From a virus: a stretch of 39,837 bases of DNA. The DNA is taken from UHGV virus genome UHGV-0025829, one strand, 5' to 3'. Made by a program: the position numbers and the translations under genes. How positions within the stretch are numbered: position 1 is the first letter of the stretch; the number at the start of each line of letters is the position of its first letter. Positions 1 to 39,837 of the stretch are shown here, piece by piece. Under the pieces are notes generated by a model. That model did not search any database, had not been told where the DNA came from, and saw only the letters and a list, made by a program, of their open reading frames with translations.

Positions 1-74
1 ATGAAGTGAACGGTATTTCCCGCGTGGTGTATGACATCAGCGGCAAGCCGCCAGCTACCATTGAGTGGGAATGA
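1..74 (+). CDS. guaA: Host gene 3-prime end (partial CDS), probably GMP synthase C-terminus
   Basis: Frame 3 reads ...EVNGISRVVYDISGKPPATIEWE then TGA at 72..74. I recall this as the GuaA C-terminus; recalled, not verified. Confidence 0.45.
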   Translation, partial: EVNGISRVVYDISGKPPATIEWE

Positions 75-76
75 TT
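60..76. repeat. attL core candidate (ATTGAGTGGGAATGATT)
   Basis: Identical 17-mer recurs at 39565..39581; covers the last codons and stop of the host CDS; integrase gene lies 190 bp to the right. Confidence 0.6.
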
Positions 77-121
77 AACAGCTAACTCATAGCAACTCAT
101 TCCTATTCAGATACTAATTTA

Positions 122-153
122 ACCCTCTGTTTTTACAGAGGGTTTTTGTTTTT
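122..153 (+). terminator. Rho-independent terminator, phage-side copy resembling the host terminator at 39609..39636
   Basis: 9-bp stem ACCCTCTGT/ACAGAGGGT, loop TTTT, then T-tract. Confidence 0.6.
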
Positions 154-209
154 ATGTATTCATTTCTATTCACTCTACACCATATTTTTCGGCGGTACAG
201 GTGACGGTA

Positions 210-224
210 TTACCTTAAAGGTAT
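210..224. promoter_or_regulatory. Operator-type palindrome TTACCTTAAAGGTAT upstream of integrase
   Basis: Matches the recurring TTACCT-N3-AGGTAA motif with one mismatch; about 45 bp upstream of the int start. Confidence 0.45.
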
Positions 225-266
225 ACTCTCATACCGTCATGAAAATGGTTTTTATACGGGTGAATT

Positions 267-1523
267 GTGCTTACCGATACAAAATTAAAAAACCTCAAGC
301 CACAGGACAAACTGTACAAAGTTTCCGATCGTGACGGGCTGTATGTAGCTGTGCTTACGTCAGGTACGGTCTCGTTTCGCTATGACTACCGTATCAACGG
401 TCGCCGCGAAACACTGGTAATCGGGCAGTATGGGCGTGACGGTATCAGCCTGGCAGAAGCGCGAGAAGAACTGATTGCTGCAAAGAAGCTGCTTAAAGCA
501 GGCCAGTCGCCGGCTGCGGCTAAACGTGACGGTATCAAAAAGATTCGTGGTGCCGAGACGTTTGCGGTACATACCGACAGTTATATGAAACACGTCATCC
601 TGGCTGAAAGTACCCGCGCAATGAAGCAGGCGGTGATCGACCGTGACATACTTCCGGTTCTTGGCAACAAAATGATGGCTGAAATTACCACATCGATGGT
701 TCGTGATTTGTGTGACCGGATTGTCGAACGCGGTGGTCGGGCAACAGCAGTACAGGCCAGGGAGATCATCAGCAGCGTATACCGTCACGCCAATGACCGT
801 GGTCATGGTTTGTTTAATCCTGCTGCTGACATTAAACCTTCGTCTATCGCCATATTTAAACCACGAGAGCGAACACTGACACCAGAAGAAATTGGTCTGT
901 TCTTCCGCACGCTGGATGCCATTGGTGCTATGGGCACTATGAAAATGGCTTTAAAGCTGGTGCTTATCACTATGGTTCGTAAAGGCGAATTCACCAATGC
1001 AACGTGGGATGAAATAGATTTTAAAAAATGGACATGGACAATTCCTTCAGACCGCATGAAGGGAAGCCGGGCGCATGTTATTTACCTGCCTAAACAGGCT
1101 CAGGATATATTGGTCGGGTTGCAGATGTGCGCTGGTGGAAGTGAATATCTGGTTCCTGGTCGTTACAATTTCAGGAAGCCATTATCTAATGCCGCGCTGA
1201 ACTCTCTGATCGACAGAACGGTGAAAATAATAAATGAAGATGGTGAGCATATTCAGGACTTCACCGTACACGATATGCGCCGTACAGCCAGTACGTTGTT
1301 GCATGAGGCTGGTTATCCTTCAGACTGGATTGAAAAGGCTCTGGCACATGAGCAGAAAGGTGTGCGCGCCGTATATAACAAAGCGGAATACGCCAGACAG
1401 CGCGCCTACATGTTGCAGCAGTGGTCCGATATGATTGATTCCTGGATTAACGGGGAGCATACGGATCTGATTCCGTTCTCCCCGTCGAAGTTTGAGAGGT
1501 GGATGGAAGGCAGTAATAAATAA
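267..1523 (+). CDS. int: Tyrosine recombinase / phage integrase (P4-like, with N-terminal arm-binding domain)
   Basis: GTG start; N-terminus LTDTKLKNLKPQDKLYKVSDRDGLYVAV is typical of P4-family integrases; C-terminal catalytic region with HDMRRT and Y-containing tail. Confidence 0.85.
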   Translation: MLTDTKLKNLKPQDKLYKVSDRDGLYVAVLTSGTVSFRYDYRINGRRETLVIGQYGRDGISLAEAREELIAAKKLLKAGQSPAAAKRDGIKKIRGAETFAVHTDSYMKHVILAESTRAMKQAVIDRDILPVLGNKMMAEITTSMVRDLCDRIVERGGRATAVQAREIISSVYRHANDRGHGLFNPAADIKPSSIAIFKPRERTLTPEEIGLFFRTLDAIGAMGTMKMALKLVLITMVRKGEFTNATWDEIDFKKWTWTIPSDRMKGSRAHVIYLPKQAQDILVGLQMCAGGSEYLVPGRYNFRKPLSNAALNSLIDRTVKIINEDGEHIQDFTVHDMRRTASTLLHEAGYPSDWIEKALAHEQKGVRAVYNKAEYARQRAYMLQQWSDMIDSWINGEHTDLIPFSPSKFERWMEGSNK

Positions 1524-1525
1524 TT

Positions 1526-2185
1526 CTATCCTTCCTGGACTTTGGTAAGCGTCAGATTTCCGCAGAACACTGCGCCGGTGTCGATGTACATCTGGTTTGC
1601 ATACACCAGTGGGTGATGTGCTGGCGTATGACCGAAGATGAACAAATCGGCACCGGTTATCTCCGAGACAATACCGTCCTGCGCGTCGCTAACCCGCTCA
1701 CGATTCCATATCACCATTTCTTCCGGTACTGGCTTATCGAATGCGTATTCGTTGTGCGGGTAGTCTGCGTGGCAGATGACGACCTTCTTATTGCCGGTAA
1801 CCAGTTCGATAATCATCGGGAGGTTGGTAATCTTTGGCAGAAGGTATTTGAGTTGCACATCCTGCTCAGAATCAAGTTGGTGCCACCATCCACCGCCGTT
1901 TGACATCCAATGTCCGAAACTTCCGCCGTTGACCAGTGCATCCAGCATCATCTGCTCATGGTTGCCACGAACAGCTCGGAACCACGGCATAGTAATCAAA
2001 TCCAGGCATTCGACGTTTTCAGCGCCGCGGTCAACAAGGTCACCAACGGAAATAAGCAAATCGCGCGCCGGGTCGAATGAAACTTTGTCGAGTTCGTTCA
2101 TCAGCAGCGTGTAGCACCCATGCAGATCGCCGACGACGAAGATATTGCACCAGTCATCGCCATTGATGCGTTGATATAGGTTCAT
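1526..2185 (-). CDS. Ser/Thr protein phosphatase (lambda PPase / NinI-like, metallophosphoesterase)
   Basis: Motifs [15 protein letters not shown] and RGNHE; start ATG (MNLYQRING) overlaps the upstream stop as ATGA. Confidence 0.8.
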
Positions 2186-2832
2186 GCTACACGCTCCCGC
2201 CCCTGGTTGTCTGTTGGTGACAGCGGAGCATTGCTGAATGCATTTGTTAATCTGGCAATATCCAACGCGTATCCAGGGTGTAGTTGCACTGCTGGGTCTT
2301 CGCACTGATTACCCCAAACATCGAAGCCATGAGACGACTGGCGGGCGAACAGTTCAATGCGAGAAACATCGCCTAACAATTGCACAAGTTTTTCACGAAC
2401 GACATCTGGTTTTCTTGAATGCTCAAGCCGCGGTGCGGTAAATGACTGAACGATACCTGCATTAATGCGCGGAGGTAGTTTTCCCTTTACTGCAAACAGG
2501 CAATCTTCACTATTGGCGCGAGTCATGTGACCCATACCCATAACCAGTTTATCTGGTTGTCGACTACCACATTTTATCCACGTGAATCCCTTCATGGTCA
2601 TCAGACGGAATCCCCAGGCTTCAACAACTTTTAGTGCTTCGAGTGGTTGTGTTGGCACCCACCACATGGCCAACAGACAGTTTTCATCGGCCAAATCCCA
2701 CACAGGAAGGCGGCAGATATCCAGCACACTCATAACCGGATATTTAAAACCGGCACCGCGATTACCATCTGCGGCTTTGTCCCGGTATACCCAGGGTGGA
2801 TCTGCATAGATTAGTGTGTATTTCTTAGTCAT
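2182..2832 (-). CDS. DNA N6-adenine methyltransferase, MT-A70 family
   Basis: LIYADPPW motif near the N-terminus; GGGGTGG Shine-Dalgarno before ATG at 2832. Confidence 0.75.
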
Positions 2833-3091
2833 AAACCACCCCACAACATCCTATGCCGCTATAGTCGCCACGGCGAAGGCCGTTACCTTTTGTGATACAT
2901 TGGTCCCTGCGAACCGCGATCCTTGCACGCTCAACATCACCAGAAGCAACATCCATACACTGAAGCCAAAGGTTGGCGGCAATGCGGAACTGCCCTTTTT
3001 TCTCTCTTTCAATCGCGCGTTTTTCGATCTCTATCGCCGCAGGAGAAACGGCAACAACCTTTGAAGGGCTGCGCATTGAAACCTTGTTCAT
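2825..3091 (-). CDS. Hypothetical small protein
   Basis: ORF overlapping the MTase start by 8 nt; start uncertain (ATG at 3091 or 3076). Confidence 0.35.
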   Translation of the reverse strand: MNKVSMRSPSKVVAVSPAAIEIEKRAIEREKKGQFRIAANLWLQCMDVASGDVERARIAVRRDQCITKGNGLRRGDYSGIGCCGVVYD

Positions 3092-3233
3092 GTGATATTT
3101 TTCAAGTCTGCTTAACTTTCTCACTTAATCCAACCCTCTCTGAAAATTAATGCCAGCAGATAAAGCCATGCTGAAACAGAGGCCAAGAATAAGTACCATC
3201 ATGACCATTTGCTCCAGTGCCTTAGCAGCGCAC

Positions 3234-3482
3234 TCATGCAGCGTTGCTCACAGGACGATAGACACGTTGCTGAACAGGAGGTTTTTTACCCTGGAACTCT
3301 GCCGGGCTTGCTGCCTGACGTTCATCAAGCCAACGCTCAACTTCATCACGGTTCCATGCGCAGCGTTTATCGGTGATATACCAGCGTTTAGGAAATTCCC
3401 CTGCGCGCTCCATACGGTCGATAGTGCTCCATGACAGTGGAACCACCGCCAGGAGTTCCTTCTTACCTAATGCACCTTTCAT
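3234..3482 (-). CDS. AlpA-family HTH regulator / excisionase-like protein
   Basis: Short protein with LSWSTIDRMERAGEFPKRWYI...WNRDEVERWL pattern typical of AlpA/Xis; good SD (GAGAGGT). Confidence 0.7.
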   Translation of the reverse strand: MKGALGKKELLAVVPLSWSTIDRMERAGEFPKRWYITDKRCAWNRDEVERWLDERQAASPAEFQGKKPPVQQRVYRPVSNAA

Positions 3483-3531
3483 AAATACCTCTCTTGGTTG
3501 CAGTGCGGCGCGCGTGGCGCCGCGGTGGTGG

Positions 3532-4473
3532 TTACATAGATGTTTCGTTTAATTCTTCCCGACGAACGCTGTAAACGTCGGTGGCTTTTGCCAGCAGTTC
3601 GTCATCATCTGAAAGTTTTTGTGCAATGTATTTGTAAGCCTTATCCAGTTCGGAGACAGTGCTGTAATTCATCGCTGCGCTGGTAAAGGCCATCAGCATT
3701 TCTTCTGGATCACGGCTATCCGATTTACGCGTTTGCTCATCAGGCTTTTTCGCTGGTTTAGCGTTGATCAGACTGTTCATTCCCGCAGCAGTGGTCGTTT
3801 GCGGAGTAATGTCTCGCTCAACGCGCGGTGCCGTTTCCTGTAATTCGTCTGGGGTGTAGACGCCCATGATTACGTCAGGACAGTGCAGGCGAGACCAGCG
3901 TTTTGTCGCAAGGTATGCGAGTTGTTGTTTCGGATCACTGGCCCAAAGTGTGGAGTTTCTTACCTGTGCTTGAGACAGCATTAACTCAAGCACTCGAGGT
4001 TGATCCTCGCCCTTCATGGTTGCCCATACGCGAACACCGCAGCCTTCTTCGTCTTTTAGAGTCCAGCCTGGTGCGATATATGGATTGCCGTTTTTGGATG
4101 TTTTCTCAACAAACTTACCGATCACGCGTTCCCACGGCCCAAACCACTCGTAGTTGATGCGATCTTTTGTTGGCGACATCGTTGAGATAACTGCGTTTAC
4201 TAATTGGGCTTCATAACCTAGCGTGCCGTTCACAACATGGGTTTTCTGAGCCACGGCAAACGGGTTCATTCCCCACTGCGCAGCCTGCATTGCCACGGCC
4301 ATGCAATCAGCTGGTTTCCCGGCGAGGTGCGCCGGTACCGTTACGCGGCTTTGCGCCATTACCTCGGCGAATTTCATCAGTTGGTTCAAGCCGTCTGGGC
4401 TGAAAATAGTTGCAGCAGTTCCAGCGATTGCTGTGTCTACTGGTGCGTTGATGTTTGCGATGTCGTTGCTCAT
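3532..4473 (-). CDS. recT: RecT-family single-strand annealing recombinase
   Basis: RecT-like central region (AQWGMNPFAVAQKTHVVNG...); ATGA overlap with the upstream nuclease gene. Confidence 0.75.
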   Translation of the reverse strand: MSNDIANINAPVDTAIAGTAATIFSPDGLNQLMKFAEVMAQSRVTVPAHLAGKPADCMAVAMQAAQWGMNPFAVAQKTHVVNGTLGYEAQLVNAVISTMSPTKDRINYEWFGPWERVIGKFVEKTSKNGNPYIAPGWTLKDEEGCGVRVWATMKGEDQPRVLELMLSQAQVRNSTLWASDPKQQLAYLATKRWSRLHCPDVIMGVYTPDELQETAPRVERDITPQTTTAAGMNSLINAKPAKKPDEQTRKSDSRDPEEMLMAFTSAAMNYSTVSELDKAYKYIAQKLSDDDELLAKATDVYSVRREELNETSM

Positions 4474-5291
4474 ATGTACATATCCTGTTTGCGTGCCCAC
4501 TCAGGGCGTTTAATGATTTCCACACCGCCCCATTCATCATTGATGCGGCATTCGTGATAGGTATTCAGATCCCGGCGGAACAGAGCGTGCCCGGCATCGA
4601 CATCCTGCGCATCCAGCTCGAACACGCGTACCGGATACCGACCACAATCAATGCTTTCGCTCACGGCAAGAAAGAAAAAACCATGCGGCTGACCAGTAAC
4701 CCTCATTGCGCCTTCGCGGTACATTGCGTCCTGCACGTGGTAGCGGAATTCCTCGATGTGGCGTGCAAAACGGTCCATATCTGCAACCTTTTTCACGTCG
4801 ACGATCACGTTGTGCTCGTTCAGCCATTTGTCTGGACGAATTCGGCACAACTCACCCGTCTCTTCATCGTTCCAGTACATTGATGCTTCGCAGTAACCAG
4901 GTGCTTCCAACATCCAGCGTGCCGCCGGGTGAGCCATTGCGCTATCACGCATCAGCTCCAGTTTCCGCCACTGCTCGGCATCAAGTACCGTAATCCCCAT
5001 ATCCGCCACATCACGAAGAAATGCCTCTTCGTCAGCTTTACCTTGTTTCGTCCGACGATCGAATTTCGGTGAAACAATGAAGCGTTTGTCGAACTCTCTA
5101 GGCTCCAGAAGCAGACAGTGCAATGCGGTTCCCATATCCAGTGCAGACTTTTTCTCTTCGTCTTCTGGTGCTGCCTGAACCCATTTAAGAAGCGCCGGAT
5201 TCTTGGCAACCATGTCCAGTTGCGACTTACTCACGCCGTCACCGGCGTGGTAGTCCTCATTGCTGATGTCGAAATAGATGCCAGTATTCAT
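4470..5291 (-). CDS. RecE-like PD-(D/E)xK exonuclease
   Basis: Immediately upstream of and translationally coupled to recT; RPD...VDVKK nuclease motif; N-terminus resembles the RecE C-terminal nuclease domain (recalled). Confidence 0.6.
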   Translation of the reverse strand: MNTGIYFDISNEDYHAGDGVSKSQLDMVAKNPALLKWVQAAPEDEEKKSALDMGTALHCLLLEPREFDKRFIVSPKFDRRTKQGKADEEAFLRDVADMGITVLDAEQWRKLELMRDSAMAHPAARWMLEAPGYCEASMYWNDEETGELCRIRPDKWLNEHNVIVDVKKVADMDRFARHIEEFRYHVQDAMYREGAMRVTGQPHGFFFLAVSESIDCGRYPVRVFELDAQDVDAGHALFRRDLNTYHECRINDEWGGVEIIKRPEWARKQDMYI

Positions 5292-5494
5292 AACTTAACC
5301 TTGTATTCGTTCTGCTTGTTGGAACGGGTTCCATCGTGGAAATATATTGCGCTCCTGGTTACCTCTACCCATTTGCGACGTTCAAGCTCAGCGATGAACC
5401 AAGAAACCTTCGATCTTGAGATACCAAGAATCTTTGCCATATCTCGGATGCTGTGTTTTCCACCTCGCAGCAATGAGAGGAGTGTTGGTTTCAT
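5288..5494 (-). CDS. Small winged-HTH DNA-binding protein
   Basis: 68 aa, DMAKILGISRSKVSWFIAELERRKWV HTH-like segment; ATGA coupling on both sides. Confidence 0.5.
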   Translation of the reverse strand: MKPTLLSLLRGGKHSIRDMAKILGISRSKVSWFIAELERRKWVEVTRSAIYFHDGTRSNKQNEYKVKL

Positions 5495-5790
5495 GCCGCG
5501 TCCCTCTGCCCATCAAGCTGATCAGCCAGATCCCAGCGGGCGATAATTGCCATTGCCTCGCGCCGGTAGGCATCCATTAGTTCTTCGAACTCAGGGCTGT
5601 CTTTAGCGGCCTCCAGTACTTCCTGGCGAACGCCTTTAACTGTTACAACGTCGAAAGTTGATGCCAGTTGATGAAGCCGGATACTCTCAATCAGTTCGAC
5701 TTGTCGGTCATATAGCTGTTCTGACAGGCGGTAGTCCTTGTCGAATTCCAGCATGATTTTTTGAAGATTTTTCTGCTGATTAACGTTCAT
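5491..5790 (-). CDS. Hypothetical early protein
   Basis: 99 aa from ATG 5790 with GGGAGGG SD; coupled to the downstream gene. Confidence 0.5.
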   Translation of the reverse strand: MNVNQQKNLQKIMLEFDKDYRLSEQLYDRQVELIESIRLHQLASTFDVVTVKGVRQEVLEAAKDSPEFEELMDAYRREAMAIIARWDLADQLDGQRDAA

Positions 5791-5807
5791 TATCAGCCCT
5801 CCCATAT

Positions 5808-5945
5808 CTAGTTATCGTTGGCCACATCGCGAGCTTCTTTGCTGACGAAAGCCCACTTAATGCCTTCCTGTAAGGTGCGGAACTTCCAGCTCATGAATCC
5901 GCATGCAGTAACGCAGTACCAACCGTTGATGATTTTCCACTGCAT
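5808..5945 (-). CDS. Small Cys/Trp-rich hypothetical protein (45 aa), first gene of leftward early operon
   Basis: ATG with GAGGT SD; stop overlaps the SD of the next gene; below the 60-aa cutoff of the ORF track. Confidence 0.35.
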   Translation of the reverse strand: MQWKIINGWYCVTACGFMSWKFRTLQEGIKWAFVSKEARDVANDN

Positions 5946-6026
5946 AACTTGTTACCTCGGTCTGTTACCGTTGAGGTAATGATTATGCGTATTTGGTTTG
6001 GTGTCAATAGATATGAGTTAAAAAAA

Positions 6027-6041
6027 TTACCCTTAAGGTAA
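6027..6041. promoter_or_regulatory. Operator palindrome TTACCCTTAAGGTAA (left operator candidate)
   Basis: Perfect TTACC/GGTAA inverted repeat in the leader of the leftward early operon. Confidence 0.6.
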
Positions 6042-6051
6042 TTGTGCAGGC

Positions 6052-6077
6052 AATAAAAAAGCCGCCAGAAGGCGGCT
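6052..6077 (-). terminator. Rho-independent terminator after repressor gene
   Basis: Hairpin AGCCGCC-AGAA-GGCGGCT followed by T-run on the minus strand. Confidence 0.65.
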
Positions 6078-6098
6078 TACTTACTGAAAAATATGATT

Positions 6099-6683
6099 TT
6101 ATTGTTTGTTTTTTTCGTTCTGGTTGATGACAAATTCAATGTAACTTTCGATCTTTGCTTTCTCGGTTTCGGGTAACAATGCGTAGCGCGAGCGGTCATA
6201 GTTGATGGTCGCAGGGTCGTGCGGGTGAATCAGTAATTCATAGCCGTGACGCCCGAATGCGGATGCAACATTCTCCAGGGTGGAAATGGAAACGCTGACC
6301 TCATTGTTTAACAGGCGGCTGATTGTCACCTGGGCGACGCCGGATGCGCGGTGAAGTTTTCCCTGTGTTGAAAGGTCGCGGCTTTCGCTCATCCAGCGTT
6401 CCAGGTTGTGAGCCGCCAGCTGACCTATATCGCTCGGGCCGACAGGCTGAAAACCTTCCTGAGAAAGCGAGCGATCGATATCAAGCCAGTTACGGGGTTT
6501 ATTGGCGGCAGCTTCAATTTTTCGCGCAACCTGGTCGCCGATAACCTTCTTGCCAAGAGCCCAGCGGTTTACCAGATTTGCCTGAGTTCCAAGTTTTTCT
6601 GCCATCCGCGTCTGAACACCATTGAATTCACGGTCGATCAAGTCGTTGAGATTTTGCCTGCGGACGTCCTGGATACTTTTCAT
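6099..6683 (-). CDS. Immunity repressor (CI-like), two HTH domains, no recognisable S24 peptidase domain
   Basis: Divergent from the Cro-like gene with operators between; HTH segments MAEKLGTQANLVNRWALG and ASGVAQVTISRLLNNEVSVSISTL; no Ser-Lys autocleavage motifs seen. Confidence 0.7.
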   Translation of the reverse strand: MKSIQDVRRQNLNDLIDREFNGVQTRMAEKLGTQANLVNRWALGKKVIGDQVARKIEAAANKPRNWLDIDRSLSQEGFQPVGPSDIGQLAAHNLERWMSESRDLSTQGKLHRASGVAQVTISRLLNNEVSVSISTLENVASAFGRHGYELLIHPHDPATINYDRSRYALLPETEKAKIESYIEFVINQNEKNKQ

Positions 6684-6738
6684 TTTCTGGAAAATCGCCT
6701 CATATATGAATCAGTAGATGATTCAATTTAAAGCAATA

Positions 6739-6801
6739 TTACCCAACAGGTAAATGCACCCCATAGGTAACTATCCTTGATTTTTGTTACCTTATGGGTG
6801 A
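6739..6801. promoter_or_regulatory. Right operator cluster: three sites (6739..6753 perfect, 6756..6770 and 6787..6801 half-degenerate) in the divergent promoter region
   Basis: TTACCCAACAGGTAA, GCACCCCATAGGTAA and TTACCTTATGGGTGA between repressor start and Cro-like start. Confidence 0.65.
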
Positions 6802-6837
6802 ATATTTATTATCTGAAATAAATATCAGGCAATAGCT

Positions 6838-7068
6838 ATGAGCGATAACGGACATTTCGATTTCAAAAAGCACTGGCTTGCACTTACTCCGGATGAGCGT
6901 GAAGCCTTCGCACAGGAAGCCGGAACGACGAGTCACTATATCCAGACTCACTTAACAGGTAAGCGCAAAATGCCAGGTAAGGTATTGATGAATGGGCTTT
7001 TTAAAGCCTGTAAAACAAGACAATGGCTGCGCTCAAAAGCAGAACTGGCATACTTCTTCTACTCATGA
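6838..7068 (+). CDS. Cro-like small HTH regulator
   Basis: 76 aa, divergent from repressor, HTH-like segment REAFAQEAGTTSHYIQTHLTGKR. Confidence 0.55.
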   Translation: MSDNGHFDFKKHWLALTPDEREAFAQEAGTTSHYIQTHLTGKRKMPGKVLMNGLFKACKTRQWLRSKAELAYFFYS

Positions 7069-7089
7069 TATCCAGCCACAACCCTCTGT

Positions 7090-7113
7090 AGACCGCCATC
7101 CGGCGGTCTTTTC
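7090..7113 (+). terminator. Rho-independent terminator (tR1-like) after the Cro-like gene
   Basis: Stem AGACCGCC/GGCGGTCT followed by TTTTC. Confidence 0.65.
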
Positions 7114-7123
7114 ATATCTATTC

Positions 7124-7138
7124 GTACCTCAAAGGTAA
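7124..7138. promoter_or_regulatory. Operator-type palindrome GTACCTCAAAGGTAA
   Basis: Motif copy directly after the terminator. Confidence 0.5.
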
Positions 7139-7218
7139 TAAAAAACCAAATATGGTTGATCTTTTTTTTGTGTCAGCACAAAATAACCGTAATCCCAATA
7201 CTAATAACAGGGCTTACC

Positions 7219-7419
7219 ATGGAAATCATTACACGTATTGATGCCGCAAAGCGCGGACTTAAACGCTATTACACCGGAAAACAATGTAAGCACGGACATG
7301 ACAGTGAACGCTGGGTTTACAACGGACACTGTGTTGAGTGCACCATGGAATCAAACCGTCGCATCAGGGCAGAGATTAAGCAGATCATGATTAATTCCTC
7401 CCCACAACACTCAAGCTGA
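7219..7419 (+). CDS. Hypothetical small Cys/His-containing protein (in the position of lambda cII)
   Basis: ATG with SD; 66 aa; C-x-H-x-H...C-x-x-C pattern. Confidence 0.45.
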   Translation: MEIITRIDAAKRGLKRYYTGKQCKHGHDSERWVYNGHCVECTMESNRRIRAEIKQIMINSSPQHSS

Positions 7420-7434
7420 TAGCGGAGATTAATC

Positions 7435-8250
7435 ATGAGCAGACATGCAACAGATTGGGCTTGGGAGACAGATCCAGGCAGCTCATCATTAAAGCTCATA
7501 CTGCTCTCGATGGCTGACAGAGCCGATGAATATAACCTCTGCTACCCCAGCATAGAACGCCTCGTTAAAGACACTTGCCTGAATAAAAAAACCGTGCAGG
7601 CCGGGCTTATATCGCTCATGAAAATGGGGCTTATTTCAGATACCGGAGAGAGAAAGGGAGCGACAAAAAGAGTGCGGGTTTTCTCTCTTAATATAACCAA
7701 AAACGGGAACATTAAAGGCAACCGAGAGGGGGTCAATGAACCCGAAAACGGTAATGTTACCGAAAACGGGAATATACCCAAAAACGGGATGTTGAATGAT
7801 CCCAAAAACGGGATGTTGAATGATCCCAAAAACGGGATCCAGAACCAGTCATATAACCAGTCATTTAACCAAGAGAGGGAGAGCAGGACAAAAAACGGGG
7901 ATTCTGTGCATCATGACCCCGGCGCAAACAACGCCGTGATGAATAACTTTGTTCCTCTTGGTGGGCCAGGGCAATTAGGCAAATTTGTCATGCATGAACA
8001 ATGGCAGCCATCAGATGACTTTCTTCGGAAAAGCTCATTGCAGGGGATCTACCTGGACAGTCTGCCAACGGCACAGGAACTTGCAGAGTTCAGAATTTAC
8101 TGGATGGCTGAGGGTAAGGCATACCATCAGGCACAGTGGGAGCAGAAGCTGGCAAGGCGGCTGCAGATTAGCAGACAGAAGCAATCAACATTACCTGATA
8201 ACAACGTTCCGCACTGGAACAGCCCTGAAGCATGGGAGGATTTCTTGTGA
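7435..8250 (+). CDS. Replication initiator (O-like) with N-terminal winged-helix domain and iteron-bearing linker
   Basis: N-terminus LKLILLSMADRADEYNLCYPSIERLVKDTCLNKKTVQAGLISLMKMGLI resembles phage replication-protein HTH domains; tandem repeats inside the gene. Confidence 0.6.
   Translation: MSRHATDWAWETDPGSSSLKLILLSMADRADEYNLCYPSIERLVKDTCLNKKTVQAGLISLMKMGLISDTGERKGATKRVRVFSLNITKNGNIKGNREGVNEPENGNVTENGNIPKNGMLNDPKNGMLNDPKNGIQNQSYNQSFNQERESRTKNGDSVHHDPGANNAVMNNFVPLGGPGQLGKFVMHEQWQPSDDFLRKSSLQGIYLDSLPTAQELAEFRIYWMAEGKAYHQAQWEQKLARRLQISRQKQSTLPDNNVPHWNSPEAWEDFL
7696..7839 (+). repeat. Iteron array (about six copies of CCRAAAACGGKA at 18 to 24 bp spacing); candidate origin of replication
   Basis: Copies at 7696, 7741, 7759, 7777, 7801 and 7825; two 24-bp units are identical; encodes the PKNGMLND repeats. 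Confidence 0.6.
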
Positions 8251-9032
8251 ACAACGTTTTTACCGCGATACAAAACCGTGACGGAGAAGCCCTTTCTCGC
8301 ATGTCAGGTTATGAGCATCAGTACACCAACAATGACAACGTGGTGAACATGTCAGCAGAGAGGCTTGTTGATGCCCTTTTCAAACAGCTGAAACAACTGT
8401 TTCCGGCGGCAGTGGTAACCAACCTGAAGACGCCAGAGCAGGAAGTTGCTGCAAAACAGCAGTGGATTGCTGCGTTTGCCGAAGGGGGGATCCGAACCCG
8501 TGAACAGGTTTCTGCTGGTATGCGCCACGCCCGCGCCAGTGAGTCTCCGTTCTGGCCGTCGCCAGGGCAATTCATCAAGTGGTGTAAAGACAGCAAGATG
8601 GTTCTTGGCGTCACCATTGACGATGTGATGGCGGAGTTTCACCGGTACAGCAAGGAAAAAAGTTTATATCCTGGTGGTCCCGAAAGATTCCCGTGGCGGC
8701 ATCCGGTTATGTACTGGGTCGTATGTGATACCCGCCGTGCAATGTATCAGCGCCAGCTTAGCGAGATTGAGGTTGAGAAACACGCGCGCAGGCTGCTCGA
8801 TGATTGGGCGAAAAAGGTGGCTTCCGGACAGCAGATACCCGATCCGGTGATCAGCATACAGGCAAAGTCAGAGCCCATGAGTACACCTCCGGACACAGGG
8901 AGAGACGTTTACCATCCACCAGGGCGAAGTTTCGGGTGCATGCCTAACGCCGCCACCCTTGGGGGAATAACACCGGCGCAGTGGCTGATGGAGGAATACA
9001 GGCGGGGAAAGGCGGCAGGATTTATCAAGTAA
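8232..9032 (+). CDS. Replication protein P-like helicase loader
   Basis: Position after the O-like gene; segment AGMRHARASESPFWPSPGQFIKWCK resembles lambda P as recalled; start may be ATG 8232 or GTG 8247. Confidence 0.5.
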   Translation: MGGFLVNNVFTAIQNRDGEALSRMSGYEHQYTNNDNVVNMSAERLVDALFKQLKQLFPAAVVTNLKTPEQEVAAKQQWIAAFAEGGIRTREQVSAGMRHARASESPFWPSPGQFIKWCKDSKMVLGVTIDDVMAEFHRYSKEKSLYPGGPERFPWRHPVMYWVVCDTRRAMYQRQLSEIEVEKHARRLLDDWAKKVASGQQIPDPVISIQAKSEPMSTPPDTGRDVYHPPGRSFGCMPNAATLGGITPAQWLMEEYRRGKAAGFIK

Positions 9033-9069
9033 TACCAGCGCGATAGCGCATTTTTTTACGCCTTGATAA

Positions 9070-9146
9070 TTACCTGATGGGTAACAAAATATTCTAAACT
9101 CTATTGATTTCGTGTCTTATGTGGTTTTTAATTACCTCAGAGGTAA
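9070..9146. promoter_or_regulatory. Two operator palindromes (9070..9084 TTACCTGATGGGTAA; 9132..9146 TTACCTCAGAGGTAA)
   Basis: Both in the 117-bp gap before the 9150 gene; the second overlaps its SD. Confidence 0.55.
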
Positions 9147-9149
9147 ATC

Positions 9150-9497
9150 ATGAGAAAACAGATACAGGCTCTTGGTCGACTCAAAACAGGCCAGATGAAC
9201 AAAACAGAATCTGCGTATTGCCAGCACCTTGAGCAGCGTAAAAGTGCAGGGGAAATCGCCTGGTATCGATTCGAGGGTATCAAGCTGCGGTTAGCTGATA
9301 ACACGTTTTATACGCCCGATTTCGCTGTGATGCTCGCCACCGGAGAGATGGAACTGCACGAAGTGAAAGGGGGATTCTGGACCGACGACGCCAGGGTGAA
9401 AACCAAAGTCGCCGCAGATCAGTATCCGTTCCGAATCATCGGGGTAACGGTTAAACCAAAGAAAGCAGGTGGTGGCTGGAACATCGAAGAGTTCTGA
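9150..9497 (+). CDS. Putative PD-(D/E)xK-type nuclease (DUF1064-like)
   Basis: 115 aa; TPDFAV...ELHEVKGG motif pattern. Confidence 0.4.
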   Translation: MRKQIQALGRLKTGQMNKTESAYCQHLEQRKSAGEIAWYRFEGIKLRLADNTFYTPDFAVMLATGEMELHEVKGGFWTDDARVKTKVAADQYPFRIIGVTVKPKKAGGGWNIEEF

Positions 9498-9558
9498 ATC
9501 GACGATCTTTTTAGTTATCAATGTAATCAATAAGTTATGTGGATAAGCGAGGGTAAAG

Positions 9559-10212
9559 ATGGAAAGTAATATCAAAGGGTTAGTTTCCGCCGGGCATGAG
9601 ATGGCTTCGGAACTGAAAGCAGAATGTGGTGCCGTTGATATGCGCAGTGTGGCAAAGCTGATCAGCGATTTGGCAACGCAACTGGAAGTGCAACTGGTGC
9701 GTGCTAATGCGCTGGCCGAAGACCACCAGAGAGCGACTGAGTCAATTAAGCAGGCTGATGCGGCTGTTAAGTTGGCACACGAGAAGTTTTCGGCGCTGGC
9801 GGCGGAGAATGCGGGGCTGAAGGCGATATGTGAGGATCGCCGCACGTTCATTATGAATGGCGTGCAGCTTGGTTTTATCAAAGTGCCAACAGTGGAAATA
9901 GATCCAGCTCTTGAAACAATTCGTATCGCCCTATCACCACAAAAAACCACTCCTGCGACCGACACTTTCCTGGATGAAGTGAAGACTGAAGCACGCAAGG
10001 AGGGCGCTTACTTTGTGGCGAACAGAATGCTGGCTGCTTGGGAAGCTGGTTTTATTGATGATACTGCGAAGAACGCCGCGGATATTGCCCGGATGATTCT
10101 TACCTCTACTGAGTTTATGGCTAATGCGCGGGAAGGCGATTTTGACCGCTCATTCTCTGATGGCGTTCTCGAAGATATCGCTGCCCAGCTTCGCAAAGAA
10201 GGCAACCAGTGA
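9559..10212 (+). CDS. Hypothetical early protein (coiled-coil N-terminus)
   Basis: 217 aa, good SD; no recognised motif. Confidence 0.5.
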   Translation: MESNIKGLVSAGHEMASELKAECGAVDMRSVAKLISDLATQLEVQLVRANALAEDHQRATESIKQADAAVKLAHEKFSALAAENAGLKAICEDRRTFIMNGVQLGFIKVPTVEIDPALETIRIALSPQKTTPATDTFLDEVKTEARKEGAYFVANRMLAAWEAGFIDDTAKNAADIARMILTSTEFMANAREGDFDRSFSDGVLEDIAAQLRKEGNQ

Positions 10213-10973
10213 GCGAAATTAATTACCAGGCACTGCGTGAGGCGGCGGAACGTGCAATTCCAGCAATGGAACGCCTGTTAATGTTGCCAGCTGATGATGA
10301 TTTGTTAAGTGAACAGGAACTTAAAGATTACGGTGTGGATATTGATGCGCTCAACGCCTTCAAATTTCTGACCGGACCAGAAACCGTGCTGGCACTACTG
10401 GATGAACGGGAAAGAAACCAGCAATACATCAAACGCCGTGACCAGGAGAACGAGAATATTGCGCTAACGGTTGGGAGGCTGCTAATCGAAAACGGCCAGC
10501 TTGTTGCCGATACGCTACGCCACTTAGCTGATAACGAAATCGACTCTGATTATTTTGCTATCACCTCAACGAATGAGAACGGTACTGAAATTGATCATGA
10601 GATGGCTATTACCTATTACGCACTGCAAGCTGCCGGAACTGTAGACGAATTGGTTGCAGCGCTGGAATCCGCAGAGAAGCGCATAGCAGAACTGGAAGCC
10701 GAACCTGTAAGCCAGGCTTACAAGTTGAACGCGCTGGATGGCAACTCTCCGGTAACTCCGGATAGTTGGATAAGCTGTAGTGAGCGAATGCCGGATACCA
10801 AAACAGCCGTTCTTGTTGCCAGGGAGTTTGACAGGAAAGGTGACTGGCGAATGAAATGGGCGACTTACATCCCGGGGCATCCTGACGCTAATGATGGGTG
10901 GATAATTCCTGGTGCGTCGTGGAAACCGTCACACTGGATGCCGCTACCAGAACCGCCGCAGGAGGCGAAATGA
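10209..10973 (+). CDS. Ea22-like protein with C-terminal DUF551-like domain
   Basis: GTGA overlap with upstream stop; C-terminal SWISCSERMPDTKTAVLV...W...HWMPLPEPP resembles DUF551. Confidence 0.5.
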   Translation: MSEINYQALREAAERAIPAMERLLMLPADDDLLSEQELKDYGVDIDALNAFKFLTGPETVLALLDERERNQQYIKRRDQENENIALTVGRLLIENGQLVADTLRHLADNEIDSDYFAITSTNENGTEIDHEMAITYYALQAAGTVDELVAALESAEKRIAELEAEPVSQAYKLNALDGNSPVTPDSWISCSERMPDTKTAVLVAREFDRKGDWRMKWATYIPGHPDANDGWIIPGASWKPSHWMPLPEPPQEAK

Positions 10974-11230
10974 TGGATGTAAAAGAGAAGGTTTTGCAGG
11001 TGATGCGTTCCCGGGCTGCCCTGCAAGATAAAGCTCTCGGCGGGGAATATCCATTCAGGATGGCAACCTGGAATCTGCGGTTGGCAATGGAGAAGGGATT
11101 TCCTGATGAAGAATGGCGTTCGGCAGATTTGCGCAAAATTCTTATGGAGCTGGCTAAAAACGGAACAGTATCCAAAGATACCCATGCCAGCCGGATTGGT
11201 CAGGCGGTATGGAGACTGGAGGTGAGGTAA
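10972..11230 (+). CDS. Hypothetical protein
   Basis: ATG overlapping the upstream stop; 86 aa. Confidence 0.4.
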
Positions 11231-11511
11231 TGGCTAACCTGCAACTTGCCGTCAAAGGTGAATACTTCGATGCCATGATTCACGGAGATAAAACGGAAGA
11301 GTATCGCCTGTGTAATGACTACTGGAATAAGCGAATCATGTTCCGGGAATATGACCGTCTGATTATCACAAAGGGATATCCGAAGCGCGACGATTCCAGC
11401 CGCAGAATTGATGTTCCGTATGGCGGATATGAAATCAAGACAATCACGCATCCGCACTTCGGTGATAAACCGGTAAAGGTGTTCGCGATAAAGGTGAATA
11501 TCAATGGCTAA
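11230..11511 (+). CDS. Hypothetical protein (possible ASCH/PUA-like fold)
   Basis: TAATG overlap with upstream gene; 93 aa. Confidence 0.4.
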   Translation: MANLQLAVKGEYFDAMIHGDKTEEYRLCNDYWNKRIMFREYDRLIITKGYPKRDDSSRRIDVPYGGYEIKTITHPHFGDKPVKVFAIKVNING

Positions 11512-11842
11512 ATCAGCAGCAGAGCGCAAAGCCGCTCAGAGAGCCAGACAAGCTGCATCCGGTGTACGTAAGCTGGAGATTGTGCTTGATGCTCAGGAAA
11601 TTGAAATGCTGGAGCGTAACTGTGCCACTCGTCGCCCCGGGCGTGCACCTTACGAATTTGGTGAGTATATCGCGTTACTGATCCGCCAGGATGATGTACG
11701 CGTGCGCGGGCGTATAAAATCGATCAGCAGAAAACGTTGCGGTAAGTGCGGCGAGAGAGTTCCTGTGAATTCATGCCCGTGTAATGGTGACTCGCAATGC
11801 TGGGTGACTAAAGGCTGGCATGAAACGAAATTAATAGTGTGA
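11504..11842 (+). CDS. Hypothetical protein with basic N-terminus and C-terminal Cys4 zinc-ribbon-like motif
   Basis: CGKCGERVPVNSCPCNGDSQC; last gene before the late operon. Confidence 0.45.
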   Translation: MAKSAAERKAAQRARQAASGVRKLEIVLDAQEIEMLERNCATRRPGRAPYEFGEYIALLIRQDDVRVRGRIKSISRKRCGKCGERVPVNSCPCNGDSQCWVTKGWHETKLIV

Positions 11843-11850
11843 CATGTCAC
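11839..11850. repeat. 12-bp perfect palindrome GTGACATGTCAC (copy 1 of 3)
   Basis: Exact sequence also at 14290..14301 and 32086..32097. Confidence 0.7.
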
Positions 11851-12072
11851 GAATGTGTTATGCCAAAAATACGCTACGACCTTGAAGATATGAGAGATAA
11901 CTCAGCAAATTTTCCGAAAGAGGTTAAATTTCTCATGCATAAGTATGGTTGCGCCAGGAGGGATATAGTTATCGACAGTCACCACCCTTGCGGCGAGGAT
12001 GTAATTTTCATTCGCGGTAAATGGGAAGGGTATCTTGACGAGAGTTTTTACGATGAATTTGATGGACTTTGA
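11839..12072 (+). CDS. Hypothetical protein (start uncertain: GTG 11839 or ATG 11860)
   Basis: ORF ends 26 bp before terminator; GTG start would coincide with the GTGACATGTCAC palindrome. Confidence 0.4.
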   Translation: MTCHECVMPKIRYDLEDMRDNSANFPKEVKFLMHKYGCARRDIVIDSHHPCGEDVIFIRGKWEGYLDESFYDEFDGL

Positions 12073-12077
12073 ATACT

Positions 12078-12103
12078 GCCGCCAACTATGGCGGCTTTAT
12101 TTT
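12078..12103 (+). terminator. Rho-independent terminator separating early genes from the terminase operon
   Basis: Stem GCCGCC/GGCGGC, loop AACTAT, then TTTATTTT. Confidence 0.65.
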
Positions 12104-12114
12104 GCATGGTACTA

Positions 12115-12129
12115 TTACCATAACGGTAA
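12115..12129. promoter_or_regulatory. Operator palindrome TTACCATAACGGTAA upstream of terminase small subunit (plus degenerate copy 12133..12147)
   Basis: Perfect half-sites 21 bp before the terS ATG. Confidence 0.55.
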
Positions 12130-12149
12130 CAATTACCAGGGTGGTTATT

Positions 12150-12743
12150 ATGCCTGCTGAACCTAAAACCTATAAACGCAAATCAACGCAATTTAAGCCG
12201 CTCACAGCAATGCAGGAGGCTTATTGCCAGTCATACATCAAAACGCCTGAAAACCAGACTCAGGCAGCGATTAACGCAGGATTCTCCCCAAATACAGCGG
12301 CAGTTAAAGCCAGCGTCATGATGCGCGATGAACGCATTCAAAAACGGATTGCCGAGTTGATGGAAGAGCGCAACAAACGAATGCGCGTCAGTGCTGATTA
12401 CGTTCTCATGCGCCTGGTGGAGATCGACCAGATGGACGTGATTGATATCCTCAACGACGATGGGAGTCTTAAGCCAATCCGCGAGTGGCCGAAAATATGG
12501 CGCACTACGCTTAGCGGCTTTGATCTGTCATCGACCATCATGAACATGAACGAGGACTCGATAGAGACAATCCTCAAAAAAATTAAATGGCCTGACAAGG
12601 TGAAGAACCTAGAACTGATTGGTAAGCACGTCGACGTCAACGCATTTAAAGAACGCCTGGATGTTAATGTGAATGTGACAATTGCTGATCGCATAGCAGC
12701 AGCCAGGAAGAGACTGAAAGAACGTCAGGATGGCAATCAGTGA
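12150..12743 (+). CDS. Terminase small subunit
   Basis: Immediately upstream of and overlapping the large subunit; LTAMQEAYCQSYIKTPENQTQAAINAGFSP resembles the Terminase_2 family. Confidence 0.75.
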   Translation: MPAEPKTYKRKSTQFKPLTAMQEAYCQSYIKTPENQTQAAINAGFSPNTAAVKASVMMRDERIQKRIAELMEERNKRMRVSADYVLMRLVEIDQMDVIDILNDDGSLKPIREWPKIWRTTLSGFDLSSTIMNMNEDSIETILKKIKWPDKVKNLELIGKHVDVNAFKERLDVNVNVTIADRIAAARKRLKERQDGNQ

Positions 12744-14215
12744 CAGATGCAGCGTTATCTCCTGAAGAGCAGTTGATCGAGGATATTGCAGGGTTTACTC
12801 ACGATCCGCTTGGTTATGCCCTCTATGCGTTCCCGTGGGGGGAAGAGGGGACTGAACTGGCACATGCTACCGGACCACGTCAGTGGCAGGCCGATGCGTT
12901 CCGAGAGATACGTGATCACCTGCAGAATCCCGAGACGCGCTATCAGCCGCTTATGCTGGCACGTGCTTCGGGTCACGGTATTGGTAAATCAGCACTCATC
13001 TCAATGTTGATCAACTGGGGCATGTCCACTTGCGAGGATTGTAAGGTCGTGGTGACCGCCAACACCGACAACCAGCTACGAACGAAGACCTGGCCGGAAA
13101 TTATCAAGTGGTCAAACCTTGCTATCACGAAAGACTGGTTTACCTGTACCGCTACCGCGATGTACAGCAATGACCCTGGGCACGACAAGCGGTGGCGAGC
13201 TGACGCAATCCCTTGGTCTGAGCACAACACTGAGGCATTCGCCGGACTACACAACGAGCGCAAACGCATCATCGTGGTATTCGATGAAGCGTCGAACATT
13301 GCCGATCTGGTGTGGGAGGTAGCAGAGGGTGCGCTGACGGACGAAGACACCGAAATCATCTGGGTGGCGTTCGGGAACCCGACGCGTAACACCGGGCGTT
13401 TCCGTGAATGTTTCCGCAAGTACAAACACCGCTGGAAGTGTGCGCAGATTGACAGCCGGACGGTGGAAGGCACTAACAAACAGCAGTTGCAGAAATGGGT
13501 TGATGACTACGGGGAAGACAGCGACTTCGTTAAAATCCGTGTGCGCGGCATATTCCCTGATGCATCTGAATTGCAGTTTATCCCTACCGGTCTTACTGAT
13601 GAGGCAATGAAACGGGTGGTAACCGCTGCGCAGGTTGCACATGCTCCGGTGATAATCGGCGTTGACCCGGCATACTCAGGCGTTGATGACGCGGTGATAT
13701 ACCTGCGGCAGGGGCTGCACAGTAAGGTGCTGTGGACTGGCAACAAGACTACTGACGATCTGATTATGGCGAAGCGTATCGCTGACTTTGAAGACCAGTA
13801 CCAGGCTGACGCAGTGTTCATCGACTTCGGTTACGGAACTGGTCTGAAGTCAATCGGTGACGGCTGGGGTCGTACATGGCAACTTGTTCCGTTCGGTGGC
13901 GCGTCTACTGACCCGCAGATGCTCAATAAGCGCGGGGAGATGTTCAACTCATGCAAGACATGGCTGAGGCTGGGCGGCATGCTTGATGACCAGGAAACAG
14001 CGGACGACCTGTCGGCGGCAGAGTACAAAGTTCGAGTGGACGGTAAAATCGTTATCGAACCGAAGGAAGATATCAAGGAGCGGCTTGGGCGTTCTCCTGG
14101 TAAAGGCGATGCGCTATTGCTGACGTTTGCTTTCCCTGTGTCGAAGCGTCTGCGAATTCCAGGTCAGCAGAACCAGCAAGGCAAGGCCATTACAGATTAC
14201 GATCCCTATGCTTAA
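12740..14215 (+). CDS. Terminase large subunit
   Basis: GTG start overlapping terS stop; ATPase Walker A-like ARASGHGIGKSALI; 491 aa. Confidence 0.85.
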   Translation: MTDAALSPEEQLIEDIAGFTHDPLGYALYAFPWGEEGTELAHATGPRQWQADAFREIRDHLQNPETRYQPLMLARASGHGIGKSALISMLINWGMSTCEDCKVVVTANTDNQLRTKTWPEIIKWSNLAITKDWFTCTATAMYSNDPGHDKRWRADAIPWSEHNTEAFAGLHNERKRIIVVFDEASNIADLVWEVAEGALTDEDTEIIWVAFGNPTRNTGRFRECFRKYKHRWKCAQIDSRTVEGTNKQQLQKWVDDYGEDSDFVKIRVRGIFPDASELQFIPTGLTDEAMKRVVTAAQVAHAPVIIGVDPAYSGVDDAVIYLRQGLHSKVLWTGNKTTDDLIMAKRIADFEDQYQADAVFIDFGYGTGLKSIGDGWGRTWQLVPFGGASTDPQMLNKRGEMFNSCKTWLRLGGMLDDQETADDLSAAEYKVRVDGKIVIEPKEDIKERLGRSPGKGDALLLTFAFPVSKRLRIPGQQNQQGKAITDYDPYA

Positions 14216-14265
14216 TCCGCTGGTGGGGATAATGTCGTTGATATCCTCTGGTGAGGATAAAACAA

Positions 14266-14285
14266 AGCCAGTTCATAGGCTGGCT
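14266..14285. terminator. Bidirectional terminator hairpin between convergent terL and minus-strand ORF
   Basis: Stem AGCCAG/CTGGCT flanked by T-rich sequence on both strands. Confidence 0.5.
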
Positions 14286-14289
14286 GTTT

Positions 14290-14301
14290 GTGACATGTCA
14301 C
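14290..14301. repeat. 12-bp perfect palindrome GTGACATGTCAC (copy 2 of 3)
   Basis: Exact match; lies between ORF stop and terminator. Confidence 0.7.
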
Positions 14302-14305
14302 GGTG

Positions 14306-14677
14306 TTATTGCTCGCTTAACTTCTGCTTCAGCAAGTAACCTTCAAGCATCCAGATTTTGTTTACAGCATTCTGCCGGGCAATCTTCCGACCAATTTCTG
14401 CATCAAAGTTTTCCTGGCTTGCACAGGCGCTCTCTCCGGTGACGGTGAAGCCGTTGCGCAGCACCAGGACGCAGAACGTCAGCAGAGAAAGTGATTCGTG
14501 CGGCTGGTAGTTTACCTCTCCGCCAGTATGTTTCGCTTTTATGGCTTTGCCAAAGGCACCATCCTCTGCTGTGAAATATGCCTCCTGAGCAATAATGCTT
14601 TCGATATGGTCTGGCGTAACGCGCGGAGCAGTTTTGCCTTTCTCAACGATTTCTTTTTCGATTTGCTGGTCGTTCAT
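14306..14677 (-). CDS. Hypothetical moron protein
   Basis: 123 aa on the opposite strand to the flanking late genes; AAGGTGA SD; downstream of the tRNA on the same strand. Confidence 0.55.
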   Translation of the reverse strand: MNDQQIEKEIVEKGKTAPRVTPDHIESIIAQEAYFTAEDGAFGKAIKAKHTGGEVNYQPHESLSLLTFCVLVLRNGFTVTGESACASQENFDAEIGRKIARQNAVNKIWMLEGYLLKQKLSEQ

Positions 14678-14875
14678 AATCTCACCTTAAAAAAATGCCC
14701 GGCGAACCGGGCGAACTGGAAGCAATGAGTTATGCCTTCCGTGGCTGTACTGGTTTACAGCATGAAGTCATCGCAATGGCGTCCTGCTGTAAAAAGGGCG
14801 GTGATAGTCCTTCAAGGGAAACCATCACCGCCAAGCCCCTGGAACTTCTGGCATCACGGTCCTTAGGCGTGATTC

Positions 14876-14952
14876 TGGCGTGGCATGCAGGATTCGAACC
14901 TGCGACCAACCGCTTAGAAGGCGGTTGCTCTGTCCAACTGAGCTAATGCCAC
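14876..14952 (-). tRNA. tRNA-Arg (anticodon UCU)
   Basis: Reverse complement folds as a cloverleaf: acceptor GTGGCAT/ATGCCAC, anticodon loop CTTCTAA, T-loop GGTTCGAATCC, 3-prime GCCA. Confidence 0.85.
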
Positions 14953-15274
14953 AACGCTGAGAGCACTTAGCCTGTTAAGGCACCACACTTTGTCGCGGCT
15001 CCATAAATGCTCTCATCGTTGTACCCTCGTCTCTTCCGAGGTGTCACACCGAATCGCCGGGATGGTGAATCCCCGTGCGCGGAATAAAACCGCTTGACTT
15101 GCACATTCCGGCTACCTGGTTCGTTTGCCCGAGCAAGGGAGGGTGCCACTTAAACGTACCCAGACCGCTATCGGCGCATGTGCCATACGCCGTACTGCTC
15201 AAAATAAAAGCTCACTCCACCTGTTCAATTTAACGACAAGCCAGTCAGGTTAGTAACCGTAATGAACTCTTTGC

Positions 15275-15289
15275 TTACCTGAAAGGTAA
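15275..15289. promoter_or_regulatory. Operator palindrome TTACCTGAAAGGTAA upstream of the virion operon
   Basis: Perfect motif copy about 90 bp before the 15380 start. Confidence 0.55.
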
Positions 15290-15379
15290 TAATTCGTGCG
15301 TTAAATGTCAACCATCTACGATAAATAAATCATATATGGTTAAATTGGTAATAATTTAATTGCGTACGGAGTCATTGAT

Positions 15380-15586
15380 ATGTGCATGGGTAGCTCACCA
15401 TCAGTGCCTGCAACACCAGAAGTTCAGGCAGCACCACAGGAGCAGGATGCCGCCGTTGTTGATGCCCGCGATGAAGAAACTCGTCGCCGTCGCGCTGCTG
15501 CTGGTCGTAGTTCTACGCTGCTTACCGGTTCTCAGGGCGACACATCAACCGCTAATACCAGCGGTAAAACGCTGCTTGGTCAGTAA
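15380..15586 (+). CDS. Small low-complexity virion protein, T7 gp6.7-like
   Basis: Starts MC...; Ser/Thr/Gly-rich; sits directly before the portal gene, as gp6.7 does in T7 (recalled). Confidence 0.4.
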   Translation: MCMGSSPSVPATPEVQAAPQEQDAAVVDARDEETRRRRAAAGRSSTLLTGSQGDTSTANTSGKTLLGQ

Positions 15587-15600
15587 CCGGAGTCATTGAA

Positions 15601-17280
15601 ATGGCGGAAACAACTAAAGAGCGATTGAACAAACAGTTCGCACAACTTGAAAGCGAGCGTCAGTCGTTCGAGCCGCACTGGCGCGAGTTGAGTGATTACA
15701 TCAACCCGCGTGGTTCCCGCTTTCTGACTTCTGAGGTCAACCGTAACGATCGACGCAATACGCGCATTATTGATTCGACCGGGACTATGGCGGCGCGTAC
15801 TCTCGCCAGCGGCATGATGTCTGGTATCACAAGCCCCGCCCGTCCGTGGTTTCGCCTGGCTACGCCAGATCCTGAAATGATGGATTATGGCCCTGTTAAG
15901 TTGTGGCTTGAAGCGGTGCAGAACCGCATGAACGATATGTTCAATAAGTCGAATCTCTACCAGTCTCTTCCGCAGTTATACGGAAGCCTCGGCACATACA
16001 GCACTGGTGCAATGGCGGTGCTGGAGGATGACGAGGACATCATTCGCACAATGCCATTCCCGATAGGCAGTTACTACCTGGCTAACTCACCTCGTGGCAG
16101 TGTGGACACCTGTTTTCGCAAGTTCTCTATGACTGTTCGTCAGCTTGTTCAGGAGTTCGGGCTAAATAACGTCAGCGAATCCGTAAAAAGCATGTGGGAA
16201 AGCGGCACCTACGAGAAGTGGATTGAAGTGATGCATTCGGTTTACCCGAACATTGACCGCGATACATCGAAGCTGGATAGCAAGAACAAGCCATTCAAAT
16301 CGGTTTATTACGAGGTTGGTGGCGATAACGACAAGTTGTTGCGTGAGTCCGGATTCGATGAGTTTCCAATTATGGCTCCGCGCTGGGAAGTTAACGGCGA
16401 AGATGTTTATGGATCATCATGCCCGGGTATGCTGGCGCTTGGACCTGTTAAGGCATTGCAGCTTCTCCAGAAGCGCAAGTCGCAGTTGATTGATAAAGCC
16501 ACCAATCCGCCGATGGTTGCTCCGACTTCCCTCAAGAATCAGCGCGCCTCCCTTCTTCCTGGCGACATCACGTATATCGATCAGATTACTGGTCAGGATG
16601 GTTTCAGGCCTGCTTATCTGGTTAACCCCAGTACAGCAGATCTGGTGGCAGACATTCAGGACACTCGCCAAATCATTAACAGCGCCTACTTTGTCGATCT
16701 GTTCATGATGTTGCATAACATCAATACCCGCTCGATGCCTGTTGAAGCAGTGATCGAAATGAAAGAAGAAAAACTTCTGATGTTGGGGCCGGTTCTGGAG
16801 CGTCTGAACGACGAATGTCTTAATCCTCTCATTGACCGCGCTTTCTCGATGATGGTGCGTAAAAACATGCTGCCACCACCGCCTGACGCGATGGAAGGTA
16901 TGCCCCTGAAGGTCGAATACATTTCCGTCATGGCTCAGGCGCAGAAGTCTATCGGCCTGTCCAGTCTGGCATCCACGGTCAACTTCATTGGTCAACTTGC
17001 GCAAGCGAAACCAGAAGCTCTCGACAAACTCAACGTTGATCAGGCGATCGATGCATTCGCTGATATGTCCGGAGTGTCTCCAACCGTCATTGTTCCGCAG
17101 GAACAGGTTGAGCAGGCTCGCCAGCAACGGGCACAGCAGCAACAGCAGCAACAAATGATGGCGATGGGGATGGCGGCGGCACAGGGTGCCAAGACGCTAA
17201 GCGAAGCTAAAACTTCGGATCCGAGTGTTTTGTCAGCTATGGCGAATGCAGTTAGTGGTCAGGGTGGGCAATCACAATGA
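15601..17280 (+). CDS. Portal (head-to-tail connector) protein, T7 gp8-like
   Basis: 559 aa after terminase; Gln/Ala/Met-rich C-terminal tail (QQRAQQQQQQQMMAMGMAAAQGA) resembles the T7 gp8 C-terminus as recalled. Confidence 0.75.
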   Translation: MAETTKERLNKQFAQLESERQSFEPHWRELSDYINPRGSRFLTSEVNRNDRRNTRIIDSTGTMAARTLASGMMSGITSPARPWFRLATPDPEMMDYGPVKLWLEAVQNRMNDMFNKSNLYQSLPQLYGSLGTYSTGAMAVLEDDEDIIRTMPFPIGSYYLANSPRGSVDTCFRKFSMTVRQLVQEFGLNNVSESVKSMWESGTYEKWIEVMHSVYPNIDRDTSKLDSKNKPFKSVYYEVGGDNDKLLRESGFDEFPIMAPRWEVNGEDVYGSSCPGMLALGPVKALQLLQKRKSQLIDKATNPPMVAPTSLKNQRASLLPGDITYIDQITGQDGFRPAYLVNPSTADLVADIQDTRQIINSAYFVDLFMMLHNINTRSMPVEAVIEMKEEKLLMLGPVLERLNDECLNPLIDRAFSMMVRKNMLPPPPDAMEGMPLKVEYISVMAQAQKSIGLSSLASTVNFIGQLAQAKPEALDKLNVDQAIDAFADMSGVSPTVIVPQEQVEQARQQRAQQQQQQQMMAMGMAAAQGAKTLSEAKTSDPSVLSAMANAVSGQGGQSQ

Positions 17281-17573
17281 CAGATTACGAAGACGATCAA
17301 CTGAAAGAAGAAAACGCCCGTAAGCAACGTGACATGGCGCAGCGTGAAATTGATGACATTCGCTTTGTCATGAGCAGTGAACAGGGGCGTCGCGTTGTCT
17401 GGTCGGTGCTGGAGAAAGGCCGTGTGTTTTCCGCTATCTCACCGATGGACGCTATGGCAATGGCATTTAATGAGGGGCAACGCAATCTGGCGCTGGAACT
17501 GTTTCAGCGCGTTATGGCGCATTGCCCTGAACAGTATTTGAAGATGGCCAAAGAGGCCAGTGAACAGGAGTGA
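17277..17573 (+). CDS. Hypothetical protein between portal and scaffold
   Basis: ATGA overlap with the portal stop; 98 aa. Confidence 0.5.
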   Translation: MTDYEDDQLKEENARKQRDMAQREIDDIRFVMSSEQGRRVVWSVLEKGRVFSAISPMDAMAMAFNEGQRNLALELFQRVMAHCPEQYLKMAKEASEQE

Positions 17574-17575
17574 TC

Positions 17576-18271
17576 ATGAATTTATTTGAGCGTTTGCTGT
17601 ATCGCCGTCTTTGCAATGAGCAGCCAGTCGATGGTGGAGCAGCTCCGGCTGCGTCAGAACCGTCAGCGCCTGCAGGTGATCCCCCTGCTCCAGTTGGTGA
17701 TCCATCACAACAGGAAGGTGATAAGCCACAACCTGTTGCTGATGGCGATAAACCTGCTGATGACAAAAAGCCTGAAAACGATAAGCAGGATGAAAAAAAG
17801 GGCGGCGATAAACCAGATGGTGCGCCTGAGAAGTACGAGTTTCAGGCTGCCGAAGGCGTAGAGCTGGATACAGAAGCGTTGAAGGAATTCGAGCCGGTGG
17901 CGCGTGAACTAAACCTGACCAACGAGCAAGCGCAAAAGCTGGTTGATGCTTATCCGAAGATTCTGGCAGGTGTGCAGCAGCGCCAGGCAGAAGCCTGGCA
18001 GAAAACAACCGAGCAGTGGGCTGCGGATGTAAAAGCTGACAAAGAAATCGGTGGCGACAAGTTGATTTCTAACCTTAGCGCCGCACAGCGTGCGCTTGAC
18101 CAGTTCGGGACACCTGAACTCAAAGAATATCTGAACACCACCGGACTGGGTAATCACCCTGACCTGGTCAAAACGTTCGTGAAAATCGGAAAGGCGATGT
18201 CTGAAGATGGCATGGTCACCGGTGGTAATGAAGGCCAGCGTAGTGCGGCCGAAGTGCTCTATGGCAAATAA
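17576..18271 (+). CDS. Scaffolding protein
   Basis: Acidic, Pro/Ala-rich N-terminal half and helical C-terminus; immediately precedes the capsid gene; AGGAG SD. Confidence 0.6.
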   Translation: MNLFERLLYRRLCNEQPVDGGAAPAASEPSAPAGDPPAPVGDPSQQEGDKPQPVADGDKPADDKKPENDKQDEKKGGDKPDGAPEKYEFQAAEGVELDTEALKEFEPVARELNLTNEQAQKLVDAYPKILAGVQQRQAEAWQKTTEQWAADVKADKEIGGDKLISNLSAAQRALDQFGTPELKEYLNTTGLGNHPDLVKTFVKIGKAMSEDGMVTGGNEGQRSAAEVLYGK

Positions 18272-18285
18272 GAGAGGAAATGACA

Positions 18286-19272
18286 ATGGCTGTTAAAGGC
18301 TTAACTGCGCTAACGCTGGCTGACTGGGGTAAGCGCGTCGATCCAAACGGGAAAGTCGATAAGATTATCGAACTTCTCGGTCAAACTAACCCGATCCTTC
18401 AGGATATGCCTTTTGTCGAAGGGAACCTTCCTACCGGACACCGAACCACCATTCGTTCTGGTTTACCTTCAGCTACCTGGCGTTTGCTGAACTATGGCGT
18501 ACAGCCAAGCAAATCAACCACAGTGCAGGTCACCGATTCCGTTGGCATGCTGGAAACCTATGCTGAAGTCGATAAGTCACTGGCTGATCTGAACGGTAAT
18601 ACCGCCGAATTCCGCCTGTCTGAAGACCGCGCATTTATTGAAGCGATGAATCAGCAGATGGCGCAGACGTTGTTTTATGGTGATTCCAGCGTTAACCCTC
18701 AGCAGTTTATGGGGCTGTCCTCCCGCTATTCCAGCCTGTCTGCGGGTAATGCTCAGAACATCATTGATGCTGGTGGCACGGGTACAGATAACACCTCAAT
18801 CTGGTTAGTGGTGTGGGGCGAAAACACCGTGCATGGCATCTTCCCGAAAGGGCAGAAGGCTGGCATCCAGATGGAAGATAAAGGCCAGGTGACACTGGAA
18901 GATGCGAATGGTGGCAAGTACGAAGGCTACCGTACCCATTACAAATGGGACAACGGGCTTGCTCTGCGTGACTGGCGTTATGTTGTTCGCATTGCAAACA
19001 TCGATGTCAGCAATCTTTCAGAACCTTCCTCTGCCGCAAATATTGCGAAGTTGATGGTTAAAGCACTGCATCGCATTCCAAATCGTGGCATGGGTCGCCC
19101 GGTGTTCTACATGAACCGCACTGTAGGCCAGGCTCTTGATCTGCAATCTCTGGAGAAAACATCTCTGGCGATCAGCGTAAAAGAGACAGAAGGCGAGTGG
19201 TGGACTTCATTCCGTGGTGTACCAATCCGTGAAACTGATGCGCTTCTGGAAACAGAAGCCCGCGTGGTGTAA
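18286..19272 (+). CDS. Major capsid protein
   Basis: About 330 aa following the scaffold; followed by a stem-loop at 19289..19308; start taken at the second ATG for SD spacing. Confidence 0.7.
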   Translation: MAVKGLTALTLADWGKRVDPNGKVDKIIELLGQTNPILQDMPFVEGNLPTGHRTTIRSGLPSATWRLLNYGVQPSKSTTVQVTDSVGMLETYAEVDKSLADLNGNTAEFRLSEDRAFIEAMNQQMAQTLFYGDSSVNPQQFMGLSSRYSSLSAGNAQNIIDAGGTGTDNTSIWLVVWGENTVHGIFPKGQKAGIQMEDKGQVTLEDANGGKYEGYRTHYKWDNGLALRDWRYVVRIANIDVSNLSEPSSAANIAKLMVKALHRIPNRGMGRPVFYMNRTVGQALDLQSLEKTSLAISVKETEGEWWTSFRGVPIRETDALLETEARVV

Positions 19273-19323
19273 CGCCTGTTATTAACCTGTGGGTCGTAAC
19301 AGACCCACTAATGGAGAAAGAAG

Positions 19324-19761
19324 ATGATCACCGACAAACTGTTGATGTTCTCCGAAGCTCAGGCGGTTACGAATACCGCGGCTTCTACTGACGTAATCGA
19401 TCTCGGTCCAATTGACGGAAACCGTCGCGATATCGGTGTGGGTTACCCGCTTGAGTTTTGGGTGCTGGTTAACGAAGCCGCCACGGCAAGTGGTGAGGCA
19501 ACTGTAAACATCCAGTTGCAGACGAGTGAGAATAACAGCTCATGGTCCACTATTTATGATAGTGGCGCACTGGCAAAGGCTACCCTGACAGCAGGTAAAC
19601 GAGTTGTTTCTGCAAAGGTGCCTGCCGGTGTTCAGCGATATCTGCGTGTTAACTACTCCGTCGCAACTGGCCCACTAACGGCCGGCAAATTCACTGCGGG
19701 TATCAGTCTGGATGTTGATGCCAATACACCGTACCCGATCCGCTCAAAAGTAACTGGTTAA
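19324..19761 (+). CDS. Hypothetical virion protein (possible capsid decoration)
   Basis: 145 aa, Thr/Ser/Ala/Gly-rich, directly after the capsid gene. Confidence 0.45.
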   Translation: MITDKLLMFSEAQAVTNTAASTDVIDLGPIDGNRRDIGVGYPLEFWVLVNEAATASGEATVNIQLQTSENNSSWSTIYDSGALAKATLTAGKRVVSAKVPAGVQRYLRVNYSVATGPLTAGKFTAGISLDVDANTPYPIRSKVTG

Positions 19762-19771
19762 GGTGATATTG

Positions 19772-20107
19772 ATGTCAGGTGAGAAACCAAGATACCGCGT
19801 TCTGCGCCTCTCTCTTATCCATAACACTCTGTGGCCGGAGGGGGCAGAAATCGAATACGAAGGTGAGCCTGGTAGCGCACTGGAACCTGTTAACGATGCA
19901 GCCAGACAGGCAAAAGCAAAAGTTGCAGGAAAGGTGTCAATGGCAGCAACCAGCACCAAAATCATCAACGATGTGTCAGATGATGGTGAACTGGATAAGC
20001 TCCGTGAAGAGTACGAATTGCTCTTTAACGAGAGGCCACACCATAACGCCAAAGCCGAAACGCTCCGCGAGAAGATCGCAGATAAGCGTAAAGAACTGGG
20101 CGTGTAA
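19772..20107 (+). CDS. Hypothetical virion-module protein
   Basis: ATG with AGGTGA SD; 111 aa. Confidence 0.45.
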   Translation: MSGEKPRYRVLRLSLIHNTLWPEGAEIEYEGEPGSALEPVNDAARQAKAKVAGKVSMAATSTKIINDVSDDGELDKLREEYELLFNERPHHNAKAETLREKIADKRKELGV

Positions 20108-20124
20108 GCCTCGCGAATCAGACA

Positions 20125-20146
20125 AGGGGCTTCGGCCCCTTTATTG
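20125..20146 (+). terminator. Terminator-like hairpin inside the late operon
   Basis: AGGGGC-TTCG-GCCCCT followed by TTATT. Confidence 0.45.
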
Positions 20147-20157
20147 CAGGAGTGTAT

Positions 20158-20481
20158 ATGGAACTCGTAAACCTCAAAACCGGCACTGACAGCTACCAGG
20201 ATGAGAGCGGAGAAACCAGAACTCGCGATGAATACCCGTGGGGGCTGTGCATCACGCTGAATAACGACACATTGAATAAGCTGAAGGCGCAACCTCAGGG
20301 CGTCGGAACAGAAGTGATGATAACTGCAAAGGCTGTTATTCGAGGCCTGTCTGCCAGAGAAACTGACGATGGTGTTAATCGCAGCGCCGATCTGCAGATC
20401 ACTGATATGGCAATCGCTCCTGTTTCCGGTGATGTAGAAAAATCAGCGGCTGAAACTCTGTACGGCAATGGGGGTGAGTAA
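20158..20481 (+). CDS. Hypothetical virion-module protein
   Basis: ATG with AGGAG SD; TAATG overlap with the next gene. Confidence 0.45.
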   Translation: MELVNLKTGTDSYQDESGETRTRDEYPWGLCITLNNDTLNKLKAQPQGVGTEVMITAKAVIRGLSARETDDGVNRSADLQITDMAIAPVSGDVEKSAAETLYGNGGE

Positions 20482-21086
20482 TGGCCTCTGTAGTAGAGAT
20501 CTGCAATCGTGCGCTGTCCAATATTGGCAACAGCCGCAGCATTAACAGCCTGACGGAAGCCAGCAAGGAAGCGGGGGAATGTTCGCTGCACTTTGAGGCC
20601 TGCCGTGATGCTGTGCTTTCTGATTTTGACTGGAACTTTGCTACCAAACGCGTGGCGCTTGCAGATACGAGCAATCCACCGCCTGACTGGGAATATGCGT
20701 ACCAGTACCCGTCCGATTGTCTGCGCATTACTGAAATTATGCTTCCTGGTGTACGCAATCCAACAGCAGCAATGCGCGTTCAGTACGAAGTTGGTGCAGA
20801 CACCAACGGAACAGGAAAGTTGATCTACACAGACCAGCCGCAGGCATGGCTCAAGTATGTATCTCGCGTTTCAGATGTGAACATGTTTGATGCCATTTTT
20901 ATGGAGGCGTTGGCCTGGCGTCTTGCGGCAGCTATTAACATGGCGCTGACTGGGAATGCAGACCTCGGTACGTTTGCCCTCAATATGTACAATCGCGTGA
21001 TTCTTAGTGCTGGCTCGCATAGCCAGAATGAATCACAGGAACCACAGCCACCGGTTGACGAGTTTACCATTGCGAGGTTGTCCTGA
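20481..21086 (+). CDS. Tail tubular protein A (T7 gp11-like adaptor)
   Basis: 201 aa; N-terminal pattern resembles T7 gp11 as recalled; precedes an 823-aa protein, as gp11 precedes gp12 in T7. Confidence 0.5.
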   Translation: MASVVEICNRALSNIGNSRSINSLTEASKEAGECSLHFEACRDAVLSDFDWNFATKRVALADTSNPPPDWEYAYQYPSDCLRITEIMLPGVRNPTAAMRVQYEVGADTNGTGKLIYTDQPQAWLKYVSRVSDVNMFDAIFMEALAWRLAAAINMALTGNADLGTFALNMYNRVILSAGSHSQNESQEPQPPVDEFTIARLS

Positions 21087-23557
21087 TGGCTATCAGTTGG
21101 ATCCAGCCCAGCTTTGCTGGTGGTGAGATTGGACCGTCGTTGTACGGTCGTATCGACATGGCGAAGTACCAGGTGGCATTGCGCAAGTGCGATAACTTTA
21201 TCGTGCGGCAGTATGGCGGCGTTGAGAATCGACCTGGTACGCGTTTTGTCGGTGCCGCCAAATACCCAAATCGGAAATGCCGCCTGATCCCGTTCCAGTT
21301 CTCGACGGTTCAGACCTATGCTCTGGAGTTCGGACACCAGTACATGCGCGTTATCAAAGATGGTGCGTTGGTGCTGAACAGCAGCAATGTTATTTATGAA
21401 ATTGCAACGCCATATACTGAAGCCGATCTGTTCCGAATTAAATTCACGCAAAGCGCCGACGTGCTTACGCTGGTTCACCCGGCATACCCGCCGAAAGAGT
21501 TGCGCCGCTATGCGCATGACAACTGGCAACTGGTTGATGTGGTAACGAAGAACGGGCCATTTGAAGATATCAATATTGACGAGTCAGTGACGGTTTATGC
21601 CAGCGCCAGCACCGGGACAATTGCGTTAACGGCAAGCGCCTCTATTTTTGGCGCGGAGCAGGTAGGCAAATTGTTCTATCTGGAACAGCCTGCAGTGGAT
21701 TCAGTGCCGGTATGGGAAACCAGTAAGAGTACGTCGATTGGCGATATTCGCCGTGCAGACAGTAACTACTATCGCGCCGTTACAGCAGGCAAAACAGGCA
21801 CTTTGCGCCCTTCGCATACAGAAGGAACATCATGGGATGGCTGGGGCGGATCCGGTGATGATGATACTGGCATTGAGTGGGAGTATCTGCACAGTGGTTT
21901 TGGCATTGCCCGTATCTCTGCTGCAAATGGAACTACTGCAACTGCTGAGGTGATTTCCTATATCCCTTCGCAGGTAGTTGGCGAGGATAATGCCAGCTAT
22001 AAATGGGCTAAATATGCCTGGAATAGTGTTAACGGTTACCCTGGCACTGTTGTTTATTATCAACAACGTCTTTACTTCGCCGCATCGACAGCGTTCCCTC
22101 AGACTATCTGGGCCAGCCGTACTGGGGATTATAAGGATTTTGGCAAAAGCAATCCTACGCAGGATGACGACAGAATTATCTACACCTATGCCGGGCGTCA
22201 GGTTAATGAGATCCGCCACCTGATTGATGTTGGTTCGCTGGTGGTGCTGACTTCCGGAGGTGAGTACGTCATCACCGGCGACCAGAACAAAGTATTAACC
22301 CCATCATCATTTGCATTCAGCTCTCAGGGATCAAATGGCTCGAGCAATGTCCCACCAATTGCCGTGGCGAATATTGCTCTGTTCGTCCAGGAGAAAGGCA
22401 GTGTTGTCCGTGATCTGGCCTACTCATTCGATGTTGACGGCTATCAGGGGAACGACCTGACCATCCTTGCCAATCATCTTTTTCAGAAGCACAGCATTGT
22501 TGACTGGTGCTTCTCTATTGTCCCTTACTCCAGCGCCTTCTGCATTCGTGATGACGGTAAATTACTGGTGATGACCTATTTGCGTGATCAGCAGGTTTTT
22601 GCATGGGCACCACAGTCCAGTACCGGAAAATATGAAAGTACATGCAGTATCAGCGAAGGCAATGAAGATGCGGTGTATTTCGTCGTTAACCGAACCGTTA
22701 ACGGGCAAACAGTGAGATACATCGAGCGACTGTCAAGCCGTTTATTTACCAGCGATGAAGATGCTTTCTTTGTTGATTCTGGCCTTAGCTATGATGGAAG
22801 AAATACGTCTGACAGAACGATGACCATCACTGGTGGTTCTGGCGAATGGGATTACCGCGCGGAATATACAATCAGTGTTTCTGGTGGTGCGTACTTCACC
22901 AGTAGTGATGTTGGTGCGCAACTACAGTTCCCTTATACCGGAACCGTTCCTGATACTGGCGATGAAGTGTCAAAAAAATTACGTTGCGACATTATTTCTG
23001 TAACCAGCAATACTGCTGTAGTGGTTCGTGCTAACAGGAACGTCCCGACATCCCTCAGGGATGTTGGCACCACGAACTGGCAGATGGCGCGTCGGACATT
23101 TGGAGGCCTGTCTCATCTTGAAGGACAGACCGTAAACATTCTCTCTGATGCTAATGTGGAGCCACAGAAAGTGGTTTCCGGAGGTGCCGTCACGCTGGAA
23201 TCACCTGGGGCTGTAGTGCACATCGGCCTGCCAATAACTGCTGAATTCGAAACACTGGATATCAACATTAACGGACAGGAAACGCTGCTGGACAAAAAAC
23301 AGGTGATCCCGTCCGTTACTCTGGTTGTGAATGCCAGCCGCGGCATCTGGGCGACTACGCCCGGCGGTAAATGGTACGAATATCCACAGCGTGAATTCGA
23401 GTTCTACGATGATCCTGTTGATGACGCTACCGGAAAAGTAGAAGTGAAACTGGACAGTAACTGGGGCAAAAACGGACGTGTAAGAATCCGTCAGCTTGAC
23501 CCGTTGCCGCTGTCTGTTCTTGCCGTTATTCCTCGCCTTACTGTTGGGGGATTCTGA
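21086..23557 (+). CDS. Tail tubular protein B (T7 gp12-like nozzle)
   Basis: 823 aa, ATGA-coupled to the upstream gene; size and position match gp12. Confidence 0.5.
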   Translation: MAISWIQPSFAGGEIGPSLYGRIDMAKYQVALRKCDNFIVRQYGGVENRPGTRFVGAAKYPNRKCRLIPFQFSTVQTYALEFGHQYMRVIKDGALVLNSSNVIYEIATPYTEADLFRIKFTQSADVLTLVHPAYPPKELRRYAHDNWQLVDVVTKNGPFEDINIDESVTVYASASTGTIALTASASIFGAEQVGKLFYLEQPAVDSVPVWETSKSTSIGDIRRADSNYYRAVTAGKTGTLRPSHTEGTSWDGWGGSGDDDTGIEWEYLHSGFGIARISAANGTTATAEVISYIPSQVVGEDNASYKWAKYAWNSVNGYPGTVVYYQQRLYFAASTAFPQTIWASRTGDYKDFGKSNPTQDDDRIIYTYAGRQVNEIRHLIDVGSLVVLTSGGEYVITGDQNKVLTPSSFAFSSQGSNGSSNVPPIAVANIALFVQEKGSVVRDLAYSFDVDGYQGNDLTILANHLFQKHSIVDWCFSIVPYSSAFCIRDDGKLLVMTYLRDQQVFAWAPQSSTGKYESTCSISEGNEDAVYFVVNRTVNGQTVRYIERLSSRLFTSDEDAFFVDSGLSYDGRNTSDRTMTITGGSGEWDYRAEYTISVSGGAYFTSSDVGAQLQFPYTGTVPDTGDEVSKKLRCDIISVTSNTAVVVRANRNVPTSLRDVGTTNWQMARRTFGGLSHLEGQTVNILSDANVEPQKVVSGGAVTLESPGAVVHIGLPITAEFETLDININGQETLLDKKQVIPSVTLVVNASRGIWATTPGGKWYEYPQREFEFYDDPVDDATGKVEVKLDSNWGKNGRVRIRQLDPLPLSVLAVIPRLTVGGF

Positions 23558-24021
23558 TGATCGACGTTCAAATTATTCCCGCTACCGAAGAGCATCTTCA
23601 GATGATTTTGCCGGATGTTCGTCAGGCTGATATTGACGAACTGTATGCGGTATCACTGATGACTACCGAAGATGCGCTGCGTGTTGGTCTTCGCACTGCG
23701 ACTATGGCCTGGTCAGGGTTCGCGAACGGAGAACTGGTAACCATGTTTGGTGTATCTCCGGCGTCAATGATCGGTGGCAATGGTACACCCTGGCTGGTCG
23801 GAACCAGCCGTATTGAAAAATATCAGAAGACATTTCTTCGCCACTGCCGCCCTGTATTGCAGCAGATGCTGGCAGTTTATCCGCGCCTGGAAAACTACGT
23901 CGACGAAAGAAACCATGTTGCCAAAGCATGGCTGCACTGGCTTGGATTCAGGCTTGAAGAAGCCGCGCCTTATGGCGCTCTTGGTCTTAATTTCCACAGA
24001 TTTCACATGGAGAGAAAATAA
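23557..24021 (+). CDS. Internal virion protein (gp13-like by position)
   Basis: 154 aa, translationally coupled. Confidence 0.4.
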   Translation: MIDVQIIPATEEHLQMILPDVRQADIDELYAVSLMTTEDALRVGLRTATMAWSGFANGELVTMFGVSPASMIGGNGTPWLVGTSRIEKYQKTFLRHCRPVLQQMLAVYPRLENYVDERNHVAKAWLHWLGFRLEEAAPYGALGLNFHRFHMERK

Positions 24022-24560
24022 TGTGTAACCCAGCCATCGCTTTGGTTGCCGTCACAGTGGCATCCACAGCCGCGTCAATGTACAGCCAGAGCAAGCAGGC
24101 AAAATACCAGTCAGCCATAGCTGATCGGAATGCTGAAATTGCTGAAGCTCAGGCACAGGATTCAATCAATCGTGGGAATATTGAAGCGGATCAGCGTCGT
24201 CGTGAAATGCGTCAACGCTCAGGCACTACGGCGGCCACTATGGGGGCTACCGGTGCGGAATTAAGTAGCGGAACAGCTCTTGACGTTTTTGCGGATAATG
24301 CTCAGTTCGGCACTCTTGATGCGTTAACGACAGTGAATAATGCTCAGCGTGAGGCATATGGGTATCAGGTACAGGGAATGAATGCTCAGGCACAGGGGGC
24401 TGCTGCTCAGTCGGCTGCTAAATCATCGATGACCAGCACTTTGTTAACGGCACCACTAAAAGCATACGGTGCATACCAGATGGGCGGGGGAACGTGGAGC
24501 CCGTTCTCTCAGAAGGCTGCGCCGATTTCTGCTGCTGTTGGCACTCCAACCGGTCGATAA
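24021..24560 (+). CDS. Internal virion / ejection protein (gp14-like by position)
   Basis: 179 aa, Ala/Gln-rich with hydrophobic N-terminus. Confidence 0.4.
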   Translation: MCNPAIALVAVTVASTAASMYSQSKQAKYQSAIADRNAEIAEAQAQDSINRGNIEADQRRREMRQRSGTTAATMGATGAELSSGTALDVFADNAQFGTLDALTTVNNAQREAYGYQVQGMNAQAQGAAAQSAAKSSMTSTLLTAPLKAYGAYQMGGGTWSPFSQKAAPISAAVGTPTGR

Positions 24561-24572
24561 GGGGATAATAAG

Positions 24573-27380
24573 ATGCCAGTTGTACCAACAACATCGGGCC
24601 GTCAGGTTCAGAGCAGAGGGATTTCGACGCAGGGATTCTCATCGTTTCAGACACCAAATGTCGGTGATGTACTTGGCGATGTTGCAGAGCAATATGCAGG
24701 TATTATTGCGCAGGCAAAACAGCGTGCGAATGTTGCTATGGCTCAGGATGCTTCTCTTAGCTTAAGCCAGATAAGCAGCGATCTGCTGAATAACCCTGAA
24801 ACAGGTTTGCTTAACCTGAAAGGGAAAAATGCTATTGGAAAAGGTCAGGAGTATACGCAGCAGTTTGATGCTCAGATCGAACAACTGGCTATGTCGCTGC
24901 CGGATGAACAGGCTCGTAATGCTTTCATGCAGCAGGCGCAGCAGCAGCGTATTCAGTTCACTACGCAGGCCGGGCGGCACGAGATAGGGCAAATAAATGC
25001 CTACGAAGAAGGCCAGTTTCAGGCGACGCTGCTGAACAATGGTAAAAATGCCGCAGCATTGTATGGCGACAATGCCGCATACGTATTGGCTAATAAGCAA
25101 ACTTTCCAGCAAATTGAGGATTACGGCATTGCACATGGCTGGAGCGACGAGCAAATACAGGCCAAGAAAATCGAGTTTAAAGAGAAGGTTGCTGATGCCG
25201 CATTGTCCCAGTGGTCGGCAAACAATGCGACCGCATTCATCCAAAGTAATGGCGAGTTAAGTGATACTGCTGCTGGATCAAAGCGGGCTATTGTTAATCC
25301 TTATGGTGGAGAGCCAAAGTCCACAAAGGGAATGGTTGTTCAAGGAAATATTAATCTCTTCAACCGCCCATCTGTCAAAAATGAAGATGGGACTATCAGT
25401 ACCGTTCGAACAATTTCTATAGGCACGGAAGCTGGAGAAGTTCTCATTCCCACCGTCAGTGATGATGGAAAATTGCTTTCCGATGACGAAGCTATTGCTC
25501 TGTATGAAAAAACTGGAAAACACCTTGGAATATTCGATAACCCTGAGAATGCGACCGCCTATGCTGAGAAACTTCACGAACAGCAGGATCAGTATTACGT
25601 AAAAGGTGGTGCTCGCGGTATCCGTAATAACAACCCAGGAAATCTCGAATACAGCAAAACTAATCCGTGGGTAGGCCAGACCGGTGATGATGGTCGATTT
25701 GCTAAATTCGAAACACCTGAACACGGGATTCGTGCATTAGGGCGGAACCTGATGTCGTATCAGAGGCAGGGTATTGATACCGTCAGCGAGATAATTAATC
25801 GCTGGGCACCGCCTACTGATAAAAATGACACTATGTCGTATATCAAAGCAGTGTGCGAACAACTTGGCGTTTCTGCTGATGAGCCTCTCGATGCATCTAA
25901 TCCTGATACCCTGAAGGCGCTTTGTGCAGCCATTATCCATCATGAGAACGGTGGCCAGCCATACAGTGATCAGCAGTTAACTGCTGGTGTCAGTGCAGCA
26001 CTTGGTTTATCAACAATTCCAACCAACACCAAACGCTATACCGGTAATGCAGCATTCGATGCGGCATCTCCTGAGGCGCAGGCAAGTTTTATGCGACAGG
26101 CGGATCAACTGCGTCGGCAGCAGCAGGCTGAATATAAAACGATGATTGACAGCCAGGTTCGCGATGCGACAGCTGCGTATATGCGTGGCGTTGAATTTCC
26201 TAACCCACCTGGTGAGGCTGATTTTATTGCAGCTTATGGAGTCAGAGAAGGAAACCTGCGATATACCGAGTTCAGAAATACGCAAATCGCCGGACAGTAT
26301 ATAGGCTCTTTCCGCAACATGCCGACAAGCAGCATTACAGCATATGTTGAGCGATTACGCCCGGATACTGGTGAGACAGGGGAGGGTTATGCGGCACGAG
26401 CCGCTCTTTATGACAACGTTGTGTCGGCTGCAAGTCAGGTGATAAAGCAGCGACAGGCTGATCCTGTACAGTTCTCTCTTGCCGCCGGACAGGCAAAGCC
26501 TATCGACATGAGCAATAAGGATAACTTTGGACAGAGCGTTGCCTTGCGTGCTGCTCAGGTCAGTGACCTTGCTAAGTCATATGGCACTCCACTGACGTTC
26601 TTTTCCAAAGACGAGGCCAATCAGATCGGTGTTTTCTTTCGTGATGCGCCCGTTTCCCAACAGGCAGCATATCTCGATACCATCAGGCAGAGCACTGGTG
26701 GTGGGCAGGTGTATATGTCAGCACTACAGCAGATCAGTGCCAACGCTCCATCTGCTGCCGTTGCCGGGATACTGATGGATAAGCCAGGTGGTATTTTGGC
26801 AGAAAAAAACTGGTTTAATCCGGATGTTTCCGTGTCTCCTGAAACCGCTGCGCAGACAATTCTTGCTGGCGCGGCGGCTCGTAAAGGTACTGATGACGCG
26901 AAAGGTATTCCGATGCCTAAAGATGCTGATCTTCGCTTTGAGTTTTCTGACATGGTGAAGGATGCATTTGCTGGTGATGCTCAGGGGGCATCAATGGCGT
27001 ACGAGATCGCAAAGGACTATTACGCTGGTGTGATGGCGAAAAAAGGCGTGGTATCAGGCGAAATTGACAATGATATCTGGAAACAGGCTGTTAACGTAGC
27101 TACAGGTGGCGTGCATGACTATAACGGAATGGGGAATGTTCTTTTGCCGTGGGGAATGTCTGCAGAGCAATTCGATAAGCAGGTTAATCAGGCTTGGAAT
27201 GAACAAGTTGTTGGCACAGGGATAAAAACACCGCCTGGTCAGTATGGTTTGCAAAGTTACGGCGATAGTCAGTACCTGGTGAAACTTGGTACTGGTTATC
27301 TGCTAAAAGATGATGGTTCTCCCGTTGTTCTTGATCTGACACAGAAGCGTCAGAGATTCTCCGGAGATATTCCGCAATGA
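24573..27380 (+). CDS. Large internal virion (ejection) protein with an AT-rich inserted domain
   Basis: 935 aa; compositionally distinct segment around 25260..25750. Confidence 0.55.
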
Positions 27381-29179
27381 GTTACTTTGGCCTTAATCCA
27401 GTAAACCAGAATCAGCAGCTTGACGAAGCAGCATCAAATCCAGTTGTCTTTAACAGCGATGTTGGTTTTTTCGACAATGCTGTAGGAGCGGCATTGTCTG
27501 GTTTGTACTCCGGGCTGGTGGCAAAGCCAGATCAGTTGCTCTGGGCAGGGATGGATAAAATCGTATCCCCGATTGCTCAGTTTGTTAACGAAAACACCTC
27601 GATCAATGACACTTCAGTTTCATACATTGCCGAGCAGAGAAAACTAGCAGAGCAGCAGGTTAAGCGGCTGACGCCTGATGCCGCGACAACCGGAACCGCC
27701 GGGCAGGTTCTTTATGGGTTGTTCGATATGGGCGGGCAGGCTGTTGTCGGTACAACGCTCGGTGGTCCTGTCGGAGGTGCAGCGGCGGTAACTTCGCTAC
27801 AGGGTTTTTCTGAGTTTGAACGGCTGACAGCACAGGGTGTTGATTTCAGGACGGCGCAGGAAGCGGGATTAGTGCAGGGCATTACTGCTGGTGCCGGAAC
27901 ACTGATCCCTATGAGCCTCGGGTTACGTGCTGGTGGTGCGCTGGCGGAAGGTGTGGCGGCTCAGCTTGCGCGGACGGGTGAGAGTTCAGTGCGACGCGCC
28001 GCAGCAACAGCAGTACGTGCAACGCCAGATATTGCCTATGCCGCAGGTACAAATATTGCGTTCGGTATGGCACAGCGTGGGCTTACTGCAAAAACGCTTC
28101 GTGATGGTGGCTATAGCGAAATGGCTAACCAGTATGATGTGTTGGATCGACAGGCAATTGCTATTGATGCTGTTCTTGGGGTGGCGTTTGGTGGTGTCGG
28201 CAGATTTATTAACTCTCGCGGCGAGTCTACAAACGCACCAAATTTTTCACCAGTTGATATCGATGCTGCACTGGCGGCGAATGCCGCTCATCATGCTGAA
28301 ATTGATATTGCGCCCGGCGTGCCGATCAACGTGCTTTCGCGCAATTCTCACATTCAGGCTCTGCGAAAAGCTATGTCTGATGTTAGCCAGGGGAGACCTG
28401 TAGACGTTGCCAGCATTGTTGAGTCTGCATCTTTCAGTGAAATTCCTGGGCGCAAGAGTCTGCTGTCTCAGGCAGTTAATGAGGCTCTGTCATCTGTAAA
28501 TGATGGAGTAACGGCGCGCGCTATAGAAAATCGGTTGCTTGAAGAACAGGCCGCGCAGCTTTTGCCGCGTGGCGATAGACAGGTTTACCAGTCTGAAATC
28601 GCTAATAGCCAACGAATTATTGAAAATCTCACTGAACAGCGCGCACAAATTCTTGCAGAAGAGTCAACCGGCAGCGGTAAAGCTTTGTCTCGTGCTCGAT
28701 CAGATAAACAGGTCAGACTTCGCGATATTGACCAACGAATCCGGCAGGCACAAGAACGCCTGGAATTTTCCCGTAACGCGTTGGCACCGCATGAGCCTGG
28801 CGGTCAGTTTTTTGAAGCTCGAGCAGAACTGGCACGGAGACAGCAGGCTGAAAGTGAACTTAATGCTCAGGCTGTTTCATTCTATAAAACAGCAGAGGTC
28901 AGGACGCCAGACGAAGTAGCTCCTTTTGAGCCCGGTAAGATATTGCAACAGACAGAACAAAAAATGATGGCAGATCCGGCAGGAGATATTGATCTGCGTA
29001 TAGCTGAAGACTCGCTGCTTGAATCTCCGGACATGATAATCACCGTGCTGGATGATGATGGTAATCCACAATCGCGCAGTGCGCGTGAAGTACTGGATGA
29101 AGCGAACAGGGAAAGTGAGCAGGCAATACAGGATTCCAGCCTGTTTGATGTCGCTGTGGCGTGTTTCTTGAGAGGTTAA
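27377..29179 (+). CDS. Internal virion (ejection) protein
   Basis: 600 aa, ATGA overlap with the upstream gene; Ala/Gly-rich N-terminal half. Confidence 0.5.
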
Positions 29180-29184
29180 ATTAA

Positions 29185-31659
29185 ATGAGACAGGAATGTA
29201 TACAAGCGGTCCAGCAGGCGGCGCAGCGCACGTTAACGGCGCGAGAAATACAGAACATTGAAGACCGCATTTATCGAAATATGCGCTCCATTGCTCGTGA
29301 TGACCCGATGTCGTGGAGACAACTTTCCGAATCAGAGCGGCTATATCGTGCAGCACAATTGGCATCTGAAGAATTACAGCGAGAAGCGGCATTAAAGAAA
29401 CGTCGTGTGGCCCTCACTATAGCCGCACGTCAGAGATTGGATAAATTTATCAATAGCTATCAAGGGGCTGATGGGAAACTTGGCGCTCTTAACCGTACTA
29501 TTGCTTTTAATGCAGACGGTAAATCGAATTTCCTCTCTGTTGAGTCCAGAACAAAAGCCACTCGTGATTATGCATTGAGTCAATTGCAGGAGGCATTCGA
29601 AGCAGTTGATCCTCGCTTTTTTGGTCTGTTTGAAGATGAAGCGGGCGTACGTGACCTGGTATATGAAATGCGAGGGCAAAATACTGGCAATGCTAAAGCA
29701 AGAAAAGGTGCTAAGGCGTGGAGAGAAGTGACAGATCTACTGCGCCGCCGGTTTAATGATGCTGGTGGGGACATTGGCTATCTCGAAAACTGGGGAATCC
29801 CTCAACATCATTCTATGGAAAAGGTTGGGGCGGTATCAAAGGATAAGTGGGTTAGCGATGTTATAGGTAAGCTGGATCGCAAATATTATATCCGAGCCGA
29901 TGGACAACTGATGAACGATGCCGAGTTGTCTGCATTTCTTGGAGAGGCTTATAACACGATCGCTACTGGTGGGCTGAATAAGCTTACTGATACCGGAATG
30001 CGAATTTCCGGCGCACGTGCTAACCGTGGTAATGCATCACGACAGATACATTTCAAAGATGCAGATTCCTATCTGCAATATCAGCAACTTTATGGCGATC
30101 GCTCTCTATGGGAAATCATGGTCGGTCACCTGGAAGGTATCAGTAAAGATATTGCACTGGTGGAAACATATGGCCCAAACCCTGATCATGTTTTCCGCTC
30201 TCTTCTTGATCAGGTGAAGGCAGAAACGGCAACAGCTAACCCGAGTAAAACCGGTAGCGTCGAGCGGCTGGCGAACAAAACAGAGAACCTGTACAACTTT
30301 ATTTCCGGAAAGACACAGCCTGTTGCGAATCCTCACATCGCGCGCTGGTCTGACAATATCAGAAACTGGCTGGTTGCCAGCAGGCTCGGATCCGCGTTGC
30401 TGTCATCGTTCTCTGATCTTGGAACCATATATCTGTCTGCGAAGGTTACCAACCTTCCAATGAACCAGTTATTCCGCAACCAGCTTGAAGCTATGGACCC
30501 AACGAACCGTACTGAGCTTGCGCGGGCGCGCCGCGCTGGTCTGGCGATGGAATCTCTACTTGGCAGCGTTAACCGCTGGGCGATGGATAATATGGGGCCG
30601 TCTGTGTCTCGTTGGGCGGCAACGGCGGTAATGCGTGCCAGTGGACTTACAGCATGGTCAGATGCGCACAAGCGCGCTTATGGCGTAACCATGATGGGAA
30701 GCCTGGGAGAAGTAGTGTCACGGACACCAGACCTTCGTAGCCTCGATGACTCTGATTTTCGTATCCTGAAAAGCAAAGGGATTACTGACACAGACTGGAG
30801 CGTATGGAAGCTGGCGCAACAGGAGGACTGGGGGAACGGTAATAATACGATGCTGACACCGGAAAGCATTATGCGTATCCCTGATTCAGCAGTTAAACAT
30901 CTTGGTGAGCCTGAACGTGTGAAATTTGAGGCAATGCGTAAACTGCTCGGTGCCGTAACTGAAGAAGTTGATATGGCTGTTATTACACCGGGCGCACGTG
31001 AACAGATGTTCGTAGGGTCTGGTCTTCAGCGTGGAACATGGAAAGGTGAATTAACGAGAAGTGTTTTCCTGTTTAAATCGTTCCCTATCTCGGTAGTTAT
31101 GCGTCACTGGCATAGAGCTATGGGGATGCCGTCTGCTGGTGGGCGTGCGGCATATATAGCAACGTTTTTAGCAAGCACAACCATGCTTGGTGCTCTTTCC
31201 ATGCAGATTACTGATCTTATTAATGGGAGAAATCCAAAAGAAATGACCGGTGACAACATGGTTAAATTCTGGATAAATGCATTTTTAAAAGGTGGTGGGG
31301 CAGGGTTGTATGGTGATTTTCTTTTCTCTGACCACACCAGGTACGGGAGCGGCGCACTAGCGTCGATGCTTGGCCCGGTAGCTGGTCTGGTTGATGACGT
31401 AGTGAAGATTGCTCAGGGCATACCGTTAAATGCTGTGGAAGGGAAGAATGAGCAGACTGGTGGTGATTTGGTTAAGCTTGGGAAAGGTTTGATGCCTGGT
31501 GCGAATCTCTGGTATTTGAAGGCGGCTCTCGATCACATGATCTTTAACCAGATGCAGGAGTATTTTTCACCAGGCTATTTGCGTAAAATGGAGCAACGTT
31601 CAAAGAAAGAGTTTAACCAGACATACTGGTGGCGACCTCAGGATGTCACTCCGCAATAA
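29185..31659 (+). CDS. Large internal virion (ejection) protein
   Basis: 824 aa with GAGAGG SD; last gene of the core-protein block. Confidence 0.5.
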   Translation: MRQECIQAVQQAAQRTLTAREIQNIEDRIYRNMRSIARDDPMSWRQLSESERLYRAAQLASEELQREAALKKRRVALTIAARQRLDKFINSYQGADGKLGALNRTIAFNADGKSNFLSVESRTKATRDYALSQLQEAFEAVDPRFFGLFEDEAGVRDLVYEMRGQNTGNAKARKGAKAWREVTDLLRRRFNDAGGDIGYLENWGIPQHHSMEKVGAVSKDKWVSDVIGKLDRKYYIRADGQLMNDAELSAFLGEAYNTIATGGLNKLTDTGMRISGARANRGNASRQIHFKDADSYLQYQQLYGDRSLWEIMVGHLEGISKDIALVETYGPNPDHVFRSLLDQVKAETATANPSKTGSVERLANKTENLYNFISGKTQPVANPHIARWSDNIRNWLVASRLGSALLSSFSDLGTIYLSAKVTNLPMNQLFRNQLEAMDPTNRTELARARRAGLAMESLLGSVNRWAMDNMGPSVSRWAATAVMRASGLTAWSDAHKRAYGVTMMGSLGEVVSRTPDLRSLDDSDFRILKSKGITDTDWSVWKLAQQEDWGNGNNTMLTPESIMRIPDSAVKHLGEPERVKFEAMRKLLGAVTEEVDMAVITPGAREQMFVGSGLQRGTWKGELTRSVFLFKSFPISVVMRHWHRAMGMPSAGGRAAYIATFLASTTMLGALSMQITDLINGRNPKEMTGDNMVKFWINAFLKGGGAGLYGDFLFSDHTRYGSGALASMLGPVAGLVDDVVKIAQGIPLNAVEGKNEQTGGDLVKLGKGLMPGANLWYLKAALDHMIFNQMQEYFSPGYLRKMEQRSKKEFNQTYWWRPQDVTPQ

Positions 31660-31668
31660 GGAACAACA

Positions 31669-32082
31669 ATGAAGGAATTATTGCTGTTATCGGTATTTTT
31701 GATATCCGCTTGCTCGACATCCTATGATGTTTATGACGGTGTTGATAAGGCATATTGCGACAAAGTTAAAATGGATTTTTCTCTTGCCAAGACGGCGAAG
31801 GATAGTTGTATTGATCACTACGTCAAGACTTATACCAAGCCAGCCTCATCGGCATCTGATATTGCTGAAGGTGCTGTGTTTGAGTGTAACAAGGTGATAT
31901 CCATCGCAGCGAGTTCTTCATACGATGCTGCTGTATGTGCAATGGCTGAAAGAAACGGCATGTCAGTGCAAAAAATTAATAGCATGATAAGCAGTAATGA
32001 CGAAGCCAAAATAAGAACTGATATCAGCTCGGTGAAAAAAGATGCCATGAACAGAGTTGTAAAATATCAGTCATCTTTATAA
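31669..32082 (+). CDS. Lipoprotein (candidate superinfection-exclusion / moron)
   Basis: Signal peptide MKELLLLSVFLISAC with lipobox; six Cys in the mature part. Confidence 0.6.
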   Translation: MKELLLLSVFLISACSTSYDVYDGVDKAYCDKVKMDFSLAKTAKDSCIDHYVKTYTKPASSASDIAEGAVFECNKVISIAASSSYDAAVCAMAERNGMSVQKINSMISSNDEAKIRTDISSVKKDAMNRVVKYQSSL

Positions 32083-32085
32083 GTC

Positions 32086-32097
32086 GTGACATGTCAC
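32086..32097. repeat. 12-bp perfect palindrome GTGACATGTCAC (copy 3 of 3)
   Basis: Exact match 4 bp after the lipoprotein stop and directly before the terminator. Confidence 0.7.
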
Positions 32098-32098
32098 A

Positions 32099-32122
32099 GG
32101 CCGCTTTCGCGGCCTTGTTTTT
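32099..32122 (+). terminator. Rho-independent terminator ending the late virion operon
   Basis: GGCCGC-TTTC-GCGGCC followed by TTGTTTTT. Confidence 0.7.
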
Positions 32123-32282
32123 AACGAATGCCACCGCCGCCCGGGCGGGAATCCGCAGAACGCCCACCGCAGCGGGAGCCGTCAGCGGCAGTATCGCTGT
32201 CGTGCTGACAACGACCGGCAAAGGCCTGAGTTGAAGCTACCAGAGACAACAAAACGAACAGTGCAGCAAATGCTTTTTTCAT
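32121..32282 (-). CDS. Candidate small secreted peptide (53 aa)
   Basis: Signal peptide MKKAFAALFVLLSLVASTQAFA; sigma70-like promoter TTGACG-17-ATAGAT upstream; weak SD; part of a longer spurious ORF in the track. Confidence 0.3.
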   Translation of the reverse strand: MKKAFAALFVLLSLVASTQAFAGRCQHDSDTAADGSRCGGRSADSRPGGGGIR

Positions 32283-32353
32283 TGTGAAATTTCCATCTAT
32301 AAGCCACCTCAATGTGGCGTCAATGAGTGTTAGCACTGACTTTTGTTTCGTCC

Positions 32354-32376
32354 ACAAAAAATCCCGCAGCGCGGGC
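32354..32376 (-). terminator. Rho-independent terminator after the AT-rich cassette
   Basis: CCCGC-AGC-GCGGG hairpin followed by T-run on the minus strand, directly after the stop at 32377. Confidence 0.55.
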
Positions 32377-32817
32377 TTATTCTTCTTCATCATTAAAAAG
32401 CGGATTGTTATTTCCATCTGATGAAAGGAAAGGTATGTGTTCTCTTGAAAATCCAACAATGACAATTTCATTATCATTTTTTGCATAATGAATGCATTCA
32501 TTAGAATGCATTCCGCCAGGGTTGAAATTTAAGTTAATGGTATAATTCTTAAATGTGTTTGGATACCATGTTGGCCCACAATGATAATGCCAATAATTCT
32601 CTTGCTCATAATTGTCTGAGCCTGGAATTTTATCATGGTTATCATCAACCCACGAGGGCTTGTTTTTTCCAACAAGCGCCCTTCCATTGGCAACATCCTC
32701 TAAAAACCTTTGTATGATTTTTATTTCATCATCAGTAAGGAAAGGTCCGTCTACAGCGAAAGGGGTGTTGCTTTCCCCATGTAGAAAACTATTAGATATT
32801 CTAATGTTAAACTTCAA
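32377..32817 (-). CDS. Hypothetical protein, AT-rich foreign-looking gene (146 aa)
   Basis: Asn/Ile/Phe-rich, strongly AT-biased codons compared with neighbours; no motif recognised. Confidence 0.55.
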   Translation of the reverse strand: MKFNIRISNSFLHGESNTPFAVDGPFLTDDEIKIIQRFLEDVANGRALVGKNKPSWVDDNHDKIPGSDNYEQENYWHYHCGPTWYPNTFKNYTINLNFNPGGMHSNECIHYAKNDNEIVIVGFSREHIPFLSSDGNNNPLFNDEEE

Positions 32818-32837
32818 GGAAAACTCCTGATGTGCTT

Positions 32838-33005
32838 CTATTTGGAGCGAAATGCCGCCTTGAAGTCGCTAAAAGATGTTCCTGTCTGGTAAACCATATC
32901 CTTGTCGCGCTCTTTGCTTGCGCGACCAAGCATAACTTTTCCAATGACATCCCAGCATTGCTTGGCTTGTTCATTGTGCTGAGTACGATTTTTCAACGCT
33001 GTCAT
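32838..33005 (-). CDS. Small hypothetical protein (55 aa) upstream of the AT-rich gene
   Basis: ATG 7 nt after AGGAGG SD; stop 20 bp before the next start; below the ORF-track cutoff. Confidence 0.45.
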   Translation of the reverse strand: MTALKNRTQHNEQAKQCWDVIGKVMLGRASKERDKDMVYQTGTSFSDFKAAFRSK

Positions 33006-33017
33006 ATCGCGCCTCCT

Positions 33018-33032
33018 TTACCTTTAAGGTAA
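33018..33032. promoter_or_regulatory. Operator palindrome TTACCTTTAAGGTAA
   Basis: Perfect motif copy abutting the SD of the 33005 gene. Confidence 0.55.
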
Positions 33033-33098
33033 TATTACGCGAATCTACATCACATCGCCAATGATTATTTTAAAGGCACATCCCTGTGCCGCCGCCCA

Positions 33099-33810
33099 TC
33101 AGAAGAACCCAGCTTTGTCGTTGATGTACTCCGCGTGCGTCTGGATATCACGCAGGCATTTACTCACACCAACGATGTAGCAGAACATGGTGGTCAGTTC
33201 CGCCGCCGCGCCCGATACATCATGCCCGTCGTCCTGCAACTGATTCAGCAGATTCATCAGCAATGAGTTCTCCGTCAGGCCGAGAACACCAGACGGTGAA
33301 TGAATCAGACTGCGGTAGCCTGGCTTCAGTGGGGCACTGTAGGTTTTGTTCTCTATCTTCATTGCCTGTATTACTGCTGACGCCGTGGCGTTGGCTACCT
33401 GGTCGGCAACCATCTTTATGCGTTCTTCCTGCGGGAGCGAGTTTTTAATGTAACTTCCGGTGCGGCGGATCTGAGGAAGAACCTCACCTGTAACCCATTT
33501 ACGAAAGCGGTAGGGGATAGTGCCTGGTGTCACCGCATCGCGGCAGCGGAGGATCAGTGTGTAGAGGCCTGACTCGGAGATGATGTTGATCTCTTTTACT
33601 CGGCTGTCAAAAATTGCACGATGTTCATGCCCTATGTTGAACATAGACCTTTCATCATCATCCAGTTTTTCAAGTGATTGGGTGACGTTTTGGATACGCA
33701 GCGCACTACAAACGTCTTGGGCTACAAACCATGGTTGGCCATCGATAATGATGGAACGGATAGGGTTAACAGATTCAAATTTGAAGATGGCAGTTTGAGC
33801 ATTAGCCATG
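33099..33810 (-). CDS. Antirepressor (Bro-N / Ant-like N-terminal domain plus C-terminal domain)
   Basis: FKFESVNPIRSIIIDGQPWFVAQDVCSALRIQNVTQSLEKLDDDE matches the Bro-N fold pattern; ATG at 33810 with GGAGAT SD; C-terminus paralogous to the 34125..34382 product. Confidence 0.7.
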
Positions 33811-33827
33811 GTGGTTATCTCCACTTA

Positions 33828-33841
33828 GTGATTTTAATCAC
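33828..33841. promoter_or_regulatory. 14-bp perfect palindrome GTGATTTTAATCAC at the antirepressor promoter/RBS
   Basis: Lies 18 bp upstream of the ant ATG, next to the SD. Confidence 0.5.
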
Positions 33842-33963
33842 CACCGCAACGCCAATTACTGGTGGTGAACTGGACAAGGTTGGCGTACCGGCCTAAGTGG
33901 TACCGGCGTCCTTTCGGACCCCTGCCCAGCCCACCATAATTCGGATATGGCTGTGCTTAACGC

Positions 33964-33988
33964 ATAAAAAAACCACGTCTGGCGTGGT
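33964..33988 (-). terminator. Rho-independent terminator inside the ant upstream region
   Basis: ACCACG-TCTGG-CGTGGT hairpin with T-run on the minus strand. Confidence 0.5.
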
Positions 33989-34078
33989 ATGCGCCACTTA
34001 GTAACTCGGGACGCCAATCCCGGCACTGGATTTTGCCAGTACCCGATTACTATGGCACAAGAGGAGTGCGATGTAAAT

Positions 34079-34093
34079 TTACCTCAAAGGTAA
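34079..34093. promoter_or_regulatory. Operator palindrome TTACCTCAAAGGTAA
   Basis: Perfect motif copy 32 bp downstream of the small antirepressor-paralog gene. Confidence 0.55.
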
Positions 34094-34124
34094 ATATAAG
34101 CACTCCATTTGGTAATTGCAAACC

Positions 34125-34382
34125 TTATCTGGTTTGTTTTCGTAATTGTTCGGCACAATAGTCGAGATGTGTTTGCAGATCCTGCATAGACATCTGTGAG
34201 CTGGTGACGTAGTTAATCAATGCAGTCAGTTCGGCAAGTGGGCCATCGACATTAAATCCATCCTTATCGAGATCCCGGAGTAATTTCATCAAGTGCGATC
34301 CCTCCACCAGTGACCTGACGCCTCCCGGCGTGTGAATCCTTTCGGTAAATCCGTCTTCCAGTGGATAGTGATACTGCTGCAT
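34125..34382 (-). CDS. Small antirepressor-domain protein (paralog of the Ant C-terminal domain), LexA-regulated candidate
   Basis: 85 aa from ATG 34382 with GGAGAA SD; aligns with the Ant C-terminus (HxPxGV...AELT...DxQTH); LexA box just upstream. Confidence 0.6.
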   Translation of the reverse strand: MQQYHYPLEDGFTERIHTPGGVRSLVEGSHLMKLLRDLDKDGFNVDGPLAELTALINYVTSSQMSMQDLQTHLDYCAEQLRKQTR

Positions 34383-34401
34383 CTTATCTTCTCCATGCAA
34401 T

Positions 34402-34421
34402 AACTGTATATTTATACAGTA
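34402..34421. promoter_or_regulatory. LexA (SOS) box AACTGTATATTTATACAGTA
   Basis: CTGT-N8-ACAG with AT-rich centre, close to the E. coli consensus TACTGTATATATATACAGTA. Confidence 0.7.
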
Positions 34422-34458
34422 GCAAATAATTTGTTTGCTATCCAGCACGTTTTGCAAA

Positions 34459-34473
34459 TCACCTGAAAGGTAA
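34459..34473. promoter_or_regulatory. Operator-type palindrome TCACCTGAAAGGTAA
   Basis: One mismatch in the left half; between the LexA box and the tailspike start. Confidence 0.45.
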
Positions 34474-34577
34474 TATCTGTTCGTATTTATGGGTTATCTA
34501 TCCATATGTGGTTTTTCAGGTAATAGAATAACCGGATATGCGGCGCAACGGGTGCTGCGACTATCTGGAGATTTAAC

Positions 34578-37280
34578 ATGACGGTCTCAACCGAAGTTGA
34601 CCACAACGAATACACAGGTAACGGCGTTACGACATCATTTCCTTATACCTTTAGGGTTTTCAATAAATCTGATCTGGTAGTGCAGGTGATTGACCCTGAC
34701 GAGAATATCACTGTGCTGGCTCTTGATACTGATTACACGGTGACGGGGGCTGGAGGATATACTGGCGGGAATGTTGTGCTGATGTCCCCGCTGGCCAACG
34801 GATGGCAGATTTCTATCTCGCGTGACCTTCCAGTTACCCAGGAGACTGACCTACGCAACCAGGGGAAGTTCTTCGCAGAAGTGCATGAAGATGCGTTCGA
34901 CAAGCTGACCATGCTGATCCAGCAGTGCTTCAGCTTTCTCCGACTGGCGCTGCGCAAGCCGTCGTTCATCGCTAACTATTACGACGCGCTCAACAACCGC
35001 ATTCGTAACCTGCGTGACCCGTCACAGGAACAGGATGCGGCCACAAAGAATTATGTTGATGGTCAGATTGTTGACAACACCAATGCATGGAAAGCCGCGG
35101 ACGTCGTTCTTGATAATAAAATTGACAGCAATTTTCGGCGCACTCTTAGGGTTCCTGAGAGCAATATCCAAGTATTGCCTACCATAGATGCAAGAAAGAA
35201 GAAATTATTCGCCTGGGATGATTCAGGAAATCCAATTTCTGTACTTCCTGAATCAGGATCTGCGTCTGATGTTCTTATTGAGTTAGCTTCCAGTTATGGT
35301 TTTAGCCTTATCGGGCAGGCTACGTATTCGCAGATCCGTAATTTCACAGGATCAGGTAACTCAATAATGTGCTGCGGTTGCGAAACACTTCTGGATGGTG
35401 GTCAGGGCATGTTCGATCAGGTTCCTGGTGGGGCAGTTATGACCACTCCAGACGATGGCTGTGTATTTATTCGCGATACTATTGGGCGGTTATGGAAACG
35501 CCGTTATGAGGGAAATGAGATCCTGATGGCATGGGCCGGGGCTAAAAGCCTGAAACAAACTTCGGAACCGCAGGACCCGGCCTTTAGAAAGTGCCTTCAG
35601 GCCGCTGCCTCTTTGTCTGAGTCAGGCTATCCGCAATCTATTATCCGGGGGCTGGACAACGCCACCACATACCTTGCTGAAAAGCACCATATCCGCTGCG
35701 GTAACTTCCCGGAGTACATGGCGTGGAAACTTCCACCTGACGGCGGCGGCCGGCGTTTCGGTATTAAAGGGACGTGGGCTCAGGGGTTAGGTGCCGGTTG
35801 GTTTGTCGTACAGGCTAACCATCCGCTGTTCGATTTCACAATCGATAATACCGGCATTGATTTCAATCTGGATGCGTATACCGATGAAGAAATCAAAGTC
35901 CTCGTCGAAGACAACTATATTTTACGTCTGGAGGCGATGGTAAATGCCCCGGAATTTAATGTTCATGCAGGCAACCACCCGGGGACTGTACTTTACAGCC
36001 TCGGTAAATCTGATTATTCAGCGGTAACCGCACAGTGGCCTGATTTGACTACAGTGCTTCCGTCTATCCAGAACGTGGGCAAAGCGGCGTTTAATATTAA
36101 GCACTGCGGCAGGGATTTCCTGCTGAAGAACTGCGGTGCGGGTATGGGGCATTTCCACTCCGTCTGGACACAGGATAACTCTCAGCCGGGATATATTTAT
36201 TCCTGTTACGACCTGACGTTGACCTATGAGGACTACGTCCCCCATACAGAAGAACGCGGGGGGCTTATTTTCGAAGCGTGCGGGACCCTGTCTCTTGAAA
36301 ATATCCTGACCGGTGCGGGAGGCGTCGGGCATTTATGCATCTGGGACTGTCGAAATGTGACCATCAACAAGCACGTCTCGATATGCGGCGCACCTACCTA
36401 CGCGCAGTCGAACCCGAATCTGTATGCCGTGGAAATCTGTAACTCTGAGCTGGCTGTCTATGGTGTGCATGCCCAGGGCTCTGGCAAGTTTATGCGTATC
36501 GGCTTTAACTCACGCGTGACGTTCTACCACACGACGGCGTGGGACATTGCGCAGATGATTCTGGGTACCAATGACCTGAGTCTACTGAAGTATCGTGGTC
36601 AGCGAGCTGCGGTCCTTAACGACCCTATTAAAGTATTCCTTGAATCTGGATTTGTTCAGTCTGCGAATACTGCAGATAAGGGCTGGCCTTGCCAGCCGCT
36701 GATCGTGTTTGATGAAACAATCGGTGGTGATTTCCAGCTGTTGTTCAACCTCGAGGCAAATAATAACCACTCAGGATACGATACCCAGCCTGAGGCGTTA
36801 CTTGCGCTGATAGATATTCGATCTACCAGTCCTAATGGCGAGGTTGTCTTGGGTGAGCAGTCAAAACTGGAAGGTAATACGACAAACTACGTTGTGCGGC
36901 TGGCGAATAAAAACCAGCTCAAGGACGTATTTACTCGCAAAACTAACTTTGTTCGCATCCGGTATACGGATGATAACTCACAGTCTTCCTTTGCTTTGAG
37001 GCATGCTAATCACCCACTTCAAGGTACGGTTGTTGGACGTAACGCGTCCTACTCATATCCATATAAGCGTCCTGGCTTGTACAGCGTCAAAATCACTATT
37101 CCATCCGGTGGTGGATCTTTTTCTGTAACGCATAACGGATTCACGATTTATGAACAGGACCAGCCTGGAATTCATCGTGTACTTATTGATCTGAGATTCC
37201 AGGAAACCGTGCAGATCACTATTAACGGTGGCGAAAACGTCACTATGACAAACGCCGAATGGCGATATTATGTGGGGTAG
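34578..37280 (+). CDS. Tailspike / tail fiber with T7 gp17-like N-terminal adaptor domain and beta-helix-type receptor-binding body
   Basis: 900 aa; N-terminus YTGNGVTTSFPYTFRVFNKSDLVV resembles podovirus tail-fiber N-termini; GGAG SD. Confidence 0.75.
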   Translation: MTVSTEVDHNEYTGNGVTTSFPYTFRVFNKSDLVVQVIDPDENITVLALDTDYTVTGAGGYTGGNVVLMSPLANGWQISISRDLPVTQETDLRNQGKFFAEVHEDAFDKLTMLIQQCFSFLRLALRKPSFIANYYDALNNRIRNLRDPSQEQDAATKNYVDGQIVDNTNAWKAADVVLDNKIDSNFRRTLRVPESNIQVLPTIDARKKKLFAWDDSGNPISVLPESGSASDVLIELASSYGFSLIGQATYSQIRNFTGSGNSIMCCGCETLLDGGQGMFDQVPGGAVMTTPDDGCVFIRDTIGRLWKRRYEGNEILMAWAGAKSLKQTSEPQDPAFRKCLQAAASLSESGYPQSIIRGLDNATTYLAEKHHIRCGNFPEYMAWKLPPDGGGRRFGIKGTWAQGLGAGWFVVQANHPLFDFTIDNTGIDFNLDAYTDEEIKVLVEDNYILRLEAMVNAPEFNVHAGNHPGTVLYSLGKSDYSAVTAQWPDLTTVLPSIQNVGKAAFNIKHCGRDFLLKNCGAGMGHFHSVWTQDNSQPGYIYSCYDLTLTYEDYVPHTEERGGLIFEACGTLSLENILTGAGGVGHLCIWDCRNVTINKHVSICGAPTYAQSNPNLYAVEICNSELAVYGVHAQGSGKFMRIGFNSRVTFYHTTAWDIAQMILGTNDLSLLKYRGQRAAVLNDPIKVFLESGFVQSANTADKGWPCQPLIVFDETIGGDFQLLFNLEANNNHSGYDTQPEALLALIDIRSTSPNGEVVLGEQSKLEGNTTNYVVRLANKNQLKDVFTRKTNFVRIRYTDDNSQSSFALRHANHPLQGTVVGRNASYSYPYKRPGLYSVKITIPSGGGSFSVTHNGFTIYEQDQPGIHRVLIDLRFQETVQITINGGENVTMTNAEWRYYVG

Positions 37281-37283
37281 AAA

Positions 37284-37547
37284 ATGTCATTGAAAGGTCG
37301 TTTTTTTATCGAAACTTCTGGTGGGACTTTTGTCTATACCAAGGCTGAAATTTTTAATCAGGGGGGAATGCCTGAAAACATCAACCTGAGCGTTTTGTTT
37401 TCCGAACCTGAGAGCGATCAAGCCCACCCAACCGCAATGCGAAATTACACATTTACTCCAGATATGAACTCAGCGGAAAACCTCTGGGTTCAGGGTTATT
37501 CTTATCTGAAAACGCAAACAGATTTTACAGGGGCTGAGGAAATTTAA
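37284..37547 (+). CDS. Hypothetical protein downstream of the tailspike
   Basis: 87 aa starting 4 bp after the tailspike stop. Confidence 0.45.
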   Translation: MSLKGRFFIETSGGTFVYTKAEIFNQGGMPENINLSVLFSEPESDQAHPTAMRNYTFTPDMNSAENLWVQGYSYLKTQTDFTGAEEI

Positions 37548-37674
37548 TGGGATTCCCTGAAGGTCTTGGATAATGCTAAGTATCACTATTACCATTTATT
37601 CATATACGGTTAATTGTGTATGATGAACTTACCCAACTAAGGAGGTTCATCATGCATAGTAAACGGTGGTCATC

Positions 37675-38079
37675 ATGTCTGCATCGCTAACCGCTGATAC
37701 GATAAATCATGGGCTTAGCTACGGTGCGCTGGCGGCAGTCATCGCCGGCGTACCTCCTGAAGTGGCGCTGGGGTCGCTGGCCGGGGCGGTAATTTTTGTT
37801 ACCTCTGCTGTTGAGTATCCGGTCAAGCGTCGCGTTCTCCTGGCGCTACTCAGTTTTCTCTGCGGTCTTCTCTTCTACAAACCCACAGCATCAATCCTTA
37901 TCGGCGTTGCCAGCATGATCCCCACCATCACACAGGACTCGCTCGAGCGGGGAATTGTCTACTCCGCCGGCGCGTTCGTTGCGGCGATTGTCGCTGTGCG
38001 GGTTGGGATATGGCTGTATCACCGCTCTGACAATCCGCGCGATTTAATCCCGGGAGGAAAAGACGATGACAGGCCATGA
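37675..38079 (+). CDS. Holin candidate (multi-TM membrane protein)
   Basis: Three to four hydrophobic segments and a charged C-terminus; first gene of the lysis cassette; GTG 37666 and ATG 37675 are both possible starts. Confidence 0.55.
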   Translation: MSASLTADTINHGLSYGALAAVIAGVPPEVALGSLAGAVIFVTSAVEYPVKRRVLLALLSFLCGLLFYKPTASILIGVASMIPTITQDSLERGIVYSAGAFVAAIVAVRVGIWLYHRSDNPRDLIPGGKDDDRP

Positions 38080-38371
38080 TCTGCTGCTTATCGCTAACGC
38101 AATCATCTGCGGCGGGATAGCGCTGCGGGTGATGTTCTTCCAGCGCAACGGATCGCGCCACCGCCGCTGGGGCGGGTGGATCGCCTATTTCCTCATCGTG
38201 GCTGCGGCCAGTATCCCGCTGCATACCGCGTACTCATACCTGTACCACTTCCCCATGACCGCAGATCTTTCTGAGGTCGTTATCAATGCTGTGATGTTCG
38301 CCGCGGTGCTGAAGACACGCGGCAACGTCGTGCAAATCTTCAAGATATCGAGGTCGCAACATGGACATTAA
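38066..38371 (+). CDS. Second holin / antiholin-like membrane protein
   Basis: 101 aa with three hydrophobic segments; GGGAGG SD. Confidence 0.5.
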   Translation: MTGHDLLLIANAIICGGIALRVMFFQRNGSRHRRWGGWIAYFLIVAAASIPLHTAYSYLYHFPMTADLSEVVINAVMFAAVLKTRGNVVQIFKISRSQHGH

Positions 38372-38990
38372 CGAGTTTCAGAAAGCTGCCGGCGTTAACT
38401 TGTCGCTGGCCACGCGCTGGCATCCGCACATTGTGGCGGCCATGAAAGAGTTTGGCATCATCAAGCCGCTGGATCAGGCGATGTTTATTGCCCAGGCCGG
38501 GCATGAAAGCACTGGCTTTACCCAGCTCGTTGAGAGCTTCAATTACAGCGTGGCGGGGCTGGCTGGTTTCGTCCGTGCCGGGCGACTGACGCAGGGCCAG
38601 GCTAATTCCCTCGGGCGCCGGCAGGGTGAACCATCGTTGCCACTGGAGAGGCAGCGGGCCATTGCCAATCTGGTGTACAGCAAACGCATGGGGAATAACG
38701 GGCCGACAGATGGCTGGTTTTACCGCGGGCGCGGGCTTATCCAGATCACCGGGCTGAACACCTATCGCGACTGCGGCAACGGCTTGAAGGTGGATCTGGT
38801 TAAGCAGCCGGAGCTGCTGGCGCAGGACGAGTATGCAGCGCGGAGCGCGGCGTGGTACTTCGTGAAATATGGATGCCTGAAGTACACCGACGACCTGATG
38901 CGCGTCACGCAGATCATCAACGGCGGGCAGAATGGCATCGACGATCGCCGTGTGCGTTACCTGTCGGCCAAGAAGGTGCTGGCATCATGA
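38361..38990 (+). CDS. Endolysin, glycoside hydrolase family 19 (chitinase-like lysozyme)
   Basis: Motifs FIAQAGHESTGF and YRGRGLIQITG are characteristic of GH19 phage lysins. Confidence 0.8.
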   Translation: MDINEFQKAAGVNLSLATRWHPHIVAAMKEFGIIKPLDQAMFIAQAGHESTGFTQLVESFNYSVAGLAGFVRAGRLTQGQANSLGRRQGEPSLPLERQRAIANLVYSKRMGNNGPTDGWFYRGRGLIQITGLNTYRDCGNGLKVDLVKQPELLAQDEYAARSAAWYFVKYGCLKYTDDLMRVTQIINGGQNGIDDRRVRYLSAKKVLAS

Positions 38991-39487
38991 TCACGGCATT
39001 CGTGAAAGCATACTGGAAACAGTTGCTTATCGTGTCGATGCTTGCTGCTCTGGTGGCCAGCGGCGTTGTCGCCTGGAATATTCACGGTGACAGGCAGTAC
39101 GACGCCGGCTATGCGCAGGCGAAGGCAGACCGCAAAGCAGAAGATGATAAAGCCCGTCAACATGACGAACAGGAGAAAGCAACCAATGAACGAGAAGCGC
39201 AGCAGAAGATCGACCAGGCGCGCAATGATGCTCTTGATGCTGCCGCTCGCGCTGGCCGGCTGCAGCAGCAGCTCGTTGCCATCCGTGAGCAGCTCAGGCA
39301 GTATAACGCCACTGTCGGCGCTGGGACGTCAGCCGCAGACACCGGAGTTTTGCTTGCCGACGTGCTCGAAAAATCTCTCGAACGAAACCGGCAATTGGCA
39401 GAATACGCTGACCGGGCAGCTGAATCCGGAAGAGTCTGTGAACGGCAATATGACGAACTGACGAAGCGGGGCACAATTTCCCGGTGA
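38987..39487 (+). CDS. Rz-like i-spanin
   Basis: ATGA overlap with the endolysin stop; N-terminal TM helix then Gln/Ala-rich coiled coil. Confidence 0.7.
   Translation: MITAFVKAYWKQLLIVSMLAALVASGVVAWNIHGDRQYDAGYAQAKADRKAEDDKARQHDEQEKATNEREAQQKIDQARNDALDAAARAGRLQQQLVAIREQLRQYNATVGAGTSAADTGVLLADVLEKSLERNRQLAEYADRAAESGRVCERQYDELTKRGTISR
39186..39461 (+). CDS. Rz1-like o-spanin lipoprotein embedded in the +1 frame of Rz
   Basis: Arg-rich n-region, hydrophobic core, lipobox LAGC, Ser/Pro-rich mature part; lies wholly inside Rz. Confidence 0.6.
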   Translation: MNEKRSRRSTRRAMMLLMLPLALAGCSSSSLPSVSSSGSITPLSALGRQPQTPEFCLPTCSKNLSNETGNWQNTLTGQLNPEESVNGNMTN

Positions 39488-39564
39488 CGGTATATAAAAC
39501 GGTATCTTGGATTTTGTTTTTAAAAATGTTGTTTTCAGTCAATTGGTTACGATACCTGTAAATA

Positions 39565-39581
39565 ATTGAGTGGGAATGATT
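39565..39581. repeat. attR core candidate (ATTGAGTGGGAATGATT)
   Basis: Exact 17-bp direct repeat of 60..76. Confidence 0.6.
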
Positions 39582-39608
39582 TTGATCCCTGCACTATGAA
39601 TGAACAAA

Positions 39609-39636
39609 ACCCTCTGTTACTACAGAGGGTTTTTTA
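39609..39636. terminator. Host rho-independent terminator between convergent host genes
   Basis: Stem ACCCTCTGT/ACAGAGGGT, loop TACT, then TTTTTT; A-run on the other side. Confidence 0.65.
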
Positions 39637-39673
39637 TCTTCAAGAATTATAGGCTTGAAGTTACTTACATCGA

Positions 39674-39837
39674 TTAATTAAACCAGCTGTCCGATTTGTT
39701 CTCTTCTGCTTTGCCCACGCTTTTCATCAGATCTCGACCGCCCTCAGTCATATTCCTGTTTGCGTCAGCTTCAGATTGCACCACATCGGTTTGCGCAGCT
39801 TTGTGCTTCAGTTCCTGATCGATAAATTCGTTTTCTC
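39674..39837 (-). CDS. Host CDS, 3-prime partial (unknown protein ending ...KAEENKSDSWFN)
   Basis: Open minus-strand frame running to the window edge with stop at 39674..39676. Confidence 0.5.
   Translation of the reverse strand, partial: ENEFIDQELKHKAAQTDVVQSEADANRNMTEGGRDLMKSVGKAEENKSDSWFN

Follow-up and report, generated by a model that had tools for sequence, protein, structure and literature searches.

Judged by its conservation, the open reading frame at 31669..32082 (+ strand) is a real gene, and it encodes a predicted outer-membrane lipoprotein of 137 residues that lies in a fixed, exchangeable slot behind the ejection-type genes of a temperate podophage. Phage accessory envelope lipoproteins are well known as a kind; the present family, its helical fold with a twin CX16C pattern, and its position after podophage ejection genes are undescribed in the literature searched. 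For its function we propose, wholly by inference and at a rough probability of 35%, that the lipoprotein would block the productive entry of an incoming phage from the inner side of the outer membrane, after the O-antigen has been bound. An earlier note on this DNA had put the protein forward as a candidate superinfection-exclusion factor, and the exclusion idea is a reasonable one.

A predicted lipoprotein gene at the end of the virion operon

The window, which is the whole stretch of 39,837 nucleotides that was analysed, belongs to a phiV10/epsilon15-like (Uetakevirus) temperate podophage that occurs as a prophage in E. coli. The region is 99.3% identical to E. coli UMNK88, where the prophage adjoins guaA. 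Coordinates of the features discussed here are collected in Table 1.

Table 1. Features at and around the lipoprotein gene, in coordinates of the window.
Feature	Position	Strand	Evidence
Gene for internal virion/core (ejection-type) protein, 824 aa, phiV10p20 / epsilon15 gp17 homologue	29185..31659	+	phrog_684, E = 0
Shine-Dalgarno AAGGA, 6 nt before the ATG, sharing bases with the stop codon of the 824-aa gene	31658..31662	+	conserved in every slot variant
Exchangeable cassette, 422 bp, 39% GC vs 50% for the window	31663..32084	+	junction comparison, megablast breaks, GC
Lipoprotein precursor CDS, 137 aa, phrog_8691 / WP_000661385.1	31669..32082	+	dN/dS 0.05
Predicted signal peptide MKELLLLSVFLISA, residues 1-14 incl. 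lipobox L-I-S-A	31669..31710	+	PROSITE-type lipobox pattern
Predicted mature lipoprotein, 123 aa: lipidated Cys15, Ser +2, 8-residue tether, helical domain	31711..32079	+	AF2 model
Perfect 12-bp palindrome GTGACATGTCAC, right cassette border	32086..32097	.	all slot variants incl. Salmonella phage SPN1S
Intrinsic terminator of the virion operon, AGGCCGC-TTTC-GCGGCCT + TGTTTTT	32098..32122	+	fold -17.9 kcal/mol, z = -3.5

The lipoprotein gene is preceded by a module of internal-virion or ejection-type genes, which comprises a T7 gp14-family protein and proteins of 935, 600 and 824 residues. The T7_gp14-family core protein gene itself (24021-24560) stands three genes upstream of the gene for the 824-residue protein, which closes the series of large genes in the virion operon; the annotation of phrog_684 reads 'virion structural protein', and phiV10p20 is annotated likewise. 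The start codon of the lipoprotein gene follows the TAA of the 824-residue protein after 9 nt, and the gene ends 16 nt before the strong intrinsic terminator, whose hairpin (32098-32115) has a 7-bp stem with 6 G-C pairs followed by TGTTTTT and sits between the lipoprotein gene and a convergent 53-residue gene; the annotation of phiV10 places a terminator at the homologous site. The earlier note had located the gene right after the last core-protein gene and before the terminator, which is correct, and adjacent to tail genes, which is not: its neighbours are internal-virion or ejection-type genes, and the tailspike gene (34578-37280) starts 2.5 kb past the lipoprotein gene, beyond a block on the opposite strand. 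The lysis cassette follows the tailspike gene at 37.7-39.5 kb, 5.6 kb from the lipoprotein gene, and holds two holin-family genes, a GH19 endolysin, a DUF2514 i-spanin and an embedded o-spanin candidate (39186-39461).

Predicted lipid anchor, sorting and fold

The open reading frame, annotated in RefSeq as WP_000661385.1, matches the full-length phrog_8691 model with E = 1.6e-91, a PHROG family with no annotated function. As the definition of a lipoprotein we took a positive n-region, a hydrophobic h-region and a lipobox [LVI][ASTVI][GAS]C with the Cys at positions 15-35. The N-terminus, MKELLLLSVFLISA followed by C15, has K2 in the n-region, a hydrophobic core free of charge and the lipobox L-I-S-A-C15, and satisfies both this simple lipobox and a PROSITE PS51257-type pattern, as do the N-termini of all seven diverse family members. 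The canonical lipoprotein signal on a 137-residue protein described in the earlier note is thus borne out; the six Cys that it counted in the mature part are not, as the whole protein has five (15, 30, 47, 73 and 90), four of them besides the predicted-lipidated Cys15. Only two open reading frames with a lipobox exist in the whole window on both strands, this one and the o-spanin candidate, indicating that the signal is specific and not a chance pattern.

In E. coli, Asp at position +2 of a lipoprotein acts as the Lol avoidance signal, and lipoproteins with other residues there are sorted to the outer membrane. The +2 residue is Ser in the window protein and Ser or Thr in each of the seven diverse members, never Asp, which predicts an outer-membrane lipoprotein; both lipidation and sorting are predictions of this kind. 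Beyond the signal peptide the protein has no transmembrane segment.

The AF2 model of the lipoprotein is all-helical (mean pLDDT 85, pTM 0.70), with disorder in the signal peptide only and helices at residues 24-55, 62-72, 74-96, 100-106, 109-115 and 119-136. The first long helix (24-55) carries C30 and C47, while C73 marks the start of the second (74-96) and C90 stands near its end. This twin CX16C pattern (C30/C47 and C73/C90) is kept in seven of the seven diverse members with spacings of 17, 25-26 and 17 residues, and the equal 17-residue spacing of both Cys pairs suggests two staples across an antiparallel helical hairpin; disulfides C30-C90 and C47-C73 would probably be the pairs that hold the two long antiparallel helices together. 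In the model, about 8 residues separate the lipid anchor from the first helix, so short a tether that, were the protein sorted to the outer membrane, the domain would be held on the periplasmic side of that membrane.

Conservation and distribution of the family

Compared with the copy in Citrobacter, the lipoprotein gene shows 40 nucleotide and 7 amino-acid differences, with dN/dS of 0.05 at a dS of 0.51. The two proteins are 95% identical, as against 67-91% for the neighbouring phage proteins (dS saturated). Across the family, at 26-55% identity, the lipobox and the four further Cys are unchanged. By these sequence measures, the lipoprotein gene is under strong purifying selection.

The family is small. 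A word-indexed search of 5.8 billion proteins returned 17 clusters, nearly all at least 95% identical to the window protein (from E. coli, Enterobacter and Citrobacter); of the others, one is 82% identical and one, from Cedecea, 55%. An exhaustive HMMER profile search of 1.84 billion representatives found only seven proteins, none annotated; six have a comparable length of 137-142 residues and are all lipoproteins of this family, and four lipoproteins, at 26-44% identity, were new relative to the word-indexed search. A scan of 185,579 species-representative genomes gave one partial locus of the family, and tblastn found the lipoprotein encoded in none of 50,697 deposited phage genomes. Among 5,426 complete E. 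coli genomes the lipoprotein gene is present in 22 and its flanks in 562, so that 96% of the related E. coli prophages are without it; the carriers are porcine, avian and human isolates, including pathotypes.

Such a tiny family, with no known function and absent from the deposited phage genomes, might be thought a chance open reading frame or a decaying remnant. We regard this as highly improbable, and indeed refuted by the selection and conservation data: against it stand the low dN/dS at appreciable dS, the lipobox and four Cys that stay invariant at 26-55% identity, the confident AF2 model, and the fact that only 2 of 23 copies in the survey of loci are truncated.

Homologues in other podophage lineages and in Providencia

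The family recurs just past the internal-virion genes in three other diverged podophage lineages at 27-55% identity, directly after the last internal-virion gene in two of them and one gene further in the third. The Cedecea homologue, 55% identical, directly follows the last large internal-virion gene of its prophage. A second homologue (L094/L095, 27% identity) is found one gene, of 191 residues, past an 855-residue protein. The third (L097 and L100, 44%) has an antirepressor gene downstream of it and, upstream, the C-terminal end of an 'internal virion protein with endolysin domain' that resembles T7 gp16. Four lineages share the position although their ejection proteins are no longer easily recognised as related, which suggests that the family is tied to the ejection module. 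A specific partnership between the lipoprotein and the 824-residue protein was also considered and rejected: in the Cedecea prophage the backbone genes are 55-69% identical to those of the window and the lipoprotein 55%, but the 848-residue neighbour that corresponds to the 824-residue protein is only 24% identical and the 600-residue protein is undetectable, and co-occurrence with such different large ejection proteins argues against a specific partnership with them.

A stand-alone homologue of 139 residues (P0020; E = 3e-9 to the profile, 27% identity) occurs in Providencia rettgeri, P. alcalifaciens and P. stuartii, where it lies in integrative islands of the integrase/AlpA/DUF3987/YfjJ type. 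Its neighbours include a pair of UvrD with a 2,140-residue DEAD/MZB protein (Druantia-like), a pair of OLD-family ATPase with UvrD (Gabija-like), type I and type III restriction-modification genes and a SIR2 gene. This neighbourhood favours an anti-phage role, with limited weight, as P0020 is a distant relation and its location could be incidental: it moves in a 2.3-2.6-kb block together with fragments of an IS5-type transposase and a Q antiterminator. The occurrence of P0020 shows, as far as gene context can, that a homologue is able to work without phage late proteins.

An exchangeable slot

By comparison of related loci, the lipoprotein gene is an accessory ('moron-like') cassette in a fixed exchangeable slot. 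At the left border, all slot variants have the sequence ...CAATAAGGA, which contains the stop codon and the Shine-Dalgarno sequence, in common; at the right border, every variant shares C-GTGACATGTCAC-A and then the terminator. Megablast matches to other phages end precisely at these borders, 31663 and 32084. We surveyed the first open reading frame past the gene for the 824-residue protein in 80 related IMG/VR loci, and found a 57-residue two-helix membrane protein in 36, the lipoprotein in 21 (two copies truncated), a 46-residue two-helix membrane protein (the phiV10p21 and SPN1S_0020 type) in 16 and a 62-residue protein in four. Five loci in which the C-terminus of the 824-residue protein is at least 99% identical to that of the window hold another occupant, indicating that exchange has been recent. 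The cassette thus resembles a moron in being present or absent between conserved flanks and in its deviant base composition; a promoter and a terminator of its own, the other hallmark, are not found, the 5' spacer being 9 nt long and the terminator shared with the operon.

The proteins of 46 and 57 residues share the slot, the Shine-Dalgarno sequence, the palindrome and the terminator with the lipoprotein and are also envelope proteins, but they are inner-membrane peptides unrelated to it in sequence. They are also far commoner, being present in most of the roughly 560 E. coli genomes with such a prophage as against 22 for the lipoprotein. As these alternative occupants are inner-membrane peptides, the slot fixes neither a compartment nor necessarily a single function.

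Expression and its bearing on function

No match to the sigma-70 consensus of at least 9 of 12 positions is present in the 370 nt upstream on the + strand, the best being 8 of 12, and the 9-nt spacer is too short for the cassette to contain a promoter. A promoter inside the gene for the 824-residue protein, either weak or dependent on an activator or another factor, would still be compatible with a consensus scan. Given that no promoter was found, and that the upstream coding sequence and the terminator are common to all slot variants, read-through is the parsimonious explanation; on sequence evidence the lipoprotein gene is most likely transcribed with the virion genes, a timing that we infer to be late in the lytic cycle. 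Co-expression with the virion genes, as the earlier note had it, is therefore probable for a same-strand last gene of the operon that shows no promoter of its own. Expression in the lysogen, where temperate phages classically exercise exclusion, is not supported, as there is neither a sigma-70-like promoter nor space for one in the 9-nt spacer.

This timing bears on two other functions. The lipoprotein could alter an envelope property of benefit to the host, such as serum or complement resistance, stress tolerance or adhesion, unrelated to phage entry; lambda Bor and TraT are outer-membrane lipoproteins that give serum or complement resistance. A low-GC accessory cassette would suit such a role, as would carriers among porcine, avian and human E. 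coli isolates that include pathotypes, and a stand-alone homologue in integrative islands with other cargo. We nevertheless consider a host-fitness or virulence role unlikely, since the gene has no promoter of its own for the lysogen, where the trait would count, the protein shows no similarity to Bor/Iss or TraT in Pfam or NCBIfam, and the repeated position past ejection genes in diverged podophages would be left unexplained.

The second is an accessory role at the envelope late in infection, in the timing or inhibition of lysis, in weakening the outer membrane or in protecting the envelope until assembly ends. Co-transcription with late genes, the most parsimonious arrangement, agrees with this, and the alternative occupants of the slot share the topology of class II holins and antiholins. 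It is, on balance, quite unlikely, given that a complete lysis cassette is encoded 5.6 kb away, that 96% of the related E. coli prophages do without the lipoprotein, and that the stand-alone Providencia homologue lies outside any phage lysis context.

Comparison with known families

Pfam and NCBIfam gave no match above threshold for the family, and PHROG only phrog_8691 and, weakly, phrog_3392, both without annotated function; linker histone, Spackle and others appeared in the homology searches as sub-threshold noise. PADLOC-DB had no match for the window protein, P0018 or P0020, and non-significant ones for P0021 and P0022 (E 0.006-0.015). Nothing was found in the PDB by sequence or by profile, and Foldseek returned no fold match, with best E values of 0.34 (PDB) and 0.47 (viral models). 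A literature search that included the RefSeq accession found nothing on the lipoprotein. By sequence, the lipoprotein is outside the Llp/Cor, Ltp, Spackle, SieA and spanin families.

Two identities within the phage itself were rejected. An o-spanin of the Rz1 type is short, often proline-rich and encoded in or beside an i-spanin gene; the phage has its own candidate at 39186-39461 inside the DUF2514 gene, and the lipoprotein is helical, 137 residues long and encoded 5.6 kb away. A virion component is likewise rejected, as a Sec/lipobox signal should be incompatible with packaging in the cytoplasm.

T4 Spackle is a small secreted periplasmic inhibitor of the tail lysozyme gp5 of an incoming phage. 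The Spackle model PF25676 scored 10.7 bits against a cut-off of 27 bits (E = 0.82) in one of seven family members, over residues 1-56 and hence including the signal peptide; Spackle is not a lipoprotein, and it has no fold match to the protein described here. Ltp of the Streptococcus thermophilus prophage TP-J34 is a helical lipoprotein of similar size that blocks DNA injection after adsorption, with a phage DNA-delivery protein, the tape measure, as its target. Unlike the present lipoprotein, Ltp is surface-exposed on a Gram-positive host and expressed from the prophage, and the Ltp domain gave no Pfam match in any of the seven members at E <= 1 and no sequence or fold match in the PDB.

The earlier note drew its parallel with T5 Llp and Cor. 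T5 Llp and the Cor proteins of phi80, T1 and N15 are disulfide-containing lipoproteins anchored in the inner leaflet of the outer membrane; they bring about exclusion and keep phage from adsorbing unproductively to fragments of lysed cells. Llp binds FhuA, and its gene adjoins that of the receptor-binding protein. By analogy, the lipoprotein would bind an outer-membrane protein such as a TonB-dependent transporter or a porin from the periplasmic side, close its surface loops allosterically and so stop adsorption of the phages that use this protein. The predicted location is the same as that of Llp, the short tether would keep the domain at the membrane, the 95% identity to the Citrobacter copy against 67-91% for neighbouring proteins fits a conserved host target, and the T5 work suggests that exclusion by lipoproteins may be widespread among TonB-dependent transporters. 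The details are less favourable. Llp and Cor are small proteins that carry one intramolecular disulfide each, whereas the lipoprotein is all-helical and twice the size at 123 mature residues, with two predicted disulfides; Pfam, NCBIfam, PHROG and Foldseek show no sequence, profile or fold similarity; and the gene follows ejection-protein genes, unlike that of Llp, which lies beside the receptor-binding protein gene. Moreover, phiV10-type phages use the O-antigen as receptor and exclude by O-acetylation, so that self-exclusion through a protein receptor would be unexpected, and we know of no outer-membrane protein receptor for this phage group. A lipoprotein facing the periplasm cannot mask O-antigen, and receptor masking of the Llp/Cor type, in contrast to the broader exclusion idea, is thus not supported as an analogy and appears unlikely.

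A possible block to phage entry

Instructive for the preferred reading, that the lipoprotein blocks productive entry, is SieA of P22, which blocks DNA delivery through the ejection-protein conduit of P22-like phages and is so far the sole exclusion system thought to act on a podophage conduit (PMC10883804). SieA and the lipoprotein are both envelope proteins of a temperate, O-antigen-specific podophage, and sieA likewise lies between the last ejection gene (gene 16) and the tailspike gene (gene 9), next to the antirepressor region, immI. The likeness ends at map position: SieA is a polytopic inner-membrane protein with no homology to the lipoprotein, which is predicted for the outer membrane, and the family motif FxRYPxEAxxFNK of SieA (PMC10883804) is absent from the lipoprotein sequence. 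A strict synteny with sieA was downgraded, as sieA runs on the opposite strand, has a separate promoter and is expressed from the prophage, while the lipoprotein gene is on the same strand as the virion genes and has no detectable promoter.

The entry block could operate as follows. The precursor would be exported by Sec, lipidated by Lgt and cleaved by LspA, leaving the compact, helical mature domain hung on its tether of about 8 residues beneath the outer membrane, on the periplasmic side, and late lytic read-through would supply it alongside the virion proteins. There it might disturb the trans-envelope ejection conduit of an incoming phage at its outer-membrane end, or an outer-membrane component on which the conduit depends. 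The outcome would be superinfection exclusion late in the cycle, with a possible second benefit in that progeny would be spared wasteful ejection into infected cells and debris; the same rationale, avoiding the loss of progeny to infected cells and debris, has been stated for the T5 exclusion proteins.

We favour the entry block on account of the predicted location, the linkage to ejection genes, the swappable cassette, the Providencia context and the precedent of SieA; Llp provides a further precedent, as an exclusion lipoprotein that resides in the inner leaflet of the outer membrane. Against the entry block, the sequence searches reveal no homology to any protein of known function, by gene arrangement expression looks late-lytic rather than lysogenic, and the other occupants of the slot belong to a different membrane. 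A bolder version, which we consider unlikely, is that the twin-CX16C family forms a new, podophage-specific exclusion class that caps or mis-assembles the outer-membrane end, the T7 gp14-like pore, of an incoming phage's conduit; it would then be the outer-membrane counterpart of the inner-membrane SieA, and the two-helix peptides of the same slot would be inner-membrane versions of the same strategy. The rest of the probability falls to functions that we have not thought of.

The DNA conduit of podophages across the Gram-negative envelope is poorly understood, and a lipoprotein that acted on its outer-membrane end would be a useful probe. The gene would then also be a compact, single-gene resistance determinant in prophages of E. 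coli, Citrobacter, Enterobacter and Cedecea, with a bearing on the prediction of phage host range for therapy or typing. Should the lipoprotein have no effect on phages, it would be merely another uncharacterised prophage lipoprotein. Whatever the function, the bounded slot offers a tidy natural system for accessory-gene exchange in phage late operons: a fixed Shine-Dalgarno sequence marks its left side, a palindrome and the terminator mark its right, and at least four envelope-protein genes unrelated to one another occupy it.

Downstream of the terminator, the opposite strand carries the 53-residue gene, which encodes a secreted peptide, a low-GC open reading frame of 146 residues, another of 55 residues and a Bro-N antirepressor gene. 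The antirepressor gene is preceded by C4 antisense RNA and isrK elements, both Rfam-significant.

Exchange of the lipoprotein cassette

As judged from sequence divergence, the lineages of the window and of the Citrobacter prophage L087 shared the lipoprotein cassette much more recently than the neighbouring 824-aa gene, because across the region compared (29185-32082) dS is 0.51 for the lipoprotein gene versus a saturated 3.9 for the adjoining gene. In phage phiv142-3 (L003), the same slot is occupied by a 57-aa two-helix gene that is unannotated in the deposited record (4261-4440 of that locus), together with an additional second gene (118 aa, phrog_3075). Among the Providencia islands L091-L093, a homologue of the lipoprotein (P0020), whose gene has a GC content of 30%, occurs together with fragments of an IS5-type transposase and a Q antiterminator in a 2.3-2.6-kb block (locus 7095-9363) that is 98.6-99.4% identical across different integrative islands, while the flanking defence genes vary from island to island.

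The palindrome GTGACATGTCAC at the slot's right border is kept in all variants examined, including Salmonella phage SPN1S; it could delimit recombination or be bound by a protein.

Genes downstream of the slot

The 53-aa ORF convergent with the lipoprotein gene begins with a predicted signal peptide, MKKAFAALFVLLSLVASTQAFA/G, that looks cleavable, followed by a 31-residue tail rich in Gly, Arg and Asp and containing two Cys. It matches phrog_14503, a "membrane associated protein" of the moron category, and its counterpart in some relatives is annotated as a "transmembrane anchored protein". By strand and position this ORF, and not the lipoprotein gene, is the counterpart of P22 sieA. Beyond it, a 146-aa ORF with no match in Pfam lies where the GC content of the region is lowest (35-38%). 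Some E. coli prophages that are otherwise near-identical have a YafO-family type II toxin annotated near the same position in place of this ORF, a pattern suggestive of another variable slot.

Together with the Bro-N gene, the C4 RNA and isrK make up an immI-like antirepressor control region of the P1/P7 type. It is flanked by the ejection operon on one side and the tailspike gene on the other, a map position comparable to that of P22 immI.

Features of the window
Feature	Position	Strand	Remark
tRNA-Arg (anticodon TCT)	14876-14952	-	Opposite strand to surrounding morphogenesis genes
Perfect 12-bp palindrome	32086-32097		Directly 5' of operon terminator
53-aa ORF	32121-32282	-	Convergent with lipoprotein gene
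146-aa ORF	32377-32817	-	Match to phrog_5954 (unknown function)
Bro-N antirepressor gene	33099-33824	-	C4 and isrK elements directly upstream
C4 antisense RNA (RF01695)	One of the pair 33858-33941 / 33966-34042 (listed first)	-	Rfam gathering-level match, 66 bits
isrK Hfq-binding RNA (RF01394)	Same pair (listed second)	-	Rfam gathering-level match, 63.5 bits
o-Spanin candidate of lysis cassette	39186-39461	+	Lipobox MNEKRSRRSTRRAMMLLMLPLALAG/C; 91 aa counted from 39186 start

Tailspike-holin interval and lysis cassette

Between their tailspike and holin genes, phiV10 carries oac, a Cedecea prophage an acyltransferase gene, and Citrobacter-type relatives either a Wzy_C or an acyltransferase gene. 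In contrast, the corresponding interval of the window (37281-37665) contains no ORF of at least 100 aa, and therefore no O-antigen-modifying gene. The o-spanin candidate, the sole lipobox ORF in the window besides the lipoprotein gene, is nested out of frame within the DUF2514 i-spanin gene, and the equivalent ORF in the E. coli relative UMNK88 carries no RefSeq annotation.

Follow-up and report, generated by a model that had tools for sequence, protein, structure and literature searches.

In the immI region of phages P1 and P7, as worked out in the Schuster laboratory, the order of elements is a1b1 - c4 - a2b2 - icd - ant1/2, and the heteroimmunity of the two phages combines a common repressor with c4 RNAs of different specificity. 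In N15, the immA region comprises icd-antA-antB-antC, with a promoter under LexA control and a CA RNA of the c4 kind. For isrK-orf45-anrP of Gifsy-1, a leaky terminator with read-through, a silent mRNA and its activation by IsrK in trans have been described, and the antirepressor induces the prophage (PMC4825925). The Salmonella epsilon15-like phage SPC32H has an Ant-Rep system (PMC7380047, PMC9638917) with the PDB entries 5D50 and 5D4Z, the former a crystal structure of Ant in complex with the phage repressor. Its ant is controlled by LexA (PMC7380047), and both the Ant-Rep mechanism and the Ant tetramer of 5D50 have been described (PMC9638917). The Ant domain in 5D50 doubles as the tetramerisation unit. 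In vB_EcoP_ZX5 (ZX5), overexpression of the ORF4 'anti-repressor', a Bro-N protein, favours the lytic route, with lysogens falling from 1e9 to 1e6 PFU/mL, about 1000-fold; the readout was titres, not binding, and the protein was a GST fusion overexpressed 500-1500-fold (PMC9782041). The small Ant, LexA, c4, SPC32H and the shared domain described below are unmentioned in that paper, in which 'LexA' and 'SPC32H' have 0 occurrences (PMC9782041).

Here we analysed a stretch of 39,837 nucleotides, virus genome UHGV-0025829 (the window), in which two neighbouring genes encode proteins with an SPC32H-type Ant domain (Table 1). Our results suggest that these genes probably belong to the anti-immunity region of a temperate E. 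coli podophage resembling phiV10 and epsilon15, in which two antirepressors with one repressor-binding fold answer to different signals. The initial annotation had proposed that the last 70 residues of a 241-aa antirepressor align with nearly the whole product of an 85-aa ORF. The homology stands, while the shared stretch is longer, about 75-85 residues. In BLASTP, residues 160-233 of the Bro-N protein (241-aa translation) align without gaps to residues 2-75 of the small ORF product, with 31/74 identities (42%, E=3e-19). Both proteins match the same PHROG, phrog_450 (large E=7e-36, small E=9e-48), and the same PDB chain, 5D50_E (large E=2.2e-13; small, residues 2-84 against 3-85 of the chain by phmmer against PDB, E=4.1e-47). 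The three motifs singled out in the initial annotation, H-x-P-x-G-V, AELT and D-x-QTH, are each found in both proteins as the pairs HSPSGV/HTPGGV, AELT/AELT and DIQTH/DLQTH. A similarity at the level of chance, which had been named there as grounds for abandoning the claim, is ruled out by shuffle statistics: the Smith-Waterman score of the large against the small protein is 159, while 5000 shuffles of the small protein gave 26.9 +/- 4.5 with a maximum of 61 (z=29, Gumbel p ~1e-17). When the domain profile was run on all ORFs of the window, only the small and large ant matched. The C-domain of the large protein is 36-42% identical to the solved Ant.

The two proteins are paralogs, as had been annotated, but there the Bro-N protein was given the part of the antirepressor and the small ORF that of its copy, whereas the experimentally characterised Ant is the ortholog of the small one. 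Judged by its sequence, the small ORF product is the ortholog of SPC32H Ant: the two have 85 and 86 aa and 88% identity, and both genes adjoin, and are divergent from, the tailspike gene. By this orthology, the small Ant of the window would form tetramers, bind Rep and free it from DNA. The predicted LexA box is the same as in SPC32H, has its CTGT-N8-ACAG core at 34404-34419 and agrees at 18/20 positions with what we take to be the LexA consensus. It is kept in place in 6/7 annotated relatives, and in a Klebsiella phage one half-site is altered. The homologous boxes of SPC32H and SPC32N are distinguished by a single base, a C>A change of SPC32N that falls in the ACAG half-site. The box is predicted to overlap the small ant promoter. 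Across 7 loci the GTGCTGGATAG block and the LexA box are invariant, and the 17-bp spacer varies in sequence while its length is fixed; this putative promoter was not picked up by a consensus promoter scan and is proposed from conservation alone. Neither the Ant domain nor the small ORFs nearby could be assigned to a family in Pfam, NCBIfam or PADLOC, and because no Pfam or NCBIfam model covers the domain, the small Ant is almost everywhere labelled 'hypothetical protein'; a domain model alone would improve annotation.

In the large protein, Pfam finds Bro-N (PF02498) in residues 22-117 of the 241-aa translation (69.5 bits against a gathering score of 25.6), and no ANT/KilAC or other antirepressor C-domain model matches. 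Instead of the annotated 241 aa, the protein almost certainly has 236 aa (MANAQ...), with translation starting at ATG 33809 and not at GTG 33824, because the close homologs are all 236 aa and GTG 33824 falls within the c4 target site/Shine-Dalgarno sequence. No LexA box was found in 33810-34124, upstream of the gene. By sequence and fold homology the large protein has an SPC32H-type Ant domain, but it falls outside the small-Ant class because the domain is fused to Bro-N, a LexA box is absent and IsrK and c4 are the control elements in its stead.

Upstream of the large gene lies a set of RNA elements that would belong to one transcript. The -10 of a promoter-like site, conserved in relatives, stops 7 nt ahead of the first base matched by the isrK model (34042). 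The Rfam isrK model (RF01394) matches over its full length (63.5 bits, gathering score 50), and the c4-a1b1 model (RF03163) overlaps it at 43.4 bits, under its gathering score of 46.7. A terminator scan identified a stem at 33988-33972 followed by a U-run. The C4 model (RF01695) is then covered entirely, with 66 bits against a gathering score of 45. The a1/b1 and a2/b2 sites of the window are exactly complementary to the c4 loops a'/b', and no further c4 targets were found elsewhere in the window. As read from the sequence, b2 overlaps the Shine-Dalgarno GGAG of the large ant (33822-33819); b2 ends 8-11 nt from the ATG in every locus. Covariation between loops and targets is seen across 73 loci, which have 7 combinations, and the Klebsiella phage adds another. 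In some loci about 850 bp is inserted between the cassette and the small ant, and isrK, c4 and the promoter are retained. The suggestion in the initial annotation that separate promoters and regulatory sites provide two inputs is thus supported, by a LexA box at the small gene and by an own promoter-like site, the IsrK terminator and c4 at the large one. The two inputs are not demonstrably insulated, since the scan detected no terminator after the stop codon of the small ant and ahead of the IsrK promoter, so that SOS-driven transcription could also feed the large-ant cassette, and since a Rep-operator-like palindrome lies beside each promoter.

The presumed common target is encoded elsewhere in the window. 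This Rep matches 5D50_A over its full length (phmmer, E=4e-42), and in Pfam it has HTH domains alone and no Peptidase_S24, which rules out a cleavable repressor of the lambda type. Its identity is 100% to the phiV10, ZX5 and phiv142-3 repressors, and only 42% to SPC32H Rep. The palindrome TTACC-N5-GGTAA occurs 15 times in the window with at most one mismatch (0.68 expected); sites flank rep on both sides, and the rep/cro-like intergenic region has two of them. Among relatives, the palindrome ahead of the small-ant promoter has conserved arms around a centre that varies, and the one at the IsrK promoter is kept in every locus, where the arms are invariant and the centre again varies. The latter is centred near -44, a position that fits both activation and repression by Rep.

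Table 1. Features of the two-antirepressor locus and of its presumed target (positions in the window)
Feature	Position	Strand	Details
rep, for the presumed shared target, a non-cleavable homolog of the SPC32H repressor Rep	6099..6683	-	5D50_A match
Large antirepressor gene, 236 aa	33099..33809	-	Bro-N 33474-33761, low-confidence linker, C-terminal Ant-fold domain 33102-33347
c4 target sites	33819..33856	-	a2 ATTGGCGT (33856-33849), b2 CTAAGTGG (33828-33821)
c4 antisense RNA	33858..33941	-	b' loop CCACTTAG (33900-33893), a' ACGCCAA (33886-33880)
IsrK-like leader/sRNA	33966..34042	-	c4 target copies a1 (34018-34011), b1 (34001-33994); intrinsic terminator
Promoter-like site of the IsrK-c4-large ant transcript	34049..34077	-	TTTACA, 17 bp, (TG)CATAGT; promoter scan
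Rep-operator-like palindrome TTACCTCAAAGGTAA	34079..34093	.	directly adjoins the IsrK/c4 promoter at its -35
Small antirepressor gene ant, 85 aa	34125..34382	-	SPC32H Ant ortholog
LexA (SOS) box, predicted, TACTGTATAAATATACAGTT read on the - strand	34402..34421	.	20-39 nt ahead of the start codon (ATG) of the small ant
Putative small-ant promoter	34416..34444	-	-35 TGGATA (34444-34439), 17-bp spacer, -10 TACTGT (34421-34416) overlapping the LexA box
Rep-operator-like palindrome TCACC-N5-GGTAA	34459..34473	.	upstream of the small-ant promoter

The idea that the shared domain is the likely repressor-binding module, already put forward in the initial annotation, finds support in its homology to SPC32H Ant, in the matching Rep of the window and in the overexpression phenotype of ZX5, a phage with an identical Rep and a Bro-N protein C-domain that is 98.8% identical. 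We infer from these comparisons that the large protein may bind Rep as well. The proposed scheme is as follows. DNA damage would lead to LexA cleavage, and the small Ant would be made from the LexA-overlapped promoter; as the tetramer seen in the SPC32H structure, it would bind Rep dimers and strip Rep from its operators, resulting in prophage induction. Because Rep has no autocleavage domain, the small Ant would provide the SOS route. Transcripts of the cassette would start from its own promoter; some would end at the IsrK terminator, and others would continue into c4 and the large gene. The a'/b' loops of c4 would pair with a2/b2, and since b2 lies over the ribosome-binding site, the gene for the Bro-N::Ant-domain protein would be translationally silent. 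The a1/b1 sites in the IsrK leader may act as decoy copies able to titrate c4. The large protein would then be produced only where c4 is missing, is outnumbered or has the wrong specificity, for example early in infection, on superinfection of a lysogen with a different c4 type, or under conditions that raise IsrK, and its C-terminal Ant-fold domain would inactivate the same Rep, the head being interchangeable between Bro-N, AntA, ORF6N and Rha.

Each of the described systems shares part of this arrangement. With SPC32H, the window has in common the non-cleavable Rep homolog and the fold of the large C-domain, in addition to the small Ant and its LexA box. However, SPC32H and epsilon15 have the small Ant only and no IsrK, c4 or large fusion, while the window has the domain a second time, as part of a Bro-N fusion outside LexA control. 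The resemblance to immI of P1 and P7 consists in the succession of target copies, c4, second targets, b2 over the ribosome-binding site and the antirepressor at the end. In contrast to immI, there is no icd-like ORF between b2 and ATG 33809, the ant following directly after b2, and an IsrK-type terminator stands between a1b1 and c4; the antirepressor consists of Bro-N and the Ant fold, with no Pfam ANT/KilAC, and the phage is a 40-kb integrating podophage. Like Gifsy-1, the window has IsrK with an intrinsic terminator upstream of an antirepressor gene, with the full isrK model matched, and by analogy the scheme of read-through, silencing and activation in trans may apply here. The window has a clear c4 RNA where Gifsy-1 has been described with 'orf45', so that orf45 possibly corresponds to the c4 of the window. 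The window also differs from Gifsy-1 in that no AntQ gene lies upstream and in that the C-domain matches Ant of the SPC32H type, as would fit a repressor of another family. In N15, too, SOS control and control by a c4-type RNA reportedly both bear on antirepression, but there on one operon and antirepressor, whereas here they are split between two paralogs.

A word-indexed search with the C-domain gave only 27 proteins, and an exhaustive profile search was needed to collect the homologs. The large Ant-domain fusion is found in 78/87 loci. The c4 RNA was verified in 76 of the 78 (L011 and L023, which have the layout of L009, were not scanned), and isrK was found by Rfam in 10/10 loci scanned, the window and nine other fusion loci. 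Without the fusion, 7/7 loci lack isrK and c4. IsrK, c4 and the large ant form a discrete cassette. The cassette is dispensable, since PAS61, with an identical Rep, has only the small Ant and the copy in the phiV10 reference is frameshifted. A related locus occurs in 534 of 5,426 complete E. coli genomes (~10%). Stand-alone large-type proteins of 95 aa were considered as proof of an autonomous C-domain and rejected: homology extends upstream of their ATG and c4 is missing, so they are 5'-truncated remnants in decayed prophages. Within each phage the paralogs are 38-42% identical, while the orthologs of each across genera are 54-88% identical, and purifying selection acts on both. These identities and the selection rule out a recent duplication and point to an ancient one.

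It is also conceivable, but unlikely, that the large protein chiefly targets the repressors of other related prophages and not its own Rep, as a weapon of cross-talk or competition whose diverged Ant domain is tuned to another Rep variant. Its C-domain is only ~40% identical to the small Ant and evolves 3-4 times faster (dN/dS 0.17-0.24, as against ~0.05 for the small Ant); the small Ant is 88% identical across phages whose Reps are 42% identical, which indicates that the pairing of Ant and Rep is not strict; and cross-talk between antirepressors has been documented for Gifsy and Fels prophages (PMC3121763). However, identity of the C-domain follows that of Rep at the three Rep levels sampled, being 94-100% where Rep is 98.5-100% identical, 79% at 78% and 54% at 45%, and the ZX5 Bro-N protein lowers the lysogeny of ZX5 itself (PMC9782041). 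Such a role would, moreover, be compatible with two antirepressors acting on the phage's own Rep, not exclusive of it.

We consider it rather improbable that the shared domain serves the large protein as a tetramerisation module only, with Bro-N acting on DNA or another target and not on Rep. Ant is tetrameric in 5D50 (PMC9638917), the structure model is mostly one long helix, and the 12-14 positions that do not vary between the subfamilies may have a structural role and not lie in an interface; in addition, Bro-N resembles DNA-binding folds, its top Foldseek match being the SKI/Dachshund-homology domain. Yet one and the same C-domain occurs with four unrelated heads, Bro-N, AntA, ORF6N and Rha, in each case with c4 as the control, which argues that the C-domain is the specific part. 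The domain is found solely in phages that encode the Rep family, which is present in 32/32 phage records having the Ant domain and in 37 among 50,697 records overall, and the ZX5 phenotype is consistent with antirepression. Mixed tetramers in which the large protein damps or enhances the SOS antirepressor are very improbable, as the common tetramer-forming fold, the ~300 bp between the genes and possible co-expression by read-through are set against uncertain co-assembly at 42% identity and against loci in which an insertion with an opposite-strand gene lies in between, which speaks against obligatory co-expression.

Returning to two antirepressors directed at one Rep, prophages with identical or near-identical Rep carry at least 7-8 c4/target specificities (2 a-types by 5 b-types); phiV10, phiv142-3, ZX5 and the window phage are examples in which the c4 type differs on an identical Rep. 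We therefore suggest, tentatively, that a superinfecting phage with a non-matching c4 could break the immunity of the resident. The epsilon15/phiV10-like podophages may thus run a second, RNA-coded immunity layer in the style of P1/P7, in which a superinfector with a mismatched c4 would express the large antirepressor and overcome resident immunity with the very Rep-binding fold that serves SOS induction in the resident, here joined to interchangeable heads. The parts are of kinds already known, as SPC32H Ant, the P1 immI c4-ant and Gifsy-1 IsrK-AnrP, and only their pairing appears to be undescribed; in the literature we came across no account of the Ant fold being reused at the C-terminus of Bro-N, AntA, ORF6N or Rha fusions under c4 control.

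Large phage 'antirepressors' headed by Bro-N, AntA, Rha or ORF6N feature in the annotations of a great many prophages. That the tail of one such protein is a fold with a solved repressor complex suggests a testable model, in which the C-domain would provide the specificity and the head would be generic. If the RNA-coded immunity layer is real, the SPC32H Ant-Rep complex would be the first structural template for a large antirepressor of the Bro-N/AntA type engaging its repressor. At this locus a single lysis-lysogeny switch would take two inputs through duplicated effectors, DNA damage by way of LexA and an RNA immunity or infection-state signal by way of IsrK/c4.

The initial annotation had proposed that the C-terminus of the large antirepressor and the 85-aa product of the small gene share a domain, and our analysis bears this out. 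The 241-aa translation of 33099..33824 (minus strand) forms a gapless 74-residue alignment with the 85-aa product (42% identity, E=3e-19), both proteins match the same PHROG, and a profile of the domain matches exactly two ORFs in the whole window, small ant and large ant. The similarity is above chance, with a Smith-Waterman score of 159 against 26.9 +/- 4.5 (maximum 61) over 5000 shuffles. The similarity of the pair therefore stands, but the length of 241 aa does not, as the large protein starts at ATG 33809 and has 236 aa, with the same start in all close homologs. In each of three phages the small and large paralogs share 38-42% identity, against 54-88% between orthologs, and we therefore judge the duplication of the Ant domain to be old. 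Both copies are under purifying selection.

By sequence, the small ORF product is a known antirepressor of the SPC32H Ant type: it matches chain E of PDB 5D50 ('Anti-repressor protein', Salmonella phage SPC32H) over its whole length with 88% identity (E=4e-47). Rep, the presumed common target, is a full-length homolog of the repressor in the same structure (chain A, E=4e-42), and Pfam searches identified HTH domains in it and no S24 autocleavage domain. According to a secondary source (PMC7380047), SPC32H Ant is produced upon LexA cleavage and inactivates Rep via protein-protein contact. Between the window phage and SPC32H the small Ants are 88% identical and the Reps only 42%; for Tyrion the values are 86% and 78%. 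Conservation is much higher in Ant than in its presumed partner, which suggests either that Ant makes contact with a Rep surface that is itself conserved or that the two modules recombine freely.

In the large protein Pfam identifies only Bro-N. Its C-domain matches 5D50 chain E with E=2.2e-13 and is helical in an AlphaFold model of the full-length protein, where a linker predicted with low confidence (residues 119-163) separates it from a confidently modelled Bro-N domain. When 1.84 billion representatives were searched exhaustively with a profile, no more than 66 family members emerged at E<=1e-3, most of them 80-95 aa long; in the longer ones the domain is C-terminal, behind Bro-N, AntA, Phage_pRha or ORF6N, and identical head swaps are found among E. 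coli loci. That one tail under one RNA control is found with four different heads speaks for the tail as the specific part of the large protein. The Rep family is encoded by all 32 phage-collection records with the Ant domain, although these are related phages and so not an independent count. In ZX5 the Rep is identical to that of the window and the C-domain 98.8% identical. When the ZX5 Bro-N protein was overexpressed, lysogens fell from 1e9 to 1e6 PFU/mL and repressor mRNA dropped by 75%, according to a paper with no mention of LexA, c4, SPC32H or small Ant (PMC9782041). In the phiV10 reference (L001, DQ126339.2, 2515-3203) the Bro-N antirepressor gene carries a frameshift within the Ant-fold domain, and its annotation is split into a 194-aa protein and a 29-aa ORF; either the gene is a pseudogene or the sequence contains an error. 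The 95-aa 'anti-repressor' genes of many Klebsiella/Raoultella genomes (loci L089-L094) are 5'-truncated remnants of large Ant-domain fusions; these chromosomal remnants have neither c4 nor isrK and occur in decayed islands with AlpA-like and HicAB genes as neighbours.

Features of the window around the two ant genes and elsewhere
Feature	Position	Strand	Details
small ant	34125..34382	-	85 aa
large ant	33099..33809	-	Bro-N fusion
Rep	6099..6683	-	
LexA box	34421-34402	-	TACTGTATAAATATACAGTT; 20-39 nt upstream of small ant ATG
promoter-like site	ends 7 nt before isrK 5' end	-	TTTACA-17-(TG)CATAGT
isrK	33966-34042	-	Rfam RF01394, 63.5 bits (gathering score 50)
c4 antisense RNA	33858-33941	-	Rfam, 66 bits (gathering score 45)
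TTACC-N5-GGTAA (15-bp site starts)	210, 5965, 6027, 6739, 6787, 7124, 9070, 9132, 12115, 12133, 15275, 33018, 34079, 34459		
55-aa ORF (phrog_8607) and 146-aa ORF (phrog_5954)	32377-33005	-	3' of large ant
53-aa ORF	32121-32282	-	classical signal peptide (MKKAFAALFVLLSLVASTQAFA)
137-aa ORF	31669-32082	+	lipoprotein-type signal (LISAC)
tRNA gene	14879-14952	-	Rfam tRNA, 73 bits; mid-window, near operator-like site 15275

The RNA elements between the two genes point to a second mode of control. The isrK match overlaps a match to c4-a1b1 (RF03163; window 33966-34055, minus strand) that scores just under threshold, an overlap suggesting that the IsrK sRNA serves as the a1/b1 leader in a c4-type operon. 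It is closed by an intrinsic terminator. Exact complements of the c4 loop CCACTTAG and of the single-stranded ACGCCAA, namely CTAAGTGG and TTGGCGT, are each present twice, in isrK (target copies a1, b1) and again 3' of c4, ahead of the large gene (a2, b2), where b2 overlaps the Shine-Dalgarno GGAG 9 nt before ATG 33809. The 3' end of c4 (33858-33870, minus strand), ...GTTCACCACCA, pairs with 5' AUGGUGG in an acceptor-stem-like helix with a 3' CCA, consistent with the processing by RNase P that has been reported for c4 of P1.

We compared 87 loci, namely the window, six annotated records and 80 IMG/VR contigs in which small Ant is at least 99% identical; c4 could be parsed in 73. Across these, the c4 segments that pair with the targets (b' loop and a' segment) occur in seven combinations, and the Klebsiella phage has one more. 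In every case a1, b1, a2 and b2 change together with the c4 loops, with a G-U wobble in one b1 type, and b2 always ends 8-11 nt from the next gene's ATG. Targets changing in step with loops at a fixed distance from the ATG are strong covariation support for function of the c4 circuit. The cassette (promoter, isrK, c4 and large ant, 3' of small ant) is all-or-none across loci. The large fusion is present in 78 of the 87, two of the 87 being cut by contig ends, and c4 was verified in 76 of these 78 (72 by pattern match, four by Rfam); the remaining two, L011 and L023, were outside the scan and have the layout of the compared locus L009. Rfam confirmed isrK in the window and in all nine fusion loci scanned, and all seven small-Ant-only loci are without isrK and c4. 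Six loci have about 850 bp between small ant and the cassette, including an opposite-strand gene in L006, and still keep promoter, isrK and c4. SPC32H and epsilon15-type Salmonella phages have small ant alone.

The CTGT-N8-ACAG core of the LexA box is intact and at the same position in six of seven annotated relatives; the left half is ATGT in the Klebsiella phage. Two bases in the locus distinguish SPC32H from its variant SPC32N, one of them a C replaced by A within the homologous box (ACAG half), and Kim & Ryu are said to have obtained constitutive Ant synthesis from a single-base LexA-box mutation. Sequence conservation leads us to propose a putative small-ant promoter (-35 TGGATA, 17 bp, -10 TACTGT) with its -10 within the LexA box; a generic promoter scan did not detect a small-ant promoter. 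The earlier proposal that the two genes have different regulatory sites thus holds, with a LexA box at small ant and the promoter-like site, isrK and c4 at the large gene. Evidence from relatives or from the sequence identifies small Ant as the SOS arm of the switch and places the large gene behind a c4/IsrK riboregulator. A terminator scan found none between small ant and the isrK promoter, so the SOS and RNA inputs may not be fully insulated.

The palindrome TTACC-N5-GGTAA has 15 copies in the window against 0.68 expected, often paired 18-62 bp apart; the 15th match (35993) is inside the tailspike gene and may be due to chance. Palindromes flank rep on both sides, with two in the rep/cro-like intergenic region, one adjoins each ant-locus promoter (33018, 34079, 34459), and others lie beside promoter-like sites genome-wide. 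This candidate is probably the Rep operator, scattered through the genome as are the C1 operators of P1. The copy next to the isrK promoter is centred near -44 and directly adjoins the -35, a position from which Rep might repress or activate.

Around the ant locus, Escherichia phage HEMP4 is 97% identical over 1.9 kb, and long stretches are 92-93% identical to phiV10, TL-2011b, ZX5 and phiv142-3, all of the genus Uetakevirus (epsilon15 group). A related locus is found in 534 of 5,426 complete E. coli genomes. The region sits between late-operon genes and a divergent tailspike gene. The 55-aa and 146-aa ORFs, without a match in Pfam, NCBIfam or PADLOC, come with a TAATAT -10-like hexamer of their own, a strong Shine-Dalgarno and an operator-like palindrome (33018-33032); as a YafO-family toxin cassette occupies this slot in other E. 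coli loci, the position appears to be a variable moron site whose layout resembles that of a toxin-antitoxin pair. The 137-aa and 53-aa ORFs resemble accessory genes lodged between the late operon and the ant locus, and at the position of the latter a hypothetical protein of equal length (162-nt CDS) is annotated in two RefSeq loci (L005, L006). In the interval separating small ant from the tailspike start, the conserved block ATTCTATTACCTGAAAAACC (minus strand, window 34500-34530), with one operator half-site, is unchanged among E. coli, Enterobacter and Salmonella relatives and may be part of the tailspike promoter.

In the homologous Gifsy-1 locus, a fraction of the transcripts started at the isrK promoter passes the terminator; this read-through mRNA is not translated until IsrK in trans switches on antirepressor translation, leading to prophage induction (PMC4825925). 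In the window, c4 from the read-through transcript would block the large-ant ribosome-binding site via b'/b2, IsrK, bearing a1 and b1, would titrate c4, and the large protein would then inactivate Rep through its Ant-fold domain. We take the isrK-c4-large ant layout to be that of the P1/P7 immI operon, to which the window adds the Gifsy-1 IsrK terminator. Gifsy-1 has, at the position of the window's c4, the 'orf45' region, which yields a processed ~80-nt RNA; the Gifsy-1 paper makes no mention of P1 or c4 (PMC4825925). Small Ant was already known, as were the kinds to which the rest belongs: c4-controlled antirepressors (P1/P7), IsrK-controlled AnrP (Gifsy-1) and modular Bro-N/AntA antirepressors. 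We found no description of the C-module of c4-controlled large antirepressors in this phage group as a diverged copy of the solved SPC32H Ant, nor of one phage using the Ant fold twice, under SOS and RNA control. E. coli phages with identical or nearly identical Reps (98.5-100%) have differing c4 types, and a resident c4 would silence a superinfecting large ant only if the type matches. This suggests that the cassette would act as a second immunity determinant, as in P1/P7.

Follow-up and report, generated by a model that had tools for sequence, protein, structure and literature searches.

A probable P1/P7 immI-type antisense-RNA module upstream of the Bro-N antirepressor gene of a phiV10/epsilon15-like podophage

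On the minus strand of the viral genome UHGV-0025829, positions 33821-34093 very probably constitute a complete antisense-RNA immunity module of the P1/P7 immI type, which would keep a Bro-N antirepressor gene (ant) untranslated in the lysogen. The direct basis for this reading consists of covariance-model scores, the fold, sequence complementarities, a three-way covariation, the conservation of promoter and terminator, and the correspondence with P1. Read 5' to 3' on the minus strand, the elements follow each other as an operator-like repeat, a sigma-70 promoter, a leader with a1 and b1 and its terminator, C4 (with b' and a'), the a2 hairpin, and b2 on the Shine-Dalgarno (SD) sequence (Table 1). 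The module was previously unannotated in this phage group; the type of switch itself is well known and is largely covered by existing Rfam families.

Results

Setting and identity of the region

The window, i.e. the whole stretch of 39,837 nt that was analysed, is a phiV10/epsilon15-like podophage. Over positions 33000-34600 it shares 97.8% identity with Escherichia phage HEMP4 and 92-94% with phiV10, TL-2011b, ZX5 and further Uetakevirus (epsilon15-like) podophages. The RNA module lies on the minus strand between the Bro-N ant gene and a gene of 85 codons. In the GenBank record of phiV10, the only features drawn in the corresponding intergenic stretch are a 'terminator' and a misc_feature 'similar to SF0880', while the ZX5 record has a 37-aa 'ash family protein' CDS drawn across the C4 position.

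Table 1. Coordinates of the module elements and flanking features in the window
Feature	Position	Strand	Basis or remark
Bro-N antirepressor gene ant, 236 aa from ATG 33809	33099-33809	-	Pfam Bro-N, 69.6 bits
b2 (ACUAAGUGG, 33821-33829) overlapping SD GGAG (33819-33822)	33819-33829	-	9 nt before the ant AUG
Inverted repeat GUGAU-UAAA-AUCAC (a2 stem end plus variable spacer)	33828-33841	-	at most a local RNA hairpin
a2 hairpin (UCACCACC ... GGUGGUGA), a2 UUGGCGU (33849-33855) in loop	33838-33868	-	fold; kept in relatives
C4 antisense RNA (RF01695)	33858-33941	-	66 bits vs. cut-off 45, full-length match
a' (ACGCCAA) inside C4	33880-33886	-	repeats, fold
b' (CCACUUAG) in 9-nt loop of second C4 hairpin	33893-33900	-	repeat search, fold
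Intrinsic terminator of leader RNA (ACCACG-CCAGA-CGUGGU + U run)	33965-33988	-	terminator scan
IsrK-like a1b1 leader RNA (RF01394), 77 nt	33966-34042	-	isrK, 63.5 bits vs. cut-off 50
b1 (ACUAAGUGG), complementary to b' loop	33994-34002	-	repeat search; covaries with b' in 46 loop classes
a1 (UUGGCGU) in hairpin 2 loop, complementary to a'	34011-34017	-	repeats, fold
Leader/C4 promoter: -35 TTTACA, 17-nt spacer, TG-extended -10 CATAGT	34049-34077	-	predicted sigma-70-like, start 34042
Operator-like inverted repeat TTACC-TCAAA-GGTAA	34079-34093		centre about 44 nt upstream of predicted IsrK-like RNA start
Upstream promoter-like site TTGCAA-17-TATATT	34093-34121	-	consensus scan, 9/12 matches; weaker
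Small antirepressor gene, 85 aa	34125-34382	-	SPC32H Ant homologue
LexA box CTGTATATTTATACAG, perfect, upstream of small antirepressor gene	34404-34419	-	CTGT-N8-ACAG

The C4 antisense RNA and the IsrK-like leader

An earlier note on this DNA had proposed a candidate small RNA in the intergenic region, and small-RNA biology is indeed what the Rfam models point to. At curated thresholds, the scan of the window gave three matches: one tRNA elsewhere, C4 and isrK, the last two both above their curated cut-offs, both on the minus strand and with 24 nt between them. At permissive thresholds, the model c4-a1b1 (RF03163), which overlaps isrK, scored 43.4 bits at 34003-34055, just under its cut-off of 46.7. 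The same pair, with isrK and C4 both above cut-off and about 25 nt apart, occurs in 14 of 14 diverse loci.

The minimum free energy (MFE) structure of C4 equals its centroid (-43.6 kcal/mol, z = -5.0) and has the fold of its family: a basal stem of 17 bp encloses a GAAA hairpin and a further hairpin, in the 9-nt loop of which, ACCACUUAG, b' is found; a' is the single unpaired stretch of 7 nt within C4. Compensatory changes were found at 14 of the 24 consensus pairs in an alignment of 30 homologues. The bases CACCACC are used twice, in the C4 basal stem (3' strand) and in the a2 hairpin (5' arm), and the two are predicted as alternative structures there; this, like the c4-a1b1 score just under its cut-off, counts against the module reading. 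According to work ascribed to Hartmann and co-workers (1995), RNase P reportedly cuts at the 5' end of C4, the mature RNA arising from a precursor. Beyond score and two-hairpin fold, further marks of the C4 family are found here: a2 and b2 sites with b2 at the ribosome-binding site (RBS), a1 and b1 upstream, and an antirepressor gene downstream. As for the leader, its predicted layout is a first hairpin (loop GCAAAAUC), a second hairpin presenting a1, then b1 and the intrinsic terminator; it thus combines a score over the gathering cut-off, a promoter at fixed distance and an intrinsic terminator, as an IsrK RNA does.

The repeats a and b

The 9-mer CCACTTAGT, of which two direct copies had been described, occurs exactly at 33821-33829 and 33994-34002; the window has no further exact copy. 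An inverted copy had also been claimed; it is present at 33892-33900, as CCACTTAGG, but with 8 of the 9 bases, the exactly complementary core being 8 nt long. The three copies are the functional elements b2, b1 and, inverted, b'. On the minus strand, the sequence at b2 reads ACUAAGUGG-AG, hence its overlap with the GGAG Shine-Dalgarno. A second repeat set, absent from that description, consists of UUGGCGU at a1 and a2 and its complement ACGCCAA at a'. The complements are perfect over 8 nt for both b'/b1 and b'/b2, and over 7 nt for both a'/a1 and a'/a2. As an example of an altered b' sequence meant for compensatory b'/b2 pairs, CCAGUUAG may replace CCACUUAG.

Terminator, promoters and operator-like repeat

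The minus-strand intrinsic terminator proposed earlier is real, with the stem ACCACG-CCAGA-CGTGGT at 33988-33972 followed by a T run. The accompanying remark that no ORF stands in front of it is essentially right, the overlapping ORFs being short and having no Pfam or NCBIfam match, and both uses suggested for it are possible, i.e. ending the transcript of the small LexA-controlled gene or a short RNA: it is the first terminator 3' of the LexA-boxed gene, and it would also end the predicted short RNA, which has its own conserved promoter. An equivalent hairpin with T run was detected in at least 67 of 91 distinct modules, and also in P1; this count is unrefined, as the detector was simple and the remaining modules show GC hairpins and T runs by eye.

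The start predicted for the leader/C4 promoter, at about 34042, coincides with position 1 of the isrK model and also fits the P1c4/P51b geometry of P1. Equivalent -35 and -10 elements at a fixed distance were found in 88 distinct upstream regions. The -10 element of the weaker upstream site abuts the operator-like repeat, and related loci likewise have a TAnnAT-like hexamer immediately in front of the repeat; by analogy, this site is a possible counterpart of P1 P2c4/P51a.

Concerning the repeat itself, TTACC-N5-GGTAA has nine exact copies in the window. With up to 2 mismatches, the count is 39 vs. 10.8 expected, a number reached in 0 of 100 shuffles. Among related loci, exact copies amount to 69 per 231 kb where the repeat is present at the promoter and to 0 per 821 kb where it is not. 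These copy counts and this promoter-linked distribution suggest that TTACC-N5-GGTAA is a putative operator of the phage group's own regulator, separate from the 14-bp palindrome discussed below.

Covariation across related loci

Viral contigs were scanned for the conserved a1 hairpin (pattern GCAAAATC-N6-CGGG-N-TTGGC), and 117 related loci parse in one and the same order: a1, b1, hairpin and T run, C4, a2, b2 and start codon. Forty-six different b' loops occur among them. Within a locus, the mean Watson-Crick run is 6.9 nt for b'/b1 and 7.9 nt for b'/b2, vs. 3.5 and 3.9 nt, respectively, between loci. Runs of at least 6 nt for b'/b2 were seen in 74 of 77 cognate combinations and in 135 of 2070 non-cognate ones. 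Under strict Watson-Crick pairing, the b'/b1 runs stay short, at 3-5 nt, in 19 of the 77 cases; once G-U pairs are counted too, runs of at least 7 nt are seen in 43 of the 46 b'-loop classes. The only locus with an altered a' (AUGCCAA) has the matching UUGGCAU at both a1 and a2. The earlier note had called for RNA structure covariation in related prophages; the related loci show a three-way covariation of b', b1 and b2 as well as compensated pairs in C4. Judged from these comparisons, the clustering of the repeats is far beyond chance once the relatives are counted in.

In most of the 91 distinct modules, 6-16 nt separate the 3' end of b2 from the start codon that follows. The GUUUGAGUAG class was considered as a failure of b2 and rejected as such, b2 being found directly after the AUG instead of on the SD. 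The genes downstream of the related loci encode either antirepressor types (Bro-N, ORF6N, Rha, Bro-N with P22_AR_C) or Icd-like proteins, and similar DNA is found in 241 phage records, many of them from Stx-converting phages.

The two antirepressor genes

The gene directly upstream of the module has 88% identity with a CDS of Salmonella phage SPC32H (KC911856) that bears the annotation 'ant: anti-repressor protein'. That CDS encodes the LexA-controlled antirepressor reported by Kim & Ryu in 2013 (summary in PMC7380047); match and review together are the basis on which the small gene is identified. In the window, CTGT-N8-ACAG has only three matches, among them the LexA box upstream of the small gene, and LexA boxes of this form lie at equal distance in 11 of 17 related loci.

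The fold-sized domain of the small Ant is common to the C-terminus of the C4-controlled antirepressor: the C-terminal domain of the Bro-N Ant resembles the small Ant with 42% identity over the last 74 aa. A small-Ant-like C-terminal domain is found in 7 of 41 module-linked antirepressors, all of them in the operator-carrying group.

The C4/Bro-N cassette is absent from SPC32H and is therefore taken to have inserted in the E. coli lineage. Between loci with four different b classes, the small gene keeps 97-100% identity, which shows a rapid turnover of RNA specificity.

The terminator scan found no terminator between the small antirepressor gene and the a1b1 element. Since the small gene lacks a terminator of its own, SOS transcripts could run into a1b1 and end at the terminator of the latter. 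A speculative extension, which we hold to be rather doubtful, is an SOS feed-forward in which the small-ant mRNAs would carry the a1b1 decoy in their 3' end, titrate C4 and so switch on the larger antirepressor. If true, induction would both make the small Ant and titrate C4, as an RNA-sponge feed-forward amplifier of prophage induction, and the larger Ant, with its C-terminal domain homologous to the small Ant, would presumably hit the same repressor. As a corollary, the literatures on Gifsy-1 'IsrK' and P1 'c4' would describe one system, in which IsrK is a natural anti-C4 sponge.

Discussion

Proposed mechanism

For this phage we infer that the RNAs are made, that C4 is processed, that translation of ant is repressed and that the leader serves as a decoy; the start site, the efficiency of termination and the processing are predictions for this phage and its close relatives. 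Transcription would start at about 34042 from the conserved sigma-70 promoter, and most transcripts would end at the intrinsic terminator, yielding the 77-nt IsrK-like leader with a1 and b1. Read-through transcripts would contain C4 and then the ant leader, C4 being excised from this precursor by analogy with P1. The b' loop and the unpaired a' of C4 would pair with b2 on the ant SD and with a2 in its hairpin loop, respectively, and this pairing would keep ribosomes from binding, not only to the resident transcript but, in trans, also to that of an incoming phage that has the same b. Finally, the a1/b1 leader, as a mimic of the target, would relieve repression by sequestering C4, whether in cis as part of the precursor or, in its short form, in trans. 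Relief by the short RNA in trans was shown experimentally for the homologous IsrK of Gifsy-1 (PMC4825925).

Alternative readings

The best-surviving alternative, improbable in our judgement, is a leader switch acting in cis only, as published for IsrK of Gifsy-1: the read-through mRNA would be inactive, with a1/a' and b1/b' paired, and the short leader would open it in trans, while the 'C4' segment would belong to the mRNA leader or act as a coupled upstream ORF, without being a diffusible repressor. In Gifsy-1, the mutational and native-gel data fit two structures, A and B, orf45 translation is required, and the authors proposed alternative mRNA structures and translational coupling via orf45, with no trans-acting C4 repressor (PMC4825925). 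Constitutive STnc1160/orf45 made the toxicity of IsrK stronger there, not weaker (PMC4825925), an observation which argues against a simple model in which C4 represses ant. The same a1/a' and b1/b' complementarities exist in the window. However, the counterpart of orf45 has 14 codons here, with its stop in the b' loop, and ends 68-83 nt (about 80 nt) before the ant start, so that coupling of the orf45 type cannot apply; among relatives, its length ranges from 3 to 72 codons. A switch in cis only would, moreover, leave a2 and b2 without a role, although b2 lies on the SD and its covariation with b' is even tighter than that of b1. Also, C4 of P1/P7 is a processed, trans-acting 77-nt repressor (P1 annotation; PMC8198154). 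By analogy with P1, direct occlusion of the SD by C4 would be simpler for this window than the coupling of Gifsy-1.

Far less probable still is the model of the earlier note, in which a 14-bp perfect palindrome next to the SD acts as a protein operator at the RBS and control is multi-layered as for P22 ant, which would involve Mnt/Arc-type repressors and a sar-type cis-antisense RNA. An inverted repeat does adjoin the SD, and control of ant by an antisense RNA is a theme of P22 immI; to this extent, that is in function only, the likeness to P22 ant holds. The sequence GTGATTTTAATCAC is indeed at 33828-33841, but the palindrome is imperfect: 2 positions distinguish it from its reverse complement, GTGATTAAAATCAC, and what remains is an inverted repeat with arms of 5 bp (GTGAT/ATCAC) separated by 4 nt. 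The 5' arm, GUGAU, forms the terminal part of the conserved a2 stem GGUGGUGA. In place of the 3' arm, AUCAC, phiV10 and further relatives whose flanks are nearly identical have unrelated sequence. The corresponding hairpin appears in the full-length MFE structure only. An alternative pairing of GGUGGUGAU with AUAACCACC would loop out b2 and the SD, and similar pairings are possible in relatives. Being imperfect and not conserved, the palindrome was rejected as a protein operator and is regarded as spacer or RNA-structure sequence. As for the P22-like components, P22 sar (RF00262) had no match in the window even at E <= 10 in the permissive Rfam scan and no plus-strand promoter was predicted in 32800-34800, on which grounds a sar-like cis-antisense RNA was rejected; no arc- or mnt-like gene lies between the small ant and the Bro-N ant.

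The notion that the conserved segment encodes a small protein and not an RNA, suggested by the 'ash family protein' CDS of ZX5, the 'similar to SF0880' feature of phiV10 and the tagged orf45 product detected in Gifsy-1, is just as hard to credit and was rejected, given that the frame shuts after 14 codons in the window, that ORF length is not conserved, that neither the local ORFs nor the ZX5 CDS have a Pfam or NCBIfam match, that substitutions keep base pairs and not codons, and that the Gifsy-1 authors themselves note a conserved nucleotide but variable amino-acid sequence (PMC4825925).

Meaning of the module

An immI-type module at this position would explain how the second antirepressor is silenced in phiV10-/epsilon15-like phages, and would correct the recurrent 'hypothetical', 'ash family' or 'terminator' annotation in phiV10-/epsilon15-like phages of E. 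coli and in many Stx and Klebsiella phages. The 46 b-loop classes on near-identical backbones indicate many RNA-defined immunity specificities. This would be the P1-versus-P7 principle on a much larger scale, with a bearing on superinfection immunity and on the cross-induction of co-resident prophages, including Stx phages. It would also join the work on Gifsy-1 IsrK to the P1 c4 paradigm, with a simpler and testable reading of IsrK as a C4 decoy.

Comparison with known systems

As in P22 immI (mnt, arc, ant, sar), lysogens would keep an antirepressor silent in part through a small RNA that acts at the translation start. In P22, however, the RNA (sar) is cis-antisense and comes from the opposite strand, and the repressors Arc and Mnt are proteins; none of the three is detectable here.

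The CI RNA of the satellite phage P4, with seqA/seqC, is a processed small RNA from the leader of its own operon that pairs with repeated complementary sites on both sides of itself. In P4 too, an 'ash'-type ORF annotation overlaps the RNA, and P4 CI belongs to the same Rfam clan as C4 (CL00128). Unlike the system proposed here, CI acts on the replication operon, whose transcription it terminates prematurely, and has no antirepressor RBS under its control; in the window, C4 and not CI is the best-matching model. A query with the Icd-like protein had P4 as its sole match and did not recover P1.

The Gifsy-1 locus isrK-orf45(STnc1160)-anrP-isrJ is the same type of module. There, anrP is transcribed from the isrK promoter (Hershko-Shalev et al. 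2016, PMC4825925), the mRNA formed by read-through is translationally silent, and the short IsrK in trans lifts anrP translation more than 100-fold (PMC4825925). Of the validated pairs, G28-C162 and G31-C159 (PMC4825925), counting from the start site places G28 and G31 at the G residues of a1 (UUGGCGU) and C162 and C159 at the C residues of a' (ACGCCAA). In lysogens of Gifsy-1, transcription of both IsrK and STnc1160 is high. In two Gifsy-type loci with isrJ (L026 and L003), Rfam C4 scores 70-73 bits exactly at orf45/STnc1160. The Gifsy-1 authors compared IsrK with P4 seqA/CI and not with P1 c4 (PMC4825925), and a 2025 review handles IsrK and c4 as separate systems. The window has in common with Gifsy-1 a short terminated leader RNA, here with the isrK score given in Table 1, and a read-through transcript into the antirepressor gene. 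It differs from Gifsy-1 by the absence of a 45-codon ORF overlapping the ant start, by its b specificity (the Gifsy-type loop is UCGGUGAU) and by the absence of isrJ after the ant gene.

The closest correspondence is with immI of P1/P7, where a c4 antisense RNA with a1/b1 and a2/b2 sites is said, in work from 1990 attributed to Citron and Schuster, to control icd-ant1/2. In the curated P1 record (NC_005856), the order is C1 operator Oc4/Op51, P2c4/P51a, P1c4/P51b, a1, b1, c4 (77 nt), a2, b2, icd and ant1/2; the P1 sequence also has a hairpin and T run between b1 and c4, and its b2 (GUUAGUGA) overlaps the SD 10 nt before the icd start codon. Rfam scores on P1 were 68.8 bits for C4, 51.0 for c4-a1b1 and 35.1 for isrK. 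The order of the parts in the window is identical to that of P1/P7, the C4 score is similar (66 vs. 68.8 bits), and C4 is in both cases an RNA of about 80 nt whose loop presents b' while a' stays unpaired, b2 overlapping the SD 10-11 nt ahead of the first start codon. Several features set the window apart from P1, above all the first one: the first regulated gene is the Bro-N antirepressor, whereas P1 has icd followed by the translationally linked ant1/2; the a and b sequences are UUGGCGU and ACUAAGUGG vs. UUGACAG and GUUAGUG in P1; the host of the module is a 40-kb epsilon15-like podophage and not a P1-like plasmid prophage; and the LexA-controlled small antirepressor gene lies directly upstream. 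Regarding P1-type repressor control of the promoter, what abuts the promoter here is a multi-copy operator-like repeat; its sequence (TTACC-N5-GGTAA) differs from that of the P1 operator, and it lies between the two promoter-like sites, whereas the P1 operator lies on the -35 element of the upstream promoter.

Antirepressors and the C4/Bro-N cassette

The two phage antirepressors, i.e. the LexA-boxed 85-aa protein encoded by small ant (34125-34382, minus strand) and the C4-controlled Bro-N protein (33099-33809, minus strand), have one domain in common, the former displaying 42% identity with the C-terminal 74 aa of the latter and 88% identity with the Ant protein of SPC32H. Both antirepressors probably target the same repressor, each of them being under a different control. 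In SPC32H (L123, KC911856 17882-21730 vs. 31660-34124 in the window), convergent structural genes are found directly after small ant. The C4/Bro-N cassette is an insertion at the spot next to small ant, as are, at the same spot in the window, the additional ORFs 31669-32082 (plus strand) and 32377-32817 (minus strand).

Diversity of b specificities

The small ant genes of the window, phiV10 (L001) and related loci L010, L019, L037, L100 and L111 are 97-100% identical, and yet they adjoin four distinct b specificities: GUCCUUUUAG, GUCCUUUGUAG, UACCUACUAGG and UACCACUUAGG. This association suggests that RNA-defined immunity classes diversify, or are exchanged, rapidly. As for the b' loop class GUUUGAGUAG, present in loci L025, L031, L046, L072 and L103, its b2 target (ACUACUCAA) is located directly 3' of the AUG, at codons 2-4, and not on the Shine-Dalgarno; the target is therefore able to shift inside the ribosome-binding window. 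In another related locus, L090, unrelated sequence directly follows the a1b1 element, in place of the terminator and C4, and the module looks broken by an insertion or a rearrangement.

IsrK and c4 RNAs

In the literature found, IsrK and c4 are kept apart as distinct systems. In Rfam, one and the same element is covered by two models, isrK, which belongs to no clan, and c4-a1b1, a member of clan CL00128. The 'orf45/STnc1160' of the Gifsy-type loci L026 and L003 is a C4 RNA (Rfam, 70-73 bits). The isrK model matches P1's own a1b1 region (L125) at 35 bits, this region being followed by a terminator-like hairpin. Concerning public records, the C4 position is drawn as an 'ash family protein' in ZX5 (L124, 1027-1140) and labelled 'similar to hypothetical protein SF0880' in phiV10 (3297-3364), both labels probably being mis-annotations of an RNA gene.

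Location of the elements, operator-like repeats and tRNA
Feature	Record	Position	Strand
Gifsy-type element	L026	1130-1315	
Gifsy-type element	L003	2895-3080	
P1 element	L125	3218-3423	
TTACC-N5-GGTAA, exact	Window	5965, 6027, 6739, 9070, 9132, 12115, 15275, 33018, 34079	
TTACC-N5-GGTAA, 1 mismatch	Window	210, 6787, 7124, 12133, 34459, 35993	
Phage-encoded tRNA-Arg (anticodon TCT)	Window	14876-14952	-

Inverted repeats

A 12-nt inverted repeat (34058-34069/34100-34111; core GGAGTGC...GCACTCC) lies on either side of the operator and -35 region, and its flank ...GGAGTGCTTAT... is also found in close relatives. In the RNA of read-through transcripts, it could fold into a stem; alternatively, it could serve as a second site for a protein. 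The operator-like inverted repeat TTACC-N5-GGTAA itself has many copies dispersed over the window genome, with a 62-bp spacing in two pairs (5965/6027 and 9070/9132). This dispersion of a putative operator is reminiscent of the scattered C1 operators of P1.

Follow-up and report, generated by a model that had tools for sequence, protein, structure and literature searches.

A predicted SPC32H-type SOS switch and an adjoining isrK-C4-antirepressor cassette in an epsilon15-like Escherichia coli phage

Antirepressor systems of related phages

The lytic switch of Salmonella phage SPC32H, which involves Rep, Ant and LexA, was reportedly described by Kim and Ryu (2013, J Virol 87:11775), and Kim et al. 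(2016, PNAS 113:E2480) are said to have explained its Rep and Ant structurally (PDB 5D4Z and 5D50). Kim and Ryu reportedly placed the SPC32H antirepressor in a structurally distinct class. The mechanism has been known since 2013 and structurally explained since 2016, and the system is not new. Once LexA has cleaved itself, the antirepressor is made and represses the action of the repressor by protein-protein contact (PMC7380047). The SPC32H-type mechanism is also described in PMC9638917 and PMC9986798, the latter assigning both tetramerisation and Ant binding to the C-terminal domain of Rep. Tum of 186, GfoA/GftA of Gifsy and AntC of N15 follow the same logic, in which SOS derepresses a small antirepressor of a non-cleavable repressor (PMC7380047; see also PMC3121763).

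The isrK-C4-antirepressor cassette, which forms the second part of the locus described here, is a module already known and widely distributed. Matches to it were found in 241 phage records, among them Stx phages and the immunity region of SfV, and it has been noted in APSE phages together with a Bro-N gene. The immI region of P1 and P7 reportedly consists of the c4 antisense RNA, icd and ant (Citron and Schuster, 1990), and that of P22 holds mnt, arc, ant and the sar antisense RNA. The c4 system of P1/P7 immI is also cited in a preprint (bioRxiv 10.1101/2020.03.17.996009). In Gifsy-1, where the stable RNA STnc1160 separates isrK from a downstream antirepressor-like gene, the short IsrK activates translation of that gene in trans (Hershko-Shalev et al. 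2016, PMC4825925).

The only experimental study of a near-identical E. coli phage is that of vB_EcoP_ZX5 (PMC9782041). Overexpression of the ZX5 repressor blocked lytic growth and abolished free phage, and overexpression of ORF4, a Bro-N protein, cut lysogens from 1e9 to 1e6. The ZX5 study treats this Bro-N protein as the anti-repressor and makes no mention of a small Ant, of LexA or of SPC32H.

The DNA analysed here is a virus genome of 39,837 nucleotides (UHGV-0025829; the window). Positions 32800..34600 are 98% identical to Escherichia phage HEMP4, and about 71-74% of this region is 92-94% identical to phiV10, TL-2011b, ZX5 and phiv142-3. Those of these phage records that carry a taxonomy belong to Uetakevirus, the epsilon15-like short-tailed temperate phages, and the window is, judged by these matches, an epsilon15-like (Uetakevirus) E. 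coli phage. The group includes O-antigen-modifying phages, such as phiV10 of O157:H7, and phages of APEC strains.

The ant/Bro-N locus is flanked by the genes for a large virion protein and for the tailspike (34578..37280) and is encoded on the strand opposite to them (Table 1). As in P22 immI, an accessory antirepressor gene presumably stands beside the tailspike gene in a temperate phage with a short tail and is presumably held off by a secondary immunity that includes an antisense RNA; unlike P22, the window presumably has no Mnt/Arc, carries C4/isrK in place of sar, and encodes another antirepressor protein. An SPC32H-type SOS arm combined with an RNA-gated cassette for a second antirepressor very probably explains the locus as a whole.

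Table 1. Positions of the repressor, antirepressor, RNA and control elements in the window
Feature	Position	Strand	Remarks
two exact palindromes downstream of rep	5965..6041	.	leftward early promoter region
rep, immunity repressor, SPC32H Rep homologue	6099..6683	-	5D50_A match; HTH only, no S24
three operator-like palindromes, rep-cro intergenic region	6739..6801	.	at 6739, 6756 and 6787
55-aa ORF	32838..33005	-	phrog_8607
palindrome TTACCTTTAAGGTAA	33018..33032	.	abuts, just upstream, the SD of the 55-aa ORF
Bro-N::AntC antirepressor, 236 aa	33099..33809	-	Pfam Bro-N; Ant-like C-terminus
Bro-N gene leader	33821..33855	-	C4 target sites b2 33855..33849 and a2 33828..33821
C4 antisense RNA	33858..33941	-	Rfam RF01695, 66 bits (gathering score 45), full-length model match
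isrK-family sRNA with intrinsic terminator	33966..34042	-	Rfam RF01394, 63.5 bits (gathering score 50)
candidate isrK promoter	34049..34077	-	TTTACA-17-CATAGT; start near 34042, first base of the Rfam isrK match
palindrome TTACCTCAAAGGTAA	34079..34093	.	head of the isrK-C4-Bro-N cassette; abuts the isrK promoter -35
ant, 85-aa antirepressor, SPC32H Ant orthologue	34125..34382	-	ATG 34382..34380, stop 34125, SD GGAG 34394..34391
LexA (SOS) box AACTGTATATTTATACAGTA	34402..34421	.	18/20 matches to the E. coli consensus
candidate ant promoter	34416..34444	-	-35 TGGATA 34444..34439, 17-nt spacer, -10 TACTGT 34421..34416
palindrome TCACCTGAAAGGTAA	34459..34473	.	upstream of the ant promoter

The small ant gene, its LexA box and the Rep repressor

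The 85-aa protein encoded by ant matches chain E of PDB 5D50, the "Anti-repressor protein", in a phmmer search of PDB (E 4e-47, residues 2-84 aligned), and is 88% identical to the annotated SPC32H ant by tblastn. Homologues of about 86 aa occur in more than 130 clusters in enterobacterial prophages. Annotation pipelines label the protein "hypothetical protein" (PGAP) or place it in a family of "unknown function" (PHROGs, phrog_450). A Pfam scan of the 85-aa protein returned no family, only a sub-threshold DUF724, and no DinI-like match. The first-pass annotation had likened the logic of the system to that of 186 Tum and the Gifsy antirepressors; the logic is indeed shared and the protein family is not, since no DinI-like domain was detected and no sequence relationship of Ant to Tum, GfoA/GftA or N15 AntC was found.

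It had also been noted that the 85-aa protein resembles only the C-terminal part of its Bro-N neighbour, and this paralogy is real: residues 2-75 of the small ORF align with residues 160-233 of the Bro-N ORF (42% identity, E 2e-15). What did not survive is the role then given to the small protein, that of a stand-alone C-domain paralog beside a full-length antirepressor, as it is itself the conserved and characterised Ant. The Bro-N fusion, not the small Ant, is the accessory part; it is absent from SPC32H and varies in place, orientation and copy number among relatives.

A different reading of the paralogy would make the 85-aa ORF a decayed duplicate of the 3' end of the Bro-N gene, and the LexA-like palindrome a chance AT-rich inverted repeat. 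The lack of a Pfam family and the uninformative PGAP and PHROGs labels would suit such a remnant, and the bare 16-mer CTGT-N8-ACAG, of which the window holds three copies against 0.47 expected, was judged not enriched on its own. Nevertheless, we rejected the remnant as an extremely improbable explanation: a protein this close to one that is functional and has been crystallised, kept at the same length throughout its many clusters and standing alone in SPC32H, does not look like a decaying fragment, and the longer box motif is unique in the window, absent from shuffles and conserved in relatives.

The window was searched with the 20-mer LexA consensus TACTGTATATATATACAGTA, allowing at most three mismatches, with 100 shuffles as the control. 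The search gave a single match, with two mismatches, just upstream of ant (core CTGT-N8-ACAG at 34404..34419), and none in the shuffles. Copies of the bare core at 14745 and 19287 were considered as further SOS boxes and set aside; their spacers are rich in GC, the 20-mer search does not recover them, SPC32H lacks a counterpart, and they are regarded as chance matches.

The box edge is 9 nt upstream of the ant Shine-Dalgarno sequence (SD) GGAG, so any promoter serving that SD must overlap or precede the box. Hexamers picked by eye give a putative promoter whose -10 falls within the box; both the -35 and the -10 are conserved between the window and SPC32H. The hexamers are weak, and a consensus promoter scan called no ant promoter. 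With the match unique, absent from shuffles and conserved in relatives, the near-consensus LexA box proposed in the first-pass annotation stands, and its proposed overlap with the promoter of the small gene agrees with the position of the putative -10.

Conservation of the box was followed through 54 distinct ant upstream regions of relatives. The box keeps a fixed distance to the ant ATG and its N8 spacer varies, while the CTGT and ACAG arms are invariant in 52 of the 54. The two exceptions are a Klebsiella phage with ATGT and the SPC32N mutant. The genomes of SPC32H and SPC32N have just two differences, one of which is a G>T upstream of ant that turns the CTGT of the box into CTTT and is the only change there. 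According to Kim and Ryu (2013), this box mutation reportedly makes Ant constitutive and SPC32N lytic.

The second protein of the switch, Rep, matches 5D50_A (the "Repressor" chain) over its full length (E 4e-42, residues 1-190), and homologues of Rep and Ant were found in essentially one set of about 35 phage records. Rep is 100% identical to the ORF21 repressor of ZX5. Pfam finds HTH_3, HTH_26 and similar families only, and no Peptidase_S24 domain, the mark of a lambda CI/LexA-type repressor, was found in Rep at E <= 0.01; the earlier statement that this repressor has no S24 autocleavage motifs is in accord with the Pfam result. Identity to SPC32H Rep is only 42%, and non-cleavage and Ant binding are therefore transferred to this Rep by homology.

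For temperate phages of enterobacteria, the textbook would lead one to expect classical induction, in which RecA would stimulate Rep to cleave itself and the small ORF would play no part. Here it is very improbable. Rep has no S24 peptidase domain and belongs to the SPC32H Rep family, described as inactivated by Ant, and the LexA box before ant is strictly conserved. Induction through a LexA-derepressed antirepressor, rather than through RecA-dependent repressor cleavage, was the central proposal of the first-pass annotation. It is supported by our analysis and is already published for the orthologous SPC32H system, which shares a homologous Rep, a closely similar Ant and the same box position.

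A 15-bp palindrome, TTACC-N5-GGTAA, occurs in nine exact copies in the window, where base count alone predicts about 0.04, and in six near-matches. All 15 sites are intergenic and they mark about nine intergenic regions, including those preceding terminase and portal. Judged by its distribution, the palindrome is probably the Rep operator. Three copies frame the two antirepressor genes. The copy that precedes the LexA box by about 38 bp is conserved in all relatives, SPC32H among them. The copy that heads the isrK-C4-Bro-N cassette is present in each cassette taken from a phage with a Rep homologue, whereas the cassette match in Stx and other phages does not extend to it. The motif recurs in SPC32H in the same places, with three copies in the equivalent rep-cro region.

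The ant locus is the E. coli counterpart of the SPC32H switch, in the same phage genus. The two phages share a full-length Rep homologue without S24, a closely similar Ant, the same distance from box to ant start, an ant gene at the corresponding place in the genome (immediately before the tailspike gene and pointing away from it), and the palindrome, which occurs upstream of ant as well as between rep and cro. They differ in the modest identity of Rep and in about 2 kb of extra DNA in the window; these 2 kb, lacking in SPC32H, carry the isrK-C4-Bro-N::AntC cassette and three small ORFs.

Judged by its sequence, the locus forms the SOS-sensing arm of a lysis-lysogeny switch of the SPC32H type. 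In the lysogen, Rep would shut the early promoters, most likely via the TTACC-N5-GGTAA operators, and host LexA bound to its box would block the ant promoter. DNA damage would activate RecA and lead LexA to cleave itself, so that Ant would be made. Ant is then expected to bind the Rep C-terminal domain and break up the DNA-binding tetramer, inducing the prophage and leaving Rep uncleaved. LexA binding, Ant-Rep binding and the non-cleavage of Rep are predicted from the SPC32H orthologues.

The isrK-C4-Bro-N cassette

The two antirepressor genes are separated by 315 bp, in which Rfam places two RNA genes on the same strand, an isrK-family sRNA and a C4 antisense RNA. The first-pass annotation had presented the Bro-N gene as the neighbour of the small gene; it is more than a neighbour under the SOS box, as it has its own candidate promoter and these two regulatory RNAs. 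Neither RNA appeared in that reading of the region, nor did any promoter or RNA control belonging to the Bro-N gene itself. The isrK and C4 pair also scores above the Rfam gathering thresholds in phiV10, ZX5 and a Klebsiella phage, and Rfam finds neither isrK nor C4 at the SPC32H locus.

The isrK gene ends in a canonical intrinsic terminator (stem 33988..33972 followed by a U-run), and 61 of the 62 cassette sequences that were aligned keep the hexamers of its candidate promoter unchanged. The C4 RNA folds into an outer stem around two hairpins. Its a' segment, CCACUUAG (33900..33893), lies in the loop of hairpin 2, and its b' segment, ACGCCAA (33886..33880), lies in the unpaired stretch that follows this hairpin. 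The complements, UUGGCGU and then CUAAGUGG, occur twice in the same order: inside isrK, as b1 (34017..34011) and a1 (34001..33994), and in the Bro-N leader, as b2 and a2. The a2 site overlaps the SD that serves the ATG at 33809; this SD, GGAG, falls within CUAAGUGGAG.

To follow these sites among relatives, 78 related loci were collected, from which 62 distinct cassette sequences were aligned, representing 18 haplotypes. The a site has four alleles and the b site three. In 17 of the 18 haplotypes the segment in C4 co-varies with its copies in isrK and in the leader; two substitutions give G-U pairs, and the single exception is a recombinant. C4 is thus complementary to isrK and to the leader, with three-way covariation. 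Duplex energies computed on whole RNAs, for C4 paired with the leader or with isrK, did not clearly beat shuffles (11 and 37 of 500), and because these energies are unconvincing the RNA model rests on the covariation.

The small RNAs appear to keep the larger antirepressor copy silent. C4, by means of a' and b', would pair with the ribosome-binding region that precedes the Bro-N gene and would block translation, and isrK, with its copies of the C4 targets, is most likely a decoy that sets the level of free C4.

This arrangement is close to P1/P7 immI in several respects. A C4-family RNA has accessible a' and b' segments complementary both to an upstream pair of sites and to a pair in a ribosome-binding region, alternative specificities co-vary, and a putative repressor operator lies at the cassette promoter. 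It differs in that no equivalent of icd or orf45 was found between isrK and the Bro-N gene, where there is only a 14-codon ORF starting at AUG 33937, and the site covers the SD of the antirepressor itself. The antirepressor is also not P1 Ant; it consists of Bro-N and an SPC32H-type Ant domain.

The Gifsy-1 isrK-orf45-anrP region is similar in its order, with a terminator-bearing isrK sRNA first, then a stable RNA region and then an antirepressor-like gene. In contrast to Gifsy-1, the module in the window stands directly behind a LexA-controlled ant. The 14-codon ORF, which starts at the AUG equivalent to that of Gifsy-1, ends inside the C4 loop, 85 nt before the Bro-N start, so that coupling of the orf45 type is impossible. 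The stretch from C4 to the ATG at 33809 holds no ORF.

In the protein encoded behind this leader, Bro-N::AntC, Pfam places a Bro-N domain at residues 18-113, and an Ant-like domain occupies residues about 155-231 (33117..33347). Its C-terminus matches both 5D50_E (E 2e-13) and the Ant family phrog_450 (E 7e-36). Compared with ZX5 ORF4, it is 80% identical overall and near-identical from about residue 75 on. Among 57 distinct cassette proteins there are five N-terminal types, all with the Ant-like C-terminal domain, a sample gathered by homology to the Bro-N protein and biased towards this result. The cassette protein of phiV10 is truncated.

The cassette is independent of ant, being separable from it in relatives and having its own conserved candidate promoter and the isrK terminator. 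It appears to be driven by this promoter, which abuts a Rep-operator-like site. In roughly a third of the related loci, a 242-aa gene on the opposite strand is inserted between the stop codon of ant and isrK, and several phages carry a second cassette, inverted and with a different RNA specificity.

One repressor and two antirepressors

The main rival to this view is a single LexA-driven operon, in which one promoter would serve ant, isrK, C4 and the Bro-N gene, with Bro-N::AntC as the real inducer and Ant as an accessory (e.g. in mixed tetramers). All of the elements lie on the same strand within 1.3 kb, no clear or strong terminator was found between the ant stop and isrK, and overexpression of the ZX5 Bro-N protein promotes lytic growth. 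However, SPC32H relies on the small Ant alone and has no cassette, and isrK ends in a canonical terminator. The 242-aa gene that splits ant from isrK in relatives, and the inverted second cassettes, also argue against one operon, as do the promoter hexamers that the cassette retains and the targeting of the Bro-N SD by C4. A single operon is unlikely, and some SOS-driven read-through from ant into the cassette may occur.

We return to two separately controlled antirepressors. Bro-N::AntC would be a second antirepressor of the same Rep, by analogy with P1/P7, Gifsy-1 and the ZX5 overexpression, and would probably serve anti-immunity on infection rather than SOS induction.

It is tempting to go further, and a tentative reading, for which the chances are somewhat short of even, is that one Rep-binding domain has been placed under two orthogonal triggers: the small Ant for SOS, and the RNA-gated fusion as an anti-immunity weapon against related resident prophages. 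It is about equally tentative that the free Ant answers LexA and DNA damage and the fusion is gated by a three-site switch in which isrK (a1/b1) decoys C4. The accompanying view, that at least four by three exchangeable specificities exist, with up to two or three cassettes per phage, we hold with the same reserve, as a possibility a little less than evenly balanced. If the dual-trigger reading is true, trans-activation by Gifsy-1 IsrK could be recast as titration of a C4-like RNA.

A tandem of Ant and isrK-C4-Bro-N, with one Rep-binding domain under two controls, was not found in the literature searched. Such a tandem offers a compact natural system in which SOS-driven and RNA-gated antirepression of one repressor can be compared. 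The main value of the present analysis lies in annotation and in the transfer of knowledge to common E. coli prophages. A recognised SPC32H-type switch predicts how these prophages are induced by DNA-damaging antibiotics. About 10% of complete E. coli genomes (533 of 5,426) carry the region that holds ant and the cassette.

Dispersed palindromes and other short motifs

The 15-bp palindrome TTACC-N5-GGTAA, the probable operator of the repressor Rep, occurs at 15 sites in the window, every one of them intergenic, and is also present at equivalent places in the related Salmonella phage SPC32H. Together these sites look like a dispersed repressor regulon extending to the terminase, portal and tailspike regions, a pattern that recalls the scattered C1 operators of P1.

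Besides the predicted LexA box of ant, the gene for the 85-aa antirepressor, the window holds two further matches to CTGT-N8-ACAG (14745..14760 and 19287..19302). Both are apparently intergenic and have GC-rich spacers. The one at 14745..14760 precedes a 123-aa minus-strand ORF by 68 bp and is close to a tRNA-Arg gene that SPC32H shares. These matches are probably chance occurrences or hairpin stems.

Features of the window and of related loci (L numbers, own coordinates)
Feature	Location	Strand	Remark
Lipoprotein-like ORF, 137 aa	within 31669..33005	plus	phrog_8691
Membrane-associated moron	32121..32501		phrog_14503
146-aa ORF	32377..32817		phrog_5954
55-aa ORF	32838..33005		phrog_8607
tRNA-Arg gene	14876..14952	minus	anticodon TCT
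Palindrome sites	210, 5965, 6027, 6739, 6756, 6787, 7124, 9070, 9132, 12115, 12133, 15275, 33018, 34079, 34459
242-aa gene	L012 1875..2603	opposite	also in L014, L017, L020 and others
Second cassette	L013 ~5690..5967	opposite orientation	also in L022, L023, L025, L056, L058, L059, L069, L082
phiV10 Bro-N antirepressor	L001 2607..3191		truncated to 194 aa

Variation around ant and the isrK cassette

In the spacer between ant and isrK (34043..34124), a 7-bp inverted repeat, GGAGTGC ... GCACTCC, surrounds the operator-like palindrome. This repeat could give a nested hairpin in RNA started at the ant promoter; the predicted hairpin has no U-tract. In about one third of related phages a 242-aa gene has been inserted here, precisely after the ant stop codon and before the operator-like site at the head of the cassette. 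Its product has a hydrophobic N-terminal segment and a Cys-rich C-terminus.

A second isrK-C4-antirepressor cassette, sharing about 79-87% identity, is present in some relatives; its C4 target alleles (variants of the short sites complementary to the C4 antisense RNA) differ, as does the N-terminal domain of the encoded protein. One such copy, near 2056 on the minus strand of L059, is recombinant, and the b1 site of its isrK has ceased to match the C4 of that cassette. The Bro-N antirepressor of phiV10 has lost most of its Ant-like domain, and the 29-aa ORF annotated after its gene suggests a frameshift.

Annotation of Ant and differences from SPC32H

Although characterised, the Ant family is still called "hypothetical protein" in PGAP annotation of E. 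coli genomes and, as phrog_450, is labelled "unknown function" in PHROGs. The published study of ZX5 likewise passed over the small Ant (PMC9782041).

SPC32H lacks about 1.3 kb of the stretch 31669..33005 of the window, and none of the four ORFs of this region has a Pfam family or known function. The second of the two differences between SPC32H and SPC32N is a C-to-T change at position 20147 of L005/L006, which converts codon 5 of the tailspike gene from Thr to Ile.
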